A DNA stretch of 64,000 nt from Oxalobacter formigenes (lineage in GTDB: Bacteria > Pseudomonadota > Gammaproteobacteria > Burkholderiales > Burkholderiaceae_D), in assembly GCA_023667225.1 (NCBI GenBank), contig JAMPAN010000001.1, positions 728,365-792,364 of the forward strand, read 5' to 3'. Shown in pieces: positions 1 to 64,000 of this stretch. Under the pieces are notes generated by a model. That model searched no databases, was not told the origin of the DNA, and saw only the letters and a list, made by a program, of their open reading frames with translations. The number at the start of each line of letters is the position of its first letter. The stretch's first letter is position 1. The translations under genes and the position numbers were made by a program.

Positions 1-114
1 GGCCGCGCCAACAAGGTAGGCATTCTCGGTCTTGGCAAGATTGCCCGCAATACGAATACGGTTTAGCGCCTTTTCTTTTTTATCCAGGTGAACCAGTATG
101 GTTTTGTACCCCAT
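1..114 (-). CDS. Universal stress protein (UspA) family, 5' end only; the gene runs off the window start
   Basis: Reverse complement of 1-114 reads ATG(112-114)-GGYKTILVHLDKKEKALNRIRIAGNLAKTENAYLVGAA, a UspA-like N-terminus. AGGAGG RBS at 121-126. Located directly downstream of lysC. Confidence 0.35.
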   Translation of the reverse strand, partial: MGYKTILVHLDKKEKALNRIRIAGNLAKTENAYLVGAA

Positions 115-137
115 CGTTTCCTCCTGCCGTCACAAAT

Positions 138-1415
138 TCACACTTTGTCCAGATTAAACGCCTTGTGCAGCGTCCGAACAGCCAGCTCCATATATTTTTC
201 ATCAATCAGAATAGATATCTTGATCTCCGAAGTGGATATCATGAGGATATTGATACCCTCCTGGTAAAGCGTCTCAAACATCCGGGAAGCCACGCCCACA
301 TGGCTGCGCATCCCGACGCCGATGGCAGAAACCTTGGATACCTGGTTATCCCCGACAATATCCCTTGCGCCAATTTCCGCCTTGACCCGGGTATTAAGCA
401 CTTCTATGGCACGGTCATAATCCGCCCGCTGCACAGTAAACGTGAAATCGGTCACCCCGGCAACCGACTGGTTCTGGATAATCATATCCACTTCGATATT
501 GGCCTCGGCAATAGGGCCCAAAATCTTGAAAGCAATCCCCGGCCTGTCCGGCACGCCAATTACCATAATCTTGGCTTCACTGCGGCTAAAGGCAATTCCT
601 GAAATAACCGTCTGTTCCATCTTTGCGTCTTCCTCAAATGTAATCAGTGTGCCGGAACGGGCCTCTTCTTCCAGCGGCATAAGCGGGTCTGTCAGCGACG
701 AAAGCACGCGGGTCGGCACATGGTAATTGCCTGAAAACTCCACAGAGCGCGTCTGCAACACCTTCGACCCCAGTGAAGCCATTTCCAGCATTTCCTCAAA
801 AGTAATTTTCTGTAGACGCCTCGCCCCGGAAACCACGCGCGGATCAGTGGTATAAACCCCGTCCACATCGGTATAGATAAGGCATTCGTCCGCCTTCATG
901 GCGGCGGCAATGGCAACGGCAGACGTATCGGAGCCGCCGCGGCCAAGCGTCGTAATATCCCCTTTTTCGTCAATGCCCTGGAATCCGGCAATAATGGCAA
1001 TCTTCCCCTGGTCAAGTTCAGCCGTCACCCGCTTGCCGTCAATCGAATGGATACGCGCCTTCGTATGGGCAGAATCCGTCAGCACCGGCACCTGCCAGCC
1101 GGTAAAGGAAACCGCCTGCTTGCCCAGCGCCATCAATGCCAGGGAAAGCAAGCCGATAGAAACCTGCTCCCCCGTGGAAGTAATCATATCCAGCTCGCGC
1201 TGATCCGGCTGAGGCATCATTTCCTGTGCCAGGGCAATCAAACGGTTGGTTTCTCCCGCCATGGCGGAAGGCACAACAATAATGCGGTGGCCGGCATCAT
1301 GCCATTTGGCCACCCGCCGGGCAACATTTTTAATCCGCTCGACAGAACCCATCGAGGTACCGCCGTATTTATGAACAATCAATCCCATTTTTTCCGATTC
1401 CGGCAATTCACGCAA
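138..1415 (-). CDS. lysC: Aspartate kinase (aspartokinase)
   Basis: 425-aa ORF with the motif KYGGTSMGSVERIKNVARRV and C-terminal ACT-like repeats; full-length aspartokinase. The true start is probably the ATG at 1388 (MGLIVHKYGG). Confidence 0.9.
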   Translation of the reverse strand: MRELPESEKMGLIVHKYGGTSMGSVERIKNVARRVAKWHDAGHRIIVVPSAMAGETNRLIALAQEMMPQPDQRELDMITSTGEQVSIGLLSLALMALGKQAVSFTGWQVPVLTDSAHTKARIHSIDGKRVTAELDQGKIAIIAGFQGIDEKGDITTLGRGGSDTSAVAIAAAMKADECLIYTDVDGVYTTDPRVVSGARRLQKITFEEMLEMASLGSKVLQTRSVEFSGNYHVPTRVLSSLTDPLMPLEEEARSGTLITFEEDAKMEQTVISGIAFSRSEAKIMVIGVPDRPGIAFKILGPIAEANIEVDMIIQNQSVAGVTDFTFTVQRADYDRAIEVLNTRVKAEIGARDIVGDNQVSKVSAIGVGMRSHVGVASRMFETLYQEGINILMISTSEIKISILIDEKYMELAVRTLHKAFNLDKV

Positions 1416-1447
1416 AAATATCAGCTTGCATGAAACTTTACCCTGCC

Positions 1448-2893
1448 TTACCCAATTTCACAAGAAAAAAGCCGGAACACCCCGTCCCTGCCCGCCGGCA
1501 GCCAGCCGATCCGGACGCGTCCCTCCCCTTTGCCGGCACAGGCCGCCGCCATCCCGATACCGGCGGCAAAAAGCAGAGCCTCGCCGGCATACAACAGGGG
1601 CAGCCGTTCCCGCTCCCAGGGCGGTACGCCTTTTTCCTGATAATGCGCCTTGAGCAGCCTGGCCGGTCTTCCTGCATGGTTCTTGAACAGCGCTTTTCCA
1701 TGATAAGCTGCGGCATAAAGCGGCTGCGACAAAAGCCATCCGGCATCCACACCTTCCCCGGCCGGTTCAAAAACAAAAGCTCCGCCAAACGGCGGCAGGC
1801 AAATAGATGATTCGCCCCGCCAAACCACCGGCAAACGATAAGCCGGCGGCAGCGGCGTCCGGCGCGCCTTTTCCTGAAAAACCAGCATGAAACGCTGCCG
1901 GTAACGGCGAATAACCGCGCCTTCCAGCTCCAGCCTTACCTGTGCATCCTGCCGGGCATCCAAGAGCTGGCGGCGCGCTTCTGCCAGCCAGGCAACCGAA
2001 GGCATACGCACCCCGTGCAAACGCAGCCAGAAACGAAACAGGTTATTGAACCGGTCCCCATCCAGCGCCGCCACACGCCCGACATCCAGCCCGCCGCCAT
2101 CACGGCAGGCCCGGTAATCCGCCTCTGCCATCGAAGCCAGCAGCCGTTCTGCCGCCTGCATATGGCCGGCGCTGCGCGACAGGCGGTGAGCCGCCCCCGG
2201 AAACAGCCGCGCCAAAACCGGCATCACCTGCCGCCTTAACGCATTTCTCGCATAGCGCGAATCCTGGTTGGAATCATCTTCCACCCACGCAAGCTGCTGC
2301 GCCGCCGCCCAGCGCGCAATCGCCTGTCCTGAAACAGAAAGCAGCGGACGAAGCAAAAGCAAAGCGCTCCCGTCTGGCTCGCCGGGAACCGGGCCAAGCA
2401 CTTCCATGCCGGAAAGACCGGCAGTACCGCTGCCCCGTAACAGCTGCATCAAAACCGTTTCAGCCTGGTCATCCTCATGATGCGCCGTCAACAGCAAATT
2501 CACGCCGTGGCGGCGGCACAACTCCGCCAGGGCGGCATAACGCGCGCTGCGTGCGGCAGCTTCAATCCCGTCTCCTGATTCCTGCAATGCCACCCGGCAG
2601 GCATCAAAATCAACGCCAAGTGCAGCGCAAATCCGGCGGCAATGAGCCAGCCAGGCATCAGCCTCCCGGTTCAAGCCATGATGAATATGAAAGGCTGCCA
2701 GCCGCCAGCCTTTTTTTTTGGCATAGGCCTGTGCCAGGTGTAACAAAACCGTGGAATCCCGCCCGCCCGAATAGGCAACCGCCAGAGCCGTGCGCCCGTC
2801 TTTTGGCGGGCCGTCAACAAAAAGGCGTGCCAAAGCCCGCTCCAGCACGCGTTCAAATCCGGGAAAAGGAACAGCTCCTTCCTGCCCGTTCAC
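1448..2893 (-). CDS. tilS: tRNA(Ile)-lysidine synthetase
   Basis: PP-loop motif SGGRDSTVLLH near the N-terminus. 481 aa. GTG start. Directly downstream of accA, as is typical. Confidence 0.85.
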   Translation of the reverse strand: MNGQEGAVPFPGFERVLERALARLFVDGPPKDGRTALAVAYSGGRDSTVLLHLAQAYAKKKGWRLAAFHIHHGLNREADAWLAHCRRICAALGVDFDACRVALQESGDGIEAAARSARYAALAELCRRHGVNLLLTAHHEDDQAETVLMQLLRGSGTAGLSGMEVLGPVPGEPDGSALLLLRPLLSVSGQAIARWAAAQQLAWVEDDSNQDSRYARNALRRQVMPVLARLFPGAAHRLSRSAGHMQAAERLLASMAEADYRACRDGGGLDVGRVAALDGDRFNNLFRFWLRLHGVRMPSVAWLAEARRQLLDARQDAQVRLELEGAVIRRYRQRFMLVFQEKARRTPLPPAYRLPVVWRGESSICLPPFGGAFVFEPAGEGVDAGWLLSQPLYAAAYHGKALFKNHAGRPARLLKAHYQEKGVPPWERERLPLLYAGEALLFAAGIGMAAACAGKGEGRVRIGWLPAGRDGVFRLFSCEIG

Positions 2894-2896
2894 AGC

Positions 2897-3871
2897 CTAC
2901 TCCGAAGGCGTCACATCCTTGAATTCGCCGTAATTAAGCCACTTTTTGTAACGGGCATCCAGTAGATCCCTGACAGAAACGCCCTTGAACTGGCGCAGAG
3001 CATCTGCCAGCGCCCGCCTGAGCAATGCCGTCATCTGCTTCGGATCGCGGTGCGCGCCGCCCAGCGGTTCATTGATAATACGGTCAACCAGCCCCATGCC
3101 TTTAAGCCGGTGCGCCGTCAGGCCAAGCGCCTCTGCCGCCTCATTAGCCCGCTCCGCCGTCTTCCAGAGAATGGAAGCGCAGCCTTCCGGGGAAATAACA
3201 GAATAAACCGAATACTGGAGCATCAGCACCGTATCGGCAACCGCAATCGCCAATGCGCCTCCGGAGCCGCCTTCTCCAATAATCGTTGCAATCACCGGCA
3301 CCTTTAACTTGGCCATCTCAAACAAGTTGCGCCCAATCGCCTCGGACTGGCCGCGCTCTTCCGCATCAATGCCGGGAAAGGCTCCCGGCGTATCAACAAA
3401 CGTAAAAACCGGCAGACTGAATTTTTCCGCCATCCGCATCAGCCGTAACGCCTTGCGGTAACCTTCCGGGCGCGGCATACCGAAATTGCGGTAACCGCGT
3501 TCTTTGGTATCGCGCCCCTTCTGGTGGCCAATCACCACGCAGCCCTGCCCGTTAAAGCGTGCCAGCCCGCCGACAATAGCGGGGTCATCCCCGAAAGTCC
3601 TGTCGCCGTGCAGCTCGTGAAAATCGGTAAAAATTCCGCCGATATAATCCAGCGTATAGGGACGTTGCGGATGGCGGGCAATCTGCGAAACCTGCCAGGG
3701 AGTCAGCCTGCTGTAAATATCCTTCGTCAGCTGCTGGCTCTTCTTTGCCAGGCGGGCAATCTCTTCCGAAATATCTACTGCCGAATCGTCCTGCACAAAA
3801 CGCAGTTCCTCAATCTTGGCATCCAGCTCCGCAATCGGCTGCTCAAAGCTCAGAAATGTCGTTTTACCCAC
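2897..3871 (-). CDS. accA: Acetyl-CoA carboxylase carboxyltransferase alpha subunit
   Basis: [25 protein letters not shown]... matches the AccA N-terminus and the carboxyltransferase domain. 324 aa. Confidence 0.9.
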
Positions 3872-4024
3872 TGCCGCTCCTTCTTGGGGCCGGTTCAGCC
3901 GGCAAGGCGAGCCTGCGCCTGCCGGGCTGCCATGCCCGATAACCTATGCCCCGGCATTGTAATGACTAATCGCCTGCCGGTCAAAGCCTGCCATAAGGGA
4001 ATGCCCGTATAAAAAATGTTACGG

Positions 4025-4681
4025 CTAATATTCCACCGGAACAGCCGTCAGGCTGCGCCAGAGATACCATGTCGCCACCGTACGCCAGGGACGCCATGCC
4101 TGGGCAAGCTCGCGCGCCCTGTTCCGGTCTGGCGATTCCCCGGCAAAATAGGCATTGCCCATTCCCCTGATCAATCCGGCATCGTCTAACGGCAACACAT
4201 CGGGACGGCGAAGATTGAAAATCAGGAACATTTCCGCCGTCCAGCAGCCAATCCCCTTAACCTGCGACAAATCCGCAATAACAGCCTCATCGTCCATTGT
4301 CTCCCACTTTTCGGGATTCACCGTTTTATCCCTGAAACAACCGGCAAGATCCCGGACATATTCTGCCTTTCGCCGGGAAAACCCGCAGGCCTGAAAACGT
4401 GCGCCGTCTATCCGGATAACCGCCTCCGGCGAGCAAACCGGGCACATCCCCCTGAAACGCTGCCAGATAGTCTCGGCAGCCTTGACAGAAAGCTGTTGTC
4501 CCACAATGGCGCGAACCAGCGTCCCGAAAGGATCGCCCCGCCGGGCCGGATAACTCCTGCCAGCCTGGGCAATCAGGCGGCGCATAACCGCATCTCTCGC
4601 CGCCAACGCCGTTTCCGCCTCCTGCCAATAAGGCGGTTCCGGCAAGGCGCTTTCGCGCATTTCGCTCACGCGCGCCGCCAC
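4025..4681 (-). CDS. HhH-GPD family DNA-3-methyladenine glycosylase II (AlkA-like, short form)
   Basis: Helix-hairpin-helix/GPD region ([13 protein letters not shown], catalytic D in LPLDD). 218 aa. Alternative ATG start at 4660. Confidence 0.7.
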
Positions 4682-6048
4682 TCAGTCACGCCGCCCGGCC
4701 TGTCCTCCAGCACAATCCCTTCTGCCAACAAGGCATCCCTGATCCGGTCGGCCTCGGCAAAATTTTTGGCCGCCTTGGCAGCTGCCCTGGCTGCAATCTG
4801 TTTTTTAACCGCATCTTCGTCAACAGCTTCCCTTCCCTGGAGAAACGCCCTGGGATCCCGCTGGAGCAGGCCGAGAACGCCGGACAGCGCCTTTAACTGC
4901 CTTGCCTTGTCAACCGAACCGGAACGGTTCACCTCATTGGCCAGGTCAAACAGCGCCGCCACCGCCACCGGCGTATTGAAATCCTCGTCCATGGCCGCCG
5001 CAAACCGGCGCGCATGGCTTTCCTCCCAATCCACCGCCGCAGCATCGTCAACCGGCATATCCTTCAACGCGGTATAAAGGCGTGTCAGCCCGGCACGCGC
5101 GTCATCCAGATGCGCATCGGAATAATTCAGCGGGCTGCGGTAATGCGTGCGGATCACAAAAAACCGCAGCACTTCCGGATCATATTTTTCCAGCACCTCC
5201 CGGATAGTGAAAAAATTGCCAAGCGACTTGGACATTTTTTCATCATCCACCCGCACAAAACCATTATGCATCCAGTAATTGACAAAAGTATGGCCGGTTA
5301 CCCCCTCCGACTGGGCAATCTCGTTTTCATGGTGCGGGAACTGGAGATCCGCCCCGCCGCCATGGATATCAAAATGCGGCCCCAAAAGCTTTGAAGACAT
5401 GGCGGAACATTCAATATGCCAGCCAGGACGGCCTGGTCCCCATTGGGAATCCCAGCGCGCCTCTGGCGGTTCGCCCGCCTTGGCCGCTTTCCACAGCACA
5501 AAATCCAGCGGATCCCGCTTGTCCGCATTCACATCCACCCGTTCGCCTGCCCTCAAATCATCCAGCGAACGGTTGGAAAGTTTGCCGTAATCCCGGAAAT
5601 CCCGGACAGAATAATTGACATCTCCCTCATCAGAGCGGTAAGCCAGCCCCTTTTGCTCCAGCTTCCCGATAATTTCCAGCATCTGCGGCACATATTCGGT
5701 TGCCCGTGGTTCATGGTCGGGCGGCAAAATACCCAGCGCCGCCACATCTTCATGCATAAACCGGATAAAACGGGCCGTCAAATCCCGCATGGATTCCCCG
5801 TTTTCCGCCGCCCGCGCGATAATCTTGTCGTCAATATCAGTAATATTGCGGACATAAGTCACCTCGTACCCGCTTGCTTTCAGCCACCGGTAAACAATAT
5901 CAAACGCCAGCATCATCCGGGCATGGCCGATATGGCAAAAATCATAAACCGTCATGCCGCAGACATACATGCGTACCTTGCCTGGCTCAATGGATTGAAA
6001 AGCCTCAATACGGCGCGTCATGGAATTGTAGATTTGCAGATTGCCCAT
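4666..6048 (-). CDS. cysS: Cysteinyl-tRNA synthetase
   Basis: HIGH motif (CHIGHARMM) and KMSKS motif (KMSKSLGN). The ATG at 6048 gives [10 protein letters not shown], which aligns with the E. coli CysS N-terminus. The ORF track extends to 6072. Confidence 0.9.
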
Positions 6049-6296
6049 GTATTTGTCTCGTGATATCGCCAAACAACAAAAATAAGCCTATTGTACTTCG
6101 CTGCGGCAGCAAAAGGATAGTGCCGGCCCGGCTTTGGCCCGCACTGTGTCCGGAGCAAAAATCCGGCTGTTTTGCTGCGGGAATTTGTTAAAATGAAAAA
6201 ATTGGCAAACGGGCAGCAGCACCGGCAAAATCCCTGCAGCCCCTCAATGCCTGATAACACTGACAGAACAGACCTTTTTTATCACAAGGAAACAGC

Positions 6297-6788
6297 ATGG
6301 CCGTCATCTTTCACACCAACCACGGTGATATCAAAATCGACCTCTATCCCGACCGGGCGCCCAAAACCGTCGAAAACTTCCTGAACTATGTCCGTTCAGG
6401 CCACTATGACGGCACCATTTTCCACCGCGTCATCAACGATTTCATGATTCAGGGCGGCGGTTTTGAACCAGGCATGAAACAAAAACCCACCAATGCCCCG
6501 ATTGAAAACGAAGCGGATAACGGCCTCCAGAATACCCGCTACTCCATTGCCATGGCCAGAACTTCCGACCCGCATTCGGCCACGGCGCAATTTTTCATTA
6601 ACGTCAACGATAACTATTTCCTTGATTTCCCGGGGCAGGATGGCTGGGGCTACGCTGTTTTCGGCGATGTGGTAGAAGGCCAGGAAGTCGTCAACGCCAT
6701 CAAGCAGGTTGCCACCGGCCGAAGCGGCATGCACGGGGATGTTCCCAAAGAAGACGTCATCATCGAAAAAGCGGAAGAAGTGGAATAA
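6297..6788 (+). CDS. ppiB: Peptidyl-prolyl cis-trans isomerase B (cyclophilin type)
   Basis: 163 aa with cyclophilin motifs [14 protein letters not shown] and FFINV. Confidence 0.85.
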
Positions 6789-6792
6789 AACC

Positions 6793-7557
6793 ATGCAAAC
6801 CGGCAAAACAGCTTCCTCACCGAAAAGCCAGGCCCTTTTCATCTCGGATTTGCACCTGGCCGAGTCCCTTCCTGCAACAACCGGAGCGTTTCTTGATTTT
6901 CTCTCCCGCAAGGCAAGGCAATCAGAGCGGCTTTTCATTCTGGGAGACCTGTTTGAATACTGGGCCGGCGATGATGATATCGGTCATCCTTTCAACCAGC
7001 GCATCCTCCGTGCCATCAAGGAACTATCCCTTGCGGGCACGGCGGTCTTCTGGCAGCCGGGCAACCGCGATTTCCTGACAGGCGAACGCTTCCTCCGGGA
7101 AACCGGCGCAACCGGCCTGCCGGATCTGCACACGGCGGAAATGGGCAGCCTGAAAGTGGCCGTGGCGCACGGCGACGCCCAGTGTCTTGGCGATACAGAT
7201 TACCTTGCCTTCCGCGCCATGGTGCGCAACCCGCGATGGCAGCAGCAATTCCTTTCCATGCCACTGGAACAGCGCAAGCTCATGATCGAAAAATTCCGGA
7301 AAGACAGTGTCAAGGAAAACGCCGGCAAACCCGAATCCACCTGGGATGTCACGCCGTCAGCCATTGACGAAGTCTTCAGCCAGACCGGCGCAGCCGTCTT
7401 CATCCACGGACATATTCACCGCCAGGGCAAACACCTCCACGGTTCACAGGTACGCTATGTCCTGCCGGACTGGGAACTGGATCAGGCAGAAAAAAGGGGC
7501 GGCTGGCTGGAACTGGCAGCAGACGGCCAGTTCAGGGCATACCCCGTCAGCCGGTAG
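6793..7557 (+). CDS. lpxH: UDP-2,3-diacylglucosamine hydrolase
   Basis: Calcineurin-like phosphoesterase motifs (FISDLHL, GDLFEYW, GNRD, GHIH). Start moved to the ATG at 6793, immediately after the ppiB stop; the 6709 start overlaps ppiB. ppiB-lpxH synteny. Confidence 0.8.
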   Translation: MQTGKTASSPKSQALFISDLHLAESLPATTGAFLDFLSRKARQSERLFILGDLFEYWAGDDDIGHPFNQRILRAIKELSLAGTAVFWQPGNRDFLTGERFLRETGATGLPDLHTAEMGSLKVAVAHGDAQCLGDTDYLAFRAMVRNPRWQQQFLSMPLEQRKLMIEKFRKDSVKENAGKPESTWDVTPSAIDEVFSQTGAAVFIHGHIHRQGKHLHGSQVRYVLPDWELDQAEKRGGWLELAADGQFRAYPVSR

Positions 7558-7619
7558 GCAAAAAATCACCTGATGCCTTGCCGGGAACTTTGCCCGGAAA
7601 GGCATACAGGCTCCGTGCC

Positions 7620-8189
7620 ATGAATGCACCCTTCATTGATTTTTCGCAGGATGCCCATCTCGTTGCCCGGCAGCTCATCGGCGCAACCTTTCTGATAGAC
7701 GGCACAGGCGGCGTCATTGTCGAAACCGAAGCCTACGACCAGAAAGAACCGGCCTCGCACAGCTACGGCGGCCCAACGCCCCGAAACCGCGCCATGTTCG
7801 GCGAACCGGCCCACCTCTACGTTTACCGTTCCTACGGCATACACTGGTGTGTTAATTTCACCTGCCGCGAACCAGGCCACGGAGCAGCTGTACTCATCCG
7901 CGCCATTGAACCCAAAGCAGGAATTGCCGTCATGGAAAAGCGGCGGCATACCAGCAATTCCCGCCTGCTGTGCGCCGGGCCGGGCCGGCTTTGCCAGGCC
8001 CTGGGCATCACCCGCGAACTGGACAGCTATCCCCTCCGTTCGCCCCGCTGCACCCTTTTACCGGCAGCCTCGCCCGTTCAGGTTGTCACCGGTGAAAGAA
8101 TCGGCATTTCCAAAGCCGTCAATCTCCCCTGGCGTTTTGGCCTGGCCGGCTCGGCCTATCTCAGCCGCCCGTTCAGAAAACCGGCATAA
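7620..8189 (+). CDS. mpg: DNA-3-methyladenine glycosylase, Mpg/AAG family
   Basis: VETEAYDQKEPASHSY...LYVYRSYGIHWCVNF is typical of the methylpurine glycosylase family. Start uncertain: 7578 or 7620. Confidence 0.7.
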   Translation: MNAPFIDFSQDAHLVARQLIGATFLIDGTGGVIVETEAYDQKEPASHSYGGPTPRNRAMFGEPAHLYVYRSYGIHWCVNFTCREPGHGAAVLIRAIEPKAGIAVMEKRRHTSNSRLLCAGPGRLCQALGITRELDSYPLRSPRCTLLPAASPVQVVTGERIGISKAVNLPWRFGLAGSAYLSRPFRKPA

Positions 8190-8216
8190 CCCCTCCCCTG
8201 CCGGATTTTTCCCGGC

Positions 8217-11200
8217 CTAATGCAGGGAAAAATCCGCCCGCGCACCGTCTCCGCCATCCCGGCGCCTGCTGGCATGGATGAAAATACGCGCATCGGGAAT
8301 GCCTCCCTGCTCAATCAGCCACGCCTTCGCCACGGCTGCCCGCCTGTCAGCCAGCCGCAGGAACGCCTCCTCCTGTACCGGATAATGCTTGACAAGCAGT
8401 TTTTCCATCTCGGCAACCGGCAGCGACTTTTGAAACCCGATCAGATTGCGCGGCTTTTTGAAATCTGCCTCGCTGTAAACCGCCTTAAGCAGCTTCGCAT
8501 ATTCTTCTGTGCTGACAGTGACTTCGCTCAAACGCCTATTTTCACCCGCCTGCCCCATCTCCCTGCGTTTCTGTTCGCGCACCTTCCGGTCTATCGACAC
8601 CCTGGCCAGGCCTTCCCTGTCAATCTCCGGGTCATAACACCCCGTCACTTCAAGCTTCAGTCCCGGCCGGTTCTTCAGCGCTTTGGAAAGAGTTTCCAGT
8701 TTTTCCTTCTCTTTTTCCGTCACCTCTGCATAGCCTGGCGCAAATGCTATCCAGGAAAGTTCTTCCCCGCCACCAAAGGCTGAAGCAAGCAGGGAAAAAG
8801 GCGCCGTCACCGCTTTTTTCAGCAAATTGACCACCACGCGGAAAACAATACCGCCAACGGAAAAATCCGGATCGCTCAATGAACCTGAAACCGGCAGATT
8901 CACATCAATCACCCCGTCCCCGTCTTTCAACAAATTGACAGCCAGCTCAACCGGCAGGCCGATAACCGGATCACCCTCGCTTTTCGGGCCAAAAGTCAAT
9001 TGATCCAGGACAAGGCGGTTTTCCGCACTCAACTCCCCGTTTTCTACCTTGTACTGCACATCAAAAGAAAGCTTGCCCTTTTCAATGCCGTGGCCGACAT
9101 ACTTGCTGGTATAAGAGCTGAACTGCGCCAGCTCCATCCCTTTGACCGCCCCTTTCAAGTCCAGGGACAACGCCGGATTAAACGGATTCACGCTCCCCGT
9201 TACCGTCAGGGGTGCGCGATTAACCTGTCCCTTTATGCTCACCGCTGCCGCGCTCCGGCTGTCGCTGGAAATCCGGCTGATAACGCCCTGAACCCGGTCC
9301 ATATCGGCCGTATAGTTCGGCTTGATAAAATTGTCGGTAAAACGGATGCGGCCGTGATTTAACCGGAAACGGTCAATCCGGATTGGCGGCAGCCCTGCCT
9401 CCGGCTGCGGCGCGGCCGCCAAAACCGCCTCCCCCTGTTCTGGCCTTTCCTGCGGCGGCAAAACCGTTTTTCCCTCAGAAGCATCTGCCAATGAAACAGC
9501 GGTAACGCCCGCTTCTTCTGCCGTTTCAACAGGCGCTTCGCTGTCAGTCAGGCTTTTTTTGCCGCCAGCCTCGCTTCGCAGAATATTTTGCACATTCAAA
9601 CGACCGTCTGCCCCCAGTATCAGGCGGGCAAAAAACTGGTCAAGATCAGCCTGCCGGGCCGTCAGGGAAAATGGAGAAAACTGCACATGCATTTGTCTTA
9701 AGGCAAAGGTTTTCCAGCGGACAAACGAATCGCCCCGGATCTGGTCAAGCGTCACCAGATTATCCAGGCTCACATCCCCCTTGTATTCGCCCCGAAACGC
9801 CCCCTTCTTCCCGGCCGAAAGCGACAGATGCCCTTTTGTAGAAACATCCGCCTGGCGAAGAGTCAGGTTCACCCGGGTATCAATATACTGCTGAAGCGCC
9901 ACCAGGCTGACATGCTGCAAATCCACATCCAGATCGGCAAAAAGAGGGGCTGCGCCAAACCGGCCTTCTACCCGCACAGCCCCTTTCTTCTCGACATTTG
10001 CCATCACCTTGAGTGCGCTTATCTGGCCCGGCTCGGTCGAAATATCCCGGATATGGGCAGTTAACCCTGTGAAACTGCCGCCCATCGGCTGCTTCAGGTT
10101 CCTGTTTTGCATATGCACAGACCAGCCGCCAATATCAATTTCACCGATATGCACGCCAAAGCCAGGCTCGCCGGAAGCCGCCGCCTGCCGGGAAAACACC
10201 GGCGCATGACCGCGCTGTTGCCGTTTTTCCAGCGCCATTTCCAGCACCGCATGGTCGGAGGCAATCCTGCCGATACGAACAGATTGCCCACCGATATCCA
10301 CCGCCGTCTCATCCACAACAAGATTCAAACCATTTGCCATGACGGTACAGGGCATCCCGGCCGCATAGTCAGTATAGCGAAGCCTCCCGTCTTTCACGGC
10401 AAATTGCCCGACAGCCAGCTTCATTGGCGTCTTGTCCTGCGCTTCCTTTCCTGCATCCGGCTTTCTCTGCCCGGCTGTTTTTTTAGTCTCCGGTGCCAAT
10501 GCCAGCAAATTCAGCACACCCGAAGCACTGTTTTCGGCATAGACCTCCGGGCGAACCAGCGTTATCTGACCAAGCCGGAAATCCCCGGCAAAAATCGCGC
10601 TCTTTTCCAGCGTAACGGCCAGTTTATCCAGCATCAGCATCGGCTTCTTCGCCAAGTCGGTCAGCCGCAGGCCATCCAGTTCAACCGCACCGCTCACATC
10701 CAGCTCCGGCAGCCGTCCCTCATGCTGGATAAAATGCAGCTTCAAATCAAAACTGAGGTTGCCTCCGGCAAGATGAAAAGCCGGCTTGTATGGCAAATAA
10801 GCCACATATTGCGGCAGAGCAATATCTTTCAGCGCCAGGTCAAACACCGTCTCCTTGTCTTCCGCAAAAGGCCGGGTCTTGCCCGACAATTCCATCCGTG
10901 TGCCGTTTATCTGCGCGCTCAGGTATGGCTCGATAAAAGTCTCGACACGGGAAGGGCTGGAAGAAACAGCAGGAATACGGATGCGGATATCCTCTATGCG
11001 ATGCTGCGCCTTCATGGGATGGTCATCAAAAACAATCACGCCGCCATCCACCTGGATATTGTTGACCGAATAGGAAAGCGGCCTGCTGTCCGGTTCGGCA
11101 GGCTGCATGGCCATATCAATCAAATCGCTGATATTGTAGGCATAGCCCGTGGTACGCGAAAGATGGATATAAGGATTCACCAGTTCCACCTCCCGGATAA

Positions 11201-11537
11201 CCGGAGAAAACGTGAAAGCGGAAAACGTGGAAAGATTCACATAAAGCCGGTCAAAGGAAACAAAGGTTTCCTCGCTGTCCCGCTCGCTCAAAGAAACCTT
11301 TTCCAGCGTAACGGCAAGAGAAAACGGATTGAAACTGACCTCCCCGATAACCAGCTTCCGGTGAAGCTGCTCGGCAACCGCCTGTTCTGCCCTGGCCTTG
11401 ATAACCCCCGGCAGAAAAAGATAACCGGACAACCCGCAGGCAAAAAGAATGAACAAAAAAACGGATATGCCCACCGCCAGTTTCCGGCGGTATTGCAAAA
11501 AAAAGGATTTCAGCCAGGCAATATCCGGTTTTCGCAT
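8217..11537 (-). CDS. Giant envelope protein, DUF748/AsmA-like family (paralogue 1, about 1106 aa)
   Basis: N-terminal TM helix followed by the FNPFSL motif. Conserved C-terminal module (KPRNLIGFQK...KAWLIEQGGIPDARIFI). Shares N- and C-terminal modules with the adjacent 11617-16140 gene. ATG at 11537; the track start at 11573 is probably non-ATG. Confidence 0.7.
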   Translation of the reverse strand: MRKPDIAWLKSFFLQYRRKLAVGISVFLFILFACGLSGYLFLPGVIKARAEQAVAEQLHRKLVIGEVSFNPFSLAVTLEKVSLSERDSEETFVSFDRLYVNLSTFSAFTFSPVIREVELVNPYIHLSRTTGYAYNISDLIDMAMQPAEPDSRPLSYSVNNIQVDGGVIVFDDHPMKAQHRIEDIRIRIPAVSSSPSRVETFIEPYLSAQINGTRMELSGKTRPFAEDKETVFDLALKDIALPQYVAYLPYKPAFHLAGGNLSFDLKLHFIQHEGRLPELDVSGAVELDGLRLTDLAKKPMLMLDKLAVTLEKSAIFAGDFRLGQITLVRPEVYAENSASGVLNLLALAPETKKTAGQRKPDAGKEAQDKTPMKLAVGQFAVKDGRLRYTDYAAGMPCTVMANGLNLVVDETAVDIGGQSVRIGRIASDHAVLEMALEKRQQRGHAPVFSRQAAASGEPGFGVHIGEIDIGGWSVHMQNRNLKQPMGGSFTGLTAHIRDISTEPGQISALKVMANVEKKGAVRVEGRFGAAPLFADLDVDLQHVSLVALQQYIDTRVNLTLRQADVSTKGHLSLSAGKKGAFRGEYKGDVSLDNLVTLDQIRGDSFVRWKTFALRQMHVQFSPFSLTARQADLDQFFARLILGADGRLNVQNILRSEAGGKKSLTDSEAPVETAEEAGVTAVSLADASEGKTVLPPQERPEQGEAVLAAAPQPEAGLPPIRIDRFRLNHGRIRFTDNFIKPNYTADMDRVQGVISRISSDSRSAAAVSIKGQVNRAPLTVTGSVNPFNPALSLDLKGAVKGMELAQFSSYTSKYVGHGIEKGKLSFDVQYKVENGELSAENRLVLDQLTFGPKSEGDPVIGLPVELAVNLLKDGDGVIDVNLPVSGSLSDPDFSVGGIVFRVVVNLLKKAVTAPFSLLASAFGGGEELSWIAFAPGYAEVTEKEKEKLETLSKALKNRPGLKLEVTGCYDPEIDREGLARVSIDRKVREQKRREMGQAGENRRLSEVTVSTEEYAKLLKAVYSEADFKKPRNLIGFQKSLPVAEMEKLLVKHYPVQEEAFLRLADRRAAVAKAWLIEQGGIPDARIFIHASRRRDGGDGARADFSLH

Positions 11538-11616
11538 ACAGTCACCACCACAATGAATCCGTTGCCGGCACAACCGGCAGTCTGCTTATATAATAAAACG
11601 CAGTGATTCCCGGTGT

Positions 11617-14600
11617 CTATTTCTGGATAGCAAAATCTACCCGTGCCGCTGTTTCACCGTTTTCGCCTGATTCGCCCACCTTGCTGGCAAGAATAAAAAT
11701 GCGGGAATCCGCAACCTTCCCTTTTTCAACCAGCCATGCCTTGACCTGCTCTGCGCGCTGGTAAGCCAGCGCCAGGAACTCTTCCTCCGTTGCCTGGTAA
11801 TATTTTTCCATCAGCGCTTCCATTTCGGGAACCGTCAGTTTTTTCTGCATACCGATGAGGTTGCGCGGCTTTTTGATATCCGCTTCCTCATATACCCGCT
11901 CCAGCAATCCTGGGTATTCGCTGTCCTCTACCGTCAGCCGGTTTATCGTAACAGACTGTCCTTTTTCCTGGAGATCCTGGCGCTTGAGCATACGCACCTT
12001 GCGCTTAATCACCGCTTTGGCCAGTCCGGCACGGTCTGCCGAAGAATCATACAGCCCGGTAATATCCAGCTTCAGCTCCGGCCTTGAGGCAAACGCCTTG
12101 GCCAGCGCCTCCAGTTTGGGCGTTTCCTTGTCGGGAATCACCGCGCTGCCCGGCTCAAAATCCAGCCAGGCCATCTCGGCTCCCTTGCCAAACTCAATGG
12201 AAAGAAACGCAAACGGCGAAAGAATAACCCGCTTTAACGAACTCAGGAAAACCTGGGAAAGAATACCGCCGATAGAAAAACTCGGATCATCCAGCGAACC
12301 GCCGACAGGAAGATTAATATCAATCACGCCGTTACTGTCCTTAAGCAAAGAGACCGCCAGCTCGACAGGCAGGCTGGTGACCGGCTCGCCCGGCGCTTTC
12401 TCGCCAAACGTCAGCTGATCCAGTATCAGCCTGTTTTGCGCAACCAGAACGCCATCCTCAATCTTATATGTTACATCAAACGAAAGCTTGCCCTTGTCAA
12501 TGCCATAGCCGAGATACCGCGTCGTATAGGAGCTGAACTGGGCCAGCTCCATCCCGCGGACCTGCGCCTCGACATCCAGCGCAAGATGCTCCTTAAGCGG
12601 GCTGATTGTACCGGCCGCCACCAGCGGCGCATGATTGACCTGCCCGCGAAGATCAAGCCTCGCCACCGCATCGGGATCAGAGGAAAAACCGGTAACAGTC
12701 CCCTCCATTTCCGTGATATTGGCAGTGTAATTCGGCTTGATAAAATTATCAGTAAACCTGACGCGGCCTTTCTTCAGGGTCAACTTGTTTACCGTTACCA
12801 GCGGCAGCCCGGCCTGGCCTGATACGGCAGCACCCGGACTGACAGGCCGGGTTGTCACATTCCCCTTGTCACCTGAACGGGATTGCCGCCCGTCCCCTGC
12901 CGCAGCCAGGTCGTCCAGCTCATTCTCCGTTTCCGTCAGGCTGGTTTGCCCGCCTGCCCGGCTTCTCAGGATATTGCGCAAATTCAGCCTGCCATCCGGA
13001 TTGAGGATCACCCGTGCAAAAAAGCGGTTCAGCTCTGCCTCCCCAATCCGGACAGAAAGCGGCGCCACATTGGCATCAACCTCCTTTAACGCCAGCGTAT
13101 TCCACCGGACAAACGTATCCTTATTGACCTGGTCAACTGTATGCAGCCGCGACAAAGCCGCTTCCCCCTTGTAGCCGCCCTCCAGCCCGCCTGCCGGAGT
13201 GGCTTTCAGGCGAACCTGCCCTGCCAGGGACAAATCCGCACGGTTCATGGTCAGGTTGACATAATCATCAATATACGGCTGGATGGCGACAAGGCTCACC
13301 TCCTTTACATCAAGCGCCATATCCACATCCAGCGGCGAAAACCCCGCTTTCCCGTCTGCCGCCAGTTTGCCCGTCTTGTTCACCGTCGCCCGCACAGAAA
13401 GCCTGGCGGGCGAACCGGAAGGGAACGACACCTCCTGCGCTGTCAATCCCAAATCCGTTACCGAAACACCCAGCGATTTTTCCAGATTGGTATTGCGTCC
13501 CTTCAGGGTCCAGCCCGCCAGAACCAGCTTGCCGATATGAACGGCATAAGGCGGCGCCTGCGGCATCACCACAGGGCTGCTATCCGCTGCCGTCTTTTTT
13601 CCAGCTGTTTTTTCGTGCTTCTCAATCTGCCCGGCCAGCACCCCGTTTTTGGAAGCAATCTCGCCTACCGCAATACTCCGTTTTTCCGTATCAAGCCGGA
13701 TATCAGATGCCGTCAGGTTTACCCGGCTTGCGTAACCCGAAACCGGCATACCGGCAATATCCGTTGTATTCCGGTTCTTCAGGCGCGCCGTCCAGTCCGA
13801 TACGGCAACCTTGCCGATATTCACGGCAAACCCTTCGGCAGGCTGCGCCTTTTGCGCTTCCATCACTGAAGCCAGCAGCCCTGCCCGCGCAGCGGCGCGT
13901 TTTCCCCTGGAAGAAGGCTTGTCAGGGTAAGGTTCCAGCTCAATTTCGGCCTCCCCTCCCGCAGAGCGGATGGCGGCAACCGAAACCGCCTTGTCTTTCA
14001 GGCGGATATCCGCATCGTCAACCGTCACCCCCATGCGGGCAAACGTTGCGGAAAAAGGCGTTTCAAAAGGATCAAGGCGATTGCTGTTTTTGACCTTGCC
14101 AGACCAGCCGGCCACTTCCAGCCTGCCCGTCCGGATATGATAGGGCGAACCGGCCTTGCCAGCGGCGGCAGAACCGTAAGACACAACCGGCGGACAGTTT
14201 TCCATCAGCACATCAAAACGGCCGCCGGCAGAACGGATATACGCCGCGCTGGCTTCCTGCTTCTTCATATCAACCAGCGCCTTCTCCACTTTCAGTCCAA
14301 ACTGGCTGACCGCCGCCGAAACCGGCAGCCCCGCCGCCTCCCGGTTACGGTTTGTCAGGCGGGCAGACCAGCCGGCAATTCCCACCTTGCCAATACTGAT
14401 TTCAAAAGCCCCTGTTCCCGCTGCCTTAACCGGCGCAGACAGTTTCCCGGCAGGATGATCCTCAAGAGTCACATCAAAGGAAGCGCCGGATGACTGCACC
14501 TCCCCCACTGAAACCTTTTCCGCCGCCGGATCAAGCGAAACCTCCTCAACAACCATCCCAAAACGGTTGATTGATGCCGAAAACGGCTGGGCGGCCATCT

Positions 14601-16140
14601 CGCGGGAAGCCGTATGCCGAATCCGGCCATTCCAGTTAGCCAGGCTGAATTTGCCTACCTGCACAGCCAACCCCGGCGCACCCTGCCCCTCTTTACCGGT
14701 ATCTTCAACCGCAGCGGCAGACGGCGCACCGCTGTAAAGCGCCGCATCAAAACGCCCGCCAGGGGAATGAATCCGGCCCACCTTCAGCTTCTGCGCGGCA
14801 AAATCCATTTCCGCATCCTGGATAACCAGGTCAAAATCGCCAAGCGAAGCCCCTGATAAAGCCGCGCCGGCATAACCCTCATAGCGCAGCCTGGCCTTTT
14901 TCACCAGCAATTCCTTCAGGGTAAAAGTCATGCTTTTGGCTTCCGCCGCCGGTGCTCCGGAAGCTTTTGCGCTGTCTGTTGGCAAAGCGGCCTCTTCTTC
15001 CGGCAACGCCGCTTCCTCATCCGCTTTGGCCAGCAAATCGGCAATATCAGGCACACCGTTTTTATCGCTGGCAACATGAAGTTCCGGCCGGACAATCTCC
15101 AGCCGGTCAATCCGGTAAGCGCCCTTGTCCGGCGAATTGGCGCCCAGATGCAAATCCAGCTTTTCCATGCTGAAAAACGGCTTGTCCTGCCGGGTCATGA
15201 GAATGGAACGCAGCGTAGCCTGCCCGCCGATATCCACGCTTGTCTGCGCCTCTTTCGGGCGGTGAATATATAACGAAAGATGCAAATCCAGCCACCCCTC
15301 GCGAAGGCGGTATGCCGGATTCAGCGGGAGATAATTAAAAATGCGTGTCAGATCAATACGATCCATATTGAACCGGAGAATACTGTCTCGGCTTTCAGCC
15401 GACGGCCTCTCGCGGGTAATCTCCAGGCGCTTGCCGTTAACCATCGCCTCAAACCGCGGTTCCACATGGCGGACAATCCCCCTGACCGGCCCCCTGTAAA
15501 GGTAAGGCAACCCGATATGGAAATCGCTGATTAGCGTCTGCGTCCCTTTTTCCCGGTTTTCCAGCTCAATACGGGCATCCACAATCTGGAGATTGTAAAT
15601 GCCAAACTTGCGTTTCCGGATAGCCGCCCGCCGTTCCGCAGCATTTTGCGGCCGCCTTTCCGGCTCCGCTTCCGGCTTTGTCTCCTTTTCCCCTTCCTGC
15701 GTGCTGAAAAGCGAAACAATATCATCGAAATTGCGCCTGCCCTGCTCAAAACGCACCACGCGCACAAAGGGCTTCACCAGCTTGAATTCGGTAATAACCG
15801 GCGTCAGGCGAAAAACCGAAGCGGGAGAAACCGCTGCGTAAAGCTGCTCAAACGCCGCAAAACGCGCCTCGCTTCCCGGCTCGGATAAACTCACCCCCTT
15901 AATATCCAGCGTCAGCGAAAAAGGATTGAAATCAATCTGCTCAATCACCAGCGTGCGCTGCAACTTTTCCCTGGCCAACGCCTGCGCGCGGGATTGGATA
16001 TAAGAAGGCAGCACCCAGAACCCCAGCGCCGCATACAAAAAAAACAGGCAAAGGCAAACGCACAGGAACCCAATCGCTATCTTTTTGGTCCTGTTGCTCT
16101 GCACAAAGGTAAAAACCGCTTTTTTCAGCCTGTCCTTCAT
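11617..16140 (-). CDS. Giant envelope protein, DUF748/AsmA-like family (paralogue 2, about 1507 aa)
   Basis: Same N-terminal module (TM helix, FNPFSLTL) and C-terminal module (KPRNLIGMQK...KAWLVEKGKVADSRIFI) as the 8217-11537 gene, with a longer, divergent, repeat-rich central region. Confidence 0.7.
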   Translation of the reverse strand: MKDRLKKAVFTFVQSNRTKKIAIGFLCVCLCLFFLYAALGFWVLPSYIQSRAQALAREKLQRTLVIEQIDFNPFSLTLDIKGVSLSEPGSEARFAAFEQLYAAVSPASVFRLTPVITEFKLVKPFVRVVRFEQGRRNFDDIVSLFSTQEGEKETKPEAEPERRPQNAAERRAAIRKRKFGIYNLQIVDARIELENREKGTQTLISDFHIGLPYLYRGPVRGIVRHVEPRFEAMVNGKRLEITRERPSAESRDSILRFNMDRIDLTRIFNYLPLNPAYRLREGWLDLHLSLYIHRPKEAQTSVDIGGQATLRSILMTRQDKPFFSMEKLDLHLGANSPDKGAYRIDRLEIVRPELHVASDKNGVPDIADLLAKADEEAALPEEEAALPTDSAKASGAPAAEAKSMTFTLKELLVKKARLRYEGYAGAALSGASLGDFDLVIQDAEMDFAAQKLKVGRIHSPGGRFDAALYSGAPSAAAVEDTGKEGQGAPGLAVQVGKFSLANWNGRIRHTASREMAAQPFSASINRFGMVVEEVSLDPAAEKVSVGEVQSSGASFDVTLEDHPAGKLSAPVKAAGTGAFEISIGKVGIAGWSARLTNRNREAAGLPVSAAVSQFGLKVEKALVDMKKQEASAAYIRSAGGRFDVLMENCPPVVSYGSAAAGKAGSPYHIRTGRLEVAGWSGKVKNSNRLDPFETPFSATFARMGVTVDDADIRLKDKAVSVAAIRSAGGEAEIELEPYPDKPSSRGKRAAARAGLLASVMEAQKAQPAEGFAVNIGKVAVSDWTARLKNRNTTDIAGMPVSGYASRVNLTASDIRLDTEKRSIAVGEIASKNGVLAGQIEKHEKTAGKKTAADSSPVVMPQAPPYAVHIGKLVLAGWTLKGRNTNLEKSLGVSVTDLGLTAQEVSFPSGSPARLSVRATVNKTGKLAADGKAGFSPLDVDMALDVKEVSLVAIQPYIDDYVNLTMNRADLSLAGQVRLKATPAGGLEGGYKGEAALSRLHTVDQVNKDTFVRWNTLALKEVDANVAPLSVRIGEAELNRFFARVILNPDGRLNLRNILRSRAGGQTSLTETENELDDLAAAGDGRQSRSGDKGNVTTRPVSPGAAVSGQAGLPLVTVNKLTLKKGRVRFTDNFIKPNYTANITEMEGTVTGFSSDPDAVARLDLRGQVNHAPLVAAGTISPLKEHLALDVEAQVRGMELAQFSSYTTRYLGYGIDKGKLSFDVTYKIEDGVLVAQNRLILDQLTFGEKAPGEPVTSLPVELAVSLLKDSNGVIDINLPVGGSLDDPSFSIGGILSQVFLSSLKRVILSPFAFLSIEFGKGAEMAWLDFEPGSAVIPDKETPKLEALAKAFASRPELKLDITGLYDSSADRAGLAKAVIKRKVRMLKRQDLQEKGQSVTINRLTVEDSEYPGLLERVYEEADIKKPRNLIGMQKKLTVPEMEALMEKYYQATEEEFLALAYQRAEQVKAWLVEKGKVADSRIFILASKVGESGENGETAARVDFAIQK

Positions 16141-16343
16141 CAATACGCGCCTGCCATAACCCGTCTTTCCCGGTTAAGGATAACCCGTTTTTCCCTTCTT
16201 TTCACGCCCTTTCCCGTTTTCACCCAACCAATCCGGCAGGATGTTTGACAAAGCTCCGGTCAGCCCCTCCCGTTGTGGTGTCCAATAAACTCTGGCGGCC
16301 AGTCCCGCGCGTTTTTTATCCCAACGGCAGAAAAGGAAACCGC

Positions 16344-18044
16344 ATGCACATCTTCTACGACCCTGTTCACCGTCTTTTTGGCGCTTCCCCCGAAATAGCC
16401 CTCTTTCTCTCCCTGTGCCTGGGCTACCTCGTCGGAAAAATCCGCTTCGGCAAATTCCAGCTTGGCGGCGTCGCCGGCTCCTTGCTGATGGCCGTCCTGG
16501 TCAGCCAGTTCGGCGTGCAAGTCAGCGACGGCATCAAGAACATCCTCTTTGCGCTATTCATTTTCGCTGTCGGCTACACCAGCGGCCCGGCATTTTTCCG
16601 CTCGCTTGGCAAACACAGTCTCCGCGAAATTGCCCTTTCCCTGGTACTGGCTTCATCGGGACTAATCACCGTCGTCATCATTGCCCGCCTCTTTTCACTG
16701 GACAAAGGCACCGCCGCCGGCATTGCCGCAGGGGGACTCACACAATCTGCCATCATGGGCACCGCCGAATCTGCCATCAACAGCATGAACCTCGGAACCG
16801 AAGCCACCTCGCAAATGATTGCCAACATTTCGGTCGGTTACGGCGTCACCTACATCTTCGGTTCATTCGGCGCCATCCTGATCTGCGTAAACCTCCTGGA
16901 AAAATTCATGGGCAAAAGCATCCGGGACGATGCCCTCAAGGCAGAATCGGCACGCGGTCATACCGGCATCATCCTGGGCGAAGGAGAACAGCTTGCCGCT
17001 CCCGAATTTGTCGGCCGCGTTTTCCTTGCCGGGCCTGCCGCAGGTAAAACCGTACAGGAATTCGAGCAATCCTCCGGCCAGTACCCCGTCACCATCTCGC
17101 GTATCCGGCGCAACCATGCGTTAATCGGCGTTACCCCCCAAACCCTGCTTGAAGACGGCGACAGCCTGCTTCTCATCGGCCAGCGCGATGCCATATTGGC
17201 AGCTGCCGGAAAACTCGGCAGAGAACAACCCGTCCGGCAGGATATGCAATTGCCGGTGCTGGCACGGGAAATCGTACTGGGCAGCGAGCGCTACCACAAC
17301 AAAACCCTCCAGGAAATCCAGAAAATGACTTCCCCTGAAATGCGTCACGGGCTTTACCTCCTTTCCATTTCACGCGGCAGCCAGAACCTGCCTGTTACGC
17401 TGGAAACCCGCGTCAGGCGCGGCGATATCTTCCGCCTGTACGGTGAAGAACAGGATATCCGCCGGGCTGCCTCGGCAATCGGCTATGCCATCGTCCCCAG
17501 TGAAAAAACCGACCTGATCTATATGAGCCTCGGCATTGCCGCCGGCCTGCTGATCGGGCTTGGCGTTGTCCGCATCGGCAGCATTCCCCTAACGCTGGGA
17601 AGCGGCGGCGGCGCGCTCCTGTCCGGGCTGATCTTCGGATGGTGGCGCAGCAAACACATGAACATGGGCGCCTTGCCCGGAGCAGCCTCACAACTGATGA
17701 AAGACCTGGGCTTAGCCGGCTTCGTCGCCGTAGTGGGCCTTAACTACGGTATGCAGGCAGTCCAGACCGTCAAAACGCACGGCCTTTCCATTTTCCTGGC
17801 CGGCGTGCTGGTCACCGTCATCCCGCTTGCCGTCACCATGCTCATCGGACGTTATGCCTTGCGCTACAACAACGCAGCTATTTTTGCCGGCGCACTCTCC
17901 GGCTCGCGCAGCGCCAACCCGGCCTTTGGCGAAGTCCTGGAAAAAGCCGGAAACGATATTCCCACCACCCCGTTTGCTATCACCTATGCGCTGGCAAATG
18001 TTTTTCTCACCCTCCTCGGCCCGCTTGTTGTGGCATTGGCCTGA
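16344..18044 (+). CDS. aspT: Aspartate:alanine antiporter (AspT/YidE/YbjL transporter family with central TrkA-C domains)
   Basis: Duplicated transporter halves flank two TrkA_C-like domains. Directly upstream of an aspartate 4-decarboxylase. ATG at 16344 is preceded by AAGGA; the track start at 16245 is a 5' extension. Confidence 0.75.
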   Translation: MHIFYDPVHRLFGASPEIALFLSLCLGYLVGKIRFGKFQLGGVAGSLLMAVLVSQFGVQVSDGIKNILFALFIFAVGYTSGPAFFRSLGKHSLREIALSLVLASSGLITVVIIARLFSLDKGTAAGIAAGGLTQSAIMGTAESAINSMNLGTEATSQMIANISVGYGVTYIFGSFGAILICVNLLEKFMGKSIRDDALKAESARGHTGIILGEGEQLAAPEFVGRVFLAGPAAGKTVQEFEQSSGQYPVTISRIRRNHALIGVTPQTLLEDGDSLLLIGQRDAILAAAGKLGREQPVRQDMQLPVLAREIVLGSERYHNKTLQEIQKMTSPEMRHGLYLLSISRGSQNLPVTLETRVRRGDIFRLYGEEQDIRRAASAIGYAIVPSEKTDLIYMSLGIAAGLLIGLGVVRIGSIPLTLGSGGGALLSGLIFGWWRSKHMNMGALPGAASQLMKDLGLAGFVAVVGLNYGMQAVQTVKTHGLSIFLAGVLVTVIPLAVTMLIGRYALRYNNAAIFAGALSGSRSANPAFGEVLEKAGNDIPTTPFAITYALANVFLTLLGPLVVALA

Positions 18045-18065
18045 CCTGACTGAAAGGAACCGATA

Positions 18066-19670
18066 ATGAATACGCCCAACCTCCAGGAACTATCCTCCCT
18101 AAGCCCGTTTGAACTGAAAAACTTCCTCATGGATACCGCCTCAAGAAGCAAAGCGCAGCTCCTTTTGAACGCCGGACGCGGCAATCCCAACTTCCTGGCA
18201 ACCGAACCGCGCCATGCCTTTTTCCAGCTCGGCATTTTCGCCATGCAGGAATCCGAACGCGCCTTTTCCTACATGCCGCAGGGAGTCGGCGGCTTCCCGC
18301 AAAAAGAAGGTCTGGAAGGCCGGTTTGATATCTTCACCAACGAATACCGCCAGCTGCCGGGCGTTGGCTTCATCCGGAAAGCCGTTTCCTACGTGCGCGA
18401 CCATCTTGGACTGCCCGCCTGCGAATTTATCTATGAAATGTGCGAAGGCATCCTGGGCTGTATGTACCCGGTGCCGGACCGTATGCTTTCTCTCTCGGAA
18501 AAAATCGTCAGAGAATACCTCCGCAAGGAAATGATTGGCTGCACGCCTTTCAAAGGCAACTTCAACCTTTTTGCCGTGGAAGGCGGCACAGCCGCCATGA
18601 CTTACCTCTTCTCCTCCCTGAAAGCCAACCGCATCCTGGAAAAAGGCGACACCATCGCACTGGGCATACCGATTTTCACCCCCTACATCGAAATCCCCGA
18701 ACTAAACGACTACCAGCTAAAAGAAGTCGGCATCAATGCCAGTGCAGAAGGAAAATGGCAATACGGCAAAGCCGAACTCGACAAACTGCTGGACCCGCAA
18801 ATCAAGGCCTTCTTTCTGGTCAACCCCAGCAATCCGCCCTCCGTGCGCATCTCGGATGAAGACCTGGCCTGCCTGGCTGAAATCATCAAAAAACGACCGG
18901 AACTCATCATCCTCACCGATGATGTTTACGGTACCTTTGCCGACAACTTCACCTCCCTTTTCGCCACCTGCCCGCACAACACCATCCTCGTATATTCCTT
19001 TTCCAAATACTTTGGCGCAACCGGATGGCGGCTTGGCGTCATCGCGCTTCATGAAAACAATATCCTGGACAAAATGATCGGCCAGCTGCCGGAAAACACA
19101 AAACAAACACTGGACAGGCGCTACCGCTCCATCACCACCAGCCCGCGCAGCCTGCCCTTCATCGACCGGCTGGTAGCCGACAGCCGCACCGTGGCGCTCA
19201 ACCACACAGCAGGGCTGGCCACCCCCGCACAGGTACAAATGGTATTGTTTTCGCTGTTTGCTTTAATGGATGAAAACGATGATTACAAGCAGGCCATGAA
19301 GCGCCTCATCCGCCACCGGCTTGACGCCCTCTATCGCGACCAGGGCATCCGGCCGGTACATGATGAAAACACCGTCGCCTATTACCACCTGCTCAACATG
19401 GAAACCCAGGGCGCAGCCCTTTACGGGAAAGGTTTTGTCCAGTGGTTCCTGAAAACGCTCAAGCCCAACGAATTCCTTTTCAGGCTGGCAGAACACGCCG
19501 GTGTGGTACTTTTGCCCGGCGCAGGCTTTGGCACAACCCATCCTTCCGCCCGCGTCTCGCTCGCCAACCTGACCGAAGTGGAATATACCCGCATCGGCCA
19601 CGCCGTGCGTACCCTGATGGACAGCTACTACCGGCAATATCAACAACAAACCGGCGAAACCACCCGGTAA
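18066..19670 (+). CDS. asdA: Aspartate 4-decarboxylase (bifunctional aspartate aminotransferase / aspartate beta-decarboxylase, PLP-dependent)
   Basis: 534 aa, class-I aminotransferase fold (SFSKYFGATGWRLG) with a long N-terminal extension typical of AsdA. Paired with aspT. Confidence 0.8.
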   Translation: MNTPNLQELSSLSPFELKNFLMDTASRSKAQLLLNAGRGNPNFLATEPRHAFFQLGIFAMQESERAFSYMPQGVGGFPQKEGLEGRFDIFTNEYRQLPGVGFIRKAVSYVRDHLGLPACEFIYEMCEGILGCMYPVPDRMLSLSEKIVREYLRKEMIGCTPFKGNFNLFAVEGGTAAMTYLFSSLKANRILEKGDTIALGIPIFTPYIEIPELNDYQLKEVGINASAEGKWQYGKAELDKLLDPQIKAFFLVNPSNPPSVRISDEDLACLAEIIKKRPELIILTDDVYGTFADNFTSLFATCPHNTILVYSFSKYFGATGWRLGVIALHENNILDKMIGQLPENTKQTLDRRYRSITTSPRSLPFIDRLVADSRTVALNHTAGLATPAQVQMVLFSLFALMDENDDYKQAMKRLIRHRLDALYRDQGIRPVHDENTVAYYHLLNMETQGAALYGKGFVQWFLKTLKPNEFLFRLAEHAGVVLLPGAGFGTTHPSARVSLANLTEVEYTRIGHAVRTLMDSYYRQYQQQTGETTR

Positions 19671-19722
19671 TCCTGCCAGGTAAAGCCGTATAGCTGCGGC
19701 CATGCGGCTTTACCACCCCCGG

Positions 19723-20481
19723 TTATTCCACCATCCGTTCCAGCTGCTCCAGCTGTTTCATATCCACCTTTTCTTCTTCCGGCGCATCTTCACACTCAAT
19801 ACCGGCATTCTCCAGAGCCTGCCGGAGATTTTTCAGCTGCGCCTCCTGCGCCGCCGCATTATTGATCAGCCCGCGCAGCGCCTTGTACAACGGGTCATCC
19901 CCCTTGGGCGCAATCCCGTAAGAAGAAAAAAGCCGGGATGCCGCATCATTTTCCCGCTCCCTGTCCGTCTGGAGAATAATCCGCGCAGGGTTGCCCACCG
20001 CCGTTGCCCCGGCAGGAATCTCACGCACCACCACCGCATTGGAACCCACCTTGGCATTTTCCCCCACAGTAAAATTGCCCAGCAGCTGTGCGCCCGCTCC
20101 CACAATCACCCCCCGGCCAAGCGTCGGGTGGCGCTTCTTCCCTTCCGCCAGCGAAGTGCCGCCCAGCGTCACACCTTGGTAAATCGTGCAGTCATCACCC
20201 ACTTCGGCCGTCTCGCCAATCACCACGCCAAAACCGTGATCAATGAAAACCCGGCGGCCAATCACCGCGCCCGGATGGATTTCAATACCGGTCAAAAGCC
20301 GCGACAGCGAAGAAAGAAAACGGCCCAGCCAGCGCAGCCTGCACTGCCAAAGCCAATGCGAAATACGATGCAGGAGAATAGCATGCAGCCCCGGATAGCA
20401 CGTCAGCACCTCCCACGCATTCCGCGCAGCCGGATCGCGTTCAAGAATACTGGCAATATCATCGCGAAGATGTCGAAACAT
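19723..20481 (-). CDS. cysE: Serine O-acetyltransferase
   Basis: Left-handed beta-helix hexapeptide repeats (GAVIGRRVFIDHGFGVVIGETAEVGDDCTIYQGVTLGG). ATG at 20481 (MFRHLRDD); the track start at 20622 is a 5' extension. Confidence 0.85.
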   Translation of the reverse strand: MFRHLRDDIASILERDPAARNAWEVLTCYPGLHAILLHRISHWLWQCRLRWLGRFLSSLSRLLTGIEIHPGAVIGRRVFIDHGFGVVIGETAEVGDDCTIYQGVTLGGTSLAEGKKRHPTLGRGVIVGAGAQLLGNFTVGENAKVGSNAVVVREIPAGATAVGNPARIILQTDRERENDAASRLFSSYGIAPKGDDPLYKALRGLINNAAAQEAQLKNLRQALENAGIECEDAPEEEKVDMKQLEQLERMVE

Positions 20482-20557
20482 GGAACTACCAAAAAAAGAT
20501 AAGGAAGCAGATAATAGCCTGTTTGGCCCGCCCCGTACAAATCCGGGCAAAAACAGG

Positions 20558-21298
20558 CTACCCGGCGGCAAGGCGCTGGCGTCTGGCCTCATACAGGCAA
20601 ACCCCCGAAGCCACCGAAACATTTAAGCTTTCCACCTGTCCGAACATGGGAATACCGGCCAGCACATCACAGGTTTCCCGCGTCAGGCGGCGCATACCCT
20701 GCCCTTCCGAACCCATCACCAGCGCAATACCGCCCGTCAGGTCTGTCTCATACAGCGACATCTCCGCCGTATCTGCCGTGCCAATAATGCAAATATCCCG
20801 CTCCTTCAGTTCCCGTAGCGCCCTCGCCAGATTCGTCACCGCAATATAAGGCACCACCCCGGCCGCGCCGCTGGCCACCTTCGCCACCGTTGCATTCAAC
20901 CCGACAGACCTGTCCCGCGGCACAATAACCGCATGCGCCCCGGCGCTGTCTGCCGCCCTCAGGCAAGCCCCCAGATTATGCGGGTCAGTAATACCGTCCA
21001 GCACCAGCAAAAGCGGCGGCTCCTGAACTGCATCCAAAAGCTCATCCAGCGTACGCGCCGGCGAAAGCACCGCCGCACGGGCAGCCACCCCCTGATGCCG
21101 GGGCGAACCTGCCAGGCTGAAAAGCCGCTTCTCGTCTGTCTGAACCACCTTTACGCCCATCTCGCCAGCCAGCCTAAGCAAATCCTGCATACGGCGGTCC
21201 GAACGCGACGCATCATAATAAACCGCTTCCACAGACGATGCCTCATGCCGCAGCCGCGCTGTAACGGCATGAAACCCAAAAACCATATCCTTTTTCAT
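20558..21298 (-). CDS. rlmB: 23S rRNA (guanosine-2'-O)-methyltransferase, SpoU/TrmH family
   Basis: SpoU methylase motifs. ATGA overlap with the upstream rnr; rnr-rlmB synteny. Confidence 0.85.
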
Positions 21299-23706
21299 CG
21301 GCGTTTCTTCCGTGTTTCAGCCCGCTTCCCCTTGGCCCTGCCTGCGCTTTCTGCCGCGCCGGTTTCCGGCGGCAGGCCAGGCATTTCCTCCAGCCGTGAT
21401 ACCCCCCGCTTCTTGAACCGCTCAAAAACCGGCCTTGCAGGGCTGTCCCCGCCGGATTTTTCCTGTTTCTGCGCCGCCTTGAACGGCCCGCCTATCACCG
21501 TCAAATCAATCTGGCGGCTATCTAAGTCAACCCGGCTGATCTGAACCGTTACCCTGTCCGTCAGCTGGTAACGCACCCCCGAACGCTCTCCCCGCAATTC
21601 ATGGCGCACCTCGTCAAACTGGTAATAATCCTTGCCCAGATCCGTCACATGCACCATGCCTTCAATATACAGATCATCCAGCTGCACAAAAATGCCAAAC
21701 GGCGCAACGCCCGAAATCGTTCCGCTGAAATGCTCCCCCAGCCTGTCCTTGATGAAATAACACTTCAGCCAGGCCTCCACATCACGCGAAGCCTCGTCCG
21801 CCCGCCGCTCGTTCGCCGAACAATGCAACCCCAGTGCATGCCAAATCGAACCCTCCGGCGTACCGGTAGCCTTGCCCTCCATCCGGTTCCTGTTCATCTG
21901 GCGGCGCATAGTATTGGAAATATTCCGGTTCAGCACCTGCCGGTCAATCACGGAAGGTTCATAACGCTTGCCCTGCAAAATCGCCTTGATAGCACGATGC
22001 ACCAGCAAATCCGGATACCGGCGAATCGGGCTGGTGAAATGGGTATAAGCCTGATACGCCAGGCCAAAATGGCCGATATTATCCGGGTTGTACATCGCCT
22101 GCTGCATAGAGCGCAGTAACATCGTCTGCAAAAGCGGCGCATCCGGGCGCGGCAACACCTGTTTAATCAATGCGGCATAATCCGAAGACTGCGGAGAATT
22201 CCCCCCGCCCAGGCGTAACCCCAGCGGCGCCAGGAAAGCGCGAACCTGATCCAGCTTTTCCCCGTCCGGCGCGCCATGAATACGGTAAACGCACGGATGC
22301 CGGTGCCGGATCAGCAAATCCGCCGCGCACACATTTGCCGCCAGCATACACTCCTCAATCAGCTTGTGTGCATCATTGCGCACCCGGGGCAAAATCTTCT
22401 CAATCTTGCCTGCCTCATTGCTGACAATATAGGTTTCCACCGTCTCAAAATCAATCGCCCCGCGCTTTTCCCGCGCCCCGAAAAGCGCCTGGTACACAGC
22501 AAACAAATGACGGATATGCGGCACAACCGCCGCATGAACTGCCGCTTCCGGCCCCCGCGGGCTTTCCAGGATTGAGGCAACCGCCGTATAAGTCATCCGT
22601 GCCGCCGAACAAATCACCGCCGGATAAAACTGGTAAGCCCCGGTCTGTCCATCCGGCCCAATCACCATATCGCATACCAGCGCCAGCCTCTCCACCTGCG
22701 GATTCAACGAGCACAGCCCGTTCGAGAGCTTTTCCGGCAGCATGGGAATCACCCGCCGTGGAAAATAAACCGAAGTCGAACGCAGCAGCGCATCCTGGTC
22801 AATCGCATCCCCCGGCCGCACATAATGGCTTACATCCGCAATCGCCACCAAAAGGCGATACCCCTGCGCACCGTCCTCTCCAATGAGTTCGCAATAAACC
22901 GCATCATCAAAATCGCGGGCATCCTCACCGTCAATCGTCACAAAAGGCACATCGCGCAAATCCACACGGCCAGCTTTATCCGCAGGCCGCACCTTATCCG
23001 GCAAACCTGCCGCGCGCGCCATCGCCGCCTCGGAAAAAACATGCGGCAGGCCGAACTTGCGCACAGCAATCTCAATCTCGATACCCGGATCATCCATGCC
23101 GCCCAGCACCTCGACAACCTGCGCCAGCGGCTGGGCATAACGCGAAGGCTGCGTCACAAGCCGGGCATTGACAAATTGCCCGGCCTTCGCCTGCTTCGGC
23201 GGTTTTTCCACAATAATATCGTGCACAATCCGGCGGTCTTCCGGCACAATCAGCCACACCCCCTTTTCATGCAGCAAGCGCCCAACCACATGCGTATGCG
23301 CCCGCGAAAGCACCTCGACAATCGTCCCCTCGCAGCGCCCCCTGCGGTCAGCGGCAATCACGCGCACCTGCACACGATCGCCATTCATCACCTTCTGCAT
23401 CTCCCTCTCGGAAAGATAAATATCTTCCCCGCCCTCATCCGGCAGCAAAAAACCATACCCGTCAGGATGGGCGCTGATCTGTCCGGCAATAAACCGGGTC
23501 GCGCTGAGCGTATAACCATCGGCAGCGGAGAAATTCAGCTGCCCGTCGCGCTGCATGGCATCAAGGCGGCGCATCAGCCCCTCCATCTCGCTTCGCTTCA
23601 CCTGCAACGCCTTGGCAATCGCTTTTGCGCTCTGGCCGCCTGATGCCTGCCTGAGCACATCAAGAATAGCTTCCCTCTCAGGAATAGGATAAGGATATTG
23701 GCTCAA
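21295..23706 (-). CDS. rnr: Ribonuclease R
   Basis: 803 aa. RNB catalytic domain, cold-shock and S1 domains, and a basic lysine-rich C-terminal tail. TTG start. Confidence 0.9.
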
Positions 23707-23929
23707 AAGAATCTGTCTTTACTCGAAATTGGAAAAACCGGGCGCCCCGGCAACAAAGGCCGCAACAGCAAACCGCGCCGGGAAACGCTCCAGGTACCAT
23801 ATTGGCGCTTTTCACCCCGAAACGCAAGACAATTGACATTACCGCGAATCCTGATAAAATAGCCAACCTCTGCTAAAGCTTGATACAAGTCAGCATACCT
23901 CTTTGGCAGAACCATCCTTTCAGGATATT

Positions 23930-24014
23930 GCCCACGTGGCGGAATTGGTAGACGCGCATGGTTCAGGTCCATGTGTCGCGAGACGTGGGGGTTCAAATCC
24001 CTCCGTGGGCACCA
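23930..24014 (+). tRNA. tRNA-Leu (anticodon CAG), CCA encoded
   Basis: Cloverleaf deduced by hand: acceptor stem gcccacg/cgtgggc, long variable arm, anticodon loop ttCAGgt, T-loop GTTCAAATCC, 3' CCA. Confidence 0.9.
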
Positions 24015-24143
24015 GAAGCCGGCAGCATCAGCTGAAATTTTTCCCTTTCTATTTTCCTGATATTGCCCTTTTTGTGGCAATTCCGTTTCACTTTTACCGG
24101 CGTCTTGCAACATTCCTTTCATTCTGGCGAATGAAAAAATATT

Positions 24144-25805
24144 TCACATCTCCCGATACTCCGGGCCGTCCCCGCCCTCCGGAGGTACCCAGGTAATATT
24201 TTGGGATGGATCCTTGATATCGCATGTCTTGCAGTGCAGGCAGTTCGCAGCATGGATGCGCAGGCGCGGCAAACCTGCCGCACCGGTAGCAAATTCATAA
24301 ACCGCCGCCGGGCAGTAACGCGCCTCCGGCCCGGCATAATCAGCCAGATTGATGGCAACCGGCACTTCCTCATCTTTCAAAAGCAAATGGGAAGGCTGGT
24401 CTTCCCGGTGATGCGTGCCGGAAAAGTAAAGTGACGAGAGAACAGCCTGCCGGGCATAAGCTGCACTGGCATCATAGGAAAAAGGCATGCACGAGGCCGT
24501 TTTTTTCAGGCAGGCATAATCCGGCTGGCTGCGGTGAAGCGTCCAGGGGGCATGTCCCTTAAAAAGCAACTGGTCAAGCCCGAAAAGCGCCGCGCCGGGC
24601 GCCAGGCCAAACCGCATGGCAGGCTTGAAATTGCGGGCGCGATAAAGCTCGTCATACAGCCATGACTGGCGGAAAAGGCGAGGATAGGCATCCGGCACAT
24701 CATATCGCCTGCCCGCTTCCAGCGCCTCAAAAACCGCTTCCGCAGCAAGCATCCCGGATTTGATTGCTGTATGGATACCTTTCAATCGTGCACCGTTCAT
24801 GAATCCGGCATCGCACCCCAGGAGAGCGCCCCCCGGAAAAACCAGTCCGGGCAACGCCTGAAGCCCACCTGCGGTCATAGCCCTTGCGCCATATTCCAGG
24901 CACTCGCCGCCTTGCAGGATACATGCAACAGCAGGATGCGCCTTAAAACGCTGGAATTCCTGGTAAGGCGAAAGATAAGGATTGGCATACCCCAGCCCGG
25001 TCATCAGGCCAAGAGCAACGCGGCAATCCGGCAAGTGGTAAACAAACCCGCCGCCATAGGTTTGCCGCCCCAAAGGCCAGCCCGCCGTATGCACCGCCAG
25101 CCCTGGCTGGTGTACACTTTCCGGAACCCGCCAGACTTCCTTGAGAGCCAAAGTATAGCTTTGCGGATCCCGCCCCGCATCCAGCGAAAACCGGGAAACC
25201 AGCGCCTTGCCGAGATGGCCGCGCGCCCCTTCTGCAAACAGCGTATAGGCCGCCCCAACTGCCATGCCCGGCTGGTATGCCGGTGTTTTTTCCCCATTCT
25301 TCCCCAATCCGGCCGGGCCGGTTGCCACACCGGTAACCGCTTCCATCCCCTGGCCGCCATACAAAATATCTGCGGCGGCAAACCCGGCCAACACATCCAC
25401 CCCCAGGCTTTCCGCCTGATCAGCCAGCCAGCGAACCAGCCGGGAAAGCGAAACCAGGCAACACCCCTTGTTTTTCAATGCCCGTGGCAGCAAGGCATCA
25501 GGCATCTGAAACGCCTGCTTTTCGCCCAGGAAAAGAAACTTCTCTTCCAAAACCGGCGTCCCGGAGCACGCCGCCTTTTCCCGCCATGCAGGAAGCAGCT
25601 CATCCATCGCAATCGGGTCCATCACCGCACCGGAAATAACATGCGCCCCCGGCTCCGAACCTTTTTCCAGCACACAGACAGAACAATCCCGCCCTTTTTC
25701 AAGAGCCAGCTGTTTCAGGCGGATAGCGGCAGAAAGCCCTGCCGGACCGGCCCCGGCAATAACAACATCATATGCCATTGCCTCCTGCGGCTCTTCCTTA
25801 CTCAT
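24144..25805 (-). CDS. Electron transfer flavoprotein-ubiquinone oxidoreductase
   Basis: FAD-binding motif DVVIAGAGPAGLSAA at the N-terminus and a C-terminal 4Fe-4S ferredoxin-like cysteine cluster (CLHCKTCD). 553 aa. Confidence 0.85.
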   Translation of the reverse strand: MSKEEPQEAMAYDVVIAGAGPAGLSAAIRLKQLALEKGRDCSVCVLEKGSEPGAHVISGAVMDPIAMDELLPAWREKAACSGTPVLEEKFLFLGEKQAFQMPDALLPRALKNKGCCLVSLSRLVRWLADQAESLGVDVLAGFAAADILYGGQGMEAVTGVATGPAGLGKNGEKTPAYQPGMAVGAAYTLFAEGARGHLGKALVSRFSLDAGRDPQSYTLALKEVWRVPESVHQPGLAVHTAGWPLGRQTYGGGFVYHLPDCRVALGLMTGLGYANPYLSPYQEFQRFKAHPAVACILQGGECLEYGARAMTAGGLQALPGLVFPGGALLGCDAGFMNGARLKGIHTAIKSGMLAAEAVFEALEAGRRYDVPDAYPRLFRQSWLYDELYRARNFKPAMRFGLAPGAALFGLDQLLFKGHAPWTLHRSQPDYACLKKTASCMPFSYDASAAYARQAVLSSLYFSGTHHREDQPSHLLLKDEEVPVAINLADYAGPEARYCPAAVYEFATGAAGLPRLRIHAANCLHCKTCDIKDPSQNITWVPPEGGDGPEYREM

Positions 25806-25919
25806 TGTTATCCCCCGCCCTGTCCGTTTTCATCCAGTCTGCCGCAAAAAACATGCACAGCGGCAAATAAACATGCCATCATACGGCTTGAACCGCTTTA
25901 CAACAAACCGCGACATATC

Positions 25920-26342
25920 ATGAACACCCCGCTTCCCGAAAACATGAGGCATGTCTATACCTCACTCATCCCCATCCGCTGGGGCGATATGGATGCCATG
26001 GGGCACGTCAACAACACCGTTTACTTCCGTTTCCTGGAACAGGCGCGTATCGAGTGGTACGCCTTTGTTGGCAGCAAAGAAAATACCGGTATGGAAACCG
26101 TAGTCGTCAACGCCCATTGCTCCTTCATGAAAGCCCTGGTCTATCCGGGCGAAGCAGAAGTGCGGACCTATGCCGGTGCGCCGGGTACATCCAGTTTTGA
26201 AATCGTGCAGGAAATACGCCGCACAGACGACCCGGATACCTTATATGCAAAAGGCGGCGCAAAAGTCGTCTGGATCAACAGGAAAACCGGAAAATCCGCG
26301 CCCCTGCCCGATAAAATACGCCGGTTGATTACCGCTGAATAA
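25920..26342 (+). CDS. Acyl-CoA thioesterase, 4HBT/YbgC-like hotdog fold
   Basis: 141 aa; RWGDMDAMGHVNNTVYFRF is the hotdog thioesterase signature. The upstream part of the 24771-26342 ORF is antisense to the ETF-ubiquinone oxidoreductase gene and is discarded. Confidence 0.7.
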   Translation: MNTPLPENMRHVYTSLIPIRWGDMDAMGHVNNTVYFRFLEQARIEWYAFVGSKENTGMETVVVNAHCSFMKALVYPGEAEVRTYAGAPGTSSFEIVQEIRRTDDPDTLYAKGGAKVVWINRKTGKSAPLPDKIRRLITAE

Positions 26343-26355
26343 TCCCTTTACTCCC

Positions 26356-26400
26356 GTAAAAAAACCCTGCCGGCGGCAGGGTTTCTGCTGCGTGTTTTTT
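26356..26400. terminator. Bidirectional rho-independent terminator between the thioesterase and cspA
   Basis: Perfect 9-bp stem aaccctgcc/ggcagggtt (26363-26371 and 26375-26383) with a 3-nt loop. A-run upstream and T-run downstream. Confidence 0.5.
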
Positions 26401-26403
26401 AAT

Positions 26404-26607
26404 TTACGCCACTTCAATATTTAGCGCCTGCTTGCCTTTGGGGCCCGTGCTGATATCAAAAGACACGCGCTGGTTTTCCTTCAAAGACTTGAACCCGTCA
26501 GCCTTGATAGCCGAGAAATGGGCAAATACATCCTCGCCGCCCTCATCCGGCGTAATAAAACCAAAACCTTTTGCGTCATTAAACCACTTTACAGTACCTG
26601 TTGCCAT
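26404..26607 (-). CDS. cspA: Cold-shock protein, CspA family
   Basis: 67 aa with the RNP motifs KGFGFI and VFAHF. Confidence 0.9.
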
Positions 26608-26746
26608 TTCTTCTTCCTACTTGATTAAACCATATTCTCATCTAACACATCGGCAGAACCTTCACACATCAAAGCCTGAAAGCCGGATGCAGACGCCCTG
26701 CAACATCTCATTCTAGCATAAAGCTGCAGCCTTTCCGGTTGCATTT

Positions 26747-27358
26747 TCACAAAGGCTCCGGGCATTTCCACTCACCGTTTCTGATTTTTTCCATCCAGAA
26801 AACGCCAATCATCGTCTTGGCATCGGTAATCTTCCCCTCCTTTACCCACAAAAGCAGCTGGGACAAATCCGCCGAAAAAGTTTCGATAAACTCCTCCTCA
26901 TCCGGCTGCTGCCTGCCCGGCTGCAAGCCTTTGGCCAGATAAAGATACAACACCTCATCGGAATAACCGATCGCATTGTGTATGCAACAAACAAACTGCC
27001 AGCTTGACGCCGTATAACCCGTTTCTTCCATCAGCTCCCGCTTCGCGCTGGACAAAGGCACTTCCCCCTTGTCAATTTTCCCGGCAGGAAGCTCCCAGAA
27101 AACCCGATCAAGCGGATAACGGAACTGCCTCTCCAGCAATAACCGGCCGTCATCCAGCACCGGCAGGACAACCACCGCGCCAGGATGGCGGATATATTCC
27201 CGCCACGAAGTTGCCTGATCCGGCAACAGCACCTTATCCCGGTACACATCAAAAAAAAGCCCCTGGTGGACAACCCGGCTTTCAAGCTGCTTCTCTGCCA
27301 GGGCAGCCTTCTCCCCGGCATCATTCTCTGATGAATTCACGTCATTGGCTCCAAACAA
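26747..27358 (-). CDS. nudF: ADP-ribose pyrophosphatase (Nudix)
   Basis: Nudix box GKIDKGEVPLSSAKRELMEETGY. The N-terminus FGANDV... aligns with E. coli NudF. Non-ATG (TTG/GTG) start. Confidence 0.75.
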   Translation of the reverse strand: MFGANDVNSSENDAGEKAALAEKQLESRVVHQGLFFDVYRDKVLLPDQATSWREYIRHPGAVVVLPVLDDGRLLLERQFRYPLDRVFWELPAGKIDKGEVPLSSAKRELMEETGYTASSWQFVCCIHNAIGYSDEVLYLYLAKGLQPGRQQPDEEEFIETFSADLSQLLLWVKEGKITDAKTMIGVFWMEKIRNGEWKCPEPL

Positions 27359-27456
27359 AAAAACAATATCATGGTCTTCCCCATGATATTAACGCTTTCT
27401 TTGTCACATAACCCGGCTATCCGCTAGACTATGTTTTTTTCTCTGTCATCTTTCCC

Positions 27457-28743
27457 ATGAAACAGGCTCCCCTGGCTGAACGCCTCCGCCCCGCATCCCT
27501 TGAAGATATGGTTGGCCAGCAGCATCTGCTGGGCCCCGGCAAGCCCCTGCGCATTGCTTTCGAGGCAGGAGAACTGCACTCCATGATCCTGTGGGGGCCG
27601 CCCGGCGTCGGCAAAACCACCTTCGCCCGCCTCATGGCCGATAGCTTTAAGGCCGAATTTATCGCGCTTTCCGCCGTCCTTTCCGGCGTAAAAGACATCC
27701 GCGAAGCCGTAGAAAAAGCCGAATTCACCCGCAGCCACACCGGCAAGCCTACCATCCTCTTTGTGGATGAAGTCCACCGCTTCAATAAAAGCCAGCAGGA
27801 TGCCTTTTTGCCCTATGTAGAAAGCGGACTCTTCACCTTTATCGGCGCAACAACCGAAAACCCCTCCTTTGAAGTCAACAACGCGCTTCTCTCCCGCGCC
27901 GCCGTTTATGTGTTAAAACCGCTCGAAGAAGAAGACCTGCGCCGCCTGCTGGAAAGGGCGCTGAAAAACGAACTCGCTCCCCTTGCCCTTTCGCCCGAAG
28001 CCGCATCCATCCTCACCGCCAGCGCAGACGGCGATGCCCGGCGCCTTCTCAATACCCTGGAAATCGCCGCCCAGGCAGCCAAAACACAGAGAAAAACAGA
28101 AATAGACGCCTCCCTGCTTGGCGAAACCCTGGCCAACACCGTCAGGCGATTTGACCAGGGCGGCGACAACTTCTATGACCAGATATCCGCTCTGCACAAA
28201 TCCGTGCGGGGATCTGCCCCCAACGCCGCCCTGTACTGGCTGGCCCGTATGCTGGACGGCGGCGCAGACCCGCGCTACCTCGCCCGCCGCATCGTAAGAA
28301 TGGCATGGGAAGATATCGGCCTGGCCGACCCGCGCGCCATCCAGATAGCCAACGATGCCGCCGCTACCTACGAACGGCTCGGCAGCCCCGAAGGCGAACT
28401 GGCGCTCGCCCAGGCAGTGCTTTATCTGTCCGTCGCCGCCAAAAGCAACGCCGGCTACACGGCCTACAACCAGGCGCGCGCCTTCGTCAAACAGGATAAA
28501 AGCCGGGAAGTGCCAATTCACCTGCGCAACGCGCCGACAAAACTCATGAAAGAACTGGGCTACGGCCATGCGTACCGCTACGCCCACGACGAACCCGAAG
28601 CCTACGCCGCAGGCGAAACCTACTTTCCCGATGGGCTGCCGGAACAAAACTGGTACCGGCCCACCCCCTACGGCCTGGAAAAGAAAATCGGCGAAAAACT
28701 CGCGTTTCTCGCCGAACTGGATAAAAAAGCGGGGAAAAAATAA
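27457..28743 (+). CDS. rarA: Replication-associated recombination protein A (AAA+ ATPase)
   Basis: Walker [10 protein letters not shown], Walker [10 protein letters not shown], and the MgsA C-terminal domain. 428 aa. Confidence 0.9.
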
Positions 28744-28753
28744 ACTCCTTTCC

Positions 28754-30625
28754 TTAATCTGTCGGATTGACTTCCACCGGGCCTTCACGCTTGATTGATT
28801 TCAATGCATTAAAAACGTCTTTCAATTTAATATTTTTTTGTTTCTGCTGTTGCCTTTCCTGCTTCTGCAACCGGCGTTGCTGTTCCTGCTCCTTCAACTG
28901 GCGCTGCTGTTCCTGTTCCTTCAACCGGCGCTGCCGTTCCTGCTCATTCAACTGCTGTTGCTGTTCCTGGCTTTCCGCATCCACTTCCTGCACCTCATTT
29001 GTTTGCGGCACGACAGGGAGATCAGATTGAATGTTGCTGCGCATATTGGTTTCAATACCAATGTCGCCTTCATCGATAGACATGGAATAAGCAATGTTAT
29101 AAGACATGAATTTTTTACCTGAATCACCAGAAAGTACGCTTGCAACCCCTGTGCACTTAAATTCGGGGCCGCCCATACTGTCCGCAGTTTCCTGTGCTTG
29201 GATAGTAAAACGCCACTTTCCTCGATATCCTTTTGAGATCAGTTCATTATTAATAAAATCTTTTTCCTTTTCAAAAACTCCTTTCATTACTCTATTTTCA
29301 ACACAGTAATTAACCTGCTGATTTGCCGTTTGTTGTTGTTTTTTCACTACCGTTGTCTGAGTGTGTTGCGTTTTGGCATTTTCACTCTGCGATAGGTCTC
29401 TAAAAATATCCGGCAAAGATGCTGTAACCAAGAAAAAAAAGATAGATAAAACAGGCAAAACAATTTTATCGTACTCAGTCTTCGCTAAAAATGGCTTTTC
29501 AACAGGTTGAAAAGCTTGCGCATAAGCCTGTTTTTCTCCATCACTTAATGACTCGATTGATGAAACAAATGCTTTTTTCTGATTAAGAAAAGACTTCCTT
29601 ATACTTTTGGAATAATCCAGTATAAAATTCCGTCTTAAAAACGCATACCCCAGAGCTAATAAGAGACCAAGTATACTCCATAAATCCCGTAAGGCAAAAC
29701 CTCCTTTACTGCCAATTCCCCATACCAGAAGCAAAGCGCAAAAAGAGGCCAGCGTTGGAATAAAACCCAGGTAAACATTACGTTCCCTGTTTGAATCTAC
29801 TGGCAGTTTATCAGCTACGATATTGCCATTACCTATTCCATCACACCAATAAGAGTAGTTATTTCCTTTATAATCAAAGACAGCATTACAAATAGGAACA
29901 AAAAGAGTTCCTGTTGATGACTCAATATGTGATAAAGTCCAGTGCCAATCTCTTTGGCGATCTCCCTGCGCATGTTGTTTAACATTGTGATCAATATTTT
30001 CGTTAATTTCTTCACTTAACGAATCAAAAGCCAGTTTTTCCGGAATCGCAAAACTTTCCGCCGTAACCCCTTGCATGAAATCAGGATTAAATGCAGTTCG
30101 TTCAGCGTTGGCAATAATAGATGGAATCATTTCTGCCGGAGTGAGCGTTAGGGAAGTCAAATCAGTACCGGCATAGATAGATACTTCAAAAGTATTGGCA
30201 TCCGTACCATTAACGGGCCGCCAGTCTGTTACCGTACGGTATGCTGTATAGGCCTGACGGCGGCCATTAACTGTTTTATAATCGGTATAAGGCTCTTTCC
30301 TGTCATATCCAAATGAAGCTGTCCATTCTGCCTGATAATCAATTTTAAACAGGTAGGCGGGAACATAAAAACGTTCTCTTTTGAGAAAAGTGGCGGATTG
30401 AATAATGTCGTCCGGCGCATAATTATCTTCTGCTAAAAAGGTATAAACCTGATTTTCAAGGTCTTTTTGATTAGTTGATAAAGGAATTATCAAATCTACT
30501 TCCGTTGGAAGTTCATCCTCTGGCCGCTTAATTTCATTTAACGTATTGCAATAAGGACAAATCAGTGATTGACTGCCAGGCTGATATTCAATTTCCGCGC
30601 CACAGTTTTTACATTGTTCAGACAT
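28754..30625 (-). CDS. Hypothetical membrane protein with an N-terminal zinc ribbon, central TM helices and a C-terminal Q/E/R-rich coiled coil (623 aa), encoded on a low-GC island
   Basis: CKNCGAEIEYQPGSQSLICPYCN zinc ribbon at residues 5-27. Three or more hydrophobic helices at about residues 290-410. C-terminal EQEQQRQLK nonapeptide repeats. ATG at 30625 with a GAGGAAGAG RBS. Local GC about 40%, versus about 60% in the flanks. Confidence 0.7.
   Translation of the reverse strand: MSEQCKNCGAEIEYQPGSQSLICPYCNTLNEIKRPEDELPTEVDLIIPLSTNQKDLENQVYTFLAEDNYAPDDIIQSATFLKRERFYVPAYLFKIDYQAEWTASFGYDRKEPYTDYKTVNGRRQAYTAYRTVTDWRPVNGTDANTFEVSIYAGTDLTSLTLTPAEMIPSIIANAERTAFNPDFMQGVTAESFAIPEKLAFDSLSEEINENIDHNVKQHAQGDRQRDWHWTLSHIESSTGTLFVPICNAVFDYKGNNYSYWCDGIGNGNIVADKLPVDSNRERNVYLGFIPTLASFCALLLVWGIGSKGGFALRDLWSILGLLLALGYAFLRRNFILDYSKSIRKSFLNQKKAFVSSIESLSDGEKQAYAQAFQPVEKPFLAKTEYDKIVLPVLSIFFFLVTASLPDIFRDLSQSENAKTQHTQTTVVKKQQQTANQQVNYCVENRVMKGVFEKEKDFINNELISKGYRGKWRFTIQAQETADSMGGPEFKCTGVASVLSGDSGKKFMSYNIAYSMSIDEGDIGIETNMRSNIQSDLPVVPQTNEVQEVDAESQEQQQQLNEQERQRRLKEQEQQRQLKEQEQQRRLQKQERQQQKQKNIKLKDVFNALKSIKREGPVEVNPTD
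28862..28969. repeat. 4 x 27-bp in-frame tandem repeat inside the 623-aa gene
   Basis: Units cttctgcaaccggcgttgctgttcctg / ctccttcaactggcgctgctgttcctg / ttccttcaaccggcgctgccgttcctg / ctcattcaactgctgttgctgttcctg. They encode the coiled-coil nonapeptide repeats (EQEQQRQLK). Confidence 0.8.
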
Positions 30626-30648
30626 CTCTTCCTCATTGGTTGTTATTA

Positions 30649-31329
30649 TCAGGCTTTATTTCTGGCAGAATGCAAAAACACTTCTCTTTTTGCCAAAAGT
30701 ATGTCAATTTGTTTTATTTGATTTTCTATGGAATTTTCAGGATCTTGGGAAAGTTGTGAGCCAAGTGCCTGAATGGCTTGTTCTATATCATGATCATGAG
30801 GTGTGCCTCCCTGAATATCGCTGGCAAGATAGCGGAATTTTTCAGAGAGTGAATCCAGAATACGTGCGTTTTTCGCTGAGGCGGTGGCGCGAATAACCTG
30901 GATATTATTCCCCCATTTGATGTGCAAACTGGGAGGCGCACTTACCTTAACTTGGCTGACTACGCGCATGGATGCGCGTAGTGACAACAAGCCAATCAGA
31001 AAAGTGCCAACTGTAAAAACATCCAGAGCCATAGCAAGCTTATTGAAGTTCGTTAAAGAAAGTACAACGGATCCAGTAGAGAGAATTAGCATAAAACCAG
31101 CTATAACACTGGCAGGGCCAATAGCAGCAAAGGTTGCCGTGTTGTTCGATTCATTGCTTCTGATAAAACTTGGCGCAAGAAAAAGAAAGGAAACAGCCAA
31201 TACAAAAACTGCTATCGAGATAATAGTGGCAGTTGTCCAGGCTTGTTCCGGAATCAGAATGTAGGAGATAACGACAACAATAAAACTGGCAATTAAGGCG
31301 CAAATATTGAATATGCCGAAAGTACGCAT
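30649..31329 (-). CDS. Hypothetical 4-TM membrane protein (226 aa) in the SPFH operon
   Basis: Four hydrophobic helices in the first about 120 aa, then a soluble C-terminal domain. ATG at 31329 with an AAGGA RBS. 14-nt gap to the upstream gene and 23-nt gap to the downstream gene. Confidence 0.65.
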   Translation of the reverse strand: MRTFGIFNICALIASFIVVVISYILIPEQAWTTATIISIAVFVLAVSFLFLAPSFIRSNESNNTATFAAIGPASVIAGFMLILSTGSVVLSLTNFNKLAMALDVFTVGTFLIGLLSLRASMRVVSQVKVSAPPSLHIKWGNNIQVIRATASAKNARILDSLSEKFRYLASDIQGGTPHDHDIEQAIQALGSQLSQDPENSIENQIKQIDILLAKREVFLHSARNKA

Positions 31330-31343
31330 GGTTTTTCCTTGAA

Positions 31344-43639: not shown

Positions 43640-44663
43640 TTTTTGCCTCACTGCCAATCCCTGCCGCCTCAAGCAGTCCGGCAAAATCGTCTGGCAAAGG
43701 AACCTGCCACTCGCACGGCAGCCCGCTTGCCGGATGATTCAACCCAAGTTTTTCGGCATGAAGAGCCTGCCTGCCGAAAACCGCCGCCTGGCGGGAAAGC
43801 CCATACAATGGGTCGCCAACCAGCGGGAACCCTTCTGCCTGCATGTGGACGCGAATCTGGTGCGTCCTCCCGGTCTCAAGCCTGCATGAAAGCAGGCTGA
43901 CCTCCCGTTCTCCCAGACAGCCAACCGCAAGGCGCTCATAATGCGTCACAGCCGGTTTGGCATGAGCGCTTTCCGATATCGCCATCCGAAGCCGGTCGCG
44001 GGGATGCCGTGCAATAGCCGCCTTAACCGTCCCCCCTGTAGGCGGCAGCCCCCAAACCAGGGCAAGATACTGGCGGTGAACCGTCCGGCGCTGCAACTGG
44101 CGCACCAGGCTGGTCTGGGCGGCAAGCGTTTTGGCTACCGCCATCAGGCCGCTGGTATCCTTGTCCAGGCGATGCACAATACCCGCCCTGGGAACCGAAA
44201 CAATAGGCGGAAAATAATGCAGCAGCCCATTCAATAGCGTGCCTGACCAGTTTCCTGCGGCAGGATGCACAACCAGCCCTGCCGGTTTGTTAATCACCAT
44301 CATATCCGCATCTTCATACACCACTGGTAAATCCATCGGCTCCGGCCTGTATGCCGTTTCATCCTCGGAAGGCAGCGGCATCACCAGAATTTCCTCACAG
44401 CCTGCTGCCGCGCGTTTGGCAGAAACCGGCGCGCCGTCGGCCAGCACCCGCCCCGCCTCAATCCACCGCTGGATGCGGCTTCTTGAAAAAGCAGGCAAAA
44501 GCCGGGCCACCACCTTGTCAAAACGCTCTCCCGCATCGGCTTCCGTCAGCAAAAAACGATACGCCTCTTCCTGCTCCGGCAGAACATCAGCATCCTCCTC
44601 CCGAACCGCCGGCGCTGCCTTGCCGGACAGGATAGGAGCTATCTCTTCTTTCACTTTGTCCAC
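43632..44663 (-). CDS. rluD: 23S rRNA pseudouridine(1911/1915/1917) synthase
   Basis: S4 domain followed by the RluA-family catalytic motif [13 protein letters not shown] start. Upstream of pgeF, as in many proteobacteria. Confidence 0.85.
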
Positions 44664-44725
44664 TATCCGCTATAATTTCACGATTACCTGCCCATTTTCG
44701 CGCGTTATCCGCATTTTGCAAAAAC

Positions 44726-45529
44726 ATGCAAAAAACTCTGATAAAAATTGCCGCCCTTTTCCTGGTCCTGCTGGCAACCGGCTGCGGCATGCTCCCTGAT
44801 GAAATTGATGAAACCGCTTCCTGGCCTGCGGGCAAATTGCACCGCGAAGCCAAGGAAATGATGCTGGCAGGCGATTACGAAAAAGCCGTCCAGTACCTGG
44901 AAAAACTGGAAGCGCGCTATCCCTTCGGCGTTTATGCCCAGCAGGCGCAAATCGAAATTGCCTACGCCTACTACCGCGATAACAACCAGCCTCTGGCACT
45001 GGCAGCCGTAGAGCGCTTCATCAAACTGCACCCCAACCATCCCAACATCGACTACATGTATTACCTGCGCGGGCTGATCAATTTCAACGACCGTGTCGGC
45101 TTCATGAATTTTGCCTTCAAGCAGGATCTGTCAGAACGCGATTCCAAAGCCGCACAGGAAGCCTTTGATTCATTCAAGCTGCTGATAACCCGCTTCCCCG
45201 ACAGCATTTATGCAGCAGACGCCCGCATCCGTATGCAATACCTGATCAACATGCTTGCGCAATATGAAATCCATGTGGCGAAATACTACTACACGCGGGG
45301 AGCTTATGTCGCCGCCCTGAACCGCGCCCAAAGCGCCATTGCAAAATACCCGGACACCCCTGCCAGCGAACAAGCGCTTTATATCATGGTCCGCGCCTAC
45401 GATAAACTGGGACTGAATAACCTGCGGGACGATGCAAACCGCGTTTTTCAGCAAAACTATCCCGACAGTGTTCTTCCGTCAGGTGGACAAAGAACGCCTG
45501 AAGAAGCTGTCTGGTGGAAATTCTGGTAG
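44726..45529 (+). CDS. bamD: Outer membrane protein assembly factor BamD
   Basis: Lipoprotein signal with lipobox (LLATGC), followed by TPR repeats. Confidence 0.85.
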   Translation: MQKTLIKIAALFLVLLATGCGMLPDEIDETASWPAGKLHREAKEMMLAGDYEKAVQYLEKLEARYPFGVYAQQAQIEIAYAYYRDNNQPLALAAVERFIKLHPNHPNIDYMYYLRGLINFNDRVGFMNFAFKQDLSERDSKAAQEAFDSFKLLITRFPDSIYAADARIRMQYLINMLAQYEIHVAKYYYTRGAYVAALNRAQSAIAKYPDTPASEQALYIMVRAYDKLGLNNLRDDANRVFQQNYPDSVLPSGGQRTPEEAVWWKFW

Positions 45530-45579
45530 TTTAACGCCCACTTCCTTTTTCCATCATCTTTCCTGTTTTTCGCAACAGC

Positions 45580-46236
45580 ATGAAAACCGCCCATTCCCCT
45601 TCCCCCGCGTCAGGCAGCTCACTGTTCATTATCACAGCGCCTTCCGGCGCTGGAAAATCCTCCCTGTTGCAGGCGCTGACAAAAAAAGATCCGGCCCTGG
45701 GGCTTTCCATCTCCCACACCACCCGTTCGCCGCGCCCCGGCGAAGAAAACGGCAGAGAATATTATTTCACCACCATTGCGGACTTCCTGGAAAAACAAAA
45801 AAAAGGCGAATTTCTGGAATCGGCCGAAGTACACGGCAACTATTACGGCACCTCGCGCCGCGCGGTACTGGAAAGGCTGGCCGGCGGCAAGGACACCCTG
45901 CTTGAAATCGACTGGCAGGGCGCTGAACAAATCCGGAAACTCATTATGGAAACCGTCAGCATCTTCATCCTGCCGCCCTCCATCGCCGCGCTGAAAGAAC
46001 GCCTGGAAAAACGCGGGCAGGATTCCCCCGAAACCATTGCTGCACGGATTCAGGCAGCCAGTGAAGAAATATCGCATGCGCCGGACTTTGATTATGTTAT
46101 CATCAACGACAATTTTGACCTGGCGCTTGACCAGCTCGCCGCAATTGTCAGCGCGGCAAGATGCCGGTTTTCCCCGCAGGCTGCGGCCCATGCAGGGCTG
46201 TTTGGCCAGTTCGGCATTATTTCAGACACCAAGTAA
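45580..46236 (+). CDS. gmk: Guanylate kinase
   Basis: P-loop APSGAGKSSL; guanylate kinase fold. Confidence 0.9.
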   Translation: MKTAHSPSPASGSSLFIITAPSGAGKSSLLQALTKKDPALGLSISHTTRSPRPGEENGREYYFTTIADFLEKQKKGEFLESAEVHGNYYGTSRRAVLERLAGGKDTLLEIDWQGAEQIRKLIMETVSIFILPPSIAALKERLEKRGQDSPETIAARIQAASEEISHAPDFDYVIINDNFDLALDQLAAIVSAARCRFSPQAAAHAGLFGQFGIISDTK

Positions 46237-46269
46237 ACTTCCGTTTTCATTTATCAGGCAGGAGTATCT

Positions 46270-46473
46270 ATGGCCCGTATTACTATTGAAGATTGCCTTC
46301 AGCAAATCCCTAACCATTTTGAGCTGACCCTGTGCGCAACCTACCGCGCGCGCCAATTACTTCAGGGGCACACCCCCCAGGTTGAGGCAAAAGACAAAAT
46401 GTCTGTCCTTGCCCTGCGCGAAATTGCCGCAGGCAAAATTGGTTCCGAAATGCTGAAAAAAGTCCCCGGCTGA
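46270..46473 (+). CDS. rpoZ: DNA-directed RNA polymerase subunit omega
   Basis: [30 protein letters not shown]. gmk-rpoZ-spoT synteny. Confidence 0.9.
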
Positions 46474-46564
46474 TTTTCCGCACCCTCTTCGGCCACAGCA
46501 GGGATGCTTTTTTTCCGGGATGTGTTATCGTTAGGAAATTGCTGAACCTTTCAGGCGGCTGCTG

Positions 46565-48805
46565 ATGCCAAACAAACCCGGTAATCCCACAGAGAAAAAA
46601 GAAAGCCCCTCCGGCTTTTCTCCCCCGCCCCCAGGCACAGTCGGGAAAACGGCTGTGCCCGGGGTGGCAACCTTTTCCCACCTTACGCAAAAACTGGAAA
46701 AATACCTTTCCAAAACCGATATGCAGCGCGTGCGAAGCGCCTTTCGCTTCGCAGACGAAATGCACCTGGGGCAAATCCGCAAATCCGGCGAACCCTATAT
46801 CTCGCATCCGCTTGCCGTAGCGGAAATCTGTGCAGACTGGAAACTGGATACCCAGGCTATCATGGCCGCGCTGCTGCATGACGTTATGGAAGACCAGGGC
46901 GTCAAGATAGGCGAACTGATCGAACGCTTCGGCCCGCCTGTCGCCAACCTGGTGGATGGCCTCTCCAAACTGGAAAAACTCCAGTTCCAAAACCATGTGG
47001 ATGCCCAGGGTGAAAATTTCAGGAAAATGCTCCTGGCCATGGCCAAGGATGTCCGCGTCATCCTGATCAAACTGGCAGACCGCCTGCACAATATGCGCAC
47101 CTTGAACGCGATGGATCTGTCCAAGCAAAAAAGGATCGCGCGGGAAACAATGGAAGTGTATGTCCCCATTGCGCACAGGCTCGGCATTAACAACCTGTAC
47201 AGGGAAATGCAGGACATGGCCTTTCATTACCTGTACCCCTTCCGTTATGAAACACTGGCCAAAGCCATCGGCACTGCCCGCGGGAACCGTCACGAGCTGT
47301 TTGACCGCATACACGAAAAAGTCAGCGCCGCACTGGAAAAAGCCGGCATCCATGCCGAACTCTACAGCCGGGAAAAAACCCTTTACGGCATCTACCGCAA
47401 AATGCGGCGGCAAAACCTGGCTTTTTCCCAGATACTGGATATCTACGGCTTCAGGGTTGTCGTTGGCTCCATAGCGGAATGCTATACTGCCCTTGGCGTG
47501 CTGCATTCCCTCTACAAGCCTATCCCCGGAAAAGTGCAGGACTATATCGCCATTCCCAAACTGAACAAATACCAGTCGCTGCACACAACGCTGGTCGGCC
47601 CCTATGGCACGCCTGTCGAATTCCAGATCCGCACCCATGAAATGCACCACGTCGCCGAAACCGGCGTCGCCGCGCACTGGCTCTACAAAAACCCGAACGA
47701 AAACCTGACAGACATTCAGAAACACAGCTTCGGGTGGCTGCAATCACTTTTGGATATCCAGCAGCAAACCGGCAACTCGGCCGAATTTCTCGAACACATC
47801 AAATTCGACCTGTTTCCGGACTCGGTCTATGTCTTTACGCCCAGGGCAAAAATCATCGCCCTGCCGAGGGAAGCCACCGCGCTGGATTTTGCCTACAATA
47901 TCCACACCGATGTCGGCAACCATACCGTGGCAGTCAAAATCAACAACGAACCGGCGCCGCTCAGAACAGAACTGCAAAACGGCGACATCGTTGAAATCAT
48001 TACCTCGCCAACCGCCTGCCCGAACCCCTCCTGGCTCTCCTTTGTCCGTACAGGCAAAGCCCGGTCATGTATCCGAAACTACCTGCGCTCCATCAATACA
48101 GCCGATTCCATTGAGCTGGGCAAACGTCTTCTGGAACAGGCCCTGCTGTCGCTTGATATGGAAACAGCGGTTCTGCCGCCGGTCATGGATAAACTGCTGT
48201 ATGAAACCGGTGCCAAAACCCCTGATGATATCTACGTTGATATCGGCACCGGCAAACGCCTTGCCATACTGGTTGCCAGAAGAATCGTTGCCCTGACAGA
48301 CGAAATCCACCGCAGAAAAAAAACCGGCGCCGGCCAGGAAACAGCCGAAAAAAAAGCCCCCCAGCCCGTCATGATATACGGCAGCGAAGGCGTCAACGTC
48401 CAGCTGGCTGCCTGCTGCCTTCCCATTCCGGGCGATACCATCATGGGAGAGCTGAACATGACGCGCGGGCTGGTGGTACACAATGCCGAATGCGCCACCG
48501 CCAAACGGCTGATCGCCAAAGAACCGGAAAAATGGATCAACGTTACCTGGGGAGAAGACCTAAACCGCGATTTTGACAGCCGCCTGAAAGTGCTGGTACA
48601 CGAAGAAAAAGGCATCCTGGCCCGTGTAGCGGCCGAAATCAGCGAATCCAACGCCAATATTGCCCATGTCAGCATGGAAAACGAGGAAGAATTCACCGTC
48701 CTGCGTTTTACCGTACAGGTAGAAAACAGAACCCACCTGGCCAGCCTGATACGCCGGGTTCGCCATGTACCGGGCGTCGCCCAGGTCGGACGCGAAAAAA
48801 ACTGA
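46565..48805 (+). CDS. spoT: Bifunctional (p)ppGpp synthetase/hydrolase
   Basis: HD hydrolase domain, RelA/SpoT synthetase domain, TGS and ACT domains. The exact start is uncertain. Confidence 0.85.
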   Translation: MPNKPGNPTEKKESPSGFSPPPPGTVGKTAVPGVATFSHLTQKLEKYLSKTDMQRVRSAFRFADEMHLGQIRKSGEPYISHPLAVAEICADWKLDTQAIMAALLHDVMEDQGVKIGELIERFGPPVANLVDGLSKLEKLQFQNHVDAQGENFRKMLLAMAKDVRVILIKLADRLHNMRTLNAMDLSKQKRIARETMEVYVPIAHRLGINNLYREMQDMAFHYLYPFRYETLAKAIGTARGNRHELFDRIHEKVSAALEKAGIHAELYSREKTLYGIYRKMRRQNLAFSQILDIYGFRVVVGSIAECYTALGVLHSLYKPIPGKVQDYIAIPKLNKYQSLHTTLVGPYGTPVEFQIRTHEMHHVAETGVAAHWLYKNPNENLTDIQKHSFGWLQSLLDIQQQTGNSAEFLEHIKFDLFPDSVYVFTPRAKIIALPREATALDFAYNIHTDVGNHTVAVKINNEPAPLRTELQNGDIVEIITSPTACPNPSWLSFVRTGKARSCIRNYLRSINTADSIELGKRLLEQALLSLDMETAVLPPVMDKLLYETGAKTPDDIYVDIGTGKRLAILVARRIVALTDEIHRRKKTGAGQETAEKKAPQPVMIYGSEGVNVQLAACCLPIPGDTIMGELNMTRGLVVHNAECATAKRLIAKEPEKWINVTWGEDLNRDFDSRLKVLVHEEKGILARVAAEISESNANIAHVSMENEEEFTVLRFTVQVENRTHLASLIRRVRHVPGVAQVGREKN

Positions 48806-48823
48806 CATCCGGCCCGGCCCCGT

Positions 48824-50071
48824 TCAGCCAAGCGTAACCCTGGCAAACTTGCGCTTGCCAACCTGGATAACAAACGTCCCCGCCGGCAGTTTCAGCCCCC
48901 GGTCGCTCACCATTTCGCCGTCAATCCTGACGCCCCCCTGGTCAACCAGGCGCAGCGCTTCCGATGCAGAAGCACACAAACCGGCCTGTTTCAACAGCTG
49001 GCCAACCCCCAGCGGCGCGCCGGACAAACTGACTTCCGGCAAATCCTCCGGAATTCCGCCGCGCGCGCGCAGCATAAAATCGGCCAGCGCTGTTTCTGCC
49101 TCGGAACGGGAATGGAAGCGGGTCACGATTTCCTGCGCCAGCTCCACCTTCACATCACGGGGATTGCGTCCGTTGCTTACCGCTTCCTTCAGATTGCCGA
49201 TATCTGAAAGCGAACGGAAAGAAAGCAGGTCATAGTATTTCCACATCATCTCATCCGAAATACTCATCACCTTGGCAAACATGATATTGGCCGGCTCCGT
49301 AATGCCCACATAATTCCCCTTCGACTTGGACATCTTTTCCACCCCGTCCAGCCCTTCCAGAAGCGGCATCGTCAAAATACACTGCGGTTCCTGGTTATAC
49401 CCCCGCTGCAGCTCGCGGCCCACCAGCAGATTAAACTTCTGGTCTGTTCCGCCCAGCTCGATATCCGCCTCAAGCATCACCGAGTCATATCCCTGCATCA
49501 GCGGATAAAGCAGCTCATGAACCGAAATGGGCGAGCCGTTTTTAAAACGGTTGGCAAAATCCTCGCGCTCCATAATCCTGGCCAGCGTATAACTCGCCGC
49601 CAGCCGGATCATACCGGCAGCCCCCAGCTTGTCGCCCCACTCCGAGTTATAGCGTATTTCAGTCTTGGACGGATCCAGCACCAGGCTGGCCTGCCTGAAA
49701 TACGTCATGGCATTTTCCTTAATCTGTTCGCGCGTCAGCTGGGGGCGGGTCACATTGCGCCCGGAAGGATCGCCAATCAGGGAAGTAAAATCCCCGATCA
49801 GGAAAATAACCGTATGCCCCAAATCCTGAAGCTGGCGCATCTTGTTTAACACCACCGTATGCCCCAGATGCAAATCCGGCGCAGTCGGGTCCAGCCCCAG
49901 CTTGATCCTTAACGGCTTGCCGGTTTTTTCGGAACGTGCCAGCTTCTGCGCCAGCTCCTCATCTACCAGTAATTCTTCCGCGCCGCGCCTGATAATTTCC
50001 AGCGCTTCCTTGACGGACGATGACAGGGGCAAATCCCCCGAACCGCCTGAAAACTCATGTTTTTTATTCAT
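48824..50071 (-). CDS. tyrS: Tyrosyl-tRNA synthetase
   Basis: HIGH motif (HLGH), KMSKS motif and C-terminal S4 domain. Confidence 0.9.
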   Translation of the reverse strand: MNKKHEFSGGSGDLPLSSSVKEALEIIRRGAEELLVDEELAQKLARSEKTGKPLRIKLGLDPTAPDLHLGHTVVLNKMRQLQDLGHTVIFLIGDFTSLIGDPSGRNVTRPQLTREQIKENAMTYFRQASLVLDPSKTEIRYNSEWGDKLGAAGMIRLAASYTLARIMEREDFANRFKNGSPISVHELLYPLMQGYDSVMLEADIELGGTDQKFNLLVGRELQRGYNQEPQCILTMPLLEGLDGVEKMSKSKGNYVGITEPANIMFAKVMSISDEMMWKYYDLLSFRSLSDIGNLKEAVSNGRNPRDVKVELAQEIVTRFHSRSEAETALADFMLRARGGIPEDLPEVSLSGAPLGVGQLLKQAGLCASASEALRLVDQGGVRIDGEMVSDRGLKLPAGTFVIQVGKRKFARVTLG

Positions 50072-50206
50072 TTTTCTGCTTTGCGTTTGCTATAATCCGG
50101 CTTTGATTTACAGAGGCATTCTGCTACTATTTGCGTTGCAGCAAAAACCGCATTGTTCCAAAGAAGAAATTTTAACTGATTGCTTCCGGAAAGAAGAGGA
50201 TTTTTC

Positions 50207-51556
50207 ATGCGTGATGTTTTTCAGAAAATAAGCTCCGTTCTTTTGGGCACGACAAGAAAAACCCGTATTATTTCCGCCGTCTCCCTCCTGCTTGCCGTTT
50301 TTGCTATTGGCGCTGCGGCTGTCGCGCCCGGTGCGCCGCCGGATACCCGGCATATTGAAATCCGTTCTGTTGCCGAGGAAATCCCCCTGCCTTCTCTGGC
50401 AGAACAAATTGCTGCGCTGAACCAGGAAACCCATTACTTCATGCGGGAAGAAAAAGTGCGTTCCGGCGATACGCTCGGCTCCCTGCTGACCCGCCTTGGC
50501 GTGGATGATGCAGCCGCCATCGCCTTCATCAAATCCGATGATATTGCAAAGGAACTGCTTCACCTGAAAGCCGGAAAAGTCATCCAGGCCAAAACCGACA
50601 GCGCAGGAAAACTGCACTGGCTTTATGTCTCCACTTCCGACAAGGACGGCACGCCGTGCGATATCGTCCTCACCCGCACTGACAAAGGCTTTGCCTCCTC
50701 CAACGATACCGCCGCGATAGAACATCGTATTGAAATGCGATCGGGCGTCATTTATTCCTCCCTTTTCGCCGCAACCGACGCAGCCGAAATCCCGGATATC
50801 ATTACCAACAAACTGGTGGATATTTTCGCAACCAATATCGATTTCAGCTCCGACCTGCGCCGGGGAGACCGTTTCAACATCGTCTATGAATCCTTCTGGC
50901 GAAACGGCACCTTCCTGCGTTCCGGCCGTATCCTGGCTGCTGAATTCATCAATGCAGGCAACGTATATCAGGCCGTCTGGTTTGACGGCATCGGCAGCCG
51001 GAGCGGCGGATACTACAGCTTTAACGGCAAATCCCAGAAAAAAGCCTTCCTGAAATACCCGCTGGCCTTTACCCGTGTTTCATCCGCCTTTTCCATGCGC
51101 AAACATCCCATCACCGGCTTGTGGAAACAGCACAAGGGTATTGATTTCGCCGCACCTATGGGCACCCCCATCCGTTCAGCCGCCGATGGCGTCATCGAAT
51201 TTGTCGGCTGGCAAAACGGCTACGGCAACTTCATCATCGTCAGGCACTGGGGTGCCTATACCACAGCATACGGCCACATGAGCCGTTTCAATCCCGATAT
51301 CAAAAAAGGGACAAAAGTCAAACAGGGCGATATCATCGGTTACGTTGGGTCAACCGGCATGAGTACAGGCCCCCATCTGCACTACGAATTCCGCATCAAC
51401 GGCGTACAGCGCGATCCCCGGCAAATTGACATGCCCAATATCCAGCCGCTGACAGCCAGCGAAATGGAAAAATTCCGGATTGTCGTTGCCGACATGCGCC
51501 ATCGTTTTGCCCTGATGAACGCCGGCAGCAACTACGAAAAACTGGCGGCCAGGTAA
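50207..51556 (+). CDS. M23-family murein endopeptidase with OapA/LysM-like N-terminal region (MepM/YebA-like)
   Basis: M23 metal-binding motifs HKGIDFAAP and GSTGMSTGPHLHYE. ATG at 50207 with an AGAGGA RBS. Confidence 0.8.
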   Translation: MRDVFQKISSVLLGTTRKTRIISAVSLLLAVFAIGAAAVAPGAPPDTRHIEIRSVAEEIPLPSLAEQIAALNQETHYFMREEKVRSGDTLGSLLTRLGVDDAAAIAFIKSDDIAKELLHLKAGKVIQAKTDSAGKLHWLYVSTSDKDGTPCDIVLTRTDKGFASSNDTAAIEHRIEMRSGVIYSSLFAATDAAEIPDIITNKLVDIFATNIDFSSDLRRGDRFNIVYESFWRNGTFLRSGRILAAEFINAGNVYQAVWFDGIGSRSGGYYSFNGKSQKKAFLKYPLAFTRVSSAFSMRKHPITGLWKQHKGIDFAAPMGTPIRSAADGVIEFVGWQNGYGNFIIVRHWGAYTTAYGHMSRFNPDIKKGTKVKQGDIIGYVGSTGMSTGPHLHYEFRINGVQRDPRQIDMPNIQPLTASEMEKFRIVVADMRHRFALMNAGSNYEKLAAR

Positions 51557-51578
51557 AGGCGGGCCGGGGAAAATATCC

Positions 51579-52745
51579 ATGAGCCGCCTTTATATCGGCC
51601 TCATGACCGGCACCAGCATGGATGGCGCCGATGGTGTGCTGGTGGCAATTCCCGGCCATTACACAACCGGCTTCCTAAAACCCGTCGCCACGGTGCATCT
51701 CCCGTTTTCTCCGGAACTGCGAAACCGCCTGATGGCACTGCAGCAGGCTGGAGACAATGAAATTGAACGGGAAGCCCTCGCTGCCAATGAACTTGCCGCC
51801 CTGTATGCCCGCTGCGTTTCCCTGCTGCTGGATAAAACCGGCATATCGCCAGAAAAAGTAACAGCCATCGGCGTACACGGGCAAACCGTCCGCCATTGCC
51901 CGGAAAAAGGCTATACCCGGCAAATCAACAATCCGGCCCTGCTGGCCGAGCTGACCGGCATAGATATCATTGCCGATTTCCGCTCCCGCGATATTGCTGC
52001 CGGCGGTCAGGGCGCACCGCTGGTTCCCGCCTTCCACCGCGCCCTTTTTGGCAGGCAAGCCGCTTCTCTTGTCATCCTCAACATCGGCGGCATTGCCAAC
52101 ATCAGCATCCTGGGAAGCGATGGAACAACAAAGGGCTTTGATACCGGCCCTGGCAATATCCTCATGGATGCCTGGATAGCAAAAAACCAGGGAAAACCCT
52201 ACGATGAAGGCGGGAAATGGGCTGCAAGCGCCCGGCCCAGCGAACCCCTTTTAAAACACCTGCTGGCAGAACCCTTTTTATCCCTTCCCCCGCCCAAAAG
52301 CACCGGCCGGGATCTTTTCAATGCAACCTGGCTGGAAACCATGCTGGCCGCTTCCGGATCAACCGCCCTGCCGCCAGCCAGCGTGCAAGCCACACTGGCT
52401 GCCTTCACTGCTGTCAGCATTGCCCGCGCCATCGCGCAATACGCGCCGGAAACTGCGCAGGTTTTTGTTTGCGGCGGCGGGGCAAAAAATACCTGCCTGC
52501 TTGCCCATCTCCGGCAAGCACTGAAACACAGCCTGCCCCAAACAGAACTGCTGACCAGCGAAACCGCCGGGCTGGATCCGGCCCATATTGAAGCCCTGGC
52601 CTTTGCCTGGCTGGCGCACCGCTTCACCTGCCGCCTGCCGGGCAACCTGCCGGACGTTACCGGCGCAAAAGGCTGCCGGCTCCTGGGCGCGCTCTATCCC
52701 GCCCTGCACCGGCAGCAAAACGCCGCCGCGGGAGAAACCGCATGA
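51579..52745 (+). CDS. anmK: Anhydro-N-acetylmuramic acid kinase
   Basis: [19 protein letters not shown]-terminus. 388 aa. Confidence 0.85.
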
Positions 52746-53293
52746 TCGCCCTGCTCCAGCGTGTCAGCCGCGCGCAAGTCACCGTTGCCGGCGAAACCAT
52801 CGGCAAAATCGGCAAAGGGCTGCTGGTCTTGCTTTGCGCCGAACGGGGCGATACCGAAAAAGAAGCCGGTACGCTCCTTTCCCGCCTGCTCAGCTACCGG
52901 GTATTTGGCGACAGCAACGGCAAAATGAACCTCCCGCTTGCCGCTGTCGGCGGAGAACTGCTGCTGGTTCCCCAGTTCACCCTGGCCGCCGACACCCGCT
53001 CCGGCACCCGCCCATCCTTTTCTTCAGCCGCACCGCCGGAAACCGGCCGCGCCCTGTTTGAATACTTTGCCAGCCAGGCCAGGGAAAAAGTGCCCGGCCT
53101 CCAGACAGGCCGTTTTGGCGCGCACATGGAAGTAGAACTGGTCAATGACGGCCCGGTCACCTTCTGGCTGCATACGCCGCCCGCTGCGGCAGCATCCCCC
53201 GCTCACTGTGCGAAAACCGGCCAGTCTGGCACAATAGGACAACACAACAGCAAAAACGACCGCCAAAGGAGAAAACATGAAAATCTGGAGTGA
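52742..53293 (+). CDS. dtd: D-aminoacyl-tRNA deacylase (carries a C-terminal extension of about 35 aa)
   Basis: [13 protein letters not shown]...SNGKMN...VPQFTL...NDGPVTFWL is typical of Dtd. Canonical Dtd is about 145-150 aa; this ORF is 183 aa and overlaps the next gene by 17 nt. Confidence 0.8.
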
Positions 53294-53918
53294 ATCCTTC
53301 AGGGATAACCAGGCAATTCCCCCGCGCAACGCTTTCGGCATCATTGATGCCAAAACCCATATTGCCCTGTCAGACAACCGCAATCCCCACCTGGCCTGGA
53401 GCGGTCTGCCCGCCGGAACCCGGTCTTTGGCCGTCATCTGCCATGATTACGATGTGCCCTCCAAAGGAGACGATGTCAACCAGGAAGGAAAAACCATCCC
53501 GGCCAGCCTTCCGAGAGTCGATTTTTATCACTGGGTATTGGTTGACCTGCCGGCAGCCCTCTCATCCATTGCCGAAGGCGAATTTTCCAGCAGCGTCACA
53601 CCGAGGGGAAAAAACGGCCCCGAAACCCTGCACGGCGCACGCCAGGGCATCAACGACTATACCCCCTGGTTTGCAGGAGACAAAGACATGTCCGGCGACT
53701 ATTACGGCTACGATGGCCCCTGCCCGCCGTTCAACGACGCCATCCCGCACCACTACGTCTTCACGCTTTATGCGCTGGATGTGGAAAAACTCCCGGTCAG
53801 CGGCAAATTCACCGGAACAGAAGCGCTGGCCGCCATGAAAGATCACATCCTGGGCAAAGCGGCCATAACCGGGGTTTACACCTTGAATCCGGCGCTCGCC
53901 AAAACCATTGAACCGTAA
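53277..53918 (+). CDS. YbhB/YbcL family (PEBP/Raf-kinase-inhibitor-like) protein
   Basis: PEBP signature (DPD-like [29 protein letters not shown]). Strong RBS AAAGGAG upstream. Confidence 0.8.
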
Positions 53919-53925
53919 ACCGCCC

Positions 53926-54570
53926 ATGCGCCAGCCAGCCGAAATCCTCATCATCCGGCACGGCCAGACCGACTGGAATGTATCCAAACGCCTGCAGGGG
54001 CATAGCGATATCCCCTTAAATGCAAAAGGAAGGGAACAGGCGGCGGCGCTGGCCGAAACCCTGCGCGATGAAAAACTGGACGCCATTTTTTCAAGCGACC
54101 TGAAACGCGCCCTGGAAACAGCCCATGCCATCGCCAGGCTGCACAATCTCCCCGTGCAGCCTGATCCGGCCTTCCGCGAACGCTCCTATGGCGCTTTTGA
54201 GGGATTAAGCCGCGAAGAAATCAAAACCCGCTATCCCGAATCCCATGCCGCCTGGTATGCGGCAGATCCGGATTACACTTTCCCGCCGGGAGAACGCCCG
54301 GCAGAAAGCATGCGCGCCTTCCACAACCGGGTGATTGACGCCCTCTGCCGGATAGCCCGGCCTTACGCCGGCAAAAAAATCGTCCTCATTGCCCATTTCG
54401 GCATCCTGGAAGCCGCCTACCGCGTTGTCCACCGCACACCGCTTGAAGTCAGAAACCGTGTCCCGGTTCTCAACACCAGCATCAACCGTTTCCTGGTAGG
54501 CGGTAACACCATTGAACTGCTGCAATGGGGAGACGGCCGGCACCTGGAAACACCCGGCCAGGCGGCCTGA
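53926..54570 (+). CDS. Histidine phosphatase family protein (phosphoglycerate mutase / alpha-ribazole phosphatase-like)
   Basis: RHG catalytic motif (IIRHGQTDWN). ATG at 53926. Confidence 0.75.
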   Translation: MRQPAEILIIRHGQTDWNVSKRLQGHSDIPLNAKGREQAAALAETLRDEKLDAIFSSDLKRALETAHAIARLHNLPVQPDPAFRERSYGAFEGLSREEIKTRYPESHAAWYAADPDYTFPPGERPAESMRAFHNRVIDALCRIARPYAGKKIVLIAHFGILEAAYRVVHRTPLEVRNRVPVLNTSINRFLVGGNTIELLQWGDGRHLETPGQAA

Positions 54571-54611
54571 CATTCTTATCCCCTTTCCATTCCTGATAAA
54601 TTGCTTCCTCC

Positions 54612-55664
54612 ATGCAGCTCGGCCCCTATACGCTTCCCAACAACGTCTTCCTGGCCCCTATGGCCGGCATAACCGACCAGCCGTTCAGGCAGCTTTGCCG
54701 GCAGCTTGGAGCAGGATACGCCGTCTCCGAAATGGTCGCGGCCAACCCGCAGCTCTGGCAAACCCCAAAAAGCCAAAAACGCATAGCCGGCGGGGCTGAA
54801 CCGGCTCCCCGCGCCGTCCAGATCACCGGGGCCGATCCGGCCGTCATGGCAGATTGCGCCCGCTACAATATAGACTTGGGCGCCCAGATCATCGACATCA
54901 ACATGGGCTGCCCGGTCAAAAAAGTCTGCAACAACTGGTGCGGTTCGGCGCTGCTGCGGGATGAAAAACGCGTGGCGGCCATCCTGGAAGCCGTCGTCAA
55001 GGCTGTTAATGTTCCCGTCACCCTCAAATACCGCACCGGCTGGAACAGGGAAAACAAAAACGCCCTGGCCATTGCCAAAATCGCCGAAGCTGCCGGTATC
55101 GCCATGCTTACCCTGCATGGGCGCACACGGGAAGACGCCTATGGCGGAAAAGCGGAATATGAAACCATTGCACAGGTAAAAGACCAGGTCGCCATTCCGG
55201 TGGTTGCCAACGGCGATATTGATTCGCCCGAAAAAGCGCGGCAAGTGCTGGCGGCAACACAAGCAGACGCCGTCATGGTTGGCCGGGCGGCACAGGGAAA
55301 GCCGTGGCTGTTTCAGGCCATCACCCATTACCTCGAAACAGGCAGCCTGCTGCCAAACCCGGCAATAGCGGAAATCCGCCGGTGGGTTCTGGGCCACCTC
55401 CAGGAACATTACACTTTTTACGGTGAAATAATCGGCGTACGCAGTGCCAGAAAGCACATAGGATGGTATATTAATGGACTGCCCGGTGCAGAAACATGCG
55501 GTGCGCAGATTAACCGGATTGATTCCTGTGAAGAGCAGCTTGCGCATGTTGACGCTTTTTTCGCATCCCTGATGAAACACGAAAAAAACAAGGCTGCGCC
55601 ATCTGGCGCTGCAACCGTGCATCAGCAGCCCGATACCATAATAACCGCCGCTTGCAGAAAATGA
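54612..55664 (+). CDS. dusB: tRNA-dihydrouridine synthase B
   Basis: Dus TIM-barrel (LAPMAGITD, NMGCP). Followed by fis with an ATGA overlap. Confidence 0.85.
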   Translation: MQLGPYTLPNNVFLAPMAGITDQPFRQLCRQLGAGYAVSEMVAANPQLWQTPKSQKRIAGGAEPAPRAVQITGADPAVMADCARYNIDLGAQIIDINMGCPVKKVCNNWCGSALLRDEKRVAAILEAVVKAVNVPVTLKYRTGWNRENKNALAIAKIAEAAGIAMLTLHGRTREDAYGGKAEYETIAQVKDQVAIPVVANGDIDSPEKARQVLAATQADAVMVGRAAQGKPWLFQAITHYLETGSLLPNPAIAEIRRWVLGHLQEHYTFYGEIIGVRSARKHIGWYINGLPGAETCGAQINRIDSCEEQLAHVDAFFASLMKHEKNKAAPSGAATVHQQPDTIITAACRK

Positions 55665-55894
55665 GCAAAGAACGCATCCAGGAAGTCATTTCCCAAAGCC
55701 TGCATGACTACTTCAACATGCTGGACGGGCAAAAACCGGCCGGCATCTACGAAATGGTCATGCGCACAGTTGAAAAACCGGTTCTGGCCGCCGTCATGGC
55801 CCATGCCGGAAACAATCAGTCCCTGGCTGCGGAAATGCTGGGAATCAACCGCAATACCCTGCGTAAAAAACTGCTTGAACATAAGCTGCTGTAA
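55661..55894 (+). CDS. fis: DNA-binding protein Fis
   Basis: The C-terminal [24 protein letters not shown] aligns with E. coli Fis. 77 aa from the ATG at 55661. Confidence 0.85.
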
Positions 55895-55947
55895 ACTGCC
55901 GCTTTGCTTGCGCCTTTTTCTCTTTATCTGCAAAACCTGAACTGAAC

Positions 55948-57513
55948 ATGAGCCGATTCGCCCTGATCTCCGTTTCTGATAAAACCGGCATTGCCGGGTT
56001 TGCCCGTGCGCTTGCCGACATGGGAATAACCATCCTTTCAACCGGCGGCACAGCCGGGCTGTTGCAAAAAAACGGCATCCCCGTTACCGAAGTGGCCAGC
56101 CACACCGGCTTTCCGGAAATGCTGGATGGCCGCATCAAAACCCTGCACCCCAAAATACACGGCGGCATCCTGGCAAGGCGCGACCTTAAAACCCACCTGG
56201 ACGCCCTCTCGCAGCACGGCATTCCCGCCATCGACATGGTTGTTGTCAACCTCTACCCCTTCCGGCAGACCGTTGCCGCGCCAGACTGCACGCTGGAAGA
56301 TGCCATCGAAAACATTGATATCGGCGGTCCCGCCATGCTCCGCTCGGCAGCTAAAAACTGCCGGCATGTCGCCGTAGTCTGCGATCCGGCCGACTATGCA
56401 GGCATAGCGGAAGAAATGCAAAACAACGGCGGCACATTAACGGAAAACCGCCGCTTTGACCTGGCCAGAAAAGCCTTTTTCCACACTGCGCAATACGACA
56501 GCGCCATCGCCAGCTACCTCTCCAGCCTGGGCGAAAACAAAGCGCACGCCTCACGCAGCGCCTATCCCCAAAACCTCAGCCTGCATTTCGAAAAAGTCCA
56601 GGAAATGCGCTATGGCGAAAACCCGCACCAGTCCGCCGCCTTCTACCGTGAACAGGCCGTACCGGCAGGCGCGCTGGCAAGTTATCGCCAGCTTCAGGGC
56701 AAAGCGCTGTCATACAACAACATCAGCGATGCCGATGCGGCATGGGAATGCGTCAAAACCTTCGATGAACCCGCCTGCGTCATCATCAAACACGCCAACC
56801 CCTGCGGCGTTGCCATTGGCAGCAATCTCTGCGAAGCCTATCAAAACGCCTTAAGCACCGATCCGGAAGCCGCCTTTGGCGGCATCATTGCCTTTAACCG
56901 CGAACTGGATAAAGCGGCCGCCGAAGAAGTGGCGAAACTGTTTGTCGAAGTGCTGATTGCACCTGCCTTCTCCCCCGAAGCGCGCGCCGCCCTTTCCGGC
57001 AAGAAAAACGTCCGCCTCCTGGAAATCCCGCCTGGCAAGGCGCTTAACGAATATGAAGTCAAAAGCGTAGGCGGCGGCCTCCTCATCCAGTCGCCCGATG
57101 CCGCCGGCATTGCCGCCTCCGGCCTGGAACCGGTCACCAAAAAAACGCCCTCTGAAAAACAAATGCAGGATATGCTCTTTGCCTGGCGCGTCGTCAAATT
57201 CGTCAAATCCAACGCCATCGTCTTTTGCCGCGGCGGCAAAACCCTCGCCATCGGCGCAGGCCAGACAAGCCGGGTAGATGCCGCCCGCACCGCCGTCATG
57301 AAAGCGCAAAACGCCGGCATATCGCTGTCCGGCGCGGCCGTAGCCTCCGATGCCTTCTTCCCCTTCCGTGATGGGCTGGATATTGTGGCAGATGCCGGGG
57401 CAGCCGCCGTTATCCAGCCGGGCGGCTCCATCCGTGACCAGGAAGTCATCGACGCCGCAAACGGGCGGGGGCTGACTATGGTCTTTACCGCCATACGCCA
57501 TTTCCGGCACTGA
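55948..57513 (+). CDS. purH: Bifunctional AICAR transformylase / IMP cyclohydrolase
   Basis: MGS-like domain ([10 protein letters not shown]) plus AICARFT domain. 521 aa. Confidence 0.9.
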
Positions 57514-57538
57514 CTTTCTGGAAACGGCACGCTGTCCC

Positions 57539-58084
57539 ATGAGAATCTTGGGCATTGATCCGGGACTCAGGATAACCGGCTTCGGCGTCATTGAAAAACA
57601 GGGCGCGCAGCTTTCCTATATAGCCTCCGGCACCGTGCAAACCCCCTCGGATGCCGGCCTGCCAGAACGCCTGAAAATCATCCTCGAAGGCGTAACGGAA
57701 ATCATCCGCACATACCGCCCGGAACAGGCCGCCATCGAAAAAGTATTCGTCAACGTCAATCCGCAATCCACCCTGCTGCTGGGCCAGGCGCGCGGCGCCG
57801 CCATCTGCGCCCTGGTCAACGCCAGCCTGGCCGTCTCGGAATATACTGCCCTGCAAATCAAGCAGGCCGTTGTCGGGCATGGCAAAGCCCAGAAAAAACA
57901 GGTACAGGATATGGTACAGCGCCTCCTTTCCCTGCCCGGCAAGCCCAAAAGCGACCCGGCAGACGCCCTGGGCGCGGCCATCTGCCACGCCAACACCTTC
58001 GATACCCTGCATACCATGCAGAAAGCCGCGTCGCTCGCCCCGGCAAGCGGCTTCCGCATCCGGGGCGGACGCCTCATCCGGTAA
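57539..58084 (+). CDS. ruvC: Crossover junction endodeoxyribonuclease
   Basis: [17 protein letters not shown]-terminus. ruvC-ruvA-ruvB cluster. Confidence 0.9.
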
Positions 58085-58130
58085 GAGATTGTGGTATATA
58101 TAAGCATCTTTTTCACGTTAAAACTTGCAC

Positions 58131-58712
58131 ATGATAGCTCGCATCAGTGGCACCCTGCTCCAGAAAGCCCCGCCCGCCATCCTGGTTGACTGCCAGGGAA
58201 TCGGTTATGAAATCGACGTCTCTATGGGCACCTTCTACAACCTGCCTTCCATTGGCGAAAAAGTCACCCTCTTCACCCATCTGGCCGTCCGGGAAGACGC
58301 CCATCTCCTGTACGGCTTTGGCAGCCAGGAAGAACGGGACCTTTTCCGCCAGCTGATCCGCATCTCCGGCATCGGCGCAAGAACCGCCCTTTCCCTCCTT
58401 TCCGGCATGTCAGTCGCCGAAATGGTTCAGGCCGTCACCCTCCAGGATACTGCCCGCTTCTCGCGCATCCCCGGCATCGGCAAAAAAACAGCCGAGCGCC
58501 TCCTGCTGGAACTCAAGGGCAAACTGGGCGCAGACCTGGAAGGCGCCGGCAGCGCCGCCGCACAGGGCGGCAACATGGCCGACATCCTCAACGCCCTGAT
58601 AGCGCTGGGATACTCCTCGCGGGAAGTCCATACAGTCCTCCGGCAAATCCCGGCAGACAGCACCGTATCAGACGGCATCAAACTGGCGCTCAAATCCCTC
58701 TCAAAAGGATAA
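58131..58712 (+). CDS. ruvA: Holliday junction branch migration complex subunit RuvA
   Basis: MIARISGTL..., HhH motifs ([12 protein letters not shown]). ATG at 58131. Confidence 0.9.
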
Positions 58713-58742
58713 TTCCCCGCGCCAGGACAGGAAAACACCGGC

Positions 58743-59816
58743 ATGAGCATACAAACAGACAACTTCACCGAATCGCGCATCATTGCGCCCGCCCCCGCTT
58801 CCCCCAATGAAGAAGCCATCGAGCGCGCTTTGCGCCCCAAACACCTGGACGAATATGTCGGCCAGCAAAAAACGCGGGAACAGCTGGAAATATTCATCGC
58901 CGCAGCCCGCAAGCGCGGCGAAGCGCTGGACCATACCCTGCTGTTCGGCCCGCCCGGCCTCGGCAAGACCACCCTGGCCCACATCATCGCCAGAGAAATG
59001 GGCGTCAACCTGCGCCAGACCTCCGGGCCGGTGCTGGAAAGGCCCGGCGACCTGGCAGCGCTTTTGACCAACCTGGAAACAAACGACGTCCTCTTCATCG
59101 ACGAAATACACCGCATGTCGCCCGTTGTGGAAGAAATCCTCTATCCCGCGCTCGAAGACTACCAGATAGATATCCTCATCGGCGAAGGCCCTGCCGCCCG
59201 CTCCGTCAAACTGGATCTCCAGCCCTTTACCCTCGTTGGAGCCACCACCCGCGCCGGTATGCTGACCAATCCCCTGCGCGACCGCTTCGGCGTTGTTGCC
59301 CGGCTAGAGTTCTACCATGTGGAAGACCTCACCAAAATCGTCATGCGCAGCGCCGGACTCCTCAATACCCCCATCAGGAAAGACGGCGCAGAAGAAATCG
59401 CCCGGCGCGCACGGGGCACCCCCCGCATTGCCAACCGGCTGCTGCGGCGGGTAAGGGACTATGCCGAAGTCAAGGGAACCGGCGAAATCACCCGCAAAAT
59501 GGCCGGCGATGCCCTGAAAATGCTGGATGTCGATCCGGTCGGCTTCGATGTCATGGACAGGAAACTCCTGGAAGCCATCCTCTTCAAATTCGGCGGCGGG
59601 CCTGTCGGCATCAACAACCTGGCGGCTGCCATCGGCGAAGAAGTCGATACCATCGAAGACGTACTGGAACCCTACCTCATCCAGCAAGGCTACCTGCAGC
59701 GCACCCCGCGCGGCAGAATGGCCACCGCCTCCACCTACCGGCATTTTGGCCTGGCCCGGCCCGCACAGGGGCAAAATGCCGGCCTGTGGGACAACCTGCC
59801 GGAAACCCGGCCATGA
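58743..59816 (+). CDS. ruvB: Holliday junction branch migration complex subunit RuvB
   Basis: AAA+ Walker [10 protein letters not shown], Walker B DEIHR. Confidence 0.9.
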
Positions 59817-60223
59817 ATACAGCAAAAACACCCATTGACGTTGCCGCCGGCATCCTCATCCGCGAAAACGGCGATATCCTGCTCGGACAGCGCCCGGAGG
59901 GAAAACCCTATGCCGGTTACTGGGAATTTCCGGGCGGAAAAGTAGAACCGGGCGAAAGCATCGAAGCCGCATTAAAGCGGGAATTCATCGAAGAACTGGG
60001 CATTGTCATCCTCTCGCAGGAACCCTGGTGCGGCGTGGAATACCGCTACCCCCACGCCCACGTCCGCCTGCACTTCTTCATCAGCCGCCATTGGCAGGGA
60101 AAACCCCAAAGCCGGGAAGGCCAGGCCTTTGCCTGGCAGGGAAAAATCAGCGTAGCACCCTTGCTGCCCGCTGCCATCCCCCTCCTTGCCTGGCTGGATA
60201 GCCTCCGCTTCCCGCCAGCCTGA
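59813..60223 (+). CDS. Nudix hydrolase, MutT-like (8-oxo-dGTP diphosphatase family)
   Basis: Nudix box [26 protein letters not shown] at 59813 overlaps the ruvB stop. Confidence 0.75.
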
Positions 60224-60336
60224 ACCGGCCAAACCTCCCTGCTCCGTTTCTTCCTCCTTTTGCCCTCACGGCAAGCCGAAAACTGCCCCCTGGATATTGC
60301 CGCCGTTCGCCAAATCAGCGATAATGCACAAGCGTT

Positions 60337-60423
60337 GCCGGAGTGGCGAAATTGGTAGACGCACGAGACTCAAAATCTCGCGGGGGCGACCCCGTGCCGG
60401 TTCGATTCCGGCCTCCGGTACCA
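60337..60423 (+). tRNA. tRNA-Leu (anticodon CAA), CCA encoded
   Basis: Hand-folded: acceptor gccggag/ctccggt (G1-U72), anticodon stem cgaga/tctcg with loop ctCAAaa, long variable arm, T-loop GGTTCGATTCC, 3' ACCA. Confidence 0.85.
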
Positions 60424-60426
60424 GAA

Positions 60427-60456
60427 TTCCCTCCTAGTATCCCCCCCAAAAAACTG
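60427..60456. repeat. Left copy of the islet-flanking direct repeat (15-bp exact core ATCCCCCCCAAAAAA at 60439-60453)
   Basis: Compared by eye with 63781-63811: 9 of 11 matches in the upstream arm and an identical 15-bp core. Confidence 0.5.
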
Positions 60457-60470
60457 TCCGCGTAGAAAAA

Positions 60471-60842
60471 ATGAAGAGATTAATAACTCCTCTATTGCTT
60501 CCTCTTATAACAACGGCTTGTGTTCATTCAACACCTATGCCGGTACAAGTCTCTCAACCGGGCGATGCCATAATGTCCTGTGAAAGTATCCAGGAAGAAA
60601 TGAGCAAAATGCAAAATAAAGTAGCAGAAAGCGATAGCGAACATAATAACCAAGTAGCAAAAAATGTTGGACTCGGCGTAGCCGGTGCATTACTTATAGT
60701 TCCATGGTTTTTTATGGATACAAGCGATGCTAATACTATTGAGGCAAAAGCTGCTAAAGAAAGATATCTAAAATTGGGTACAATGTGGCGTGATAAAGGA
60801 TGTGATCAAGAAGCCGCGAATAAAATCACCTCTGCAAAGTAA
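60471..60842 (+). CDS. Putative small lipoprotein (123 aa) encoded in the AT-rich islet
   Basis: Signal peptide MKRLITPLLLPLITTAC with a lipobox-like TTAC. AT-rich codon usage. ATG at 60471. Confidence 0.55.
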   Translation: MKRLITPLLLPLITTACVHSTPMPVQVSQPGDAIMSCESIQEEMSKMQNKVAESDSEHNNQVAKNVGLGVAGALLIVPWFFMDTSDANTIEAKAAKERYLKLGTMWRDKGCDQEAANKITSAK

Positions 60843-61451
60843 TGGCATACTGATTTATATAGAATTCATATCGAGTAATATTCATTCAAGCAACTTAAGA
60901 TAAACTACATCTTTAATTATTCCACATACAATATTAATCAATATAGCCTTTTATTCCTTTTTTGTTTCTGCTCTCACATACTATGTCGTCTAGTATTGCC
61001 TTATTTCAAATTATTCAGGTACCATCTATCTAAATAGACACCACAGTAGAACAAAGGCATTATAATTCAATAGCCTATTATTCAAAAAGGGGCGACAGGC
61101 AAAAATTTCCTTCTAAAAACGCTCCGCACAATAAAAATAAATCAACTCATAAAGATAAAAAGAACCATCTTTAACCTATCTTTTTTGAAAAATTCTTTAT
61201 TTATAGAATAAAATTGCCGACGTATTCTATAATACCCTATCAATAATTTATCGCCACCACATCACAAAAGACCAAGGCAGCGAATGAAAAATAAAATTAT
61301 CTATGGTTTCATTAAGTTTTTTCAATAATGAATCATTCACCAATCAATTTAATAAAAGGTCACCTACACCTGCAAAGACTCTCCTACTTCCGAAAAAATA
61401 GAAACTGAAATAGATAAACCTGATACAACAAGGGGAGATAGAGGGAAAGGT

Positions 61452-61763
61452 ATGTTAGTTCTTAAGAAATCCGAAATAAGTGTCATGCGCATACAATCTC
61501 CGGGATTTGAAGAAATCTTTATAAAAAAAGAAGACTTGGCCGATGATATGTATATGTCCTGCAACCATATCGACCACCTGCACTTATTCTGCATGCACAC
61601 TGTGTATATAGAACGCGGATTAACCTTGAAAGAAGCCAGCAAAGCTTTAAAACTGCCCCCAAAATTTCACTTTTGGAGAACATGCTGTTTTTGTGCGATC
61701 AGAACTTTTTTTAAAGAAATTGGAAACCACATTAAAAAAGAAGAAGCTAAAACACGAAAGTAG
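61452..61763 (+). CDS. Doubtful small ORF or regulator remnant (103 aa)
   Basis: Contains a possible HTH-like stretch RGLTLKEASKALKL. Lies within very AT-rich DNA and is rich in Cys/His/Phe. Could be a decayed gene. Confidence 0.3.
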   Translation: MLVLKKSEISVMRIQSPGFEEIFIKKEDLADDMYMSCNHIDHLHLFCMHTVYIERGLTLKEASKALKLPPKFHFWRTCCFCAIRTFFKEIGNHIKKEEAKTRK

Positions 61764-62284
61764 ATTAGTTGAATATTACAATCCGGATAAACAACAATCC
61801 TTTACATAGAAGGAACTTCCATTCAAAAAAATACAGCTGCCAACGAGAATTTAGGATATGATTAATACAGGAGTTGCAGGAACCGACCCGCTTAAACTTG
61901 ACATTGGAGATATAAACAAATTCTGTATAAAAAATGAAATCCGCTAATCTTACTAATGCAGAGATAAGATTTAAAGACTAACTGCTTCTCTCAAGAACTT
62001 ACTTATAAAGGAAGAACCTTCCGTAAAAAATAGCAATTTCCTTTGAAGAAACGGGCGATATATGCCCTAAAAACAAGGCGGGATATCCTGCGTATGGATG
62101 CCCCATCCGAAAGCTGGTAAAGTAACACTTGGAGCACAAGAATATAGCAAAGTACAATGGGAACATATTGGGATAGGAAAATGCAAACAATAACCTTCCC
62201 CAAAACCACAGGAAAAACAGGCTCCCTACCTGCTAAAATAAACGCAAAAACATCTCGACCACCCATAAAAACAGGAGCCTCCGG

Positions 62285-62920
62285 ATGAAAGTATTACTGT
62301 TTAACGGTTCGCCGCACCCAAACGGCTGCACCTATACCGCCCTTAAAGAAATAGCCAAAACCCTCAAAGAAGAAGGCATTGAATCGGAAATCTGCCAAAT
62401 CGGAACAGGCGCAATCACCCCTTGCCGAGGCTGCTTTGCCTGTTCCAGAATGGGAAGATGCGTTACCAGCGATGACGGCGTCAACAAATTTCTGGAATAT
62501 GCCAAAGACTTTGACGGCTTTATTTTTGGCACCCCCGTCCATTACGCCTCGGCAAGCGGCGGCATCACCGCCTTTCTGGACAGGGTCTTTCTTGTCAATT
62601 CCACAGGCGGCAAAAAAATCTTCGAGCACAAGCCGGGCGCAGCCATTGCCTGCGCAAGACGCGCCGGCACAACGGCAACGCTGGATCAGATCAACAAATA
62701 CTTTGCCATTACGCAAATGCCCATCATTTCAGGCCGCTACTGGAACATGGTGCATGGCAACAATGCAGAAGAAGCCATGCAGGATCTGGAAGGCATGCAA
62801 AACATGAGAATCCTCGCGCGTAATTTCGCCTGGCACCTGAAATGCCGGGAAGCCGCGCAAAAAGCAGGCATAGAAATGCCACGGCAGGAAGAAACCGTCT
62901 GGACAAACTTCATCAGATAA
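62285..62920 (+). CDS. Flavodoxin-like fold NAD(P)H-dependent FMN reductase / iron-sulfur flavoprotein-like
   Basis: MKVLLFNGSPHPNGCTY (FMN-binding P-loop-like), CRGCFAC cysteine motif, FIFGTPVHYASASGG. 211 aa. Confidence 0.75.
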   Translation: MKVLLFNGSPHPNGCTYTALKEIAKTLKEEGIESEICQIGTGAITPCRGCFACSRMGRCVTSDDGVNKFLEYAKDFDGFIFGTPVHYASASGGITAFLDRVFLVNSTGGKKIFEHKPGAAIACARRAGTTATLDQINKYFAITQMPIISGRYWNMVHGNNAEEAMQDLEGMQNMRILARNFAWHLKCREAAQKAGIEMPRQEETVWTNFIR

Positions 62921-63277
62921 AAAAACAGGCAAAACACAGCATTTGCCGGTAAAACGCCTGTAAAAGTATTCAGCCCGCATAGGCAGAGTAAAATGCTGCT
63001 TGCGCAAACCTGCCGCTAATGCACAGGCATTGCCGGAAATACAGTTATCATCAGAAGCTGCCCGAATACCGGGGCAGCTTCCTGCCGGCGGAGAAACCTG
63101 CTTGGATATCACATGCCCCAGCCTTGACAGGCTGTTCCGGAAAACCAGGAGAACAGGCGCCCGTGATAATCCGCACCGTCATGCCCCTGGCAAATCAGGT
63201 ATTCCTGCGAAAATGATTTTTGTCTCATTTTTACGCAATCAATACCCCCTCAAAAAACAGACAGGAGGATAGAAAAA

Positions 63278-63646
63278 ATGGAAAAAGCCGTAAAAATCAT
63301 GGAAAAACTGGCCAGCGGATGCCAGCACGACCTGGATGCCATCAAGACTGCACTCGAAAATAAAGCACACCTGGCCGAATTGGGAATAGATGACGAAAAC
63401 GCGGTAAAACAGGCGCATCATATCGTATGCAAAGCTATCGAGTACTTTGGCGGCGATTTCCCTGCCGCACCTTACTACGCTGTCTGTTCGAAAACAATGG
63501 AAACGATGGGTTTTGACACAAAAAAAGAAGCCGAAGAGTGGTCAAAAGAGATGGAAATTCAATTCCCCTGCGGTTACCGGGACGCCGGAGCGCCGCCTGC
63601 GGCATTCGGATGGGCATTTATCATCAAAAACGCCCTCGGCATGTAG
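63278..63646 (+). CDS. Hypothetical protein (122 aa)
   Basis: Strong RBS CAGGAGGAT seven nt upstream of the ATG. No recognisable motif. Confidence 0.55.
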   Translation: MEKAVKIMEKLASGCQHDLDAIKTALENKAHLAELGIDDENAVKQAHHIVCKAIEYFGGDFPAAPYYAVCSKTMETMGFDTKKEAEEWSKEMEIQFPCGYRDAGAPPAAFGWAFIIKNALGM

Positions 63647-63780
63647 GCTTTCCCCTGCGGAATTCAAAACGCTTCGGGAAGCGCCGGGGCCCCTGCAAAG
63701 GAGCAGGATGAGAGCGAAGCGCCTCAGGCAGCCGGGCAATTTTGCATTCATCATCTTCCGCGCCACGCTATGCAGGTTAC

Positions 63781-63811
63781 TTCCTGCCTGTAAAATCCCC
63801 CCCAAAAAAAC
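63781..63811. repeat. Right copy of the islet-flanking direct repeat (core at 63795-63809)
   Basis: See the left copy. Confidence 0.5.
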
Positions 63812-63870
63812 GGCTGGCCGTACCTGGAGCAGCCATAAAACAACGCAGCACAGGCGCCGGTTTGTTCCAT

Positions 63871-63904
63871 AAAAAAACAAGGGCTTCCGTAAAGGAAGCC
63901 CTTG
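63871..63904. terminator. Rho-independent terminator for the minus-strand gene entering from the right edge
   Basis: Perfect 10-bp stem aagggcttcc/ggaagccctt (63879-63888 and 63894-63903) with loop gtaaa. A7 run at 63871-63877 on the plus strand, a T-run on the minus strand. Confidence 0.6.
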
Positions 63905-63963
63905 CCCAACAGAAAGAGTAAGGGAAGACAAAAACCTCTACCGTCCTGTTGTCAAACCCGCAT

Positions 63964-64000
63964 CAGAACTTGTGGGTCATACCGATCTGGAAGGCCGTAA
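63964..64000 (-). CDS. 3' end of a probable outer-membrane porin gene (C-terminal ...TAFQIGMTHKF-stop)
   Basis: Minus-strand reading frame ends with an aromatic C-terminal Phe before TGA (plus-strand tca at 63964-63966). Followed by a strong terminator. Only 11 codons are visible. Confidence 0.3.

Follow-up and report, generated by a model that had tools for sequence, protein, structure and literature searches.

The leuX gene encodes a tRNA-Leu with the anticodon CAA. In uropathogenic E. coli, leuX carries the island PAI II536, which possesses its own P4-like integrase, is excised as a circle and re-integrates at leuX with restoration of the tRNA (PMC3202238). The locus described here lies in a 64-kb window, the whole stretch of 64,000 nucleotides of Oxalobacter formigenes DNA that was analysed, and it resembles PAI II536 (PMC3202238) in that foreign DNA of deviant composition follows a tRNA-Leu gene, starting at its 3' end. 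As in other tRNA islands, the occupants of the site differ between lineages, and a sister lineage (L096) has the N-terminal domain of a P4-type integrase at the same tRNA. Unlike PAI II536, the occupant in the window is a remnant of only 1.8 kb with one gene, and has neither an integrase nor a tRNA-derived repeat.

The tRNA-Leu(CAA) gene (60337-60423, + strand) was identified both by ARAGORN and by Rfam (RF00005, 57.4 bits), in agreement with the original prediction for this locus. It is intact and CCA-terminated, and forms the left edge of the variable site. All the relatives to which it was compared, designated by L numbers, are metagenome-assembled genomes (MAGs) or metagenome contigs. The gene is 100% identical in L081 and L083, and the sequence of its sigma-70-like promoter (TTGCCG-17-GATAAT, 60297-60325, + strand, found by consensus scan) is kept in L081, L083, L095, L096 and L001. 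Up to the CCA of the tRNA six lineages are invariant, and from the next base onwards they cannot be aligned. The DNA that follows is unrelated between lineages, and the AT-rich segment found at this position in the window is dissimilar to the fillers of six other lineages. In L096, a truncated P4-type integrase N-terminus (Arm-DNA-bind_3, E 2e-10) is located ~190 nt after the same tRNA. Since the six lineages diverge exactly at the CCA and one of the sites retains an integrase remnant, the 3' flank of tRNA-Leu(CAA) in the Oxalobacter-like clade is, as judged from these sequences, a hot spot of integration and turnover.

In the window, blastn homology to L081, L083 and L084 ends at 60423-60426 and resumes at 62196. 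The intervening segment (60424-62195, 1773 nt) starts at the base after the CCA, abutting the 3' end of the tRNA, and has a GC content of 0.352, compared to 0.589 for positions 55000-60423, which confirms the predicted drop in GC after the tRNA. Only this segment is specific to the genome: it is absent from all relatives compared, and it showed no similarity to the rest of the 64-kb window. A lipoprotein gene is the sole intact gene that it contains. According to ORF and profile searches, the following 1.35 kb (60843-62195, GC 0.336), which had been put at about 1.1 kb in the original prediction, are non-coding or decayed. The sole sizeable ORF in this interval (61452-61763, + strand, 103 aa) is an orphan that matched itself alone among 1.84 billion representatives and had no Pfam, PADLOC or PHROG match. 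No Pfam match was found in any stop-free segment of at least 45 aa between 60843 and 62195, and the Rfam search of the same interval was empty. The original prediction had seen no integrase, and this was borne out: integrase and resolvase domains were absent from the ORFs of at least 40 aa and the stop-free segments of at least 45 aa in 60424-63811, and tblastn searches of the 64 kb with two integrases, a resolvase and the L096 integrase N-terminus gave no match. Similarly, the last 18-25 nt of the tRNA are not found again in either the window or L081, even if up to 3 mismatches are allowed. An insertion of the MITE or IS type was rejected, because the ends of the segment (60424 and 62195) have no inverted repeat pairing them; even the longest inverted repeats of the region match at only 72-88% and are located at positions unrelated to these ends.

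The lipoprotein gene (60471-60842, + strand, 123 aa) matches phrog_13472 over its full length (profile positions 1-112 of 113, E 1.8e-17). Its product has a lipobox (...ITTAC), two conserved cysteines and a hydrophobic, Gly-rich centre, and residues S36, C37, N65, G69, G72, P78, F80, F81, D83 and C111 are invariant across 30 homologues. The GC3 of the gene is 0.28, compared to 0.74 for ruvB. As there is no terminator between the tRNA and the lipoprotein gene, the latter is probably transcribed by read-through from the tRNA promoter. The protein is 36% identical to ORFs of Kagunavirus and also matches Rhizobium plasmids. The Kagunavirus match, gp05, is encoded on the strand opposite to that of the head and spanin genes which surround it. 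In a P22-like contig (L099), the homologous gene is located between a gp16-like (ejection-protein) gene and the Mnt, Arc, Ant and tailspike genes, which is the slot of sieA on the P22 map, and in Herbaspirillum a homologue is found beside a resolvase, integrases and Ant. Further homologues, with 57-84% identity, occur at other loci in Oxalobacter and other Burkholderiales, and those in Oxalobacter also sit in AT-rich DNA.

Phage lipoproteins that act in superinfection exclusion include Llp of T5 and Cor of phi80/N15. Like phage moron and superinfection-exclusion genes, the lipoprotein family constitutes a PHROG and appears as an oppositely oriented accessory gene among the structural genes of Kagunavirus, and it is classed here as phage-associated ('moron' type). 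Unlike phage morons, it is also found in ordinary chromosomal contexts (L100-L102). By analogy, the lipoprotein might act in superinfection exclusion or have another envelope function. SieA of P22 is a polytopic inner-membrane protein (PMC10883804), unlike the 123-aa lipoprotein, which has no sequence similarity to it.

Homology to the relatives resumes with the conserved upstream region (TTCCCCAAAACCACAGG...CTGCTAAAATA, 62196-62284, + strand, 84.5% blastn identity to L083/L084) of a gene for a 211-aa flavodoxin-fold protein of the FMN-reductase family (62285-62920, + strand; Pfam FMN_red, PF03358, E 3.7e-29, 101.7 bits for a cut-off of 24). Orthologues of this gene (FMN_red), with 87-92% identity, are present at the same locus in L081-L084, and there are many gut-metagenome homologues. 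The translation contains the Cys motif C46-x2-C49-x2-C52-x5-C58 (CRGCFACSRMGRC). A compact Cys motif is carried by the iron-sulfur flavoproteins (Isf). As in the Isf/NADPH-dependent FMN reductase family (PF03358), the FMN_red domain is thus combined with a C-x2-C-x2-C-x5-C motif, which may by analogy be a putative [4Fe-4S] site; the protein has no close solved structure, its best PDB match being 7d38 ('Cd1', E 1.8e-6).

Downstream of FMN_red, an indel of ~230 nt (62972-63200, delimited by blastn breakpoints and alignment) is common to the window and L083 and missing in L081 and L082. Part of the tRNA-Leu promoter, from the -10 box to +7, recurs within it as a 33-nt copy (63005-63037), with a local alignment score of 34 against 17.9 +/- 2.3 for shuffles and of 45 in L083; the pattern occurs twice in the window, where none is expected. 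The indel also contains a 10-bp hairpin (63054-63081, fold z-score -3.6). The next gene, orf122 (63278-63646, + strand), is an orphan restricted to the clade, as the homologue search yielded only two clusters (92% and 85%) among 5.8 billion proteins. Its Arm-DNA-bind_4 match, which spans 19 residues, does not reach the cut-off, and its AlphaFold model was unusable (pLDDT 42). Beyond orf122, a convergent gene runs off the window (stop codon 63963-63965, ...TAFQIGMTHKF*). We take it to be porin-like on the basis of its termini alone, its signal peptide (MKKTLIALAVLGAAAGVA) having been read from L081. The intrinsic terminator of this gene, with a 14-bp stem and a T run (63875-63907, - strand, terminator scan), is kept in L081-L083.

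The original prediction had described a single integrative islet of 3.4 kb (60427-63811), framed by an imperfect 30-bp direct repeat. The exact 15-nt core of this repeat was indeed present, as ATCCCCCCCAAAAAA at 60439-60453 and 63795-63809. In the 64 kb, the core has no occurrence other than these two, even with 2 mismatches. The two cores also contain the only runs of at least seven C in the window, followed by A6 in copy 1 and A7 in copy 2. The core is rarer than expected from shuffled queries: its score was reached by 1/500 and 0/400 of them in the 3.5 kb downstream and at most equalled in whole-window shuffles, figures that overstate its significance because shuffling destroys homopolymers. 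The 30-bp length did not hold. With ordinary gap penalties the local alignment of the two copies consists of the core alone, and the arms align only with three indels, a result that 3% of arm shuffles equal. As predicted, the proposed repeat lies outside the tRNA and does not include its 3' end.

Copy 1 (TTCCCTCCTAGTATCCCCCCCAAAAAAC, 60427-60455, + strand, C7 at 60441-60447) is located inside the lineage-specific segment and is absent from L081, L083/L084 and L082. Its C7 stops 23 nt before the ATG of the lipoprotein gene. Lipoprotein homologues are preceded by AGTACCCAAAAAAAATCC, 14 nt upstream, in L099, and by ATATC9 within a promoter spacer in L085. Copy 1 is therefore read here as the lipoprotein gene's own C-run/A-run leader, not as an att site. 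Copy 2 (TTCCTGCCTGTAAAATCCCCCCCAAAAAAAC, 63781-63811, + strand, C7 at 63797-63803) was shown by alignment with its orthologues to belong to the intergenic DNA, conserved in the relatives, that separates orf122 from the convergent porin-like gene. The orthologues in L083, L081 and L082 read ...GTAAAATCC(C)AAAAAAAC, with C2, C3 and C2, respectively. As the relatives have C2-C3 and not C7, the exact core arose in the lineage of the window; on this comparison the C run of copy 2 grew from 2-3 to 7, which is a large step for slippage. The 'direct repeat' is, on these grounds, a pairing of two unrelated low-complexity sequences, and the locus is left as an insertion of the ordinary, decayed kind at a tRNA hot spot. 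What speaks against such a pairing is the statistical rarity of the exact 15-mer and the size of the step in copy 2.

We thus consider segment 60424-62195 to be, probably, an ordinary, immobile and decayed remnant of foreign phage-type DNA at this hot spot. The sequences show where the segment begins and ends, which parts of the locus are conserved, what copy 2 looks like in the relatives, that the lipoprotein family is associated with phages, and that L096 has an integrase remnant at the same tRNA. Phage-type DNA with the lipoprotein gene would have arrived at the 3' flank of the tRNA-Leu gene by integrase-mediated integration, the integrase would then have been lost, and 1.35 kb would have decayed to non-coding DNA. 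Both the mode of arrival and the loss are steps that we infer, the former because no intact parent element with the lipoprotein gene and an integrase at tRNA-Leu was found. The remnant is regarded as immobile since neither an integrase nor an att duplication survives. A decayed islet with a lost integrase was one of the options of the original prediction, and the kind of explanation stands, although its 3.4-kb extent does not.

Among the alternatives, the one that fares best, although we hold it to be unlikely, is that the whole block after the tRNA (variable segment, FMN_red and orf122, perhaps including the porin-like gene and a gene for a 260-aa protein) entered before the clade diversified, that the end next to the tRNA has undergone repeated remodelling since then, and that copies 1 and 2 are vestiges of its att sites. 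In L095 (O. formigenes-like), the tRNA is followed directly by the 123-aa(-), 81-aa(-) and relA(-) genes, which in L081 lie beyond the block. FMN_red (GC 0.514, GC3 0.59) and orf122 (GC 0.496) are below the backbone in GC, and the gut-metagenome homologues of FMN_red are ~80% identical and include one from an Opitutales MAG. In addition, TTTCCTGCCTTGACAATCTCC is found in L001, 25 nt past its tRNA, and the best local match of copy 1 in L081 is the copy-2 orthologue (10/400 shuffles, p about 0.025), so that a faint older relationship of the two copies may exist. However, nothing in L083 or L082 matches copy 1 significantly, and copy 1 lies in DNA found only in the lineage of the window and resembles the leaders of the lipoprotein homologues. 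Furthermore, the block missing from L095 extends beyond copy 2 and takes in the porin-like gene. At that depth, too, copy 2 is therefore no boundary of an indel, and it is not the right edge of the one in L095. In L082, no tRNA precedes the FMN_red block over a distance of 3.6 kb.

It is still less likely that the AT-rich segment is ancestral to the clade and that the relatives lost it, or had it replaced, independently of one another. As the filler differs from lineage to lineage, presence and absence alone do not reveal the direction of change. Against this, the composition of the segment is extreme in comparison with its neighbours, as seen in the GC3 values given above, with no sign of amelioration, the closest lipoprotein homologues (83-84%) are found elsewhere, in different contexts after a PDDEXK_5 gene, and the model requires at least three exact replacements that occurred independently.

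The single 3.4-kb islet, with att-like repeats and with the lipoprotein, the FMN reductase and orf122 as cargo, whether decayed or mobilised by a recombinase encoded elsewhere, is largely refuted already and appears very improbable. Its support was the exact core, which is unique in the window, flanks a low-GC interval and beats the shuffles, and the GC of the whole interval, which is below that of the backbone. Yet FMN_red, orf122 and copy 2 are found in the same order in L081, L082 and L083/L084, without copy 1 and without the AT-rich segment, and two relatives carry this block right after the same tRNA. The divergence of the block is backbone-like, with DNA identities to the relatives of 90-92% for FMN_red and 92% for orf122, compared to 92% for NUDIX and 95% for ruvB. 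In the relatives examined no empty site with the order tRNA, repeat and porin was found, and L095 is empty for a larger block, the edge of which is not copy 2. Relatives that have the same genes at this locus but no such empty site had been named by the original prediction itself as grounds for its rejection, and this applies to the 3' half of the proposed islet. The short C runs of the copy-2 orthologues, the failure of the repeat arms to score, the exclusion of the tRNA 3' end from the repeat and the absence of a recombinase in the 64 kb also speak against a single element. Moreover, the interval has two distinct GC compositions, 0.35 and 0.51: GC does not recover right after copy 2, as had been stated, but rises first to about 0.51 at 62196 and a second time, to 0.54, after 63647. 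Atypical composition and patchy distribution are both seen for 60424-62195, and only weakly for 62196-63811 (GC 0.51, present in all close relatives). FMN_red and orf122 are, on this pattern, older accessory genes outside the remnant, vertically inherited since before the split of the four lineages. The original cargo list thus mixes genes of different ages, since the lipoprotein is lineage-specific whereas FMN_red and orf122 are kept across the clade. An assembly artefact, with the AT-rich piece as a chimeric join in what is a metagenome-assembled genome (a single 792-kb MAG contig bears the annotations of the 100%-identical proteins P0001 and P0124), is hardly credible, as both flanks are syntenic with L081 and L083 on the same contig, the junctions coincide with the end of the tRNA and with a promoter region and not with repeats, and NCBI annotated the lipoprotein on the same contig.

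The decayed-remnant reading leaves the C run of the lipoprotein leader to be considered. In Neisseria, the promoters of opc and porA are phase-variable and have a homopolymeric G/C tract as part of the spacer between the -35 and -10 boxes. SSR rheostat promoters have been reviewed (PMC4081817). As in these promoters, the C9 upstream of the lipoprotein homologue in L085, another Oxalobacter lineage, lies in the 17-nt spacer of the best promoter-like site (TTGACA-17-AATATT), and the C7 of the window is close upstream of the lipoprotein gene; unlike in these promoters, no promoter-like site spanning the C7 was found upstream of the ATG by consensus scan. Tracts of this type are rare in these genomes, with 0.02-0.035 per kb, and the tract lengths differ between lineages at non-orthologous loci (C7, C9 and C3). 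The second C7, in copy 2, lies between convergent genes, where action as a switch is impossible, and would, if the lipoprotein tract were phase-variable, either have expanded independently or have been copied from the first by short-patch conversion. Tentatively, and as the less probable reading, the poly-C in front of the lipoprotein gene might serve as a phase-variation switch that is driven by slippage and accompanies the phage-derived family in Oxalobacter. If this were true, a gut commensal would stochastically switch on and off a phage-type envelope lipoprotein, which may act in superinfection exclusion.

Downstream of ruvA, ruvB and a MutT-type NUDIX gene, the window contains an intact tRNA-Leu(CAA) gene (60337-60423; identified with ARAGORN and Rfam), whose promoter, TTGCCG-17-GATAAT, lies at 60297-60325. 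Immediately 3' of this gene the GC content drops from 0.59 to 0.35, the window mean being 0.547. The original prediction was of a single AT-rich islet of 3.4 kb (60427-63811), after which the GC content would recover at one point. However, the GC content rises stepwise, from 0.352 over 0.51 to 0.54. Strong AT-richness is confined to positions 60424 to 62195 (0.352), the region from 62196 to 63811 has a GC content of 0.51, and the value beyond 63647 is 0.54. The segment from 60424 to 62195 is probably a phage-type remnant, decayed and immobile, at a hot spot of integration next to a tRNA gene. A second AT-rich stretch (28754-33917, - strand, GC 0.38-0.46) adjoins a rarA/mgsA-type ATPase gene. 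Its four consecutive genes encode proteins of 623, 226 and 317 aa without Pfam match and one of 457 aa with an SPFH/Band-7 domain and three zinc ribbons, and it may be another acquired cluster.

The main relatives used for comparison were GCA_023664065.1 (L081), whose ruvB is 95% identical to that of the window at the DNA level, two gut-metagenome contigs (L083 and L084), a Logan contig (L082), the more distant Oxalobacter loci L001 and L097, an O. formigenes-like JGI contig with a GC content of 0.48 (L095) and another JGI contig (L096). A contig search with RuvB mostly returned Massilia, Collimonas and Paraburkholderia loci, none of which has a tRNA gene after ruvB, and L001 was the sole useful locus. 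In L081 and L083/L084, ruvB, the NUDIX gene and tRNA-Leu(CAA) are followed by a short lineage-specific filler, an FMN-reductase gene (FMN_red; 62285-62920, + strand in the window), an orphan gene (orf122; 63278-63646, + strand), the sequence of the right-hand repeat copy (copy 2; 63781-63811) and the terminator of a convergent porin-like gene. The FMN_red-orf122-terminator block is also present in L082, where it is preceded by different genes. DNA identity between the relatives and the window is 90-92% for FMN_red, 92% for orf122, 92% for the NUDIX gene and 95% for ruvB. The divergence of FMN_red and orf122 is thus like that of the NUDIX gene and ruvB, and both were therefore present in the common ancestor and inherited vertically; they are older clade-specific accessory genes adjoining the remnant. 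Homology to the relatives detected by blastn ends at 60423-60426 and restarts at 62196, which makes the lineage-specific piece 1773 nt long instead of 3.4 kb. As FMN_red, orf122 and copy 2 are kept in the relatives, the single 3.4-kb islet was not borne out.

When the islet was compared by blastn to plasmid and phage collections, the FMN_red gene alone was matched, and weakly. Its product carries a C-x2-C-x2-C-x5-C motif and has homologues of ~80% identity. The orphan orf122 has only two homologue clusters, and its predicted structure (pLDDT 42) was too weak for a fold search. A match of orf122 to Arm-DNA-bind_4 was rejected, as it covers 19 residues and is under the cut-off; the model is all-helical but unreliable.

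In L095, the tRNA gene is directly followed by a terminator and by genes for a 123-aa and an 81-aa protein and relA, all three on the - strand, which in L081 are located past the porin-like gene and a 260-aa gene. At the depth of L095 the indel extends well past copy 2, so copy 2 is no boundary there either. The reading of the block after the tRNA gene as an old island is unlikely. L095 also contains a direct repeat of ~90 nt (1100-1185 and 2400-2490; ...TTCTATTTTGAACCGGCAAC.CAGGCAGACGGGA...GCTGACCCTAA), which brackets tRNA-Leu(CAA) and two small genes and looks like a repetitive extragenic element. Two near-perfect palindromes of ~28 bp (ATGTCCGTTAATGCGTATTAACGGACAT at 11717-11746 and AACATCCGTTAATACGCATTAACGGATGTT at 11918-11950) were seen in L081, in an AT-rich region between the porin-like gene and the gene of the 260-aa lipoprotein that corresponds to DNA past the window end; both are operator-like.

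The islet had been proposed to be flanked by an imperfect 30-bp direct repeat (copy 1, 60427-60455, and copy 2). Its 15-nt exact core stands, as the 15-mer ATCCCCCCCAAAAAA is found at 60439 and 63795 and at no third site in the 64 kb, and the only two runs of seven or more C's in the window are those at these sites. The length of 30 bp does not, since with normal gap penalties the two copies can be aligned across the core only, and their arms require three indels, a similarity equalled by 3% of shuffles. Copy 2 sits in well-conserved orthologous intergenic DNA, in which the C7 of the window corresponds to C2 in L083 (...CCTGTAAAATCCAAAAAAACGG), C3 in L081 (...AAAATCCCAAAAAAAC) and C2 in L082 (...AAAATCCAAAGGAAAAC); without an expansion peculiar to the window lineage, the 15 nt would therefore not match exactly. 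The run is longer than in the orthologues by four or five C's, and its length is exactly that of the run in copy 1. Copy 1 lies entirely within the lineage-specific segment, and no counterpart was found beside tRNA-Leu(CAA) in any relative compared. Only in L081 was the copy-2 orthologue its best local match (10 of 400 shuffles), a marginal resemblance that might date from an older relationship, and no significant match was obtained in L083 and L082. Neither the window nor L081 has even a partial duplicate of the tRNA 3' end, which usually forms the att core. With copy 2 being conserved intergenic DNA and the tRNA 3' end not duplicated, the interpretation of the repeat as att sites had to be abandoned. 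An integrative element of 3.4 kb is very improbable, as FMN_red and orf122 were vertically inherited, blastn homology to the relatives is lost across 60424-62195 and the orthologues of copy 2 have C2, C3 and C2.

The motif TTCCCCAAAACC at 62197 was also considered as a true attR. Since this strand is rich in CCCCAAAA-type words (nine in the window) and L083 has other DNA between the tRNA gene and that motif, it was rejected. Four of the nine CCCCAAAA words of the 64 kb are inside the 3.4-kb interval (60444, 61657, 62198 and 63800), all on the + strand, and one of them (62197, TTCCCCAAAACC) is located exactly where the lineage-specific segment has its right junction.

The sole convincing gene of the remnant (60471-60842, + strand) encodes a 123-aa lipoprotein whose signal peptide ends in ITTAC and which has two invariant cysteines and a hydrophobic centre rich in Gly. 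It matches phrog_13472 over its full length (E 1.8e-17) and shares 36% identity with an ORF found in Kagunavirus phages of E. coli; in phage Golestan this ORF is an accessory gene located in the opposite orientation amid genes for head proteins and spanin. The lipoprotein has matches on Rhizobium plasmids as well. Closer homologues (57-84%) are found in Oxalobacter and other Burkholderiales, all at other loci. In Oxalobacter sp. GCA_051885335.1 (L085) the gene comes after adk and adjoins an Mrr nuclease gene, in AT-rich gut contigs (L088-L094) it comes second, after a PD-(D/E)XK-like gene, and in Herbaspirillum (L086) its neighbours are a resolvase, two integrases and an Ant-type gene. A homologue with 57% identity lies in a P22-like phage region of a Logan contig (L099, SRR25485492, 5001-5372). 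It is flanked by genes for gp7/gp20/gp16-like ejection proteins on one side and by ClpP, Mnt/Arc, Ant and tailspike genes on the other, a slot that on the P22 map belongs to sieA. The family is also present in ordinary chromosomal DNA of soil Burkholderiaceae. The function of SieA has been described (PMC10883804). The genes of the closest homologues (83-84%) have a 4-nt overlap with the end of their partner, a 255-aa PD-(D/E)XK-like gene (PDDEXK_5; phrog_5018) found on several gut-metagenome contigs (31-798 with 795-1166 in L088, and also in L089-L093). This points to an AT-rich cassette of two genes, only the second of which is retained in the window.

The rest of the segment (1.35 kb, GC 0.336) showed no Pfam match in any stop-free segment and no Rfam match, and it resembles neither plasmids nor phages nor any other part of the window. 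Its sole sizeable ORF, of 103 aa, matched only itself among 1.84 billion representatives. PADLOC gave no match for the lipoprotein, the 103-aa ORF, orf122 or the PDDEXK_5 partner, viral-contig searches with the lipoprotein and the 103-aa ORF found nothing, and the predicted lipoprotein structure (a helical hairpin, pLDDT 64.7) was too weak for a fold search. In line with the original remark that no integrase is present, neither an integrase nor a resolvase was detectable anywhere in the 64 kb. The suggested mobile islet with a recombinase acting in trans gives way to a dead remnant of 1.8 kb.

Six lineages are identical through the tRNA CCA and unalignable from the following base, and their fillers have no detectable mutual similarity. 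The filler measures 1773 nt in the window, 272 nt in L083, 1054 nt in L081, 158 nt in L095, 498 nt or more in L096 and >1.2 kb in L001. That of L081 carries a gene for a 275-aa protein, for which PADLOC gave no match. In L096 (JGI994J12354_10067335, 1188-1685), an ORF that starts ~190 nt past the orthologous tRNA-Leu(CAA) and begins MAKVINPLTDTHPRNAKPKEKPYKLADGRGLHLLVSPSGAKYWRMNYRF is a truncated P4-type integrase (Arm-DNA-bind_3, E 2e-10), broken after about 50 codons. Such a site is typical of tRNA genes at which integrase-bearing islands insert and subsequently erode, and tRNA-Leu(CAA) here corresponds to leuX of E. coli, a classical island site. The textbook parallel is PAI II536 at leuX of E. 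coli (PMC3202238). A literature search on Oxalobacter islands found nothing specific.

The C7A6 run of copy 1 ends 17 nt, and C7 alone 23 nt, before the ATG of the lipoprotein gene. In the L099 homologue, AGTACCCAAAAAAAATCC sits 14 nt before the ATG. At 9912-9940 of L085, the best promoter-like site (TTGACA-17-AATATT), 61 nt upstream of the ATG of the homologue, has its 17-nt spacer occupied by a C9 run, the sole run of at least seven C's in this 12-kb locus. As these loci have 0.02-0.035 runs of this kind per kb, chance is an unlikely reason for finding them upstream of two homologues. The core of copy 1 is therefore read as a putative part of the leader or promoter of the lipoprotein gene itself rather than as a scar left by recombination. 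Judged from its sequence, the L085 layout would be the design of a phase-variable promoter, and the C run of copy 1 may be a phase-variation tract. No promoter-like site spanning the C7 of the window was found. Because no terminator intervenes, the lipoprotein gene may be transcribed by read-through from the tRNA promoter.

Between FMN_red and orf122, the window and L083 share an indel of ~230 nt (~62972-63200) that is missing in L081 and L082. Within it lies a 33-37-nt copy of the tRNA-Leu(CAA) promoter (63005-63037), from the -10 box to tRNA position +7, with an alignment score of 34 (45 in L083) compared to 18 +/- 2.3 for shuffles; the window has two instances of the pattern, where none would be expected. 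The copy is followed by a stable 10-bp hairpin (63054-63081, fold z -3.6). A fuller tRNA pseudogene was rejected, as the similarity past +7 is not significant. The promoter copy could be a relic of rearrangement or of promoter duplication, and the indel with it is a further trace of past rearrangement at the tRNA-Leu locus.

A dead 1.8-kb remnant at a tRNA hot spot is a very common kind of feature, and the result chiefly corrects annotation. It documents tRNA-Leu(CAA) as an integration site with rapid turnover in Oxalobacter-like gut bacteria, with wholly different DNA in lineages merely 5-8% diverged. An uncharacterised betaproteobacterial lipoprotein family is now linked to phages, among them a P22-like phage in which it takes the sieA slot, and its possible homopolymer-based phase variation is a testable lead in a genus studied for gut oxalate degradation.
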